Shown in pieces: positions 1 to 64,000 of a DNA stretch of 64,000 bases. Each line of letters starts with the position of its first letter. Position 1 is the stretch's first letter. Both the position numbers and the translations under genes were made by a program. The notes beneath the pieces are model-generated. The model searched no databases. It was not told where the DNA came from and saw nothing but the letters and a program-made list of their open reading frames with translations. Source of the stretch: Lytechinus pictus (lineage: Eukaryota); contig NC_087245.1 in NCBI RefSeq assembly GCF_037042905.1, positions 12,650,001-12,714,000 on the forward strand, given 5' to 3'.

Positions 1-310
1 TTGAATTTTTATCTTGAGGATCTGTAGATGTTACGCGACAGAACATGCCTGCGTAGATATCAGCGTTCTCGGAAACCTGCCTATTCGGTGGTGGCCAAAT
101 TTGCACGTGATGTTTTGATTTTCACATGCGCTGCGCTTTGATCTGATCCAAAGTCAAGTTTCATTGCCAATCCGCAAAGTTCAATAGACAATGTACCGGT
201 AATGCTGTTTTAATCGGCGGTAGTCACCAACCTAAAATTGATATCGGCAAAAATATTGGAATGTTAAGTTGTTATTTATCTCAAAATTTAGGGGTCTTAT
301 TTTTTTGTCT

Positions 311-1030
311 GGATATGTTTTAAACTGTTTTGAGGTGTTAATGAGTTAAAATATATTTCATATTCCTTTTGTTATGGACTCCCATTCTCTGAGAAGAAAT
401 ATAAATCACGCATTATTCAGACAACGGCGGAAAGGAAAATAAAACAAAATAGAAGTCATAATGCACAAACATCACAGATTAAGGAACGATCGATTAGGAA
501 TGTTTTAAAATTGTTTTGGGGTCCTAATGAGTTAAAATATATTTCATATACCCTTCGTCATGGAGTCCCGTTCTCCGAGAAGAAATATAAATCACGCATT
601 ATTCTGACAATGGCAGAAAAGAAAATAAACAGAATAGAAGTCACAAACATCTCATATTAATGAACGATCTATCAGGACATGTTTTAACATTGTTTTGAGG
701 TGTTAATGGGTTAAAATATATGTAAACTCATCAACACCTCCGTAACCTTTCGTTACAGACTCCCGTTCTCCGAGAAGAAATATAAATCACGCATTATTCT
801 TTAATTTCTTACAACGGGGGAAAAGAAAATAAAACAAAATAGAAGTCACTAACATAGATTAATGAATGATCGATTGGGAATGTTTTAAAATTGTTTTGAG
901 GTCCTAACGAGTCAAAATATATTTTGAATACCTTTCGCTATGAACTCTTTAAGAAATATAAATGACACATTTATTCTGATAACAGCGGAAATGAAAATAA
1001 AATTGAACAGAATTCACAAACATATCAGAT
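311..1030. repeat. Diverged tandem repeat, about 4 copies of about 180-200 bp
   Basis: Recurring blocks 'ttgttttgagg..taatgagttaaaatatat' and 'gagaagaaatataaatcacgcattattc..aaaataaaacaaaatagaagtca'. Confidence 0.9.
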
Positions 1031-3898
1031 CACTTGGATTGTGAAGCATCCCGGCTTGATAGGGAGGTATAAACCGGGGTATAAATGATAGTCTTAAAAT
1101 TGTTGAAGATTCATAACATATTTGTAAAGAGTTTTGATGTGATATCTACGTGATTTATGATATAAAATCATTCTTTGAAAAGCAAAATGAAGCTCACAGC
1201 CAAAGCAAGTGATACCTCCTTGTCATAAGGTACATTGCGTAATACCTTAGGTGACCCAGCTGGGCCAGGTCTGTCATCAAGACACTCGACAACAAATTGA
1301 GATAATCTGTTGAGATTTGCTGAACCATTAAATCAGGTAAACATGAGATAAAAATTGTTTCTCTTGGGAGTCATTTGGGCAGCCACTGAACTGATTTTAA
1401 AACATGAGCCACGCGAGCAATTGCTTTGGGTGGTGATGGACATTTCATTGATTTCTTTTTTAATCAGCGACTTTACAAATAAAAAATAATAATACAAATT
1501 CTAATAACTTTTTAAATCTTTGATGGATTTTCCTCAAACTTTCACCAATACTTATTATTTTTTCTCCTATCTTTACAATAAACTGTTTGTCAGGGTGAAC
1601 TCCCCCTTTAATGCTTGGTCACTTGAAAATGACACCTACATATCATGAACATGTTTTCAGTTGGGAAAATTTGGATACAAAGTTTATTTTTACCATGTTT
1701 GAAAATGTGTTTTTGACCATTTTCATCATTTTGCAATTCAAATTCCCTTTAGAAAGATTTTGCAATGTCTTAGGGATATTTCTGATCTGTACAATGCAGG
1801 ATCTAGGGGCGGGGAAGTTTTTTTTTGTATTGAGTAGTTTTTATTTGACAACTTCAATTTATGTACAAAATAAAATACATATAGGAAATAGAAGTTTGAT
1901 GTCTTTACAAACTGATCAATACCTTGACAACTCATAAATTCAACACCATTTTTAAAAATTAAAGTGACATTACAATAAAACACAATGTCAGACATCTTCC
2001 AATACATAATTATAAATAACATTGATGATAATAATATGCATTAAGAATAAAACTCCTACAATAAATTTAACATATTGATTTTTTTTCCAGTGTCAAATTT
2101 CAACATAAAACATAGATTTTCCAAATTCACTTTGGCATGACATAGCGATTAGAAATACCTAAAAATGTATTTTTATATATTTCTAATCGATATGTCGATC
2201 ATGCGGTCTCATGCCAACACGCCCCTAGAACATTAATCAATAGAAGAAACTGTACACACATGTGAAAAGCAATACACAAAATTATAGTCTGTTTTAGATG
2301 AAAGAATGAAAAATAAACGTTGAAAACAAGCAATTAGCCGTCAAACAAATATAATTAAATTTACATCTCGCTCCCACGCCCAGGATCTCGCTTTTCTCCT
2401 TTCACAAAATCATGCACGCACGTGTCTCCCTTGCCCTACTTCCAGCTATCTAGCCAACACTTATTGTGAGTAACTGGTGACATGACAGCAGATCAGAATG
2501 ACCTGAGAAATTGAGAATGAACATTAAGAATATTACTTAGCAAGTAAATAGTGGGAAAATTATGTGGAACAATTCATTTTAAAATCAGAATTTCTTGAAA
2601 ACTATCGGAAAATGGTATCATGTATTAAATGAAAGGCTACTTCGCACCGGGGTCGCACCGCGGACAATTCATTGCAGCATGCATGTCCGGCTCAGCTAGG
2701 CGCGCTGGCAAAGCTAGTGTGGCTGGCTCAGGCTTGGCTGGCTGGCTAGCCGGTTGGAAGTGAAAATGCGCCAGTTTCTATACATGGATATTTTCCGGTC
2801 ATCAATAATAAGATCATAGTTTGTCTGTTGCCGAAATGATTCTGAAACATCCTATACTTTTGAGGATTGATGATGAATGATGCAAAAATTATTTCTGATA
2901 ATTTTTCCCCACTTTTTATGATTTGTTTTTGCCTGTGTCGCTCGCGTTTTGCGCGTGACATATATGTGGAATTTACGTGTGTCGCATGCGACGCGTGTGT
3001 TCTACACTGGCGAGAACGTTGGTAGACATACCCATCACGTATGTGGCCATTGCAACGCGGATGATGTGCTTGCGCCGATGTTATTTTGAAGAAAAAATGA
3101 AATAAACTTAAAAGAGGGTAGGGGCTATTTTATCTCCGCGACGTTGATTTCACCAATATTTCTAGGTGAATTAACCCCAAATGTTGACATGAAAATGAAC
3201 AAAAATTATATATTTGTTGAGAATAACACCTTAACATTATTCCTGTACAATCAGGAATTATTTCATAAGACTTTTCTTGACTAATATTGTCTTTGAAATG
3301 ATGCTTGAAAAGATGCGATATAGACTTCGAAAAAAAAAAGATGAGAGTATTGTCATTTTTGTTTATAAGAAATCTCTGTAAAGACGCGCAAGCGTATAAT
3401 GCAAGCGTATTTGAAGTCAATAAATTGACGCAATCTCACCCCTTTGCCACACCTCCTGGCGGAATGAATTTCCATTGGTTGAGTGACATGAGAGAGCTAT
3501 AAAAGCGTGTTTCTAATTGGATATTGAATAAAAAATAGGTGTGTCTTACAGAGATAAAATGAACATAAAATTGTTCTCAGAATACCAATTCGGAGATTTA
3601 AGGGTATTTTATCTCACTGATTTTAACGGAGATGAAATATTTTTTATTATCTGAGATAAAATGGATCTCAGAATACCACCCCAGGCCTAGGCCTAGTGTA
3701 GATCTAAAAGTTATTCTGACTTTTTTGTTTTCATGATGTTGTCTTGACTTTGTTGTCTTTTGAATTTGAGTTTTGTTTGAACAGAGCTGAGACTTTCATG
3801 AACCATTTCAACCAGGCAAAACAAAAACAAAAGAGAACTGAGTTTTTCAAGGATCTGTAAGAAAATACCATCATATACTTAGTTACACTGCCATTATT

Positions 3899-4332
3899 TA
3901 GACTAAAAGCTTCGGTCTCTTTTATATTGGTTGTTCCGCTGAACTTGGTTGGCTCTACTCACCAATTACAGAGACCGAAGTTCTAACTCGATCTGTACAG
4001 GGACTCAATGGCCATATGTTAATGTTCGGATAAACCAGGTAAGTGGTAGTTGCGCGACATCCGAAGTAGACCTAAGTCACTTTTTTTCCTTTTTTAAAGT
4101 TTATTTTTCCGTTTTGGTGCATTTCAGGCCAAAACGGATTAATAATCTTTATTTTGGTCCAGTTCTTTTGATATATTTTTATGATATAAAGACGAAAATC
4201 GATTAGCCCCGTCGGGGGGATTTTGCATTGTTAACCCCCTAATGGTGGCTGCACGATTGCGAGCCGTTTGCGTACGAGGAGAATTTTTTTTTAAATGTTA
4301 AAAACTCCTCACAGACGGCTGCCAGTTGTCTA
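3899..4332 (+). mobile_element. Non-autonomous DNA transposon, TAGAC..GTCTA family (AcademH-like), copy 1
   Basis: Reverse-complement homolog of 40326-40712 and 42767-43214. The 9-bp cactgccat occurs at 3886-3894 (4 nt from the end) and at 4333-4341. Confidence 0.85.
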
Positions 4333-4381
4333 CACTGCCATCAGCCATCTTGGCTTTTGTCATGGGAAAGTATTGCATGGT

Positions 4382-4914
4382 AGGGGGTCCTAAAGCAACG
4401 CACCACTCATCGTGCATACAATTGCGATGGCAAAATGCGCACACTGTGTGTGGAACTGTGACTGCAGAGTGACAAACGATTCCTATTCAATTTTTCTAGA
4501 GCCTGCAAAAAGTTCAATAATTAAATCACTAAATGCAGGGAAAACCAGCCACTGTTTGAAATTTTGGAGTTATATTTACTTTAATTTCATGTTTTCCTAT
4601 AATAATATGAACATTTTATTGAATATGAATATTTTTGAAATTGAGGCACAGGAAATACCATTTCTTTGCATGATAAATCGAGTGCGTAGCTTAAGGACCC
4701 CTTCTACGATCTACATGTACATATGGCGGCGAAATTAAGAGGTGTTCGGAAAATACGGCGGGCTTTTCGTATTAGTGAGTTTTGTGATATTTTCTTATTG
4801 GTTAAGGATCTTTAGAATATTTACCATAAATTTGTGAAAGATAATTTGTTCAAATATCAAAATTGGCATAGTTTTTATCGTTTGTAAACAAAGTGCGTAG
4901 CTTTAGGTCCCCCA
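4382..4914. mobile_element. MITE
   Basis: TIRs ggggtcctaaagcaacgcac / gtgcgtagctttaggtcccc, plus an extra internal TIR copy at about 4681-4702. Confidence 0.7.
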
Positions 4915-5553
4915 TCACTCGATTGTTGGGCCAGCCAGCTAGTTAGCCAGACTATTTGAAACCATACCGCATAAAGTTAGATCTACGGTATTGCAAATGA
5001 CCGGTGTCATTGGCAACAGGGTGGCAACGGTTGCAGCAAGTGGCAGCAGGCTATGGCAGCATGCACGCTGCCCTGTCCTTAACCAAGTTTTTGAAATGTT
5101 ATAACTTTGAAAGTATGAGGACCTTAATGGTAATTAAGTGTCAGTTGATCAAGGTCAATGGCCATTTAATCTAAAGTATAACTTTGTCCATGTTGTATCT
5201 ACATCCAAACTTAAAAACGTTAGAGTTTGCATTTTTTAAGATGATTTTTGTAAGTTGTTGTTGTTGTTATTTTGAATAGGCAAACTAGTCAATTTTGACT
5301 ATTGTTGCCTTGATAATTTGCTTTCCTTTTTTTTCCAAAAACAGAATAATTTCTTTGTTGAATCTGTTTCAGTTAGAAATCGTGCAAGACCACCTCTCCT
5401 GCCCTGTATAGCACGTTATCCTGACAAGCCCACTCGAGAAGCATTTCGAGGGCGTCTCAGGAGTAAAAAAAAAAATTGTATTCCCTATGTCTCTCAAACG
5501 TGAGCAGTGGGCGCTCTATCCGCAAATTTATGTAAAATCAGATCAATATCAAC

Positions 5554-7366
5554 TAAGCCTGAGTCGAATCGATTTTAAAATCGGTGTTCGATCGATGTCA
5601 TCGAACGCCGATGCAGATTTTACAAGATTGGTGCATCGAAAAAAAAAAAAAATACGTCGGCCGGCCGATTCATTTGGTTCACACAATCAAACATCAAAAT
5701 AAACAGTAATATCCTACTCGACTACTACTTACTTCATTTATGTTGCCCCCAAAATGAAACCGATTGTGTAATTATGATGCCTATTCACCATTAATTTGAA
5801 GTTTATTTCGATCATAGTTCGAGTCTTACTCATCTGCACGGCTCGTCTGCTCGTGCCGAGATAATTTATGCACGATGAATTTATGAATGGAAGTCGCCAT
5901 TGATCGTGCATGCGCAGTACTGTGCTTTAATCAAATCAGAAAATGGCCGGAAAATTGACGCGATCAACATATAAAAAGTAAATCTTGCTTTCATGAACAA
6001 TATTAATATCATGACCATAGAACATGATTTAATCGTAATATTTAACAATAATTTGCATATGATAATCATTAATGTGAATTTAGAGCTTGATGTGAAACGT
6101 TTCTATTTCGTTTCAATTTTCAATGGCGGACATCACATGACGATCGACTTGAGTGAGTGGAATCGCACTTGTCTAAAAAAATAATTACACGTCAGGATTG
6201 ATTATCGAACATTGTCAACATGTAGAAAATCTTTTGAAGATCGTAATATCACCATATAATAATATTTTACATGACAAAACAGAGAAAATTACATTTGATA
6301 TTTTTTCCCCATCAATTTGAAGCTTGTTTGTGCCCAACTTTGGGCTCTGATTTCATGAATGGAAAATATGTCAGACGTCATCGAATGCGCATGCGCATTG
6401 TGCTTCTTTTCTCGGAGCTCGGAGACGTCCAGGCCAGAGATGGAATAAAAAATAAAAATAATGCCAGTATAATACTATTAATTCTTCCATATGAACATAA
6501 CATACTTTGCTGACATCGTCAATATTTTTAGTATGGCCATAAAATCTTATTAAATCGTAATTATTTAACATCCAATAATAATTTATATGAATTTAGAGCT
6601 CGATCCGAGACATTCATATTTATTTCGATCACAAGCTCTTGTGTCTAAAATAAATGGATTATCATTATCAGGATTAAGTCTCGAACATCGTCAGAACTCA
6701 TATTCCACAATCTTTCCTCACAATCGTTATATCAGCATTGAATACCAATTCAAATGACCATCCAGAGAAAATCATGTATTTATTTCCATCAATTTATTTG
6801 GAGCTAATTTTGGATCCAACTACCCCGCCAACTACACAATCTCAGGCAAGTTACAGCGCTCTCCCCGCTGTTTGCACTTGTTAGATGGCGCTGGCAAGCA
6901 CGCCTGTCGTTTCGGGAGAGTGAGTGAACGGGGCTGCGGACGGGGCTGGTGTGTGCAAGGCTGGACTGCGAATGCTAGTTGACCGAAAATCATTCGGATC
7001 GACTCTGCGTGATTCATGTCTTTAATATTGTTTCATTTTAAACTTATATATGTTATCATCTGCAAATATCATTGTTGAAGATATTTTGGGAAGAATTCTG
7101 CATTGCCCCCGGCCTTTTTTGTGTTTTGTGATCATGGAAAATACAAACGAACTTTGCTCTGTCATCTGCTTTTGCAACGCTCACCCGGCGCGGCCAGCGC
7201 AGACCGTCAGTGCATGCAGTGCATGCATAGCGCATGCATCGACGGCCGGCCGGAGCAAAAAAAATGACTCGATTTTCCCCGCCTTCAAATTTCGATGCAT
7301 CGATGTTCGATCGAATTAAAGCTGTCGAACACCGGTTTTCAAAATAATCGATATGACTCAGGCTTA
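5554..7366. mobile_element. Non-autonomous hAT-like DNA transposon (1.8 kb)
   Basis: TIRs taagcctgagtc / gactcaggctta and a perfect 8-bp TSD atatcaac (5546-5553, 7367-7374). Internal diverged direct duplication about 5990-6360 vs about 6490-6830. Confidence 0.88.
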
Positions 7367-7501
7367 ATATCAACAATGAATTTGTAAGTCCCTACTCCCT
7401 AAATCGTAACATGAGATCTAGTCCTGATGACAATGGTTATCAGATATTAGCAAATAGATGAATGTAATTTCAGGACACTTGACAAACGTAGGAAGTACAT
7501 G

Positions 7502-8031
7502 CCCGGGGGGGGCACTCAGTATATAATGCATAGTGGGTATGTGCCGCGGAGGGGACCCCCATTTTTACACTCTAATTTCCGTTCCAAGGCATAGCATTTT
7601 TGTCTTATTGAGAAAAAGAACAAAGAAAGCCGCTCCAAGGCATAGCATTTTCTTCTTATCGAGAAAAAAGAAGAAAGATACCCGCTCCAAAGCTTCGCAT
7701 ATTTTCCGCTACGCCGTTCCGGTCGCATTGATCTGCTACGATGAGCCGCAATTTTGGTGAAAAGCGGCCGGAGAGCGCTGTCCGACCATCGTCTCTGCGC
7801 TGGCGCAGCCGGCGCCTGTGCTCCGTGCTAGCTGCATGCACGTGTGCTCGTTCCATTGGGATGCACACGCAGGCGACCCGTTCCAAGGACCCCCGTTTTC
7901 ACAAACATTTGTAGTTCCGAAGCCCGTTCCGAGGACCCTCCTTTTTACAATAAGCCCGCTCCAAGGCCCCCGTTTTTTGTCTCGCCCGCGGCACACCCCT
8001 ACCACTTTTTTGGTCGAGTGCCCCCCCCGGG
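7502..8031. mobile_element. Non-autonomous DNA transposon with CCCGG(G)n termini
   Basis: cccggggggggcactc / gagtgcccccccccggg, perfect 8-bp TSD agtacatg (7494-7501, 8032-8039), and internal ccgttcc/ccgctcc motifs. Confidence 0.9.
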
Positions 8032-8667
8032 AGTACATGAGGGTGATGGGCGATTTTTCCTTCATGACAGCCCAAAACGCCTCTAAAATTCCTTTAAAAT
8101 GCATGCTTTGGGGTTACCATTCTTTCTAGAGATGCCCGAAGGTCTGCCACAAACTACAATAAAGATTATTTAGAAATTTAATATTCTAACTACATGTACA
8201 TATGGCACAATAATGATATTTGCTTTTATTGCATTAGCTTGTTAGCCCTAAAAGTAGCCCTTAAGATTAAAGAAATGTCCTCTAAAATTCTGCAATCCCC
8301 CCAATATAGAAAAAAATATTGCCCCTAAACATGAAATTTATTCCCGACCCTGCACTTGACCAAGGTCAAAGATCACCTGTGGTCAATGAACTGCCATACA
8401 GGTGGTATCAACTTTTAATTTTCAATATGATTTTAAAATTGTACAAGTCATATTCTGTTTAAAATATGGATATTATAAGATAATGTTTGCCAGATATCTT
8501 TACATGTATTTAGAAATGTTTGGTCAGTGGGTCAAAGTCAGATAATTTCAGATGATATTACTCTGATAAAACTTAATTGAATTATTTTAAAACCCATCTA
8601 GGCCTATATCTTTAATAATTTAAGGGTAATTAATGTGATCCCTTATACTGGAATGTAAAATGATTAT

Positions 8668-9149
8668 GAGTTTGAGTCCACCCTAAAGCCTGACTGAAGC
8701 CTGCGTTGTGTGTAAAGTTGCCCCTCCCCTGTTCGATAGATGTAGGCTATGTTACAGCGGAAAACACTCCATCCCTTGGTTAGGACCTTAAATGGAGGCC
8801 CTGTGGAGAGGAGAGTCACAGGGAAAAAATGACACACGGGCTGGGGGCGATTTAGTCTCCGAAATGCACAAAAGAGCCAGGCTTGAAACAAGAAAAGGGA
8901 GCACTGGAAATCCCCATTCATCGCAATGTTTCAGCTTATCCAATGTTGCAGATTAAGGCCGTCAACTTTGCATATTAAGTACCAACTGCACAATTTGTTC
9001 AAAAGTAGGGGGAAACCCCAGTGTAGTGGTCCACCTGCACTCCCCCGATCAGTTATATCGGGAGGAGAGATATGCAGGTCGTAGTAATTCCGTTCGCTTT
9101 TCGCCTCCCTGGCACAGATGATGCCAAGCAAATAATAATAATAATAATA
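8668..9149 (+). mobile_element. 5'-truncated tRNA-derived SINE with Deu-domain-like core (DeuSINE superfamily)
   Basis: Residual B-box gagtttgagtcc, Deu-like blocks at 8773-8804 and 8974-9033 (attaag..gcac..aagtagggggaaaccccagtgt..tggtcca), and an (AAT)n tail. Confidence 0.65.
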
Positions 9150-9512
9150 TGAGCATTTCCAGAAAAGTGTAGTGGTCAAATTCAGCATCTAGCACCCAGC
9201 TCTATCAGTAACCTTTTTAATTTTATTAAAATAGCCCTTTGAGCACTATGGTACTTAGTGACTTATTGGATATGAGAAAGCCACAGACAAATATTATATC
9301 CTAAAATTTACCATGCTTAAGAAAAGGAGGATGTACAATCAGTAAGTTTATCAAATGAATCGTATTAGGGCACACATTTAATCTAGTAATGAAATTTTTA
9401 TTGAATTTGATACATGTACATACGAGTGTTCTCATGTTGATTACTGAAAATGTGTTTTGCACTGGATTTTACTGTGCAACTCTTGTAGGATTACAATTTC
9501 ATTAAAAGGTAT

Positions 9513-9599
9513 TTTGAATAAAAGTAAGGCATGACTACCATTAATGAATACAGAGCATCTGTATTCATTAATGGTAGTCATGCCTTACTTTTACTCAAA
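9513..9599. repeat. Near-perfect palindrome/hairpin
   Basis: 42-bp arms (tttgaataaaagtaaggcatgactaccattaatgaatacaga and its reverse complement, one mismatch) with a 3-nt loop gca. Confidence 0.9.
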
Positions 9600-10746
9600 T
9601 TAACATTTACTTTGACAAGCAAAGAATACCCCCTGATTATCCAAGCATAAACATATGCGACATAAACACGATATCAAACTATTTGGTTGAAGATACCAGA
9701 CATCTAGAATACTTTTCATGTTAAGCATGTTTTTAATATATATTTTTTTCATCAAATGGGAGATTTGTGAAATGGAATTTTTTTCTTTAAATGAAAAAGA
9801 AAATGTATTGAGTCAAATCATACTGTATATTTCATAATTCATACTGCAAGCGTGAAACAAAGTATACAGCTAAGGCAGAGACATGCAGTTGAGATTGTTG
9901 AGGAAGGGGAATCTGATGAGCATCTGGTCAAAGTGGAATGGGACAGAGGACAGTTGAGAGAGGAATATAACAGGACATGGTGTAAAATGTTATGTAGATT
10001 ACAATGTATTTGGAATCACATGGATTGTTTTGATACAAAAATGTTACACCTTTTTAAAATACTGATAAACTCCCGAGTTCATTTGACCTTTCATGAGTGT
10101 AAATGACCTAAAGGTGACCTTTGCATGTGTTTTATTTTTTATAACCTTAGTAAAGTGTACATTCCATTTTCCATAAGCTTTAATTTTATACCAAACAGAA
10201 TGTTTATTCCGTACACTAGATAAGAGCTAAGTCATAATTATGACATCAATAAAAAAAATGAACAAGGGAGCCCAGGTGGCACCCATCGTATTCTTGAAGT
10301 AGACACCCTATACTACAACTTTCAGCAAAAAAATTGCATACATACCCAACTTGACGGTCATGTTGTGGTTCTACTTGACTACTAACATCCATGGAAGCTC
10401 TGCCTCAGAAAAAAAGTTAAGCCTGTTATTCTGCCTAAAATTAAGCTACATCTAGACCAATACCCTATATTTATGTTCTCACACTAATGAATAAAAAAGA
10501 AAGTATTCATCATGTTCCTGTGACCTCACACAATGAATGACCAATACCCAGCAATTTTCGCAATTAAATACTGTCTATTCGATGTGCATGCATAACAACC
10601 ACTTTTGTTGGTAATGGTAATGGACTCCTGGCATAGCAAACCTATGAAAAGTTGAAAACTTGAAAGTTTGTGATACTGTTAATACTAAATCATGTTTTAC
10701 ATTTAAATTTCTCACTCTCCTTCAATCTTGTTCAGGTTTGACTATA

Positions 10747-10864
10747 ATGGCTGAATACATTCCAAGACCGTGTGTTTTCTGTGGACCTTCAGGATCTGGT
10801 AAAAGCACATTGATTAAACAGCTGATGGATGAACACAAAGATACATTTGGCTTCTCTGTCAGTC
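10747..10864 (+). CDS. GUK1: Guanylate kinase, first recognisable coding exon (exon starts at 10736 after the ttcag acceptor)
   Basis: [39 protein letters not shown] contains the P-loop GPSGSGKS and the GK 'FSVS' motif. Donor gtaagt at 10865. Confidence 0.96.
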
Positions 10865-11878
10865 GTAAGTAATGAAGGATTTTGTTATTGAAAGTGATGT
10901 TCCACTAGTTGGAAAAATAAATATTACTTCTAAAGTCTTCTATTGTGAGCTTTTAAGTTGTTTCCTCAATGATTTGGGAAATTTTTCACAGATAAATGGT
11001 TCATTGCAAAAGATTGCACTTCAAATGCCTTCACATTATGTAGTCCCAAACCCCCAAAACATTCAAGTCTACCTTTTCTTTTGTGCAACCTACTGTATAT
11101 ATTAATTTCTGTGTGCAATGCATATTGGTGGAATTGAGTCATATATCCAATACCCTTTTGGTGATTCATTATAGGAGAATGAAATCCTTGAAATCAGTTG
11201 AATTCATGCGACACTTCTCAAAGAAACAGATTAATGAAAGTTCGAGGAAGAGTGAATGAATTATTAAAGCATTTGAATGTTGAGATTAATAATGCAATGT
11301 AGATCCACCCATTGACAATGGCACAGAAGTGTACGAAGGTTGTTCTGGAATTGTTTTCAAATCAAGTCTGTGACCTGGTCTGTGCAAGGAGTTGGCAAAT
11401 AGAAGAATGAATGAGAGGAAACAATTGAAGGTCAAATTCATTGCCTGTTTTTCAGAATTTCAATTATGTAAATTACTTTGTCTAGAATTCCTATATAGTA
11501 TGCCACCTAAATGTACCTCACTACCCCAGATTACAAATATATGCAATAAATTCAGTTGTGAAAATACAATACTTATAGTACCTTGTACAGTTGTATGTAC
11601 ATTGCAAGCTGCCATTCCTTACTTTAGACAAAGAGAATTCCTCTCTGATATACGCAGTTATTGGATAAATTGACCGGCATAGTACAGTAAAATAAGAAGA
11701 AAAAAAACACACCCCCACAAGTACCAAAACAACTAATTAAAATAAAACATAACAATACAAAACACCCTATATACTAATTCAGACAAGCAAAGAAAGTTTG
11801 AATCAAATAAAAATTGTTGCAGATGAATTTGTCAGAAGCAATTGTTACTTTGATATTTTGTTGTATGTTTTGGTTTAG

Positions 11879-11920
11879 ATACGACAAGGAATCCAAGACC
11901 TGGGGAACAGGATGGAGTTC
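11879..11920 (+). CDS. GUK1: Guanylate kinase coding exon 2
   Basis: tttag|...|gtgagt, 42 nt. Encodes (H)TTRNPRPGEQDGV(H), the GK signature TTRxPRxGExxG. Confidence 0.96.
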
Positions 11921-12072
11921 GTGAGTCAAACATTTTCCTAGATTTTTTTTTATGCAGTGTACATGTAGTAGTATAACTGTACATACAGTGTAGTGGATGA
12001 AGGCATGCTGAACAGAATGTGTGTGGCAGATTTTTATTTCTTTAATTTTAATCTGATGGTCATGACCTTTAA

Positions 12073-12655
12073 AGGTCAAGTCCACCCCAGAAAAATGTTG
12101 ATTTGAATACATAGAGAAAAATCAAACAACCATTATGCTGAAAATTTAATCAAAATCTGATGTAAAATAAGAAAGTTATGACATTTTAAAATTTTGCTTT
12201 ATATTTTTCACAAAACAGAGACATGCAAATGAGACAGTCAATGATGTCCCTCACTCACTATTTCTTTTGTTTTTTATCGTTTGAATTTTAAAATATTTCA
12301 TTTTTTACAGATTTGACAATAAGGACCAACTTGATTGAAACACATAGTATTTAACAATGCTAATTGCACATGTTCAGGGAGGAATTAATCATTGTTTCAC
12401 ACGACAACAGAGAAAAAATTGGAATATTTCATATTATAAAATACAAAAGAAATAGTGAGTGAGTGATGTCATCAGTCTCCTCATTTGCATACCGACAAGG
12501 ATGTGAATATAACTGTTTTTGTGAAATTAAGCGAAGTTTTAAAATGTCATAACATTCTTATTTTACATCCGATTTTGATGAAATTTTCAGCGTTATGCTT
12601 GTTGGATTTTTTTCTTTTTATTTGAATCAACTTTTTGTTAGGGTGGACTTGTCCT
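12073..12655. mobile_element. TTAA-inserting MITE (Kolobok-like) in GUK1 intron
   Basis: ttaa|aggtcaagtccacccc ... gggtggacttgtcct|ttaa with long imperfect TIRs. Relatives at 16592-17493, about 35940-36026 and about 56880-58290. Confidence 0.85.
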
Positions 12656-13781
12656 TTAACTTTCCTTGATGATGGTGAGGGAGAAAATGAGGAAGTACAT
12701 GTCTGTATACTATCAGAACTACATGTACATGAATAGAGTCTGTTTCATGAAGTAACACATGACTGAATGACTATGATTTGAACATGATCCTGTGCTAAAT
12801 GAGATACCTTAAATTTTCTATTTTAACACTGGGACTGAATTACATGTATACAACCCTTACAGACTCTTTTTATACAAAATTAATGTACTTAACAATAACA
12901 ACATGCTTGTTGGCAACAAGAATTGTAGAGTATCTGTAGCTGATGGGAACAGGATTGAGAATCATCCCACAAGAACTTCTTCTTGTTTTATTTTTTGTCA
13001 TGCTTTGATGACCAGCTCTATAAAGAGACACTTATTGATGAAAAGCTGTATAAAGAGACACATAATAAAGATTGATTTATTATAACGTTTGGTAAGTAGT
13101 TCACCACAGGCTTACAAACAAAAAATGCAAAAAAAAATTATACCAGGAATAGGGAAGTAAGATAAAGTCACCCCATTTTGTGTATTTCGGCATACCATAT
13201 TATTCATAGTCATAGTTCAATGCATGCATGTAATTAAGCTCAGTGTTGGTTCTCTATTGTAATCAAATATACTACAATGTGTGTAGCTGGGAGTGGAGGT
13301 GTAATATACTTTCTTTATTCAGTTGAAGCCACCTTGAATAATCTCATTTTGATATTATTATGTGAAAATCACAAGGATGAAGTTTGAGGCATGAACCAGG
13401 GCGAATCTATTGAACCATTCTAAAGAAATTGAATTATGAAGTATTCTGAAGTTAAGAAATTTGAACTTTTCATATTTAGTGTGACACACTATAAAGTCCA
13501 GTTTTTTTAATAGTTTAGTCTTAGAATCCTTTTCATAATACTGTGTGGACTGTGGAATGATTATCATGTACCGGTACCGTTAAGTTCATTGATCTTATTT
13601 TTTCGCAGAATGTTTCTTGTACATATACATGTACATGTATGTACAGTTTACTTGCCAGCTTATTTTGTTCAATACTGGACATAAAACATTCTTTTTTGTA
13701 TCAGATGTCTCCTGTATTGAAATAAAACCACAGACTTGCTTTGCATAATTTCTTGTTTATATTCATTGTATAAATTTTCAG

Positions 13782-13878
13782 ATTATCATTATACAACTCG
13801 AGAGAAGATGGAATTGGCCATTGCAAATGGAGAATTTCTAGAGCATGCACAGTTTTCAGGCAATATGTATGGTACAAG
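13782..13878 (+). CDS. GUK1: Guanylate kinase coding exon 3
   Basis: ttcag|...|gtgagg, 97 nt. Encodes [31 protein letters not shown](S) of the GMP-binding domain. Confidence 0.96.
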
Positions 13879-14973
13879 GTGAGGTCCTACATGTACTTTT
13901 ACATTGTAGTTTATGAAATTTCCAAAGAACTTCATTTTGAGTCTAATATGGCATTGCATGAATTAAATTTTACTTCAAAGTGATTAAAAATGGATTTGCT
14001 ATAGCCTATAGGCCTAATTGTTTCAATGCTGAAAGTGTTTTTGTGATCAGTAAAGACTTTTTATTAATAGTCCTATTATATTAATAAAGTTGATCTGAAT
14101 TATCTCCATTTGCAATTTTTGTCATCAAGAATGCATTTTTGATTTCCATTTTAATTTAGGAATGGTTTAATATGAATGTTTGGAAGTAAACTTATTCTCT
14201 GGATATACTGTACATGTATCACATACAATAAGCAACATTGAAAAATGGAAATGTTTTTTCTTACTTTCCAGTGCAATTCACACAGTCCATTGTTAACTTT
14301 GTATCAAATAACACCACATTCCATTAATACACGTCCCTGAACCAGTATCTAATGTATCGCACAAAGTTTGACTCTGAGAATGTAATTTGATTTCTCCATC
14401 TGAAGGTGTCTCATGGGCAATGTAATTTCTGATCAATTTCTGTTTCCATAGCAACTTGCAATATAGTGCCTCTAATGAGATTACTTTCTCTTCCATAGTC
14501 AGTGGGTATTATATAGGAAATTTAGAATGCTCTTGCAATAAAATGGTTGATAGTGATACATGAAGATATCAATCACCTTGAACATTTCTATATACAGTGT
14601 TTAAACCACCTCGAGTCAAATTTTAAATGCCGAACACTTCATTCTAGTAGGTTTTTCTCAGACCTTTACTTGACATCAGACCTTGTAGATGGGCCGAGGT
14701 TTTATTTTATTTTTTAAAGTACAGAACAAAGAATAGTCCAAGCATTAGTGAGTTACAATGGAATTTTCTTTGTGTCCCTAATCTACTGTTTGCGGACTCA
14801 AAGTATTTACATATTTGTATTGAGTCTGACTTGACCATTGTCATTCCTGGACATAAACAGTGCATTTTACTGTGCATAAAGCAGTATGTACCAAACAAGT
14901 GTTCCGTACAAAATGAATAAAAAATATGTTTGATTTTCGTTGATTAGATGTGGAGATTAAATATTCTTACTTT

Positions 14974-15127
14974 ATACCTCATTCACATTTCTCCTACGGT
15001 TAGTCGAAAACAGCCATTTAACATTTTTTTGTACCAGCTACATATACATGTACATGTAGGTGGTTTGAATAAAAATGAATAAAATTGCTGTTTTCGACTA
15101 GCCGTAGGAGAAATGTGAATGAGGTAT
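14974..15127. mobile_element. Short palindromic MITE family; other copies at about 46756-46940 and about 47150-47310
   Basis: atacctcattcacatttctcctacgg..gtcgaaaacag / ctgttttcgac..ccgtaggagaaatgtgaatgaggtat. Confidence 0.85.
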
Positions 15128-15302
15128 TACAGTCCAATATAATATTTTTTTCTGTTTCTTTTTATACCAATAATACCAATATATACACTTTGTTTTGAAG
15201 TTGAGCCCAGTAAGTCTTTTCACAGAACTTTGTAAACTGTGCATGAGCAGTAAGGTCATTTGAGATAAACCTTGTGGGTGGATTTCAAATTCACTGACAT
15301 AA

Positions 15303-15519
15303 GGGGTGTTGCAAGAAAATATTTGCAATCAATTGCAAATATTCTGTTGCAATTTTACAACTGATGGATCAATTTTAGATGTAGCAAATCAGATTAAGCT
15401 TCTTGTTTCAATTAGCATATTAGCATCAATCACTAATTTGCAATTAACTATGAGACATATGATTGATTTAGAGACCCAAAATAAACTTGCAATTGATCGC
15501 AAGTTTCTTGCAACACCCC
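15303..15519. mobile_element. Short MITE
   Basis: TIRs ggggtgttgcaagaaa / tttcttgcaacacccc. Confidence 0.75.
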
Positions 15520-15899
15520 ATAGACATATGTGATTTGATGATTATTCATGTATTCCTTTTAAAATATTCTTTCATCATGTTCGGAGTATTTGTTGAATAA
15601 CTTGAATTGCCGTCATAACTTTTGAAAGTTTATGGATCTATTTCGTGAAACATGCACGAAGGGTAATCAGTTCACTGATTGTCTTGACAAGTCTTGATGA
15701 TCAAGGTCAAAGGTAATTTAGGGTCAATGAACATAGTATTTTATTATATGAATGGTGTTTTTTGTGAATAGTTGTTGTTTTCAAAGTTAGCACTGCTGCT
15801 ATTTTGAATCGCGTAATTAATGCAAGCAAGACTGCCAGAGGCATTCCACTTACTACAACATATTTAAGATTTTTAATACTGCTTGTGTTTCTTTTACAG

Positions 15900-16038
15900 T
15901 AAAAAGGCAGTTCAGGATGTGCTGGCAACCAAGAGGATCTGCATTCTAGATATTGATGTGCAAGGGGTGAAAAGTATTAAGGAAACAGACCTAAAACCAA
16001 TCTATATCTTTGTCAAGCCACCAAGCATTGAGGTCTTG
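15900..16038 (+). CDS. GUK1: Guanylate kinase coding exon 4
   Basis: tacag|...|gtaagc, 139 nt. Encodes [46 protein letters not shown]. Confidence 0.96.
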
Positions 16039-16591
16039 GTAAGCAGGGCCCTGTTGCATAAAAGTTACTATTATGGTAACTCTCCTGAAATCCTTGATTT
16101 TTATTGGCTGCTGTGCATTGTTACCATAGATTCCATTGGATGGCAAAGTTACCATAATATTAACTTTTATGCAATGGGGCCCAGATCCTTTATAATGATT
16201 AACAAACAGTGAATCGAAAAGGGGACGGATGGACACTTGGATGGATGATTTGATGATTTGATGGATGGGTAAAAGTTTTAATTGATCAATAGATTAATGG
16301 AGTTAATGAATGAGTAAATGAATGGATTAATAATGGAATGAAAGAATAAATGAATGGATGAATTAAATTAGTGAAAGGATAAATTGAATGATATATGAAT
16401 CAGTGAAATACCAGTTTAAAAATCATGCTTGATTGAGTTAAGTTGTAATTGATATCATTTATAACTTACGAATTGATCCTAACTTATCTCTGTTTAATAC
16501 TATGTAAAATGTTGTGTTTATGGCTGGATTGTTCAGAAATCATAGTCTCTATTTATAATAGCAAAGTGAAAGAAGATGGTTGAGCGTTTAA

Positions 16592-17493
16592 AGGGATCCT
16601 CAGGGCTGAAAATATTTATATCTAAATAAATAGAGTAAAATTCACAGATCAAAATGCTGAAAGTTTCAACAAAATCTGATCACAAATAGCAAAGTTATTG
16701 AATTTTAAAGTTTAACAACATTTTGTGAAAACAGTTACATGTATAAAGTATGCACGTTGTCATGAATATTCATTAGATGGGCTGATGATGTCACATCCCC
16801 ACTTTCCTTTTTCTTTTGTTATTACATGAAATCATAGTTGTTTCATTTTCCATATATTTGTGAACGATATAATGTCTCCCTTGTAATGAAATAAGTTGCA
16901 GCAATGAATATTGAATGCACTTAATGTGGAGCGTTGTGGCCCAGTGGGTTAGTCTTCTGACTTTGAAACAGAGGGTCGTGGGTTCGAATCCAGCCATGGC
17001 GTAATTTCCTTTAGCAAGAAATTCATCCACATTGTGCTGCACTCAACCCAGGCGAGGTGAATGGGTACCTGGCAGGAATTTATTCCTTGAAATGCCACCG
17101 CGCTGTAAAAGGCTGCGAGGCTAAAGCCAGGGTAATAATATCCAAGTCCTTTGGAAGCGCATAGGAACGTTATGACATAATGTGATATGCGCTATACAAG
17201 AACTGCGTTATTATTATTATTATTAATCAGTTTTTATTCCAATATGTTTGGTTTTTAAAGGAAAAAAATTGAATAAACCTAATTTCATATAATAAGATAC
17301 AAAAGAACAAGTGGGGATATGACATCATCATTTTGTTCATTGAATATTCATGAAGACATGCCTAGAACTGTTTCACCGGAATAATGCAAATCTTTAAAAT
17401 GCCATAAATTCGCTATTTGTTATCAGATTTTGATGAAATTTCCAGCATTTTGCTCTGTGAATATTACTCTTTTTATTTCGATACAGCATCCCT
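16592..17493. mobile_element. Kolobok-like MITE interrupted by a SINE
   Basis: ttaa|agggat ... atccct|taa. Internal inverted homology (aaaatgctgaaagtttcaacaaaatctgat / atcagattttgatgaaatttccagcatttt) and similarity to the 12073 family. Confidence 0.7.
16926..17224 (+). mobile_element. Full-length tRNA-derived SINE
   Basis: A-box tggcccagtgg, B-box ggttcgaatcc, central ..acccaggcgaggtgaatgggtacc.., L2-like tail aagcgc..gcgctatacaag and (TTA)n. Related 3' fragment at about 29740-29875. Confidence 0.9.
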
Positions 17494-17729
17494 TAAAAAA
17501 ATATCTTCCTAAAGTACTTTGTTTTTTAGATAGGATCACCCTGAGGATCACAAGCACATTTTACCCATTCTGGGGCATTTATGGGATGCATGTAACTAAC
17601 ACTTTGTTAGGATAAAGAATGCAAGTTTTCAAAATTTCACTTGCCCGTCCTCTTGTTCAGGGTGTAACTCTCTTGTAAATATATCATTTAATTTTAAGTA
17701 TTATTTCTTTCTTCCTTTCTTAATTTTAG

Positions 17730-17814
17730 GAGGAGAGGCTTAGAGGCAGAAAAACAGATTCCGAAGAAGCCATTCAAAAGAGATTAGCTACTGCAATAAA
17801 AGAATTGGAGTACA
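17730..17814 (+). CDS. GUK1: Guanylate kinase coding exon 5 (LID domain)
   Basis: tttag|...|gtaagt, 85 nt. Encodes EERLRGRKTDSEEAIQKRLATAIKELEY and ends in phase 1. Confidence 0.96.
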
Positions 17815-18438
17815 GTAAGTTTTTCTTTTAATAGTTCTATGGTTTTGATTTATTTCTTTATGCATTGGGTTTTTTATGGCAGAAATTTAGGAACTAAATG
17901 CATTTTCTGGCAGTGAAAGGAAATGGTAAATTTTTAAAAGACTTGGATCATTCATTTTCTACAAAGAAAATTGTATTCAAGAAAGAAATAAAGATGTTGC
18001 ATTGCCAATTTAATGATTCTAGAAATAATTCTTATTCAAACATTCTCTTACTCTGATGAAGATGTATTAATGCAGTAAAATAGGCACAGTATGTGCATTT
18101 TAAAAACTATTTTCTCTGATGTATTTTTATGATATTTTAGATTTCAAGATATTTTTTGACCAAACCACACAATGTGGTCACTTTGTAGTTCAACTTGTTA
18201 AACCTGCTAAAGGTGCACATTAACAAAATGATATACAACTTGCTAATTGCATGTTTTAATGTGTCCTGATAATTCACTCAAAGAGATAAGATATGAGTGT
18301 TCCTTAAGAATGTCAGAATTTGATATTGCACTATATTAACAATGAAAGGGATTTATCTTGATGCATTTATATATATATGCATGTGTCACGTTGCCGCTGT
18401 AATACTTATATCACATTTACACTTTCATCATCTGAAGG

Positions 18439-19623
18439 TTTTTTGTCTCGCCTGCATAGCAGAGCGAGACTATAGGTGCCGCTTTTCCGACGGCGGCGGC
18501 GTCAACATCAAATCTTAACCTAAGGTTAAGTTTTTGAAATGACATCATAACTTAGAAAGTATATGGACCTAGTTCATCAAACTTGGACATAAGGTTAATC
18601 AAGTATTACTGAAAATCCTGCCTGAGTTTCAGGTCACATGACCAAGGTCAAAGGTCATTTAGGGTCAATGAACTTTGACCATGTTGGGAGAATTATTTTC
18701 AAAATCTTAACCGAAGGTTAAGTTTTTGAAATGACATTATAACTTAATGTGGACCTAGTTCATGTAACTTGGTCATAAGGTTAATCAAGTATTAGTGAAC
18801 ATCCTGCTCGAGTTTCAGGTCACGTGACCAAGGTCAAAGGTCATTTAGGGTCAATAAACTTTGGTCAAGTTGGGAGTATTTGTTGAATTACTATCATAAC
18901 TTTGAAAATTTATGGATCTAGTTCATGAAACTTGGACATAAGGTTAATCAAGTATTAGCGAACATCATGTGCGAGTTTCAGGTCACATGACTATGGTCAA
19001 TGGTCATTTAAGGTCAATGAACTTTGGCCGTGTTGGGGGTATTTGTTAAATTACCATCCTAACTCTGAAAGTTTACGGATTTAGTTCTTAAGACTTGGAC
19101 ATAAGAGTAATCAAGTATTACTGAACATCCTGTACGAGTTTCAGATCACATGACCATGGTCAAAGGTCATTAAAGGTCAATGAACTTTGGCCGTGTTGGG
19201 GGTATTTGTTAAATTACCATCCTACATGTAACTGAAAGTTTATGGATCTAGTTCATCAAACTTGGGATATAAGAGTAATCAAGTATCACTGAACATCCCC
19301 TGTGAGTTTCAGGTCACAAAACCAAGGTCAAAGGTCAGTTAAGGTCAATAAACTTAGGCCATGTTGGGGTAATTGTTGAATTGCCATCATAACTTTGAAA
19401 GTTTATAGATAGTCATAGAGTGAATGAAATGTGGACATGGATGTAGTTGACAAGTCTTAAGTCACCGTTCAAATGTCATTTATGGTCAATGAACGTGGTA
19501 TTATGTCATTATATGAATGGTGTTTTTGTGAATGATTATTTTATAGTTTTTTTCAAAGTTAGCACTGCTGCTATATTAAATCGCGTAATGCAGGCGAGAC
19601 TGCCAGAGGTGTTCCACTTGTTT
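18439..19623 (+). mobile_element. Helentron-associated non-autonomous element (HINE/DINE-like), copy in GUK1 intron 5
   Basis: T-run insertion, 5' subterminal repeat tctcgcctgcat, (GGC)n microsatellite, tandem cores of about 120-180 bp (gaccaaggtcaaaggtca), and 3' atgcaggcgaga followed by a short terminal segment. Fragments at about 15580-15853 and about 8355-8640. Confidence 0.8.
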
Positions 19624-20390
19624 AATTTAATATGCACTTTGCTTTCATCCCTCAGTGTGTGTATACTGTGGTGCATTCATCTAAATTATGCATGGCTATT
19701 CTTTTGCTCGTTTTATTCACTGTACTGTGTGAAGCCATACATATATATGATAATGCATTTTTAAGCATTTCAATCTTCACCATATTCCTATATCAAGAAA
19801 GGGATTTTTTCGAGTAATTAAAATCTGCAGGGGTTATTAAGAAGTAGTAATAGATACATTAGGTGCATTTTGTATCTAAACTTTAAAAGAAACGCAAGAA
19901 CGCTGTAGAGAGTATTCGACTTAGTTGAAATTAGTATGTTCGAAAGAAAAAAAATACAATTTTTTTTTTAGATGAGTTATTATTTCTGTTGCATTAAAAT
20001 ATTTTTTTGTGGAGGGGGGGGGGGGGGTGTTCCAATCATAACATAAAGCCACCAGGGGTATTATTTGATTATTTTCAATTAGAAATGCAGCGGGTGTATC
20101 AGAACAAAATTCTATTGTAAGGAGCTATTTCTCACATGTTCATTCAAAATTTCCTTTTGAATTGAACCAAATGGAAATTGACTGTATTAGGTATATCTGA
20201 AAAATAAAAGAAAAGGTTCTGGTGGAATACTGCAGTCTTGATCTACCTTTTCAGTCATTCAGTTGTATATTTTATATAAGAAAGACAATTTAAAATGCCA
20301 CTATTGATATTTTTAGGCTTTTTGCCTTAATACAAGGATCTGGTTATTTTGACATGATTATGTGATTTGGTTTGTCTTACATGCTTACAG

Positions 20391-20512
20391 TTGACAAGCA
20401 AGAGCCTGCTGAAGGGAGTATATATTTCATCGTGAATGATATATTTGAAAGAGCATACTCTCAACTTAGTCTAATCTTACAAGATGAGATAAACAGACTC
20501 AAGGCAGGATAA
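20391..20512 (+). CDS. GUK1: Guanylate kinase alternative last coding exon 6a (200-aa isoform)
   Basis: cttacag acceptor, in frame with exon 5. Encodes (I)DKQEPAEGSIYFIVNDIFERAYSQLSLILQDEINRLKAG*, which has the GK C-terminal I/V-N-D-x4-AY-x2-L motif. Confidence 0.78.
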
Positions 20513-22243
20513 AAAAATTCTATGTTTATTTTGAAATTTGAAACGTCTTTCAAATATTCAATTGCATTAACCTTTGTTAATTTAATTGTCAATGGCATAT
20601 CATGAATGGTTTATTTGACTGGGTTGAGGTAACTAATTCAAACTGATGATTCTTGTTTTAATTTTTCATGGTTATCAGAGATAAACAGTCAATGTTATTA
20701 ACAAATACATTTTACATCTAGATTTTTATTAGTATATTATTTGAAATAGTTGGTGAATAACTGGTGAATTGGTATAGTTACAGGTAACTACTAAAAGTTG
20801 CTGATTGTTGTGTTTAATCTTCATGTTTGAGATAACATCAGTAGTGCACAAACTTTTTTTTTCAAGATTATTGCTTTTACAAAATTTGCATCATGGGTCA
20901 TCTGCACATAAAAGGAAACCTTATTTTTAACCTAACATTAAACCCTACACTTACCCTTACTCTAATCACATTATTCAAAACCCAACCACAACTCTTACTG
21001 TTGGTCCCTTTACTCCAGAGAAAAGGTAGAGCAAAATCAAAGCAAAGATTGGGTTTCCTACCAGGTCCCTTGAACATGAAAGATACAATTGATTATTACA
21101 CACAACTTTCAGTCTATGGAATACTATGAACGAAAAAGATATAGTCAATCTGAAATACATGTATTGATTGTATCACTGTTTCGGGGGCCTGTAGGTAAAT
21201 TGATACAAACCCACCTCTCTCTTCATCATGGCTTGTGTTTTTGTGTTCACTAAACACCTTTTGAGTTGATGACTAACTTTCCTCTGCTTACATGTATACT
21301 GAGAAAAAATACATGGGGGGGGGGGGGGGGGGGGGGGGAGGTGCGCCTCATCCTCAAAGTGTAAAATGGCATGGGTAGTTGCAAACATAACCCATGTTCT
21401 ACCGCCCCCCCCCCCTCGCTCAAAACTGTTTTCCTGTGTAATAGGTATAAATGAGAAGAGGAAAAAAATGAAAATATCTGAAATATTCATTTTTGACACA
21501 AAAAATACCCTTTGTTTGTGTTTGTGATTTTTTTTTTTTTTTTTTGGGGGGGGGGAATGTTGGGTATGGAAACTAACATTACAACTTTTGTCAGAAAAAG
21601 TTTAGATCTACTGAAATTGAGCAAATGGGTAATTGTTGTGATGTGTAAAAATGTGGGTGCTTGATTGTCAGGGTTGTGGGAAGTTCTGTGACATATCTTT
21701 TCTATATTAATATGTTTGTTTTATATTCTATTAATGGTAATTTTCTTGTTTAACAAAATGTACAATTGCTGTTGGAGGGAGGGGGGTATTTGATTTATTG
21801 AGGATCAATTATTTCTTTCCAGAAAGAGGCCAACATTTGCAAAAATTTGTATAGAGGCTAAAAATAATATAGGATGATGAAATACATGCAGAAGAGGAAA
21901 ATCACTGAATTGATTTGTTAGTATTAAACATAGGATTATATAAAACCACAGATCTGCCTCATAGAAAACTGGATGGTCATTACATGTCCTTCTAAGATAT
22001 GTCATCAATATCGATTAATCTCTGAATAATAAGTAAAATGTTCAGCCAAAGAAATCTTGAAGTCTGGGGACTGTTTCATGAAACTGATTTTCACTGACAA
22101 ATTTGCTGTTATCCAATCAGATATATGGATTTTAGTAGCTTATAACAAAAATGAAAATAACTGACTTTTTAAAAATTAAATTGGCCCAGATAGATGCTCT
22201 TAACATATTTAATCCTTGTTTTTGTCTTTGTTTTTATTTATAG

Positions 22244-22377
22244 TCGATGAAGAGACATCCGCAAACGCAACCTTCCTTGTAGTCAATGATGACAGAGAGG
22301 TAGCCTATGAAAAGATCAAGGGAATCCTAAGTACCGATATTGTCAAACTTAAAGATATCAGATTCAAAGCAAAGTGA
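22244..22377 (+). CDS. GUK1: Guanylate kinase alternative last coding exon 6b (204-aa isoform)
   Basis: Long pyrimidine tract and tatag acceptor, in frame with exon 5. Encodes (I)DEETSANATFLVVNDDREVAYEKIKGILSTDIVKLKDIRFKAK*. Confidence 0.88.
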
Positions 22378-23662
22378 CCCCCTCATTGTGTCATACCTCC
22401 AGATGAAATATCTTGCATTTCTTAAATTATAGATTGAATTATTTATGTTATCTTAGTGTAAGGTACATATATGTTTTATCGTCTTTAAAAAGATAAAATC
22501 TGCATATTTTAATGCATTACAATACATGTATATCCACCTGTCTTGAAATCGATATTTCATGAATATTTATTAATGATATTCCATACTTATTCAAATGCTT
22601 TAATATATTTTCTTGTCCCAACTCAATTGTGTCTATGATATCTCTTGTTAATTGAGACTGCCATATGTATGCTTCTCCCTGAAAAGTGCTTGTGATAGCT
22701 TTAAAAGCTTTAGCTGTTAGGGAATTATGCCTCTTCAGTTAACAAATTTATTGCATATTTACTTATTCATTTATGATGAATGATTCTGTATAATTTATGT
22801 TGAAAAATGATGCTTTGTAAATATGGAAGAAAATGAATGAATAGTAACTAGAAAGTGGGTATGATTGACTTGGATTGTGATTACATGCACCTCAGCAATG
22901 AAAGGCATGCATTGAATGGCAACTCAGTTAACAAGAAACATCATAGACACCAATAGATGTGGAAAAAATATTCAAGAATTATGACACGCTTATATCAATC
23001 CTGCTTCCAAAGATCATTTTATTGATAACAGTTTGACTTTGGATTTCAATATTGTCAGAATCTTGAATACAAGATATACCAAAAGCTTTAATCTCGTAAA
23101 GATTAATTGCTCTGCTAACTATTGATCCATCTAAAACCGGAAAGTTATGGAAGAAATGGTTATGGGATCTGATCGGATTGGTGAGATTTTGAGTACCAGC
23201 ATAATTGACTATGGCCTTATCATGATATAACCTTGTATCACATTTAAATTATTAATTTGCAATGCAACAAAATATTCATAAGCCTCCAGAATCAAATGAA
23301 GGAACAAATGAAGAATTGAAATGATACGAATTATATTATTTTTGAAATTGCTCATGCTGAGTTTATCTGCATCAAATTGTAAGATCTGCATTTATTTGCT
23401 ATGTGTATAGAAACCGTTATTCTATAACTCATTTGTAATAGAAATTTTTTTTTGAACCACTTTATGCATGTTCCAAGTGTATTTAAGCAGAAAGATTGCA
23501 ATTATCATGTGTCTCTGTATTGTGAATGTGTGATTCAAGAATATTCATGGCTTGATAAAAAAAATGTATGATGTAGTACTCTAAACAAAATTTTACTCAT
23601 GTAAATAAGATGTAGATTGTGTGTAATGTAAAAGGTTTATTGACATTGATTATTTCATGTCA

Positions 23663-23782
23663 GTTGAATTTAATGTTGAGCACATAAAAGATGGGGGAAA
23701 GATTGAATTTAATGTTGAGCACATAAAAGATGGGGGAAAGATTGAATTTAATGTTGAGCACATAAAAGATAGGGGAAAAGAT
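23663..23782. repeat. Minisatellite, 3 x 39 bp
   Basis: ttgaatttaatgttgagcacataaaagatgggggaaaga repeated three times. Confidence 0.95.
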
Positions 23783-25712
23783 TGTATTGTAAACACTTGG
23801 AAAAATAAGATGAAATCAGTTTCTGTTCGATTGAAAGGAGCAGCTGTATATTTTGTTCTAATGAAATATTTGGTTTGGCTGTACATGTATTTGTTTTTAT
23901 ATTTATATTGTTCTTGTTTGAGTATAAGTGACTATCAAAACATGTTTATGAGATTAAGAAACTCATTTGATTGTGAAATGGTCCTGAGAAGATGAATTGA
24001 TGTTTAAATGTTCAAACATATCAAACGATAGCTGAATTCAAATGTATTGTTATTATTTGTTCATGTATTGTCACATTTCTGTTCAAATATTGGAATATCA
24101 AGCACTTTTTGTAATCGAGATCACCTTTGCAAATTCAAACTTTTATATCTTGATAATTTAGTTTTATGTGAATTATTGTAGAGTAGACCTTCCATTGGAG
24201 ATTGAGTTTATATTAAAAAAAAATGAATTTAAATACATACCGGTACTTATTTTTAAGGGGAGCATTTAAATATGGTAAGAACTGACATAAAATAATGTAA
24301 GTTCTGTTCTGCTAGAAGCAATTCTATGAAGAGACGTTTAAACTATTCAAATGTATGGATTTTTCAAAGTTGTGAAAGTAGTTAGCATTTGATTTTGTGT
24401 CCAAAATCTTGTGTCCTCAATTGTTATTCTTTATGGATCATTGTTCAACGTGAAATACCCCGTAACTGTTTCATGATGGGAAATTATTTTCATTTTACAA
24501 CACTTATTTCCTTTGACTTTTTGTTTTAGATAATGAGTTGTCTGAAATCAGCCGCAAAAAACGTTTAAACCTAGTAAATTTTGTCATTTGATAATGAATT
24601 GTTTCTGTTCACAAGTTGACTTTCTATATAAAGCTCCATGATCCTCTCTAATTAAAGCAAGTTTTAAGGCCATATGCAAAGTATGACCTATTTACATTGT
24701 CAAAGTATAACGTTGCAAAAATTGAGATGAAACATTGGTATGTGAATTTCTAAATCATGTGGATTAATTTCAAACTGTTTGATAGGAGTATTAAGTTTAT
24801 CAGACATCAAATTTGAATAATTATTGCACTATCAGCAAGTGGGCTATGGTTGTTTTGTAAACTACAAGGTGTTTACCATGCAATTCCTGTTTTTTTTATA
24901 TTAATGTTCTTTAGCATTTCTTGTAGGACCAAATTATCATAGCTTAATTTGGCCTAGAATATTCCATGAAATGGAAACCCTGTATCAAGTTTCTGTCATT
25001 TGTGAATTGTATCAGAAGAGTTAATTTTTAATTTCTATCATTTTGCAAAATTATGAAAAGTGTGTATATATTGAATCTTGATTAGTAATGTGTCTAAATA
25101 ATAGTGTTGTGAGAAGCATTGGTGATATATGTTTTAAAGTTGTTTTTTTTAAGGAAGATGTTTTTTTCACTACAAGTAGATGAAATATATCAAAATATTA
25201 TGTAGAATTTTTGGTAATGGTAATTTCTGAACACAAAATTGAACATGGGTTCATTAGGATTAATGTTCTTGTCAAGAATGGAAGAGCAATTAGTCACTAT
25301 TCAATGAGTCTACTCTTTTGTTTAAAAGCACGGCATGATTAATTCATCACCTTGATTACAATGGCAATCATCATCTATTTTCATTATCAACATTTCCAAT
25401 TTAACCCATCAAGTACTCATATTTCATCCATGTAGATTATCAATTGGAATAACGTGAGAAGCATTTCATGAAACAAATACATGTAGTCAATATTTTACTG
25501 AAATCGTATGTTTAATGGATAAGGGCAATTTTTCAGTGAAAATTTTTACAACCAATTGTGCTGATTGTCATGAATTTTGCAGAGGGAAAGGACCATTTTC
25601 TGAAAAAATATTGTCTAAGAACTTGCGTCAAAGTTTAACTCACTTTATGGAAGACATCCATTCAGGTAAACAATGTGATAGTACTATTGTAAAAAAAAAA
25701 CCTGAATTTAAT

Positions 25713-26023
25713 GGACCATATTCCGAAGTCGGGTTTGATTCAAACTCTGGTTTTAAGTTGTGGTTTAACCATGGAAAGCCAGTTGTTACATAAATCTCTA
25801 ACAGTAGAGATTCAATATATCAGCTCATTTGACTCCCAAAACATTATGAACTCCCCGGGAAGGATAAGTATGACAGTTGTCTTCCCCACTGAATAATTAG
25901 TAAGGAGCACAGTATAAATGAGAAGCATTCACTGTAAACAAAATTTTAAAACGTTTGGCTTCCCATAATTTCAGCACAGAGTTAGACCATGGTCTAAGTT
26001 AAACCCAACTTCAGAACACGGGT
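25713..26023. mobile_element. Diverged MITE
   Basis: Imperfect TIRs ggaccatattccgaagtcgggtttga / taaacccaacttcagaacacgggt, with inner ccatgg symmetry. Confidence 0.6.
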
Positions 26024-28929
26024 AAGAGAGTTCATCTGTGATAATAGATTTAATTTCACCTGATCACTTACAATATTCACAATAGGTTCATTTTGTAATT
26101 ATTTGTCAGTGAACATACAATTATCAAAATCATGTTGCAAAATTAGAAAATGCTAATTTTATTGGTTATTTGTAATTGTAAGACCTCACAGGATTGTTGC
26201 AAAAAATTCATTGAAATAAGTCCTTAAGATCAGTCACATATCTCTAGTGCAGACATCTTGGGCCTGTTCCATATATTAACTTTTGCCATGAAAAAATAAC
26301 CCTGGCCAACAAAATATTGGCAGAGTTTTTCTTTTTTGCAACGGGTCCTTAGGATCTGTTGATTTTGGTAACTGGGGTATGCCAGTGGTAATAGCTAAAA
26401 AAAATTGTTTCTTTGCCACAACAGAAGAAAAAAATGAGGGTTGATCATTCAGTATTTTTTTAGGTATGATATGAAAGAGTTTCTAGATCTTACTTTCATA
26501 TGGATATTTGTGATGTTCTGGCCAGTGTCCTTTGCTTACAAAGATTTTTTCCTGATAAGGCTCAACAGCCAATGAATTATACAGGTTTCCATGAAAATCA
26601 CCATATCAAATGTAAGTTTGGATCAGCTGGAGATAAAATTGTGATTGATTTCCCAACCTGGATCCCATTTTGTCTTATAGATTTCATGATATACATGTAT
26701 TCATATTGATGGCAACTTATAAGATTTGATCTCAGCTTCCATCTCTTCAGTACACAGTCCTGAGCAGTCTCAAAGGTTGAATCAATTGTAACTCCTGACC
26801 CAGGAATATGATAATTAATAGGCATATTTATATTTGATTCTTTTAGGACTATATTTTTGCATGAAAATGTGAAGAATTAAAAATTGTAATAAAGATTCAG
26901 TGTGTACCATTGCAACTCATTAAGGTATTCAGGAATTTTGAAAACTGTTTGCGGTGTGAGACAGCCAAACTTTTGTATCATGATTAAAAGCATTCTTGAT
27001 GTAGAAGACAATGCATAGCATACAGAGTGAAATAAAATAGTTTTGACAAAGCAAGAATTCATATTTTATATTTGATTTTATTTGTTTTACATTAACAAGT
27101 ATACATATGCCAAATTGGTTGCTAAACTTCAGTGAATGTCTTCAATTATTCACTCAAGTTCCATGAAGGTAATTTAATGAATAATGGAGGGATGAATGAA
27201 ATGACTTTTTAAAGACTTCAAATAATCAAATAATGGTCCTGTGGGAGGATAGAATTGTGATTTGACCATAAATTGCAGTTGATTTTGTCAAATTCAAAAT
27301 AATCCAAAGGATGGTTAATCTTTCATCATGATAATCTGATGTTCTCAAACTTTGATAGGGGTAAAAAAAATTGTAAGAGTTATTGATTTTTCTTACTCAT
27401 GTCCTGATCAAACATTTTAACTCGAGCATGATTAAATCTAAGGTTAACCATATTAAAAAGCAATTTTGTAATGTAATAATTGAATATTATCCAGGAATGA
27501 AAAGTTTAAGAAAAGCCTGGTCATACCAAATCCGGTTTGAGCAATCATGTTTTCAACCAAATCCTCCCCCCCCCCCCAAAAAAAAGATATCCAATAAAAA
27601 CAATTTTGATTACTGTTTTAGTTATAATGACAAAGGGCTGGATTTATGTAAGTTACTGTAACAGTATTATTTCATCAATTTTTCTTCATGCCCCGTGTAC
27701 CAGAATTGGCCAATTTAGTGCCATGATAAGTTTTTTCAATGGGCGGGGACTTTCCTTTCTGGATAAAAATAGAAACCAGAAATTACCTGTCTTCGTAATG
27801 GACAATACCCAACATCTTTACTAACACATATTTCAGTTTAATATGAACATATATTTAGAATATTATCCATATTTCAAACTCGTGCAGTTTTGACTTTTCC
27901 AGCATTACTGGAACATTTCAAAAGAACATGAAAACATGTTTTACATATGATATCTGTATAACGCACATACACCCTAGCATGAGTAATCTCTGGCATACTT
28001 TTTTGCATTTCTGTAATCATGCAGGGAGGGCTTCATTGGAAAACAGATCTTAATCTGTGATTTAATCTTCAGAAGGCAAAGATTCATAAATTATGGTAAT
28101 GTTCAGGGAAATGCAATAACTATCTTTTGGTTTCCTAAACATGTACATGTGTAATTGCAGGACTTGCAGAAATTATGGCTTCACTATGAAACAATATAAG
28201 TTCATATTATCGACACAAAATCCAAAAATAGCACTCTGTTGAAAAATGGCTTCCCTAATTTACCATCAAACATCGTACAGTGCAATATTACAACAGGGTG
28301 ATGGAGACTCAGCAAATGACTAAGAGAGAGAGAGGGAGATAGAAAATGGAGGGATGGAGAATAGTTATACAATCATATAGCATTTGCTTTACAAGTGTAA
28401 CGCTTTTTAGGATTTCCAGCAAGTCCCATATGATTTATATCAAAACATGATAAAAATGTTCGTAATTAATTATTTTTATTATATTAAAGTAAACAAGTGA
28501 TGAATATAATTAAATTCAACTTGATGTAGCTACATCAACTTAAATCCTCCAAATGTCAGAAAATTTCATTTACTTTTTCCCCATAAATTTCATCAATAAG
28601 GACTTTTCAAGTTCACCCATGGACTACTACTACGTCATGATACTACTCAAGTAGTCTGCATTGTGTTAACAGTATACAAGATGGGTGAGCTGTAGCACTG
28701 CGATACACAAAGCATGCACAAGCACACACTGTCCATTATTTTAACAAAAAGGTGTTCTTTGGAAAACTATGAAATACTTGCATAGCAGTCTACTAGTCAA
28801 CGTGTAAATCAAAAAGTTGCAATCATAGCTTTCAAACATTTGACTTGCTCTAGACGAACATACGAGTGCTATATTTTGGTACACTTTCGAATGTTCTTGT
28901 CTATTGAATGTTCATTCGGTGATCTCTTT

Positions 28930-29150
28930 TCAACTCTCTCCTGTAGATTCCCCGCATTCAAAACGAGCAAAGTCCACAACCTCAACATTTTCTTGAAGCA
29001 ATAGTTCTCCAACTGTAAGGCTTGGATCCAATAAATATTCCTGATTCACCATCTCATCCGTCTCTGTTTCTGAAGATGATGATGGCACAGGGGCATCATC
29101 GTCAGTTGGGTCAGAATCTGGTGGTTGAGCTGTCTCCTTTGATTCCAGCT
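28930..29150 (-). CDS. TSFM: Mitochondrial elongation factor Ts, last coding exon
   Basis: ttccag acceptor. Encodes (E)[10 protein letters not shown]...[44 protein letters not shown], with the EF-Ts C-terminal QxYLLDPSxTV...DFxRFECGE motif. Confidence 0.95.
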
Positions 29151-30006
29151 CTGGAAAATTATTTAAAGGATAAATGAGAAACGAAAATAACTGAATTTGA
29201 TATCCAGAGCATGAAAAACAGGGATTTTTACTCACTAGAAATTTCAAGAAAATCTCTATTCTAAGTGAGGGTCTATTAGAAATAACATAGAACTTTGAGT
29301 AATACTCTCCAGACAAGAAATAATCTTCACTTACTTTTTTGGGTTTTAAATCAAGAGATTTCATTCTCAATGAAGAGCATGAAATCAAGAGGTGGTGCAA
29401 TGGGGGGGGGGGGGTGGGGGATGATAGTCCTTTGATATTCAAGTAGTGACAAAGAGGAGAAAAAAGAAAAGAGCAGAAGGGAAAGAAGGAAGAAGAGTAT
29501 TATATGAGAGGTTGGAGTCACAACATTTTACATGAATGTTTCCTAGGTAATTGGTTATATACCAGCTTGGTCTTTACCAGCAAAATGGTGTCCTGCCAAG
29601 TTCCTACGGGAGTTACCGTAAACAAACAGAATGCAAAAATGTATGTCACCAGTAGGTCTTCCAAAACCATTTAAAACTATGCCTATAGGCTATAGCTGAT
29701 GTACAATATATGAAATTTATTGTACTGATTTATTGTACGGCAGGATTAATTCCTTGAATGCACTAAGCGCCTTTAGCAGCTGGAGCTACAGCCAGGGTAA
29801 TATATGGTCCACCATTGAATAGGAAACTAGATAAATCGGCACCTCATAAATGCTATATTATTATTATTATTATTACTGACTGAAATTGATACTCATGCTT
29901 AACCAATACAGGCCAAACTACACACCTGATAAATTACACAACCAGAAATGTATATTTTTCTTGGTAATACATCTAGATCAAATGTATTATAAAAAAAAAC
30001 ACTTAC

Positions 30007-30213
30007 CCTCAGGATCTGGTGGTGAATACACCCCTATTCTAAGTGGATTCATCCCAACAACGTGCTGTGATAGCCTCCTCCCAAGCACCTCTGGGCGGAA
30101 ATTGGGTGTTGTTTCTCCCAAGTTCTTGAAGACAACAATGGCGGCATATTTACCCATGGTGCACTTGCCCTGGTTGTCCTGGGGCTTTTGAAGTGCTGAA
30201 TGAACATAAGAAC
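30007..30213 (-). CDS. TSFM: EF-Ts(mt) coding exon
   Basis: catag|...|gtaagt, 207 nt. Encodes GSYVHSAL...MGKYAAIV...LGRRLSQHVVGMNPLRIG. Confidence 0.95.
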
Positions 30214-30917
30214 CTATGAAACAAAACAAAAGCGATTGCAATTTAATTTCAGCCCAGTTGACACTGTGTTGAATTATATTGGTGACATAAATTGAGGAAA
30301 CAGAATTGAAATTGATGAAGAAATGACAAAGAATTAATTTTTGTGATTTATGAATAAATTTTGTATAAATTGGCATGAATAAATCGGTATCGGTCAACAA
30401 ATATATGAAGCATTTTTTGTAAGTTTTGATAAATATGCATAAATTAGCGTATTTAATAAGTTTCAAAATTCTGTGTAGAAGTTTTGAATCCCTATCATAT
30501 AAAGCAAAAAAATTTAAATCGAACTTGAAATGACAAAGAAGCATTTTGAAATTATGGACGGACGACGGACGCAACGACACGGCACAAGCTCATCCGGGCC
30601 GGATGAGTTAAAAATGTGATAAACAGACTTCCCAAAAGCATATCTCCTCCAGCACCACCAAATAAGGGTAGAGGCATACAAATTCATAACAAGCCATTAC
30701 ATTTTTATAATGGGATATTGTACTCTCTGAACATTCATCTCATACATATATTAAATGCTTTTCATATCTTTTCATCATGAGGTTAGTGGCTTATGCCAAG
30801 ATCAGGAGTATTCACTCATGTCCAAAATACACACTAGGAAGCTATATAAATATCATGAAATTAATCTCATCTATCTAAATTTGATTTGAGCTCTTAGTGA
30901 ATGATCCCACATCTTAC

Positions 30918-31068
30918 CAATGAACAATTCTTGAGGTGCTTCTAGATACAGCCCTCTCCTGATTGACATGTTCTCCCCGACCTGACCTATCGTCAAGGCT
31001 GTCAGATCTTCCATTGATTTACCATCCTCACCCACTGATGACTTCATATCTTCGGCAGATAGAGGGAG
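30918..31068 (-). CDS. TSFM: EF-Ts(mt) coding exon
   Basis: aacag|...|gtaaga, 151 nt. Encodes LPLSAEDMKSSVGEDGKSMEDLTALTIGQVGENMSIRRGLYLEAPQELFI(G), with the IGxxGENMxxRR motif. Confidence 0.95.
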
Positions 31069-32312
31069 CTGTTCAAAATAATGAATGAAACAACAAACGC
31101 ATCATCAAAAAGATGTGTAGATTACATTTGGATTGAACATACATTCCAGTAATAATCATAAAATGAATGCAAACGGAATTCAACAAAATGCACACCTGCA
31201 TGGTTGGGTGTATAAATAAAGTTAAGTACCAAATGATTCTGTTTGAATTGCTGAATAATTCACAAAATGACGATGCATTCAGTTAAGAGATAGGAGTTTT
31301 CCAAGCAATAATACATAGAAGTGCTGTGTGCATTTTTGCATGAAAAATTTTCAGCATACTTGGTTTTCAGAACACACTACATTTTCTCCTAAATGTACAT
31401 AAGTAAGGATTAATGAATTAACTTGTTAGCACATCATCTAAGTAAACAATCTGGTTGCATAGTCTAGATGCTGGGTGGATGGATTGATAGCAATCCATCT
31501 TGATTTCAAAGATTTTCTCTTCAAATTATTGCCAACTATTACCTCTTGAGTTGGCTTCAACTGTGATTAATATCCACTTGGTCTACTAGCAGATGGTCTA
31601 ATTCTCAGATCATGTAATACCATCATGGTTAAACCCACTTAGTCTATCATTTAGTCTAACGCCTGTAAGGTCTATTTTCCATTTTGTCTCCATATTAATT
31701 AGCACTTTACCAAATGAAAATTTCGTTCATATACAGTTCACCTAATCATATATACCAATTAGTGTTAGATAAAAGTGGATATTAGACAAAGTGGTAAATG
31801 GCCTAAATGGAAATTAGACCAAATTAATAGGAGGCGAACTGGTTGTAGACTAAATAGGATTAATTAGACTATATGGAATGAGACCAAACAGATAAATAGA
31901 CAAATAGCAAGTGTTGACCAAGTAATATACCTTTAAAATATTGTGTAAGTAAACATTCAATTCTATACTCAACATTTTCGACCGACAAATTGTCAAGACC
32001 TGACAACTTTCCTTGATTATGATTGGCTTAGAGGCACTGTTACCATTGTAACTGTCAGATAAAACAGTACTTGTCGGATAAAACGTCTGACAAGTCCTTC
32101 ATAAAACGCTCCCCAGATGCTTAGTAGAACTGTGGAAGATGAACTAACGGCAACTTATCTTGATATCAATTTTTTTCTTTTTAAATCATTGAGCACCTGA
32201 GTTTGCTTCAACTATAGGGAACCAGATGTGACATTGTCTATGTTTTTCTGTTCCATATGTTATAAAATTGATATTTAACATCCCATTGTACACATATTGT
32301 AACTCAACTTAC

Positions 32313-32432
32313 TTTCAAAATATCCTGATTTGCATGTTTGCCTTTCTGACTTAGGAGGGCAGCAGACACTACATGGCTAACAAGGTTCTGGAACTTGGCA
32401 TTACGTGCTACAAAATCAGTCTCACAATTCAC
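32313..32432 (-). CDS. TSFM: EF-Ts(mt) coding exon
   Basis: cacag|...|gtaagt, 120 nt. Encodes VNCETDFVARNAKFQNLV..., the EF-Ts TDFV signature. Confidence 0.97.
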
Positions 32433-32989
32433 CTGTGAACGAGGAAAAAGTAGAAATGAAATGAAAAGGCTGATTTCCAGGCCCATATCTATCAAATTAG
32501 TACAAATACATGAAAATGTTAATTTATTTATTTTAAGGATGATTTACATGCATTTATAATCATAAATTTGAATTCTTTAAATAACATTTTAAAACAATTG
32601 ATATTTACCTCATCACTCTCTGTAATATCCTGATCAAATGTATTTTTCAAAAAAGGTTTGATTTGAGAAATTTTTGTTGTGAATTTTATTAGTTTTATTT
32701 TCTTATGAAATCCCATGGTATTTTACTCTTTTGTTCATTTAACTTTTTATAAAGTGTTGTTGGTAAAAATCATTTTGTTCATAAATAGCATGAATTATTT
32801 GATTTTATTCAAAGCTAGAATGATAATACATTTGTGACTCTTAACAGCTGACACAGCCTTTCTAAAAGAACTGTACATGAACATTTCAAAGCAATTATCT
32901 ATTTCAATTTTTATGTTGACATTATGTGATATGATTTGTGTCTTTTGAAGCATACAGAAAGATTTTACAAAATTGGGTTAAAGTATTAC

Positions 32990-33118
32990 CTCAACCATAA
33001 TAGCAGAGTTAGACTGACACATGACCCCTATAAGACCCTGAGCTGTAACTCTTCCCTGTAGTTTGGTAGCCTTGCTCCAACCTTCCTTTTGGGCCTGCTC
33101 TCTCAACCAAACCTCTGC
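32990..33118 (-). CDS. TSFM: EF-Ts(mt) coding exon
   Basis: tttag|...|gtaata, 129 nt. Encodes [43 protein letters not shown]. Confidence 0.97.
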
Positions 33119-33223
33119 CTAAAATATAAAAAAAACCATGTGAGGCATAGAGTAAACTAGTGATGATTGTGCTTCAAATCTGCTCTACATCCAGAATACA
33201 CGATGCTTTCCAATATCATTTAT

Positions 33224-34436
33224 AAAACAAGTGGAACGCCTCTGGCAGTCTCGCCTGCATTACGCGATTTAATATAGCAGCAGTGCTAACTTTGAAAACT
33301 ACTATAAAATAATCATTCACAAAAACTCCATTCATATAATGACATAATACCACGTTCATTGACCATAAATGACATTTGAACGGTGACTTAAGACTTGTCA
33401 ACTACATCCATGTCCACATTTCAATCACTATCTATAAACTTTCAAAGTTATGATGGCAATTCAACAATTACCCCAACATGGCCTAAGTTTATTGACCTTA
33501 ACTGACCTTTGACCTTGGTTTTGTGACCTGAAACTCACAAAGGATGTTCAGTGATACTTGATTACTCTTATATCCCAAGTTTTATGAACTAGATCCATAA
33601 ACTTTCAGAGTTAGGATGGTAATTTAACAAATACCCCCAACACGGCCAAAGTTCATTGACCTTAAATGACCATTGACCATGGTCATGTGACCTGAAACTC
33701 GTACAGGATGTTCAGTGATACTTGATTACTCTTATGTCCAAGTTTTATGAACTAAATCCGTAAACTTTCAGAGTTAGGATGGTAATTTAACAAATACCCC
33801 CAACACGGCCGAAGTTCATTGACCTTAAATGACCATTGACCATGGTCATGTGACCTGAAACTCGCACATGATGTTTGCTAATACTTGATTAACCTTATGT
33901 CCAAGTTTCATGAACTAGATCCATAAATTTTCAAAGTTATGATAGTAATTCAACAAATACCCCCAACTTGACCAAAGTTCATTGACCCTAAATGACCTTT
34001 GACCTTGGTCACGTGACCTGAAACTCATGCAGGATGTTCACTAATACTTGATTAACCTTATGCCTAAGTAACATGAACTAGGTCCATATACTTTCTAAGT
34101 TATGATGTCATTTCAAAAACTTAACCTTCGGTTAAGATTTTGAAAATAATTCTCCCAACATGGTCAAAGTTCATTGACCCTAAATGACCTTTGACCTTGG
34201 TCATGTGAACTGAAACTCAGGCAGGATGTTTAGTAATACTTGATTAACCTCATGTCCAAGTTTCATGAACTAGGTCCATATACTTTCTAAGTTATGATGT
34301 CATTTCAAAAACTTAACCTTAGGTTAAGATTTGATGTTGACGCCGCCGCCGCCGCCGCCGTCGCCGCCGCCGTCGCCGTCGCCGTCGGAAAAGCGGCGCC
34401 TATAGTCTCGCTCTGCTATGCAGGCGAGACAAAAAA
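33224..34436 (-). mobile_element. HINE copy in TSFM intron, very similar to 18439-19623 in inverted orientation
   Basis: Reverse complement of the 18439 copy. The spurious ORFs 19447+ and 33216- translate almost identically. It has a longer (GCC)n tract. Confidence 0.85.
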
Positions 34437-35034
34437 CAGGTTATAAGTGGTTTTCTTCATATGTTTGTATTTGTTGCATGCACTGACTGCTCAATTTCAT
34501 AAAATAACAAAAGTTTTATGAATAACATAAAAGCCTGTGAAGAGCAATGGTAAAATTTTGAACGATCACTTTAACATTTCAATGTTACAAAAGGTCATGA
34601 CTGATAATGGAAAGAATCACTTTTAACTGGATGATCATTTCAACAAAAAAGATATTGTATTTCAGTGTGCAAAAAGGGGAAGTTCACCATGAAATCAAGT
34701 TGGTTTTGTTACAGGCAAACAAAAAATAGTGAAACATATCAATGAACATCTTACATTTTTATGTCATATGTGAGTTCTATCTTTGATTAAACTTTCCACT
34801 CACTATGCATTTTATTTGTGTTATTTTAAACCTAAATCCAGGCTTTTAAGATGCAAATGTATGATCTAAACAAAAATAGGAACATTTTTTTTAATACATG
34901 TAAATAACCAACTTTCAAAAAAGACTTACTAAAATTGAAATGAACAATATAGAGATCAAAGCTGTCATTCCATTGAAAATAATCTTTCTGTCCAGAATAT
35001 GACTTGATATCAATTCAATTTGGCCAAACAGTAC

Positions 35035-35213
35035 CTGATCAACATCATTATTGAATTTCTCAAGGGCCTTCCGGCAGTTTACAAAACTGAACCCAGTCTT
35101 CCTTCTCAGCTTCGCCAGATTTGCCTTGCTGTTTGTAGCAGCAGCTGTAGCCATCATCCTCATCATCATGATTGTTGATGGAAACTTTCTCGCTGAGAGA
35201 CAAATAGACATAC
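35035..35213 (-). CDS. TSFM: EF-Ts(mt) exon with presequence and N-terminal UBA-like domain (in-frame ATG at 35211)
   Basis: gacag|GT ATG...|gtactg. Encodes MSICLSARKFPSTIMMMRMMATAAATNSKANLAKLRRKTGFSFVNCRKALEKFNNDVDQ. Confidence 0.95.
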
Positions 35214-35349
35214 CTGTCAGGAAGAGAGTTATAAAGAAGCGAATATGAAATTGGGAAGGATTATAAAAGAAAACAAAAATACATATTTTATTGTTACAAT
35301 AGAAAAATACTCTGAAAATTCATTTCGCCCAATTTATTGTGAACACTGA

Positions 35350-35533
35350 AGCCACTGTGCAGCGACAGATCGACTTAGCTCTTGATAGTCTATCCCCTAT
35401 ATCATTTAATGCCAAACATGGTAGAAGCAACTCCTATCTTTTAACATCTTTTTGGTCTGACACAGCCTGGTCTTGAACTCCCAACCTCCTGGTTGTGAGA
35501 TGGACACTCTATTAACTGAGCTAACACAACGGA
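35350..35533 (-). mobile_element. Degenerate tRNA-derived SINE (third family)
   Basis: Minus strand reads tagctcagttaatagagtgtcc..gggagttcaagacc (A/B boxes), then gtcagaccaaaaagatgttaaaagatagg. Confidence 0.6.
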
Positions 35534-36194
35534 TGGCTCATGCAGCCCCAAAATATTGCCATCGTTGAGTTGGTGAAACCATTGAAAACTTCTGGAGTTC
35601 ACAATTTGCAGTGACCAAATGATAGGGGAGTTACACTAAAGACACTAAGACAGTGTGTGGTCACCACCTGATGGCAGGAAATTTTTTTTTTAATGAATGC
35701 AAGTGAGATTCTAAATAAAAAACTTAAAATAGGACCCAACACATAGACATGACAGGTAATAAGGTACAAAAAAGCTAAAGCGTTGAAGGCAATTAGGGTA
35801 TTTACTCAGAACTTATTTTTTATAAAGATGAAGTTATCTGCTGTGCACATGCATTACTTCCTTGATTCTGAATTCGAATCGTTTCGATTGGAAGTATGGT
35901 AAGGAGGTCTCCCAAGTCTGTTCAGTACCCCTAGCCCCTGTTTGATGAAATTTTCAGCATTCTGCGTGTTAGATTTTTCTCAATTGATTTAAATCAACAT
36001 TTTTCTGGGGTGGAATTGACCTTTAAGACAGATAATCATTCAAAAATCTTACTCAAAATGATGGAAAAATTTAATTTCAGGCATGTCATGTGACAGCCTC
36101 AAAATGCAGCCTTTTCTCATCAAAATCTCTTAATCATGAGTAAAGTGAGTGGGTGCGCAGACATGGGGCATCATTTCTTTTTATTTTTAAATCT

Positions 36195-37149
36195 AACAAG
36201 TGGAATGCCTCTGGCCGTCTCACCTGCATCACGCGATTCAATATAGCAGCAGTGCTGATTTTGAAAACTACTATAACTCGCACAAGATGTTCAGTGATAC
36301 TTGGTTACTCTTATTTCCACGTTTTATGAACTAGACCAATACACTTATAGAGATATGATGGCAATTCAACAAATACCCCCAACGTGGCCAAAGTTCTTTG
36401 ACCTTACATGACCTTTGACCTTGATCATGTGACCTGAAACTCGCACAGGATGTTCAGTGATACTTGATTACTATTATGTCCAAGTTTTATGAACTAGACC
36501 AACACACTTTCAAATTTATGGCTGTAATTCAACAAATACCCCAATTTGGCCAAAGTTCATTGACCCTAAATGACCTTTGACCTTGATCATGTGACCTGAA
36601 ACTTGCACAGGATGTTCAGTAATACTTGATTACTATTATGTCCAAGTTTCATGAATCAGATCCATAAACTTTCAAAGTTATGATGGTAATTCAACAGATA
36701 CCCCCAATTCGGCCAAAGTTCATTGACCCTAAATGACCTTTGACCTTGGTCATGTGATGTGAAACTCATGCAGGATGTTCAGTGATACTTGATTAACCTT
36801 ATGTATAAGTTTCATGAACTAGGTCCATATATTTTCTAAGTTATGATGACATTTCAAAAACTTAACCTTAGGTTAAGATTTTGATGTTGATTCCCCCAAC
36901 ATGGTCTAAGTTCATTGACCCTAAATGACCTTTGACCTTGGTCATGTGACATGAAACTCAGGCAGGATGTTCAGTAATACTTGATTAACCTTATGGCCAA
37001 GTTTCATGAACTAGGTCCATATACTTTCTAAGTTATGCTGTCATTTCAAAAACTTAACCTCAGGTTAAGATTTGGTGTTGACGCCGCCGCCGCCGTCGGA
37101 AAAGCGGCGCCTATAGTCTCACTCTGCTATGCAGCAGGTGAGACAAAAA
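36195..37149 (-). mobile_element. HINE copy (related subfamily)
   Basis: Same termini (aacaagtggaatgcctctgg..; ..tatagtctc..gagacaaaaa) and tandem cores of about 120 bp. Confidence 0.85.
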
Positions 37150-37866
37150 TGACAGACTGGCACTGGCCACTTGCTCACTGCAACCATCCTGCCTGTAGGG
37201 AATCTACAGGTAGGACTATGGTATGCCAATGCAGTACACATCACTTTAAAAAAATCATTAAAATATTACTTTTGTGACCAAAAATACTAATTTCCATACA
37301 GTTCCATTTTATTTTTCATTAGTAATTTTTGTATTCACCAGAGCGCCCCAAAACTTGAATTTTTGGCATATTTTTGTGTACACCCTCTACTGGTGGAAAG
37401 TAATATGGCAAGAAAATTTTCATTTTTCAATCTCTATTTTTAATTTAGAAAAAATAATTAAAAGAATCTGATTAGCTGAAATGGAATCTGACAGTGTCAA
37501 GCAATCAAGCATTTGTCATGTTTGTTCCAAAGAAAAAGAGAAAATAAGCCAAACATTGCCAACCTTATTTTGTCACACATGGAGTGCTAACAGAGAACAA
37601 GGTTATATCATAACCTTGTTCATTGAATAAGTGGCACTAGCCAAGTTTTAACAAGAAAAAAAAAATTATTTAAAGAATTTTAACGTTAGAGATTTTTAAA
37701 GAGATTTTTTGAATTTTGGCTCACTTACTCATAACAGGAAAACGATAATATATCAGGAACATTATCAAGAGATTTTTTTTGTGTGATAAATCTCAAGTTA
37801 ATTTTATAGGCCCCCCCACACACACACAGAAGGCACTCACACTTGTACGAGGTTAGTATGCTATAC

Positions 37867-38642
37867 TAACCTCGTACACCATACCGCGTTTGACCCTAGA
37901 TTTCTAAGTAGTCGGCAAACATCGCTTCATTGCAGAAGTAATATTTGCCGAAACTCCTTCCCGCTACTCATCGGGGCTCTTTTCGGTAAGTAGCAATACA
38001 ATATCATAATTTTTATATTGAAATTCAAAATCGAAATCGTACAAAAAAGAGCAAATTTGCTTACCTCGGCCTGGAAAGTGACTTTGCATGTCTCTTCTAC
38101 GGAAATACAAGGAAGCCCGTTGGTGGCGCTAATAAATTTCACAACCTTGATTCAGCTCCTCGGTAATTTTATAACTGTGTCTAAATTCTTTGAATGCGCA
38201 ATTCTTGATTATGGGCACCAATAAATGGAATACCTTCATAAACATAATTCAAGATTATTATTGGCGATGATAACACTTTTTGCAAATAATTTAAAACGAT
38301 GACTAATAATTAAAAAAATAAGAAAAAAATATACGTACCTGGAACGAAACCAGCAGTACAAAGCTTTAAGTTAACGAACGTCAATAATACTATAGTACGA
38401 TCTACCAAAGCCTATGAAAAGATTGAACACTTCACAGACTTCGCGTAATGCTTTGCGTCGATTTGCGTGTAAAATAATTTAGGTGCCTAGCATGCCTCAC
38501 CCAAGGGTTCATTACATGTCGCCGCGCACAGAAAATTCAAGCCATAGAAGTCGTGTGTTGTGGACCCAAGAAGTGAGATCCCAGCACGCGTGACCCACTA
38601 GTTAGAAATCCACTGCCAAACGCGGTTCGTGGTGCGAGGTTA
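37867..38642. mobile_element. TAACC..GGTTA TIR element (AcademH-like), flanked by termini of related elements
   Basis: TIRs taacctcgtacaccataccgcgtttg..gatttctaagtagt / actagttagaaatc..caaacgcggttcgtggtgcgaggtta. Flanks gtatgctatac and gtatactaac. Confidence 0.6.
38065..38089 (-). CDS. TSFM: Candidate first coding exon of TSFM (MQSHFPGR|G)
   Basis: ATG after an in-frame upstream TAG, strong donor GAG|gtaagc, and phase 1 matches the next exon (343-aa product). It lies inside a TIR-bounded segment, so it may be fortuitous. Confidence 0.4.
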
Positions 38643-39209
38643 GTATACTAACTAACCTCGCAATACGTGTGAGTGAGCATGCCTAGTCTTTCCCTTGTCA
38701 CGTGATGTTTTGAAATCGGCATGCGATGTTTTGAAATCAGCCGTGAATAATATGTGTGAGGCAGGAAGAGATACTGGCCCAAAATCACCAATTTTGAGGA
38801 TAACCGGAGGATGGAAACGGAGTGAAATACGGGGGTAGAGTAAGAATAAGATATTAAGTTATTCGTCTTTCTCGTTATATTTTTATTCTTTAATTTTTAC
38901 GATAAAATTATTTTCATCCCCCCCTTTGTGACTCGGTAATACGGTATATCCGAACTGGCTCACCGTCGGGTAGGTGGAGTGTAGTGTAGCGGTAGTGAAG
39001 TGGAGCCTGCACGAACTTCGCTCGAGGTAGCGTCAGTGGCGTAGCTAGGATTTTTTTCCTGGGGGGGCACTGGGGGGTCCTTGCTTTTTCAGGGGGGGGG
39101 GGCACCATTTTTTCCGGTGTGTGTGTATGTGTCACAAGGGCGGATCCCACTTTCGCCAATAGGGGACGGGGCCGAAATTATCTTCACCTATTCCTCGATC
39201 AGTCACTTC

Positions 39210-41266
39210 GGCTTATTATAATCACTCGGGTCGCGTTCGAAATCACTCGGGTTTTGGATTTTTGGCGATTTTGCATCATCTTAAAGGCGCAAGTGCAATT
39301 AAAATGTAATAGAAGTCGCAAGCACGCGCGATGATTCGGAACATGTTATTAAAATGCTTTGGGGAGCTAACGTTTTCAAATCAATTTATTACTATCTTCA
39401 GAAATTAACTTTTGATAACCAAGAACAAATATAAAAGAAGCGGGGTCCGCTATCACCACGAGGTTGAAGAGAAGTGTCTATCATCATAAAGGAGGTAAGA
39501 GAGTAGTGCAGTGATGTCCGTCAGTAATACGACCTTTAAAAGTTCACGGCGGCGTCCGCTATCACCACGAGGTTGAAGAGAAGATATCTATCCTCGTAAA
39601 CATTGTCAGAGATAATACTGCGTCTTTCTCCCTGATTAATGCGACCTCTAAATAGCTAGCACCTCAAAAAAATCTTGAAATATGTTCTGAACGATCACGC
39701 ACTGTAACTAGATCTACGCCGATATTTTATATCCGATTTTTCCTTCAAGGGGCATAATCGAAGATTGGCAGGTGATCGCGCCGATTGTGGTAAAATCGGG
39801 TAAAATCGGGAGCCGATTTTAAAATCGGTTAATTAGAACAGGTACAATTACGATTTTAAAATTAATTTAAAATCGATTTCCAAAATCAATTTTAAAATCG
39901 ATCTAAGATCAATTTTAGATCAGTTTTAGTATTAGTTTTTAAAAGCCCATTCACATTTTTACTGATGCTGACGAAAAGTTAGTTTGGTTGTCAGAGCATT
40001 ATTTGTCCTGCGTCTAAATAACTATGTCCGATCGAAGGACCGTTTTAATTTCGGAAAGGTAGGAGAGACAGAGAGAGAGACTGATCCCCGTTCAGCTCAA
40101 CGTATACGTTTGGCACGCAAGCACAAAGAAGATCAATTAAGCACATCACCTAATGCAATGTTTCGAGAATTTAGGTAGGGAATTTTTTAGGTCTCCAGTT
40201 ACTTAAAACATGATATGGCCATTTTATCTATAAAATAAGACAAATTTTATGAGAAATGGACAATAGTTAAGAGCAGAATTTTAAAACGCCTATCGGAAAG
40301 ATTGTCCTCAAAGCTCATTACGTATTAGACAGCTGGCAGCCGTCTGTTTCGAGTTTTTTAACATTTTTTATTTCTCCTCGTACACAGACGGCTCGCTATG
40401 GTGCAACCATCATTACGGGGTTAACAATGCAAAATCCCCCAGACGGCGCTCATCGATTTTTGTCTTTATTTCATAAAAATATATGGAAAGAACTGTATCA
40501 AATAAATATTATTATTCCGTTTTGTCCTAAAATGCACCAAAAAAAGAGAAAATAAACTTAAAAGGGGAAAAACAGTAACTAATTGCTTCGGCTATCGCAC
40601 AACTTCACTTCCCCGTTTTATTGGAACTTAATGCATAAACATATGGCCATTGAGTCCCTGTACAGATCGAGCTAGAACTTCGGTCTCTGTATTGATGAGT
40701 GGAGCTGGTCTAATTACGTATATATGCATTAAACCACGGATGGCTGGCTATGCATACCGCTGAATAAAATACTTTCGGACGAGCTGCAGACTGACTGGCA
40801 CTGTAACGTGGGATCTAACTCGGCTGGACTCACGTTACCTTGCTCCATGCTACCGATGCACGCCGTGTCCGACCGTGGCCGGGTCCCGCCTTGGGGCCAT
40901 TGCATGCAGGCATACATGTCCGTACATAAGAATGACGATGTAATATCGATGTGGCAGATATGGCAAGTTCCGACTCGGAGTCCTCGTATAAAAACAGTAG
41001 AAGTCTGGATGTATTCTAGGATAGTTGAGCCACATGGCTTATTTGCTTGTTTGTTATGTTAAGCAGTAGGCGAGTGCCTTTTATTTAAGGCACTTGCCGG
41101 CTTAAAACGAAACTAGAGTTTGAATTTCATTTTATTTTCCCAGCGTGTTTGTCCCATTAAAGACACCGTTAGAAAAAAAAATCGCATCGAAATAAAAAAA
41201 ATCGCCAAAAATCCAAAACCCGAGTGATTTCGAACGCGAACGCGACCCGAGTGATTATAACAAGCC
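39210..41266. mobile_element. Nested TIR element, GG..CC termini with 8-bp TSD (Merlin-like by termini)
   Basis: TIR of about 60 bp ggcttattataatcactcgggtcgcgttcg..ggatttttggcgattt, TSD gtcacttc (39202-39209, 41267-41274), and an internal direct repeat of about 110 bp at 39445-39650. Confidence 0.85.
40326..40712 (-). mobile_element. TAGAC..GTCTA family copy 2, nested in 39210-41266
   Basis: Perfect 9-bp TSD attacgtat (40317-40325, 40713-40721) and a short subterminal deletion relative to the other copies. Confidence 0.9.
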
Positions 41267-42143
41267 GTCACTTCTTAGTTTTATTCTTATAAAACAACAT
41301 AAACATGAAATAATCTCATAAGCCTTATAAAAATTGCGAGCGCGAAGCGCGAGCGATTTTTTTTTTTACTTTCATGTATTTTGTCCTGAAAATTTAATAT
41401 TCTGGGTAATGTTATGTGTGATCCTGAATAAGATTCGTATGTAACTAGATGGTTACTGCGAACGCCAAGCACGAGCAGAATTTTTTATTAACTGTTCTAG
41501 CATTATCGAAAAGGGACCTGTTAAGGACTGCTTACAGTTACCCACGAAGAGGGTATATATTTCAATAATGCGAGCGCAAAGCGCGAGCAATTTTTTTTTA
41601 CATTCCGACCTAAAAAATTGTTATTCTAAGCACTTTTTGTATCAATAAATGGGATAGGTATGTAACTAAACAATTGATGCAAGCGCGAAGCGCGAGGGGA
41701 AGAAAATTGAGATTTTAGACCTAAAAGCGGGACACTCTATTCATATTTTGTAAATCATAAATAGGATATAGTTAATTGGGTATCATTAATAATGCGATCG
41801 TGAAGCGTGAGCAGACAATTATTGATATTCTGATGTGAGACTGGATAATCTAATTACATTTTAAATAAAGAACATGCAGGCTATCGCGCATGTTTTCGAT
41901 TTAGACTTGGGCATTCTGAATACATTTGTGTAATGGAACATTATGGAATACACGTAGACAATATGACCTTGGCAAATCAAACTATGTGACCAAGCAGCGT
42001 GAGCTTAAAATGGTGATATGTAGACCATAAAACGGACATTTTACAGAGCACTTAAATTTGTAAATGAAAAAAAAATAATGAAAGCTTGATGTCCGAGCGA
42101 AAATATGTTTTGTATATTGACTTAAAACTAGCTAGCTCCATAT

Positions 42144-42757
42144 TAACCCAGAGAGCTCCGGCCCGCATAGCGGGCCGGAGCCCAGACGCTCAGTGTGCAA
42201 ACGGGCATTCAGGTGAGAGTACCGTGAAGTTTGGTCAAAATAATTTTGATAATAAATAATTAAAACAGAAATTAAGCACTTACCACGATTGTATGGATGA
42301 TAGTCTAACGAGTGGCAGTTTCCTGACATCGAGGCACAGACTGGAACCTCAAAAAACGATCAGTTCTGTCGCGGTGGCTCTCCTTCTTTCAAAATTCATA
42401 GCAAAATGGCCGTTCGAGAGGGTGTAGGGCGCATGCGCGAATTTGACAAAGTCTATATGCGCTAGTGCTATACTAGCCTCGGTCTCGATCGGCCATTTTG
42501 TGTTGAATTCTGAAAGAGGAGAGCTACCGCGACAGAACTGATCGTTTTTTGAGGTTCCAGTCTGTGCCTCGATGTCAGGAAACTGCCACTCGTTAGACTA
42601 TCATCCATACAATCGTGGTAAGTGCTTAATTTCTGTTTTAATTATTTATTATCAAAATTATTTTGACCAAACTTCACGGTACTCTCACCTGAATGCCCGT
42701 TTGCACACTGAGCGTCTGGGCTCCGGCCCGCTACGCAGGCCGGAGCTCTCTGGGTTA
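42144..42757. mobile_element. Foldback MITE with near-perfect long TIRs (TAACC..GGTTA, AcademH-like)
   Basis: Arms are nearly identical over more than 230 bp (mirror ORFs 42132- and 42572+). 9-bp TSD gctccatat (42135-42143, 42758-42766). Confidence 0.92.
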
Positions 42758-42766
42758 GCTCCATAT

Positions 42767-43214
42767 TAGACAGCTGGCAGCCGTCTGTTTCGAGGAGTTT
42801 TTTAACATTTTTTTATTTTTTTAATTTCTCCTCATACACAGACGGCTCGCTATCGTGCAGCCACCATTAGGGGACTTGCAATGCAAAATCCCCCCGTCGG
42901 GGCTCTTCAATTTTTGTCTTTAATAAATAAAATTTTTGAAAATTAACGCGACCAAAATGCAAATTAATATTCCCTCTTGGCATTAATTGCCAAAAAACAG
43001 AGAAAAATCAAGTTAAAAGAAACAAAAACAGTGACTTACCTCGGCTGTTGCGCAAATTCACTTCCCCGTTTTATCCGCTCTTAAGTACATAAACATATGG
43101 CCATTGAGTCCCCTGTACAGATCGCGCTAGAACTTCGGTCTCTGTATTTGGTGAGTGAAGCCAACGGAGTTCAGCTGAACAACCAACACAACAGAGACTG
43201 AAGCTTTTGGTCTA
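42767..43214 (-). mobile_element. TAGAC..GTCTA family copy 3
   Basis: 9-bp TSD gctccatat (42758-42766, 43215-43223), shared with the adjacent foldback element. Confidence 0.9.
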
Positions 43215-43461
43215 GCTCCATATCAGCCTATTGGGCAAGATATGAATCTCATCGAACAGGCAAATCTGGCGCGAAGCGCAAGCAAAAATTTTATATAGTA
43301 ACATGAAAGATCTTTTTTTTGCAAGTCTTCCCCTCACATTATTTCATTCACTCGTCTTCCTCCTCTTATTTTCCTCTTCTTTTTTTTCTTCTTTTCCTTT
43401 TTTCTTTTCTTCTTTCTCCCTTTTTTCTTTTTTTTTGCTCTGCCAATTTTTTCAGGGGGGG

Positions 43462-46400
43462 CACATAGAACTTTCCCCATAGGCACACAGTAGACGGATT
43501 CCCTGCACGCTGATTGGCTGATCGCGCGACCCTCTTCCCTTCCTCGCCCAGCGCTGTGTGTGAGAATCTTTACACCGCGCGATCGGCTGACTCACGGAGC
43601 ACTACACTCTGTCGGGTAAAGATGCCAGCGTGTAGATTTCGGGCACATGTTCGGATGATATCGGCACTTCGGCAGGCAGGGTCCGAAGTCTAAGCAAAAA
43701 CATGTGGTTTTCATCGGGTTACGCAAGGCCGAAGGCCGCTTGCATAAATTGTATTTGCATAGAGTACAGTGCACAGCGTATATATAATGTACATGTATAC
43801 TTGTCTGTACTGAATTCTGCGTTGCCTCCGCGATAAATGAATTTCCTGATAGACTGCCTTTTGATTAGATGCTCGGCGCAGACTTCATGCATGTATATTA
43901 ATGTCCTACAAATTAACTTTGTTTTTTAATAGATTCATTTGATGTTAAAAAAGGGTGTAATTGGAGGATGTTTGAACTATAAAAGGCAGTACATTCTATA
44001 AGAGCATATATTTTGTATTTTTTGTGTGCTCACGAGAATTCATGTGACACTTTGTCTGGAGTGTGGGAGTGCTTCTAGACTAGCATGAGTCTACCCTGTG
44101 TATGTCTGGACAGGTTGTGTGTCCGGACGATCACTTTTAGAAAGTCATATAGAAAAATTTACAAGCGAAGTTTCTTCAATTTTTAGTACAAGATATTAGG
44201 AAATATTATAGAGAACAAGATGAGTACAACCATTGAATTCATACTTACAGTGTAATGCAAAGACGAAAAAGAAGCCTTAAAAAATAGTGTCCGGACGCCC
44301 AACCCCCCCCCCCCCCCACAACTACGAGAGTGAGAACGAATGTGACCTGATTGTGTGTTATAATTTTCATATTTTATTTGACTTAATTGTTGGTTTATAA
44401 TTCAATCATTTTTCATTAACTATTTGACAATTTTCTTTTTGCTGGACAATGTCATGAGTATTCAATATATTTTTATTTATGCACTTTTACTTGAGCTAGG
44501 CTGTGTCATCATTTTTCAGACAGGAATCTTAGCAATCAATTTTAACAGAAAATATTTTTTATCTAAAATGTATTTTACAGGAGATATCAAAGTGATTGTT
44601 TTCAGGAAGGTGGTTTAATCAACGATCTAAATGATTATTCAAAATTCACTATAGTCATATAAAATATATTTCTGTATTAAAAACTAATTTTCATTGTCAA
44701 TATATTGAGATTGATGAAACACATGTAAACATTGACTGAAAGGTTTTCAACATTATTACAGCTAGTATTATTGTTCTACTGAACAATTCTATAAAAATAT
44801 TGAGCTTTTAACTTTTTGTTTATTTCGTTCATGTTCATGAAAATATTCTACTTTTGTATTCTATTGGAAAATGAAATACTCTCGATCTCTCCCAATACCC
44901 TCAGTCCTAAATTTACAATAATTGGTTATCATTAATACCAATATTGTATAGGGTCTCAACGTGATGTCATTGTTTTGGTGTTTTTTTCCTCACTTCGATG
45001 TGCTGAAAAAATAGAAATTCCAAAAAAGGGTAGACTCCGATCTCCCTGCTCTAATCATGGACTAATAATCTGAATGCTGATGGTAATGTAATTTTCTTAC
45101 ACATTTTGAAACACGTTGCATAATATGGAATGTATATATTAGTTGACAAGAATATCTGACCTCTATAATATATCAAAGTGCACAAAATATTTTATGTAAT
45201 AGCTTTCAGGCTTTAACATGTCACAGCCACGGCAATGGTGACATTTCATGAAATAATTGTGAATGTATTTATGAAGATGTCGTCAGTACCTAACAATGTA
45301 AATAAGATACCACATGGGTTATGTAATGTTATCTGTGGTGATTGGGAAACCTATACCTTGTATCGGGAGGGGTACGTGATTCAATAGATCCCAAAAGAAT
45401 TCATATTCAACAGTATGACAATTAGACTCCATGAAGCATATGATGGAATTGAACAATTCATCGAATGATATGGATTTCAAGTTAATTGATTTGTCTAAAC
45501 GTTAAAGCTTGTATTTCGTCTGTTCATCCCTATAGATCTACACAAGTTGATATTTTTATTTGAATATCGTTGGGAATTTCGATGAATTATTTTTCAATTT
45601 CAATTGTCATTTTATATTTGAATAACGCTTCAAATAGTTATCTTTACAACGGCATCGGCCTAATTTGTAAGAGTACCTATTTATGAAATGAAAGTTTAAA
45701 TGTGAACGAGAACACTCGGCCCTAAAGCCGATGGCACGTGATCGAATTAGTATTGCTTGAAAATGATGTTTCCCGAATTCCCGTCATAGGGTGAAATTCT
45801 CTTCTGTAACTTTAAAACTGAACTTCTATTGAAATTTACTGAATCACTCACCTCTCCACACCCATGGTATAAGAAAACATTTCCCAAATCGCCAAAATTA
45901 AGATGTGAAGATTTATCAACCATCATCGTGATCAGCAGTGACAACATTCGCCTCGAACACCCCCCCCCCCAACACACACACATGATCTCAACATCCCCTC
46001 TCCATTTCTGGACCCCTTCCTCTTTCGCTCGATCGCTCTTTGCGACCCTAGCTCCTACCCCCCCCCCCCTTCTCTCTCTCGTACACTACACGCTGATGTA
46101 GAGTAGCAACAGTAGCTCCATAAGTGTGGTATGCAAAAAGAATTAGGCCTGTCAAACTACTTACAAGACATTTATAATCGTATATTTTAAAAATTATGTA
46201 TGCATTATTAAAACATTCGTGATCATGGGTGAACAAAGAACAATAAAAATCACCGGTGGATCGGGGGGGGGGGGGCACAGCCGGCCCGTGCGCATCCCCC
46301 CCCCCCCCCACCATTCAGAGGCACAAGTAAAATTTGTAATGTAAAAATAGTGGTAAACAGAAGCGTGCGCCCCCCCCCCCCCCCTCCGATAGTGAAGACC

Positions 46401-49314
46401 AAAATCCCCTTAATTATTTTTGGTTGAAACCCTTTTCTATTTTTTTTGTTTTGCTTGTCAATTTTTTCCTCGGGGAAAACGTGCCCTCCCCCTTTCGAAA
46501 AATCCTGAATCCGCTCCTGATACGAATGTAAATACTTTTAATTCATATTAAAAAGAAAATAATTGGATACGAATCATAAACTTTAACAGGAAGCTATTAA
46601 TTATGAAAGTTATATTTTATCCGAAATTGAAAAACATTTAATGTATTACAGAGAAGTTTGGGACCCCGTCTAATGAATGCAGATGTCCATTAATTATTTG
46701 AAGGCCTGCAAACAATTCATCTTGGGATTTCACGGACCGAGGGGCTATGGTCCTTACACCTCGGTCACATTTGCTCTACGGCGGCCGTACGGCGAGTCGA
46801 AACAGTCGTTTTAATATTGTTTTTGTACCAGCTACATTATACATGTAAGATTTAATTTGTACATGTAAGATTATGTACAATATAAAAATGAATAAAAATA
46901 CTGTTTTCGACTAGCCGTGCGGCAAATGTGACCGAGGTACGAGTCTGTCATCGACATGAAAAACAATGGTTGACAGAACCAAACACGCATTCAGAAAATT
47001 AAATCACAATTTCAAAAGATGTAGAAAGTATGGGGTAAATTTATTGATCAATTTGAGAATAAATCTGGCTTTAAGTAATTTCGTTGGACTTAATATCAAT
47101 CCTTTCCAGTTTTCTATTAAAATATGTTCTATAAAATTTGACGTCCTTAGTAGTCACATTTGCTCTACGGCGGTCGTACAGCGAGTCGAAAACAGCCGTT
47201 TTATTCATTTCTTTCAAACTATGTATACAACACTGGTACAAAATAATGTTAAACTGCCGTTTTCGACTTGCCGTACGGCCGCCGTATAGGGGAAATGTGA
47301 CTGGTGTAATAAACTGACATTAAAATAGTAAAGTTGATGCAGTTGCAAATTGTTAAAATCTTTATTAAAAGAAATCATGATATAATAGGGTTTGCTTACA
47401 CTTTACAGTTTGGCTTTGATTTATCTTGATGATTTTCATTATTCTTTTCATGATAATTTTTAGTTAAAACTATATTCCGTGAAAGTGAATGTCCTTCCAG
47501 AATTCCATGTTTTTAATAATTCATACTGAACTGGAAACTCTTATTAAAGGCAAATTTAATGCATAAGAATTTATTGAGCATATGATAATAATTCAAACAA
47601 TGCTGTTTACTACATGAATCCCATAGTAGTTTAAACAGTTTAATAAAGTGTTTAAAATCTGAAACAATCATGCTTTATTTATTGATAATTAAATATTAGA
47701 GTTTATAAAACTTTGTTGTTTATAAAGTTGTTAAACACTTAAAATGTTTAAACTACTATGCAATTCACATATTAAACAACGTTGTTTGAATTATATTTTA
47801 ACAATGAAACATAATACATAAATTAATTACAAATAAATCACAAGAATATTATGACCATACATATAAATAGCATTTTACAGTGCATCATTGTTAACAGAAA
47901 CTGTTTTTCGACCCTTCTCAGCATCATATTCATAACTTTTTTAAATTATTCACTTATTCAATTTTAAGTAAAAATAAAGTTGAAAGATTATCTCATAAGA
48001 CAATAAAATTGTTTTTATATCGTCTTGATTTAGTGATCCCCAATCCTTCACCTTCTTGAGCAGTTGTAAAATGCGATATGAACTTGTAGCTCTCGACCTT
48101 TGCTCCGTTTGGGTCTTGTGAACAACAGTCTTTCAAGCAGTGTCAGTCAGTCATCTTCGGATTATATGCTGTAAATTATACAATGAAAATAGACCATAGT
48201 TTTAACTTTTGAGTTTGATTTATTGCTAATGTCATAATTGGTCATTCAAAGATTTAAAAAGAAAATAGATAAGAAAAAGAACAGGGCAGGAAAATATTTA
48301 TGATTTTTGCAAAACAAATACTGAAGGAAACAAAATCAAAATCAATCTCCATCCATATCAATTTGGTACACTTCTGCACTTCAGTGATTATAATTTGCAT
48401 TATTTTTCAATTCAATTTCCTGTATTTTAGGGTCTAATTATTGATATCATCATGTCTCAAAAATTCCATTGACGATTGACTGTCCCTGGCCTTCCCGAAA
48501 AAAATAAAAACAGTGTCCAGTTTTAGAAGTTAAATCAGTATCGCGAAAGTTCCAACAAATAAAATGCCCAAACTTATATTCCTAAAATACTACGAGTATG
48601 ATATTCGCCATTCCATTAATACAAGCAGAGCTTCAATTTCAGAGCCATACACAACAACAGGTGCAGCTGCCATTCATTACATACACGCCCCAAGGCCGCA
48701 TGGCCGAGCTCACACACATTCCACAGCCATTCACGGACCATGCACGAACAACCGAGCGAAGCCCGATCACAACACAACGTACGCCATGCTTTATATACAC
48801 CATTGCGGACTAAGCACAAACACCACCGCAAAACAGTTCACAAAATAAACCTCGGTGTAGACGGTTTTCCGTATGTCGCTCTGTACCAATACATGTCGCT
48901 CACATACACTTTGCACACATTGACACACAGTAAACAACGAACACAGTCGTGCGATTTTCACTTCTCGACGGTAAATATCTTCAAAAATATGACTTACGAA
49001 ATGACGAGAAGTCCGCAAAATATCATCAGATTTTCCGAGGTAATGTAGCTACACCGTATGAAGAAAATGAGATTTTCAACTCGAAATCTTGAAGGAAATA
49101 CGTCGTGTTTAGTATGAGGTTGATCGGTGGTTCGCAGAGAAAATTCTCGCACTACATAGGTTTTGTATTATGGGAAAATATGCAAATGAGAGCCAAAACA
49201 CCCAATGAGATCACAGCTCAAGATTTGTGAATGAAACATGACGTCACGCACTACGCTGGCGATCGAACGAGCGTACTGCGCATGCGCGGGTTTCCTGTAC
49301 AATTCTTCTTTGTG
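43462..49314. mobile_element. Probable 5.85-kb DNA transposon relic nested in the hAT element
   Basis: It interrupts the host's G-run/gcac repeat, which is duplicated (ggggggcac) on both sides. Short TIR cacatagaa / ttctttgtg. It contains further MITEs (about 46251-46520, 46756-46940, 47150-47310, 47589-47793). Confidence 0.55.
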
Positions 49315-49799
49315 GGGGGCACCTGGGCCTGGGGGGGCACACCAAATCTCAGGGGGGGGGGCACGTGCCCCCCCAGGCCCCCCCGTAGCTACGCCACTGG
49401 GTAGCGTTGTGCCTTGAATTTACCGTGCACGGCGGCAGCGATGGCGATGCAGATAGCATTTCTAGCAACGAAACTAACGCGCGCGGACAATCTCACATAA
49501 ATAACCGTATATGGGACTGAGTAAAAAAGAGTTCTATTTTACAAATCGTCAATATCTCAGCATTTTGCTAGCGCATCCTTAAGTTAATGATAGATCATTT
49601 AATTCGAACGGACATAATATGCGGTTTTGAAGCTTTGTTTCGATTACACATATTCGTACCTGTTTTAAGGAGCATTTTCAAATTAATTTGAAGAACTATT
49701 TGGTCCCATCAAGCTAGACTTCACTTTCGTCAGTGCAGCTAGTGCATTATTCAGACGCTGACGTACGGTATTTTCTTTAAAAAAATAAAAATAAACCTC

Positions 49800-50055
49800 G
49801 GGATACCTAGGGAAGTTTCTGAATGTAGGCATGTTATGCCTCTAGCTCTGTATGCAGTTCTAGGTTTCCTCCTCAAGATGGCTGGCTCACTTGGTTCCGG
49901 GAACAGGGCTTTCGTAATCATATTTTATTGGCTCATTTTTCCAGCATCTATCCAGGGCAGCTTCAAAACTGTGCACACTTGGGGCATGCAGTGACAACTT
50001 CATTATTTAGGCTATTCCATGTCTTACGTATTATAACATAAAAAGAATTCCTATA
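49800..50055 (-). mobile_element. CR1-clade LINE 3' fragment
   Basis: Minus strand with one frameshift reads KTWNSLNNEVVTA-PSVHSFEAALDRCWKNEPIKYDY, a typical CR1 ORF2 C-terminus. It is followed by a short 3' UTR ending ctaggtatcccgaggt. Confidence 0.8.
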
Positions 50056-50320
50056 TTAAAAAAAATATATTTCTTTCGAGATGTGGGAAGGACCTGGAAA
50101 GGAGAGGGGAGAGGGGAGGGATGAGGTTGATGTTGGCTTAATTAAATTGCAAGGGTTTTTACACTTATGTAGTGGTGATGTTTGGCAATCCAGCCACCCC
50201 CCGGGTAACTTGAATGAATGATGTATATATATATTACTGCGTGTATATATGCTATGGTCTGTATATTTGTATATGTCATATATATTTTCATTTTATTTGT
50301 TACTTGTATTTTGTTGATAT

Positions 50321-53300
50321 TGTAGGGTTGAAGAAAATTATATGTTTGGAGTTGAAAATAAATGAAGTTCTAAATCATCAAACTGAAGGGGAATGAAGCA
50401 GACGCAAAATGAAGATAACTTAAACCTAAGGAGTCTGGTTGTACACTGTTTAATATCTGGGCTATAGTGCCTCAGCTTAACTTTGGATCACAGTATAATT
50501 TACATAAATATTTAAATTAGAAATAACAACCAATCAAACTAAAGAAAATGGAAGGATCGAACTAAAATGTAAGAACCCAATTCATAAGATAAACCAATAA
50601 GAAATGAGATGAGATGACAAAGATGTCTGGTGATTATGTAATAATGGAAGTAGAAACTAAGGAGTCAGGTGAGGGATGGAATGAGTGGAACACCTGAAGA
50701 GAGAATAGAGAAGGAATGAAGATGACAAGAGAAACACAGTAGAATGAATGAATGACAACTGAATATCATTAAACTCAAATAACCTAAGTCCAGACTGCAA
50801 GGGCAGTACTGAAAAGAAATGCAAATGAACTAGTCTAGACAGAACAGAAATGTAAAACACCTGAAGAAAACACAAGTCAAAGGAAATAAACAAAATAGGT
50901 AAATGACAAATTAACAATCCTACATAAACTTTCTCCTTCCAAAAAAATTGTCCTCAATTTTCAAAAAAGTAAAGAACTAAAATATAAAATGAAGCTGCAA
51001 AACCAGAATTTGACAAGTTGAACATCTAACATCATTCACATAAAAGTATTTAAAAAGAAGTAACGTAACCATGACATAATTCAATATTTACAATAAATGT
51101 GAAGACCATGGTAGGATGGAAAAATTTGAGAAAAAAAATATTTTATCAGAATTTTGAACTTTTCCTTTTTGGCATCATATGAGTAACTTCAATGGAAAAT
51201 GAACATGCAAATAATTTCAATGTATATCTTATACTTGCATGCCATGAAATGAAATACCGTATCAAAAGAAAAAAAAAAAAAAGAATTGAAAATTTTTGTC
51301 TTGATTTCGGAAAAGAAAATTTTTTTTATTATCTTAATATATATATATATATTTTTCAAGTTATTAAAGATTTCTGTTTTTGTTAAAATTATGCATGTCT
51401 TGCCAACTGGAAAAATGTATCTCCTGGACTTACAAAAAAAAAAAAACTTATATGAGAGCACCACTAGACAAATAGATAAAAACAATTATGGTAGCTCAAA
51501 GGAATATTGAACATTGAAAAGTGCGAGACAAAATACTACTGAACTTTACAAAAATTAAACATATGATGTTCAGCAAATAACATAATTACCAGAAATTATG
51601 AAAAATCAAACATTTGAATTCATATAAAGCCATATTTTCTGAAATAATATGACAAAGTATATCTGTGAAAATCTTGGACTTTACTTTAAAAAAGACATTA
51701 AACTAGGGGTATCAAATATCTAGGAATTTTAACTGAATATTGGAAAAAGAAATTACTGAGTTATACAAATAAAAAACTTATTTTGTATAATTTGTAAAAT
51801 TACAATGATGAAACTTCAATAGTAAAAAAATAAGAAATGATTTAAATTGAACATTGAACTAAGTCTGACTTTGTGCAATATCATTGATAAAACTTTAATA
51901 AATATACAGTGATTAAAATTGAAATAGTTTTGAGCATTAAGGTATACAAATGAAACATTTCAAACATTTAGTTTGTCATAATCTCCTTTAGTTTTACAAT
52001 TTCATATATTGCACTTAGTTCACATTATTTTCAGATTTAGAGATTTGTTAGTGTTCTCACCATCAGGGAAATAAATTGTCCAAAAGTTCCAAATAAAGTT
52101 TGAGTTTGAGAGAAGAATGTAGTCTGGTGGTAAAATGGAGACATCAAGTTCAAGTTGTTGAATATCGGACCTTCTTAGGGGGCGAAAAGTACACTGTATG
52201 CATGAAGACCAGGGGAACAGCATCATCCATTCATGGGCTGGAGCAACTGAAGAGCAAAAGGTGGTGGCTGGCTTCGAAGATCAAAGCAGAGCGTCATCAA
52301 CTCTAGATGCGTAGGCGACAGAGTAACAGGCGAGAGGCTGGAAGGTGTCATGCATCGAGCGAAGATAAAGTGAGAAAGCAACATGAAGACCAAAAGGCAG
52401 CATCATTCACTCGACGAAGAAAAGCAAGGCGAGAGGCTGAAGGCATCATGAGGCAAAGGTGGGAGACTGTTGAGCCGAAGAGACTGAATGAAGAAAATAG
52501 GCAGCGACATCATCCACTCCATGTAATCGGGCAATGGTTGTAGTTAAAGGCGAGAGGCTGACTCGCAGGCAGAACTTTCATCTACTCACGTTGAGAAAAA
52601 GGCGAAGGTTGGCCGGTAATCAGGCAGAACATTTATCCACTCACTAGAGCAATAGGCGAAGATCCGAGCTGGTACTCAGGCAAGGCTTTCATCCACTCAC
52701 GTATAGAGCTAAAGGCGAAGACTGGCTGGTAGTAGCATCATCCTACTAGACAAGCCACAGCATTGACGTTGAAGTTACAGGTGATCTGCTGGTTAGCATC
52801 AATCGGGCAAGAGGTAACGGCTGAACAGAAGTGTGAAGGGCTAAATGTTTCTCCAACAGGAACATGATGACGATAAAGTTGACGAAATATGATTGAAAGT
52901 TTGTGGCGAACAGATAAGCGAGGCATAAGGTTCGAAACACCGCTGCTACCAGTTGTAAGGTTGAAGAAAATTATAGCGTGATGGTGTCGAACCACCGCTG
53001 CCACCAGTTGTAGGGTTGAAGAAAATTATATGTTTGGAGTTGAAAATAAATGAAGTTCTAAATCATCAAACTGAAGGGGAATGAAGCAGACGCAAAATGA
53101 AGATAACTTAAACCTAAGGAGTCTGGTTGTACACTGTTTAATATCTGGGCTATAGTGCCTCAGCTTAACTTTGGATCACAGTATAATTTACATAAATATT
53201 TAAATTAGAAATAACAACCAATCAAACTAAAGAAAATGGAAGGATCGAACTAAAATGTAAGAACCCAATTCATAAGATAAACCAATAAGAAATGAGATGA

Positions 53301-53614
53301 GATGACAAAGATGTCTGGTGATTATGTAATAATGGAAGTAGAAACTAAGGAGTCAGGTGAGGGATGGAATGAGTGGAACACCTGAAGAGAGAATAGAGAA
53401 GGAATGAAGATGACAAGAGAAACACAGTAAAATGAATGAATGACAACTGAATATCATTAAACTCAAATAACCTAAGTCCAGACTGCAAGGGCAGTACTGA
53501 AAAGAAATGCAAATGAACTAAAGTCTAGACAGAACAGAAATGTAAAACACCTGAAGAAAACACAAGTCAAAGGAAATAAACAAAATAGGTAAATGACAAA
53601 TTAACAATCCTACA
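50321..53614 (-). mobile_element. Non-autonomous LTR retrotransposon (Gypsy-like by 4-bp TSD)
   Basis: LTRs 50321-50924 and 53009-53614 (TG..CA), TSD atat, PBS TGGTGGCAGCGGTGG (tRNA-Leu) at 52992-53006, PPT ggaaggagaaag at about 50929-50940. No gag/pol ORF. Confidence 0.93.
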
Positions 53615-54126
53615 ATATATTTGTCCATGATCTTTCAGATCGGCCATACACATTTGAGTCAAACTTTGGCTAATTATTTTGGCCATCGGATTTTATGATA
53701 TTTTTTTTTTCGAAAATGGTTTAAATATATATTTTTTAAGTTTAAATGAACATGATGATAATGATTGATGACTATGGTAGTAATGTACTTGCGCAATAAA
53801 TAAAGATGCGCCCCTTAGTAACCAACTCAAGCCAAAACAGCTGCACTTCTTTCCTTTTGAAAAAAAAGGAGAAAACTAGCTATAACAAAATAAACTATTT
53901 TCTTCTCTCCCTTTTTCAACATTTCATTCAAATTATCTGATAGGAGGGGGAGAGATTAAAAAACGATAGACCCAGCCACAGTGCTATCCTTTGGTAATGA
54001 TAATGATAGAAATATACCTTGCTAGTATATTACACATTTCTCCCCTCCCCCCCCCCCCCCAAATACAAGTTGCACAAATATTACGCGTCGCGTCTGATTG
54101 TAAGACCAGCCAGACCGACATGCAAT

Positions 54127-54389
54127 ATGGAGGCGTTTGGAGGTGCTGCTACTGCTGCAGCTATGGGTGAAGAGGTTCAGAAAAATCCATTGGATGTGGA
54201 AATTAAAGAGGAAGAAAATCCCGATGATGCAGTTCAAGGGAATTCTTGTCAGCTGGAAGATGTAGAAATTGAATGTACAAGTATTTCACTTGAAGAAGAG
54301 TTCGAGAAATGGGCAAATTTGAAGAGTTTCCTGGGCATTTCTGGCATCAAAAGCGACGCCCGGCTGGCAGGGTTCCTCATGAATTTTTG
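54127..54389 (+). CDS. Probable first coding exon of a nuclear protein with a ZNF692/ZFP91/ZNF653-like N-terminal helical motif; remaining exons not found in this window
   Basis: aatATGG Kozak context and an acidic IKEE-containing leader. It then reads ISLEEEFEKWANLKSFLGISGIKSDARLAGFLMNF, resembling the IxLxxxFExWxxLKxxLGxKSDAxLAxFLL motif. Donor TG|gtaaat. Confidence 0.6.
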
Positions 54390-54564
54390 GTAAATAACGT
54401 AGTTATCGTGGTCCCATCTATGAATAAATGTGTATTGCAGTGGAATATGTGCATGGGGGGGGGGGGGGGGGGGGGGGCAGGGGTGGTAAGATGTATGACC
54501 AACTATGACTATGACTATGAGGAGCGAGTCTAGCTGTAACTGTTACTTTGTTAAATGTCAAGTC

Positions 54565-56865
54565 TAGGCCTGACTTGAAACAGATATTTCAATATTCGGA
54601 TACCCGACACTGAAAACCGGACGGTGGACGGGTATCCGAAATTTTACCCTGAAATATAAAAATAATAAATTAATAATAGGCCCTAGGGCCTATTCATTTG
54701 CACTTATTTGAGTTATATTTAAGATTTTCAGTTATATTTGAGTTTTGAACCTATCCGATGATGGCGAGAGTCAGCGTGCGCTAATTAAAATATTTCTGAA
54801 AACCACGAATATGAGAAGCTGAATATTTTGGGTTGAATCTGTTTTGCAATCGGATTTGACTATGTGATAGCGTGAGGCTACGGCTACAAATGTATGACTG
54901 TGTAAGCTATTAGTAAATGACTATTATTTGAGTTATACAAGTCGGGCCTAGTTACGATCCCATTTAATGGTTGCGAGAGTTTGTGTGTTTATTTTTTAGT
55001 TCCGATCGAATGAAATAAGATGCAATGAATTCGACCGAGGCGAGTGTAAGTGGGAGTCTAATTACTAAAAGTCTAAAACCAGACGGGCCTACATCATTCA
55101 GCTCACGCATGTGCTGTCCTGTCTGGAGTGAATCGTCCGATATATATTTGGTCACATTACACTCGCTACACCTTCAAATGGGATCGTACTTGGAATATTT
55201 TCATTTTCATGTCGGGTTTCTACTTTCTCCCCATTCCCCAAATTATAGCCAAGCTTCTCATTTCTCAACTTCTGAAACATAATCACACTTCTAACAAAGA
55301 TTCAAGACAAGATTTAATCACAGTAACTAATCACTTACATTCATAGGCCTAAGTTTTACTGCAAAACACGTTGATTCACAACCGACCACATACTCAGCGG
55401 GCGCACACCATAAACCTTTCTGGCACGATACCGCCTTTTAAGTATTGTTGTTTACGTGATGATGGATATCAAAATTTATAGTGGATATGCCATTTAAACT
55501 GAAATAAAGGAAAATGTGTGTTTTGTAATTTATATATTAAATATTAATTCATGAAAGAGATTTTCAATTGACAATTATCATTCTTTCATAATTCAATAAT
55601 TCTACCATAATAAAATATGAAGTTTTGATCCTGATTTAAGTTTCTACGAACAAGTTATCAAAATATAAACATACGTGAACAATTTAAAATTTGCAATAAC
55701 ACAATTATACAATTGACATCTAGATAATGGACAGTTTCATTCTAATTAATCATTATTAATGACAGTTCAAGAAAGAAAATAGATGATTCATTATTTCGGA
55801 TTTGATAAATAAATCAAAAGAAACAAAATAAAACGGCCAATCAACATGTATTTGACGTTTACATGGTTTCAAAATTATCTTCATTCTTCATATCGAAAGT
55901 TGATGTGAGAAAAAAGTACTGAAAATGAATATTTCGTTACGCATTTCAATTTAAATAAATTACAAAAAACAACATGACACGCAGCCAACATTCATTCGAC
56001 GTTTTCATAGTTTCAAAAATAATCATCTTCATTTGTAATGAAAGTTGCCGCGAGAAAAAGTAGAATTCATTTTGTATTTGATTAATAAATCACAAAAACA
56101 ACATGACACACGCAATCAACATTTATTCGACGTTTTCAACTTTTCATAGTTTCAAAAATGATCATCTTCATTTGTAACCAAAGTTGCTGTGAGAAAAGTA
56201 GAATTCATTTTGCATTTGATGAATAAATTATAAGAAACAACATTCATTCAACGTTTTCAACTTTTCATAGTTTCAAAAATAATCATCTTCATTGGTAACC
56301 AAAGTTGCTGTGAGAAAAAGTAGAATTCATTTTGCATTTGATGAATAAATTACAAGAAACAATATGACACACCCGAGTAACCCGATCAACATTTATTTGA
56401 CTCTTAAATGGTTTCACTTTCAAATTATCTTCATTCATCACTCGCATTGAAAGTCGAGCTAAGAAAATATACGATGAGTTACGCATTAGAAATCATCAAA
56501 ACATAAGACGGGAAAGAAAAACGATCTTAAGCGACACCATAGTAAAATCGCCATCGTTGTCAGAACGGAACTTTGCTCCATTCACGGACGGTCATGCTCC
56601 AAAACTGATATAAGGTCATGTTTCAAAACTGATATAAAAACAATGGTTTTCGGCGGGAATATATTATCGAAGAAGATTAATTGATATTGGTGATTATGTT
56701 GGCGACTAAAACTTATAAATTTTATTGGTGAGTCTTACTAAACTTAATGAGTTTTTGTGACAGGACAGTGGTGAATGTCCACGGATACCCGAACCCGAAA
56801 AATGAAAACCGTTATCCGTCCACGCGGGGGGAAACCGTTCGGATATCCGTTTGGTGGCAGCACTA
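54565..56865. mobile_element. Non-autonomous hAT-like element (2.3 kb)
   Basis: TAG..CTA termini, perfect 8-bp TSD gtcaagtc (54557-54564, 56866-56873), subterminal ggatacccg motifs, and internal tandem repeats of about 130 bp at 55830-56460. Confidence 0.85.
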
Positions 56866-57006
56866 GTCAAGTCTACCTTAAATCAATAGAGAAAAATCAG
56901 ACAAGAATAATGCTGAAAATTTCATCAAAATCGGATGTAAACATGAAAAACTAAAATAAGAAAGTTGGGACATTTTAATTTAAGTTTTGCTTCTTGTTTA
57001 CAAAAT

Positions 57007-58004
57007 AGAGTAGAGTGTCCAAATATCAGTCACTTATAAGCATAATTGGACCAAAACAAAAATACAATCATCGAATCAAATAAAAATCATGTTTATTTCT
57101 GTAGTACAAATGTTGAATAGAATGGAAAAAATTATGGTAAACAGAAATTATTTACTTACTACCAGAAGCTTGATTTTTGCCCAAAATCGGATGCAGTTTC
57201 CAAATATCGGACGTTTGGAGTTGTGCGCCACAATTAATTTCGGCGATATAAATCGAGCTCTAGACCCCCAAATAATTGCTTAATTGTCCATAAAATAATT
57301 TATTTTAGCTACACAAATGCAGATTTTAATTATTACTATCAATAATTTTGATGTAGAAATCGGTTAATAACATACCTTGTTGTGGGCGTAAAGTTTTACT
57401 TACAAAACTTGTTTGCCCCAATAATGATAATTTACTTACCAAACAGACCTCTTTCGGCTCCGAACATCGGACGTCTTCGCTCAGTTGCGCGCGACTTCAT
57501 TTTGAAAAACGAGCATGTGCGAGTCAACAGCACGCATTTCAAATTCAATTGGCCGATATGTCCGATGTTTGGGATCGTGCCATATTTGGAAGGGTGTAGA
57601 ATTTCCCGCCGTAAGGAACCCCCGCAGAGGCCATTGCAGATTTTTTGTGGTAGATGGAACATGTGCAATCTAGGCAGCGATATTTCCGGCGGAAATCACT
57701 TCCCCCTTACAAGATTTTTTTTGGTCATCGATCTTTTGGAGTCTATAATTAGTGAGGGTCATAAGAATTTCTGGAAGTCAAAATCATGCATAGATTTTAC
57801 CCTCGGATTTAACCCCTGGAATATTTTTTTGAGCAGCAACTTGGATCTACTGTGTGTGCAGTTCAATAGCAGACCTATGTTCATGTATCTTATGTATGCA
57901 AGTCCCCTGCCAGTGCGGGTTCCTGTACATGTAGTTATGGGGAGGGAGTTGAAGCCATTTTCGTCAGATATTTGGAACCGTCCGATGTTTGGCACCTTTA
58001 CTCT
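57007..58004. mobile_element. TIR element inserted in a Kolobok-like MITE
   Basis: agagtagagtgtccaaa / tttggcacctttactct with repeated aacatcggac/gtccgatgtt motifs. The flanks rejoin as the 12073-type MITE. Confidence 0.65.
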
Positions 58005-58644
58005 TTATGCACAATTTAGTCACATGCAAATGAGAGAATCGATGGTGTCCCCCACTCACTATTTCTTTTGTGTTTTATTGTTTGAATTATGCAATATTTC
58101 AATTTTTACAGATTTGACAATCAGGATCAACTTGACTGAACCATATAATGTTAAGCAATGGTAGCCCCACATGTTCATGGAGAAATAAACCTTTGTTTCA
58201 CAGGACAATGAAAAGAAAATTAGAATATTTCATATAATAAAAATACAAAAGAAATAGTGAGTGAGTGATGTCATCAGTTTTCTCATTTGCAGTTTTAAAA
58301 CACTGCATAACAACTGTAGACTTGTGTGTTGTAAATTTGCATGGATGTGATTTTAGATTTTTTTTACTTTGATTTATTTCTTAAGTGGTGTTTTATTTTC
58401 TTCTTACTAACTACAATGCGTTCTCAACACCATTCTTTTTCTTCTCTTTCTCTTTACCCCAATTATTCTCCCCTTCTCTATCGCTTTGTCATGTTCCTTT
58501 CCTCCTTGTTCAATTACATGTAATTGTGCACATCAAAAGTCCATGCGCATGCGTACTTTCTTCCGAAGACGTAAACAAACATATCTGAGTGTTGTGCTCT
58601 TTTTTTGGACAGGGAAAGAAACACTATTTAAAATAAGCTCAAAT

Positions 58645-59420
58645 TAGGGCTGGGACTAAAACCCGGGTCCCGCCCGGAAGCCTCAGGTACCTGGGTAGAA
58701 AAATCAATACCCGATACCCGAAAATTGCTTACCAGTATAACGTACAGGTATTTGATTTGTATTGCATAGTGTAAGACGTGATAAATATACAAGTTTTTCA
58801 TGTGATGATGTGACTGAGATCGTTCAATCGTCACCATGTTTCTTTTACAGCTTGAGCATACGAAGCGCCAGCCAATCACGTTCGTGTTACTATTTTCAGT
58901 TCATTATAAACCGAAATGGTAACACTATTGTGATTGGCTGGCGCATTCGACACTCCGAAACCCGGAAATCAATTGACTTTGTGCAGGTAGCAATAGATTC
59001 TACAAACTCATGAACACGATGTAATATCGACGCTACTTCTTAAGATTTTGACGGAAAAGCAAGAAGTAATCAAAATTTGCTTACCTGTGTGGTATCAGTG
59101 AGAAAAAAGATCCTCCCGAGAATACCTTTCATAATTCATTTAAATATAGGAAAGTGGAATTCTAGGTCGATTTTTGTACAAGGTGACAGAGTATTGCAGA
59201 CTTGTTTCGATGGAATACTGCGTGGGGCATGCACGAGAGGCTTGCACTGCGCATGCTTACTATATTTTTATTCATAAATTGGCTTGCGTCACAGTGGCTG
59301 GATGACATCACCTATGGGGTTTTTCCACCAGTCATATTTCATGCGACATGATTTTCGGGTACCCGCCCGAAAATTACCACGGGTACCCGAAGACAAAAAT
59401 ACCCGAAAGTCCCAGGCCTA
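58645..59420. mobile_element. hAT-like MITE
   Basis: tagggctgggact / agtcccaggccta, subterminal acccg/cgggt motifs, and degenerate TSD gctcaaat / gctcaagt. Confidence 0.75.
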
Positions 59421-62315
59421 ACCTAGCTCAAGTACATGTACATTTAATAGTACAAATGAAATGGAAGTGTTGCACAAGCATAATATTTTACAAATAGACT
59501 GTAAATTCTGACATACTCTTGATCGAGGTACACATGAAAGCAGGTGAAACTTTGCGCTTCATAAAGATGAAGAAAAGTACTTTAAACAGTAAGATAATCA
59601 GCTGGCAAACCTTAACCCTATCAATCCCAGGCGACCTTCATGGCCCCCTCAAAAATTTCTATGATAAATCCATAAGCACTACAGGGCCACGCCATATTGT
59701 TCCAAGACTATTTTTGGGATGCATGCATGGGTAACAAGTGCATGTCAGACCTCGAATTGCCCTGGGCTTTCAGGGATAATTTGTCCTTTTTTTTTTAATG
59801 ATTAGAAAATTATTGCCAATAATTTCCATTAAAATTTCCATTGGAAAGCAATAAAAACACACACACAAAAAGTTTAAAAATCTGTATAGTAGTGGATCAT
59901 ATTACAGAACACTTTTCATGAATTCAATCATATCAAACACATTAAAAAACTTTCACCATAAATACACAATTACCTACAAAATATATATGTAAAATTTTGC
60001 TGAATTCGTTTTTCTTTTTTACAATATTAGCTTCCACTTGAACCCCTCTTCGCATGTGAAATATTTTGGTCACTTGAAAAAGGTATCGAATTACCGAACG
60101 TGTGTTTTCTATGGGAAAAGTTGAGAAAACAGCAAAATCACTGATGAGCTATTTTGACAATATTTTATTATTTTTAGAATATTAAGACTTTGAAAATGTG
60201 TTTTTGACCATTTTTCATCATCTTTCTATACAAGTTCCCTTTGGAAGAATGTTGCAAAGTTTTGAGTATATGAAATTATTTTCTGACGCATACGATGCGC
60301 ACGTTCGATATTACAAGGCCGGTCAGTAATGCAATCACTCACCATAAGATATATAAAAAAGTGAGAAAAAAAACATTAAAAAACATTTTATACTGATTTT
60401 TTTTCTAATATGCATTTGATCAGAATTCCTCAATTAAAAAAATAAGCAGTTCATAAGCTTTATTTAAAGATTTAAACCCAAATTTATATTTCTTGCACCA
60501 AAATTGGCATAGTTGATTAAAATGAAATAAAGCATACATGTATGTTGTTTTACTGTACATAAAGAAATTAAGCTGTGAAACCCTATAGATTATGTCAATA
60601 TCTTCCATTGTGCAAATTCTTCTCACCCCCTAGATTGTCAAGACTTAAACTACCCTGGGACACATGTATATGTACATGTATGAGGAATAAATTTAATATA
60701 AAATTTCAACTTTAGTGGGTTTTTTTTTAGGCATTCAATTTCTATGATTTAGTAATTTTGGGGGAAATATGAATTTTTCTGTTGGAAATTCAGTAAAAAA
60801 GTTTTAGTAATCTCTTACTTACTCCAAAAATGTATTCAAAACATCAAGAGCTTAAGTCATACTGTATTAAGTGTATAGTTTAATTGATTTACACAAAATT
60901 CGTTGGAAAAAAACGTATTAAAACAATTTAAAACATTTTAAAACAATAAAAAACGTTTTATTTGTCTTTTTGAATAAAAATCATTTTTTTATTACAACCC
61001 TGATGATGGTGGTGGTCTCCAACTGCGCTCTTAACAATTTGAGTTAAGATTTAACATGAAATTCTTTTTATTTCACAAAATCATTCAGTTAATAATGTTC
61101 CTTATATTATTATGAGTAAGTGTACCAAATATCTCATAAAAAATTGAAAGAAATATAGAATTTTCTTGGAAAAAACCCTCGGGCAGTCATTTAGATTGAA
61201 AAAAAAAATGGTACCCCATGTACCATGTACTTTGCACGCGATTTGGGTATTTTGATGAAAAGGCTGCGTTTTGAGGCCGTCACATGAAATGCCCCAAATT
61301 CATTACTTTTCCACCATTTTGAGTCAGATTTTTTGATGAATATCCCTCTATGTATTGCATGTGTAAAGTCTTGTGTTTGTTGCGTATCTTCTTTTACTAG
61401 ACTCGTGCAGATACGTGTGTGTGCAGACAAGGGGGACTGCGCAGACTTGGGGGAACTTGCCATATAGAATTAGAGTCTAAACAAATGGGAAAGTTAAATT
61501 TGAAGATTGAGAAAAAGAAAAGGAAACAAAGGAAAAAATGAAATGAAAAGAAAGAAGGAAAGAAAAATAATGAGTTAGCGGTCTTAGTCAAACATGACTG
61601 GTGGCCTTTATATCCAACAAACAACAATGATTGTTAGATTAATAATTCTAAAACGAGAGTGTTTTTGTGTGTCCGGACAATCGATTTTGAACAGTCATCT
61701 GGAAAAGCTAACAAGCAAAGTTTCATCAGTTTGATAGTACAAAATATTAAGCAATATTATAGAGAACAAAATTAAAGAAGATTAATACTAGGAGCTATTG
61801 CATTCATATTTTTTGTGTAATCCAAAGACAAAAAAGAAAGCTTCGAAATTTAAAGTGTCTGAACACCCCCCCCCCCCCCATCGTACAATGTTAACTCAGT
61901 CTCAGAGCTCCACCACGTGCTGCGCCACTGAAAATAATGAGTGATTGTATTACTAGTAACTTAGATATATACCACAAGGCTCCACATGAACATTTTTGAT
62001 GATGGCCCATTCGGGCCACCAAAACCTTCATATTATATTTTTTTGAGGCCCGATATTAAAGTTTGATGGCCCCAAAAAAAGTGAAAAAACAAAGAAAAAT
62101 ATTAAAAATGAACAACACAAACTTCTAAAATATTAATTCTGCAGCCAACACGACCACCAAGTTATTTTCACTATTTACATCTTGTTTGTAAACCTTGCTG
62201 CTGTTATTATATTGTGCAAATAGATTTGTGGTAAAATATAAATTGTTCTATATGAAATGATTGAAAGAGAATAAATAAATTGTATTATTCCCAGGTTTTT
62301 TCTTTGATCTACATA

Positions 62316-64000
62316 CAGCGCGTCCCAAATAAAATGTCCCTCTGACATGGGGCTGAATTAATTCTAAAATATGGTAGTATTCACAAATAAATGTTCATGA
62401 GTAGAAAGCTCACTTCATGATCTAGCTTCTATGAAAATTTCATTGGTCGCGCTTCAGCGGTTTTGAATACACACTCTGTTACATAACAGTGGTGCATTTT
62501 AGCCCATTCCAAGTTTGCAGCATTAGGTGGTTTCAAACCGCCTTGATCACAAGAATCCCTGTCAAATTACGAGAACATTTACATGCTCAAAAATACCAGA
62601 TAATTATTAACGCATTCAGACCGCCCCGAAACACACTCTTTGGGGAAATTTCTTGAAGTTATGAGCATGCACAGTACTGTCTGGTAGCAGACGAAGAAGC
62701 ACGCGCTTTTAGCGGTATGATCAGGGGACGGCCGGGCGGGAAATCCGCCTGCGGCCGGCGTAGCTCTAGCACGTACTAACATGACCAACTATACTCGATC
62801 GTATGCGCAAATCATTTGTTCCCTTGATCATCTGCAATTGCACTAGATTTCTCTCCACATTGAAATCAAGGCCTTGGTGGCCTCCTCACTCCAGTGCGAT
62901 GTCATCTGGTATGAAAATGTAGAATACTGGTAAATATCACCCTTAATTCGTAAAAATATTTTTTTAAGAAGAAGAATCAACCGTCTAGTCAAAGTCGAAC
63001 CCCGGGTCACGTCGCATGAAAAGTGTACGTATGTTTATCGCTGCATATGCACTGGCGCTGGCTTGCTGGTAGGCCTCGCATATCGAACAGCGCGCACGGG
63101 CTATGAACAATTCACTTATCGCGGTGATCGATGGGATGCAAGTTCCCGTAGTTTGCTTTCAGATCGCCAAAATACTCACGGAAAAATCCCCATGAAAGTT
63201 CTCGTAATTTCGCCAAGTACCTACTATCTAGCGGGTATTTTCTTTCGGGGATATTACGCGTAGTTTGCTTTCACATTACCAAAATACCTGGTATTTTCTG
63301 ATCGGGGTAAATTTCCAGATCAGAGAATACCTGGAACTGACGAACTTCGAGGCGGTCTGAAACCACCTATTGATGCATTTCTGCATTGTCTTTGGCATAT
63401 TACCCCCATTTTTACATCCAGGATCTGAGCAGGGACACTTCCCTAATCATATCCAGGCTCATCAAAACATAAACTTGGGCATGTTCAGAAGGACAAGAAA
63501 CATAAAAAATAAGCTAGTTTGATGATTGATAAGGGGAATCAGTGCAACAACTTGGAAAGAAAATGTGAATGACGAATGAGTAAAATTTTACTTTTTTTTC
63601 GTTTAAAAAGTTACATTGAATCAACTTGACCACAGTAGCTTATAAAGTAAAAATAAGTAATGAAAACAAAAATGCAGTATTAGGCATGAATTAGGCATGA
63701 AACAGACATGACCCGTCGTCTTAATCATTGTGCATCTCCTGTTATCAAACATGAAATGAACTGTCAAATATTGTATTTTGCCCTTCTGAACATGCTCAAG
63801 GTTGTGATTTGATGAGCCTGGTTAGATGATGGAGATTTCCCTGGTCAGATCAGGGAATTCCTTGGTCAGAATGGTCAAAGGGGGTTGATATGCTCAAAAG
63901 TGCAGAACACACAGCAGTGCTGCATGCACGCAAACTTGGAATGGGCTGAAAAGCACCACTGTTACATAAAAGACTGTATTCAAAACCACTGAAGCGAGAC
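62316..64000. mobile_element. Tc1/mariner-like long-TIR MITE running off the window end
   Basis: ta|cagcgcgtccc start. 62445-62520 is mirrored by 63929-64000 (ttagcccattccaagtttgc / gcaaacttggaatgggctgaa). Confidence 0.7.
62524..63369. mobile_element. PIF/Harbinger-like MITE nested in the previous element
   Basis: TIRs taggtggtttcaaaccgcct / aggcggtctgaaaccaccta. Confidence 0.75.

What the first reader, a model, noticed from the sequence alone, without database searches (positions are those of the whole stretch)
20391..22377. Guanylate kinase has two tandem, homologous, mutually exclusive last coding exons
Seen: exon 5 ends in phase 1 and splices in frame to either 20391-20512 (IDKQEPAEGSIYFIVNDIFERAYSQLSLILQDEINRLKAG*) or 22244-22377 (IDEETSANATFLVVNDDREVAYEKIKGILSTDIVKLKDIRFKAK*). 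Both have good acceptors, open frames and the VND-x4-AY-x2-(L/I)-x2-IL motif, yet they are strongly diverged. Known: in GK this segment supplies the last core strand, the adenine-contacting ND region and the terminal helix. Inference: an old exon duplication kept under selection gives two enzyme isoforms with different ATP-site C-termini and different 3' UTRs, possibly tissue-specific. I do not know of this arrangement in GUK1.
Basis: partly seen in the sequence, partly recalled or inferred. Interest (0 to 1): 0.72.

Follow-up and report, generated by a model that had tools for sequence, protein, structure and literature searches.

The report
Sea urchin guanylate kinase's swappable end
The sea urchin gene for guanylate kinase, an enzyme that makes GDP, has an old second copy of its last coding exon that is spliced in ahead of the usual one and shifts its reading frame, so one gene likely yields two enzymes with different ATP-site ends; starfish, brittle star and feather star records show two ends too, and this kind of splicing is already known from other genes.

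Summary
Exons A (20391-) and B (22244-22377) are tandem homologues of the last coding segment of the genome's single GUK1-type gene. RNA reads (9 and 10 in two libraries, plus one contig set) join A at a GC donor (20503) onto B. So A is a 113-nt cassette, not a mutually exclusive last exon. Including it shifts B's frame, adds 12 residues and stops at 22280-22282, keeping B's 3' UTR. Skipping it gives the 204-aa B form. A run-on 200-aa form is also annotated and is supported by one contig. All three match Lytechinus pictus RefSeq proteins letter for letter. L. variegatus and S. purpuratus have the same frameshifted tail. Two homologous ends are annotated in 9 of 14 named echinoderm species (urchins, starfish, brittle star, crinoid) and in none of 3 hemichordate clusters. 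Both ends keep the adenine-binding Asn and are predicted to fold alike. One origin or several is unresolved, and function is untested. The layout matches PMCA (ATP2B) splice site C. New member of a known kind; I found no paper on it.

The parts
10747..10864 (+). Coding exon 1 (ATG, P-loop GPSGSGKS); an AG acceptor ends at 10735, so an upstream exon exists that was not located
11879..11920 (+). Coding exon 2 (GMP-binding region, TTR motif)
13782..13878 (+). Coding exon 3 (GMP-binding region, GNMYGT)
15900..16038 (+). Coding exon 4 (CILDID); single match in the own genome
17730..17814 (+). Coding exon 5 (LID arginines), ends in phase 1 at a GTAAGT donor
20391..20503 (+). Exon A as a 113-nt cassette: duplicated last strand, ND motif (N176) and terminal helix
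   Evidence: RNA joint to 22244 in X22 (9 reads), X23 (10), X1 (1 contig); the exon chain translates to XP_063952354.1 exactly
20504..20509 (+). Weak GC donor (AAG|GCAGGA, 5 of 9 letters match the U1 consensus), start of the 1740-nt A-B intron
20510..20512 (+). TAA stop, used only if the GC donor is read through (200-aa form, XP_054751962.1)
20513..21290 (+). Run-on behind exon A: an alternative 3' UTR or a retained intron; no AATAAA, ATTAAA at 20937
   Evidence: one 953-nt contig of X2 spans 20391-21290; X1 has low-depth pieces; zero depth in X22 and X23
22244..22377 (+). Exon B coding part, ancestral-type end (N175, basic tail); 204-aa form, XP_054751953.2
22244..22282 (+). Dual-frame start of exon B: 12-residue tail SMKRHPQTQPSL and TAG stop (22280-22282), read when exon A is included
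   Evidence: the same frame relation holds in L. variegatus and S. purpuratus records
22378..23600 (+). Shared 3' UTR (at least to the end of the laid stretch; no further joint listed; end not mapped)

Best explanation
This is a guanylate kinase gene whose duplicated last coding exon (A) is spliced through a GC donor onto the original exon (B), shifting B's frame, so that including or skipping A likely gives two active enzymes that differ in the last strand, adenine-binding loop and terminal helix. Shown: the A-to-B joint in RNA, the frames and stops, exact matches to three annotated proteins, and the same tail relation in two other urchin species. Inferred: skipping A joins exon 5 to B (204 aa, ancestral-type end with a basic (F/Y)K tail shared with hemichordates). 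Including A gives 210 aa with a stop in the last exon, so the message should escape nonsense-mediated decay and keep B's UTR. If the weak GC donor is missed, A's own stop two codons further on gives nearly the same A enzyme (200 aa). The switch most likely tunes ATP/ADP handling, stability or partner binding by tissue or stage. In starfish, brittle star and crinoid the A-like end does not borrow B's frame and likely has its own stop, which would be the older state; the urchin GC donor would be a later addition.
For: Joint 20503->22244 in 3 of 4 runs laid; the raw reads on both exons lie on one strand. Depth at 22276 is 11 and 16 reads against 9 and 10 joint reads, so A inclusion is a major form in those two libraries (biased upward, since exon 5 was not on the stretch). 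The three exon chains equal P0121, P0122 and P0124 exactly. The X1 tails of L. variegatus and S. purpuratus fit the shifted frame of their B exon at exactly 12 residues; 1 of 20000 shuffled tails fits. Two ends diverge after the same Ile in 9 of 14 named echinoderm species. A is 92% and 82% identical in L. variegatus and S. purpuratus. The Asn is invariant in 98 of 98 aligned kinases, both ends included. AlphaFold2 gives both forms the same strand and helix (mean pLDDT 92.2 and 91.7); they match human GUK1 8pts_A at rmsd 1.7 and 1.5 A. Pfam PF00625 scores 205 and 208 bits against a cut-off of 25.2. The own genome shows one locus of this type.
Against: No protein or activity data. The exon 5 junctions were not seen in reads. 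The two raw libraries come from one study and about 6 in 100 of each was read; tissue and stage are unknown. X2 shows no A-B joint but an unspliced run-on. The structure models use an alignment dominated by other kinases, so their similarity is weak evidence of activity. Urchin A is no closer to starfish A (30-42%) than to starfish B (31-41%), and trees with one, two or three duplications cannot be told apart (p-AU 0.2-0.8), so one pan-echinoderm origin is not shown. Exon order in the non-urchin genomes was not checked. No second end was seen in Diadema (2 species), Antedon, Holothuria or Apostichopus records.
Confidence: 0.8

Rival explanations
1. One reading: A and B are alternative terminal exons chosen by polyadenylation, each with its own stop and 3' UTR.
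For: A has an in-frame TAA at 20510-20512; RefSeq XP_054751962.1 ends there. One X2 contig runs unspliced 20391-21290 and X2 shows no A-B joint. The A ends of 6 of 6 starfish, brittle star and crinoid species fit neither shifted frame of B.
Against: X22 and X23 have zero depth from 20617 to 21271 and 9 and 10 reads joined to B. There is no AATAAA between A and B. Three urchin species are annotated with the B-derived tail.
Confidence: 0.1
2. Exon A is a dimmer switch: inclusion gives a weak, unstable or non-catalytic protein and so lowers guanylate kinase activity, in the way a poison exon would, but at protein level.
For: A-type ends have lost features that B shares with hemichordates: Gly at +12 (1 of 8 A rows, 10 of 10 B rows), Ser at +15 (0 of 8, 10 of 10) and the (F/Y)K tail. 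A ends are more diverged between classes than B ends.
Against: The Asn, the AY motif and the helix pattern are kept in all A rows. A is more conserved than B between the two urchin genera (82% vs 73%). The stop lies in the last exon seen, so classical decay is not expected. The predicted fold is intact.
Confidence: 0.08
3. Exon A is a decaying pseudo-exon picked up by splicing noise.
For: Weak GC donor and the weakest pyrimidine tract of the six acceptors scored.
Against: Major inclusion in two libraries; open frame and 82% identity in S. purpuratus; second ends in four echinoderm classes.
Confidence: 0.02

Closest known systems
PMCA (ATP2B1, ATP2B4) C-terminal splice variants
   Same: Listed as C-terminal tandem exon duplication events. 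The ATP2B1 exon spans 154 nt (51 codons) while its listed peptide has 59 residues, and ATP2B4 178 nt against 67 residues (PMC8373072 supplementary table rows). I read this as an out-of-frame duplicated cassette that finishes in the next exon, as here; that the frame shifts at site C is also my recall. In the ascidian, the variant that keeps exon 21 has a different C-terminus and is the sperm form (PMC6226504, passages).
   Different: PMCA swaps a regulatory calmodulin-binding tail. Here the swap covers a core strand, an adenine-contacting residue and the last helix of a small housekeeping enzyme, and uses a GC donor just before the exon's own stop.
Tandem exon duplication-derived substitutions (Martinez Gomez et al., PMC8373072 and PMC9741552)
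   Same: Two homologous, alternatively used segments; ancient; 77 of 236 human events are C-terminal (passages).
   Different: The papers ascribe homologous C-terminal swaps mainly to alternative poly(A) use and note that such regions tend not to overlap ligand sites. GUK1 occurs 0 times in both main texts and in the one supplementary file searched.
KRAS 4A/4B
   Same: Homologous last exons of a small P-loop enzyme, conserved over more than 450 million years (PMC9882654, passages). Recalled, not checked: 4A is spliced onto 4B, which then serves as UTR.
   Different: 4A carries its own stop (recalled) and swaps mainly a membrane-targeting tail; here the stop of the spliced A form lies in the other frame of B.
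Human and mouse GUK1/GMPK (PDB 8pts, 1lvg, 9jah)
   Same: 55-57% identity, same fold, same catalytic and nucleotide-binding residues.
   Different: The human isoform variation I saw described is N-terminal (PMC13219423, passages); no duplicated C-terminal exon is catalogued.
Hybrid internal-last exons (bioRxiv 10.1101/2021.05.27.446076, abstract only)
   Same: Exon A appears both as an internal exon (X22, X23, X1) and as a run-on, possibly last, exon (X2).
   Different: No poly(A) site was mapped here, so the run-on could be a retained intron.

Membership tests
GUK1-type guanylate kinase (GMPK) | Pfam PF00625 above its cut-off over nearly the whole protein, no further domains | tested here: met
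   205.0, 208.2 and 205.2 bits for the three forms, cut-off 25.2
GUK1-type guanylate kinase (GMPK) | P-loop lysine and residues equivalent to human K17, S37, R44, D101, R133, R137, R148 | tested here: met
   K19, S39, R46, D103, R135, R139, R150 by the alignment; invariant or nearly so; roles from PMC12297293 passages
GUK1-type guanylate kinase (GMPK) | Adenine-binding Asn (human N171) in both ends | tested here: met
   N176 (A) and N175 (B), invariant in 98 of 98 rows
GUK1-type guanylate kinase (GMPK) | GMP kinase activity of each isoform | not testable with these tools
   needs an enzyme assay
Tandem exon duplication-derived C-terminal substitution | Two adjacent exons homologous to each other | tested here: met
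   both hit an outgroup-only profile (E 8.4e-7, 5.1e-6); same phase; 36% identity
Tandem exon duplication-derived C-terminal substitution | Isoforms carry one or the other homologous protein segment | tested here: met
   frames, RNA joint, annotated pairs in 9 species; protein-level detection not tested
Strictly mutually exclusive exons | The two exons never occur in the same mRNA | tested here: not met
   A joined to B in 3 of 4 runs laid
Alternative last exons by alternative polyadenylation | Upstream exon has its own stop | tested here: met
   TAA 20510-20512
Alternative last exons by alternative polyadenylation | Upstream exon has its own cleavage and poly(A) site | tested here: inconclusive
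   run-on contig in X2 only, lost at a skipped G-run near 21301; no AATAAA, ATTAAA at 20937, 21923, 22175
PMCA site C-type frameshifting duplicated cassette | Cassette length not a multiple of three, spliced onto the paralogous exon, stop in that exon's other frame | tested here: met
   113 nt; stop 22280-22282; same relation in 3 of 3 urchin species with an A form
NMD poison exon | Premature stop upstream of a later exon junction (rule recalled) | tested here: not met

The most novel reading that the evidence does not exclude
One duplication at the root of echinoderms has, for about half a billion years (date recalled), let a single essential guanylate kinase gene swap the ATP-site half of its core. 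One isoform is specialised for cells with very high cGMP turnover, such as sperm flagella, where it recycles GMP to feed guanylyl cyclase. Camarodont urchins later rewired the switch from a poly(A) choice to a GC-donor frameshift that keeps one 3' UTR.
Probability: 0.15. Interest if true: 0.7.

Novelty: new member of a known kind. Interest (0 to 1): 0.45.

Why it matters
GMPK is described as the only enzyme that makes GDP from GMP (PMC12297293). Its core is highly conserved, and duplicated-exon swaps tend to avoid ligand sites (PMC9741552). Here a natural pair of ends replaces the adenine-binding segment with a version only about a third identical, and such pairs are annotated in four echinoderm classes. 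That gives a ready-made experiment on what the last strand and helix contribute to kinetics, stability or localisation. It also gives a candidate case of one exon pair moving from 'own stop' to 'frameshifting cassette' within a lineage. The splicing logic itself is known, and the isoforms already sit unremarked in automated RefSeq models.

Tried and rejected
Run search with 20391-21000: 24 rows, 20 holding a share, none of those on record as RNA; taken as no evidence by itself. I laid 4 of the 24 runs (X22, X23 on record as RNA-seq; X1, X2 guessed RNA). Direct read counts for the two exon 5 junctions were not obtained. Third copy of the exon: none. Second GUK1 locus: none; other hits are 32-46% identical to parts of the protein. 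Trees of the 35-column end segment: the first had two mis-anchored outgroup rows and is not used. In one search (24 rows; A. rubens A, two sea cucumber rows and the vertebrate rows left out) no single-clade test was rejected (7 tests, p-AU 0.16-0.53). Among 6 fixed topologies only 'four independent duplications' was rejected (p-AU 0.015-0.021 under three models). Starfish, brittle star and crinoid A ends as frames of B: no fit in 6 of 6. RNA pairing between the introns around A: only weak inverted repeats of 25-32 nt, not pursued. Upstream first exon: two pattern searches found none. Conserved GTA codon: the tail's stop requires GTA for one Val of B in all three urchins, and GTA is 2 of 13 Val codons in this gene; a weak hint only. 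Literature: searches listed no paper on this arrangement (listings and abstract starts only; most subscription papers are not covered); one search was uninformative, one search returned 0, and PMC12148050 was not held. Earlier scan notes: none by sequence or for guanylate kinase words.

Full report
1. Observation. The window holds a guanylate kinase gene on the + strand with five shared coding exons (10747-10864, 11879-11920, 13782-13878, 15900-16038, 17730-17814), all with GT donors, ending in phase 1. A profile built from 169 non-echinoderm kinase ends finds only these two among 2129 stop-free stretches of the window (E 8.4e-7 and 5.1e-6; next best 0.94). They are about 36% identical as peptides. 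The own genome has one locus of this type; other hits are 32-46% identical to parts of the protein.

2. What the RNA shows. I laid 4 of 24 listed runs on 19700-23600. Two stranded RNA-seq libraries of one study (X22, X23; about 6 in 100 of each read) cover A and B but not the sequence from 20093 to 20354 or from 20617 to 21271. They give a joint that skips 1740 bases, listed as 20501->22242 with two letters fitting either side. Moved by two, it is 20503->22244 with GC..AG ends. It has 9 reads from 9 starts in X22, 10 reads from 7 starts in X23, and one contig in X1. Total depth at 22276 is 11 and 16, so A-containing messages are a major form there; the ratio is biased upward because reads from exon 5 had nothing to anchor their other side. 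X2, which differs from the window by about 5 letters in 100, has no such joint. It has one contig from 20391 unspliced to 21290 and another from 22244, each with 29 unplaced letters in front. That is what a fork at a shared upstream exon would give (inference). The exon 5 junctions were not seen directly.

3. Three products. A as a cassette is 113 nt, so B is entered in another frame. This adds SMKRHPQTQPSL and stops at 22280-22282 (210 aa). Skipping A gives 204 aa. Reading through the GC donor gives 200 aa with the stop at 20510-20512. These equal, letter for letter, records named Lytechinus pictus XP_063952354.1, XP_054751953.2 and XP_054751962.1.

4. Relatives. L. variegatus (XP_041475498.1, XP_041475507.1) and S. 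purpuratus (XP_030829768.1, XP_030829769.1) have the same pair. Their 12-residue tails fit the shifted frame of their own B exon, while 1 of 20000 shuffled tails fits. A is 92% and 82% identical to the window's; B is 95% and 73%. Asterias amurensis, A. rubens, Acanthaster planci, Patiria miniata, Amphiura filiformis and the crinoid Anneissia japonica each have two annotated ends that part after the same Ile; none of those 6 A-like ends fits a shifted frame of B. That makes 9 of 14 named echinoderm species. One end only was seen for Diadema antillarum, D. setosum, Antedon mediterranea, Holothuria leucospilota and Apostichopus japonicus, and for four unnamed transcriptome proteins; annotation gaps could explain this. 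Among 10 non-echinoderm clusters listed, including three hemichordates, none shows two homologous ends (13 of 15 listed shrimp members printed, two fragments left out). These are automated annotations, not genomic alignments of mine.

5. Origin. B keeps Gly+12, Ser+15 and an (F/Y)K tail in 10 of 10 rows, as hemichordates largely do; A-type ends have mostly lost them. B thus looks ancestral. Whether all A ends descend from one duplication is open. Urchin A is no closer to starfish A than to starfish B. On 35 columns, four independent duplications are rejected (p-AU 0.015-0.021), but one, two or three are not separable (single-clade tests rejected nothing).

6. What is swapped. By alignment to human and mouse GMPK, the segment supplies the residue equivalent to N171, which makes two hydrogen bonds to the adenine of ATPgammaS (PMC12297293, passages). 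The P-loop, GMP site and LID arginines lie in the shared exons. The Asn is invariant in 98 of 98 aligned proteins. AlphaFold2 models give both forms the same last strand and helix (A: E171-175, H179-202; B: E170-174, H178-203; mean pLDDT 92.2 and 91.7); the last ten residues of the 210-aa form are low-confidence (63). Both match human GUK1 (8pts_A, rmsd 1.7 and 1.5 A). This suggests two working enzymes but does not show activity.

7. Mechanism. Shown: inclusion of A with splicing onto B, frames, stops, conservation. Inferred: exon 5 picks A or B; the stop of the A+B message lies in the last exon seen, so it should escape decay; if the weak GC donor is missed, nearly the same A enzyme results, which makes the A output robust. 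Most likely function (inferred, untested): tuning of ATP/ADP handling, stability or partner binding by tissue or stage. Rivals: alternative last exons as the main mode (0.1; probably true in non-urchin classes and in part here), a weakened 'dimmer' isoform (0.08), a pseudo-exon (0.02).

8. Comparison with known systems. This is a C-terminal tandem exon duplication-derived substitution (PMC8373072, PMC9741552; passages). The nearest layout is PMCA: the catalogue lists a 154-nt duplicated ATP2B1 exon whose peptide runs 8 residues past the exon (supplementary rows), and in an ascidian the exon-including form is the sperm form (PMC6226504, passages). KRAS 4A/4B is similar (PMC9882654, passages; splicing detail recalled). 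GUK1 is absent from the human catalogue. Searches listed no paper on this arrangement; I saw listings and abstract starts only, and supplements of echinoderm transcriptome or proteome papers were not searched.

9. Verdict. Observation partly confirmed, interpretation partly supported. A real, expressed, conserved exon pair in an essential enzyme, using a known splicing logic, already present in automated annotation but apparently undescribed. New member of a known kind; interest 0.45.

Noticed in passing
window 28930-35319, minus strand: Exons of a mitochondrial elongation factor Ts gene, convergent with the kinase (Pfam EF-Ts_N E 6.9e-13 at 34918-35319; EF_TS E 1.4e-4, below cut-off, at 28933-29499).
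   Followed up: partly
window 18460-19620 (intron between exon 5 and exon A): Repeat element with five 163-nt units (64-87% identical to the reference unit); its end recurs near 15800-15851 and on the minus strand near 33200-33320.
   Followed up: no
window 10735-10749: An acceptor precedes the ATG. L. variegatus, S. purpuratus and Diadema records have 8 extra N-terminal residues, and starfish, crinoid and hemichordate records longer extensions, possibly mitochondrial targeting. The upstream exon was not found in the window by two pattern searches.
   Followed up: partly
window 22085-22150: Short high-copy repeat fragment about 95-160 nt upstream of exon B's acceptor, attracting reads from elsewhere on both strands.
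   Followed up: no
window 22341, 22352-22353: Allelic differences in all reads covering them in X22 and X23; 22352-22353 change Lys to Arg in B, as in XP_054751953.1. They lie behind the stop of the A+B frame.
   Followed up: partly
window 23664-23780: Three tandem copies of a 39-nt unit just beyond the part of B's 3' UTR that was laid.
   Followed up: no
P0001 (XP_054749674.1): An older L. pictus record with the A+B tail but a mis-modelled exon 2-3 region lacking the TTR motif.
   Followed up: no
P0144-P0152: Salmonid, pike and other fish records of about 380-440 aa that score about twice as high as single kinases, suggesting two kinase domains in tandem; real fusion or merged annotation not checked.
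   Followed up: no
P0054 and P0228 (Lingula anatina): Two isoforms differ only in the last 9-10 residues after the terminal helix, a separate and smaller C-terminal alternative.
   Followed up: no
P0019 cluster (labelled Gouania willdenowi): Its C-terminal segment is unlike the fish guk1 ends seen here (39-46% identity); possibly a divergent paralogue or foreign sequence.
   Followed up: no
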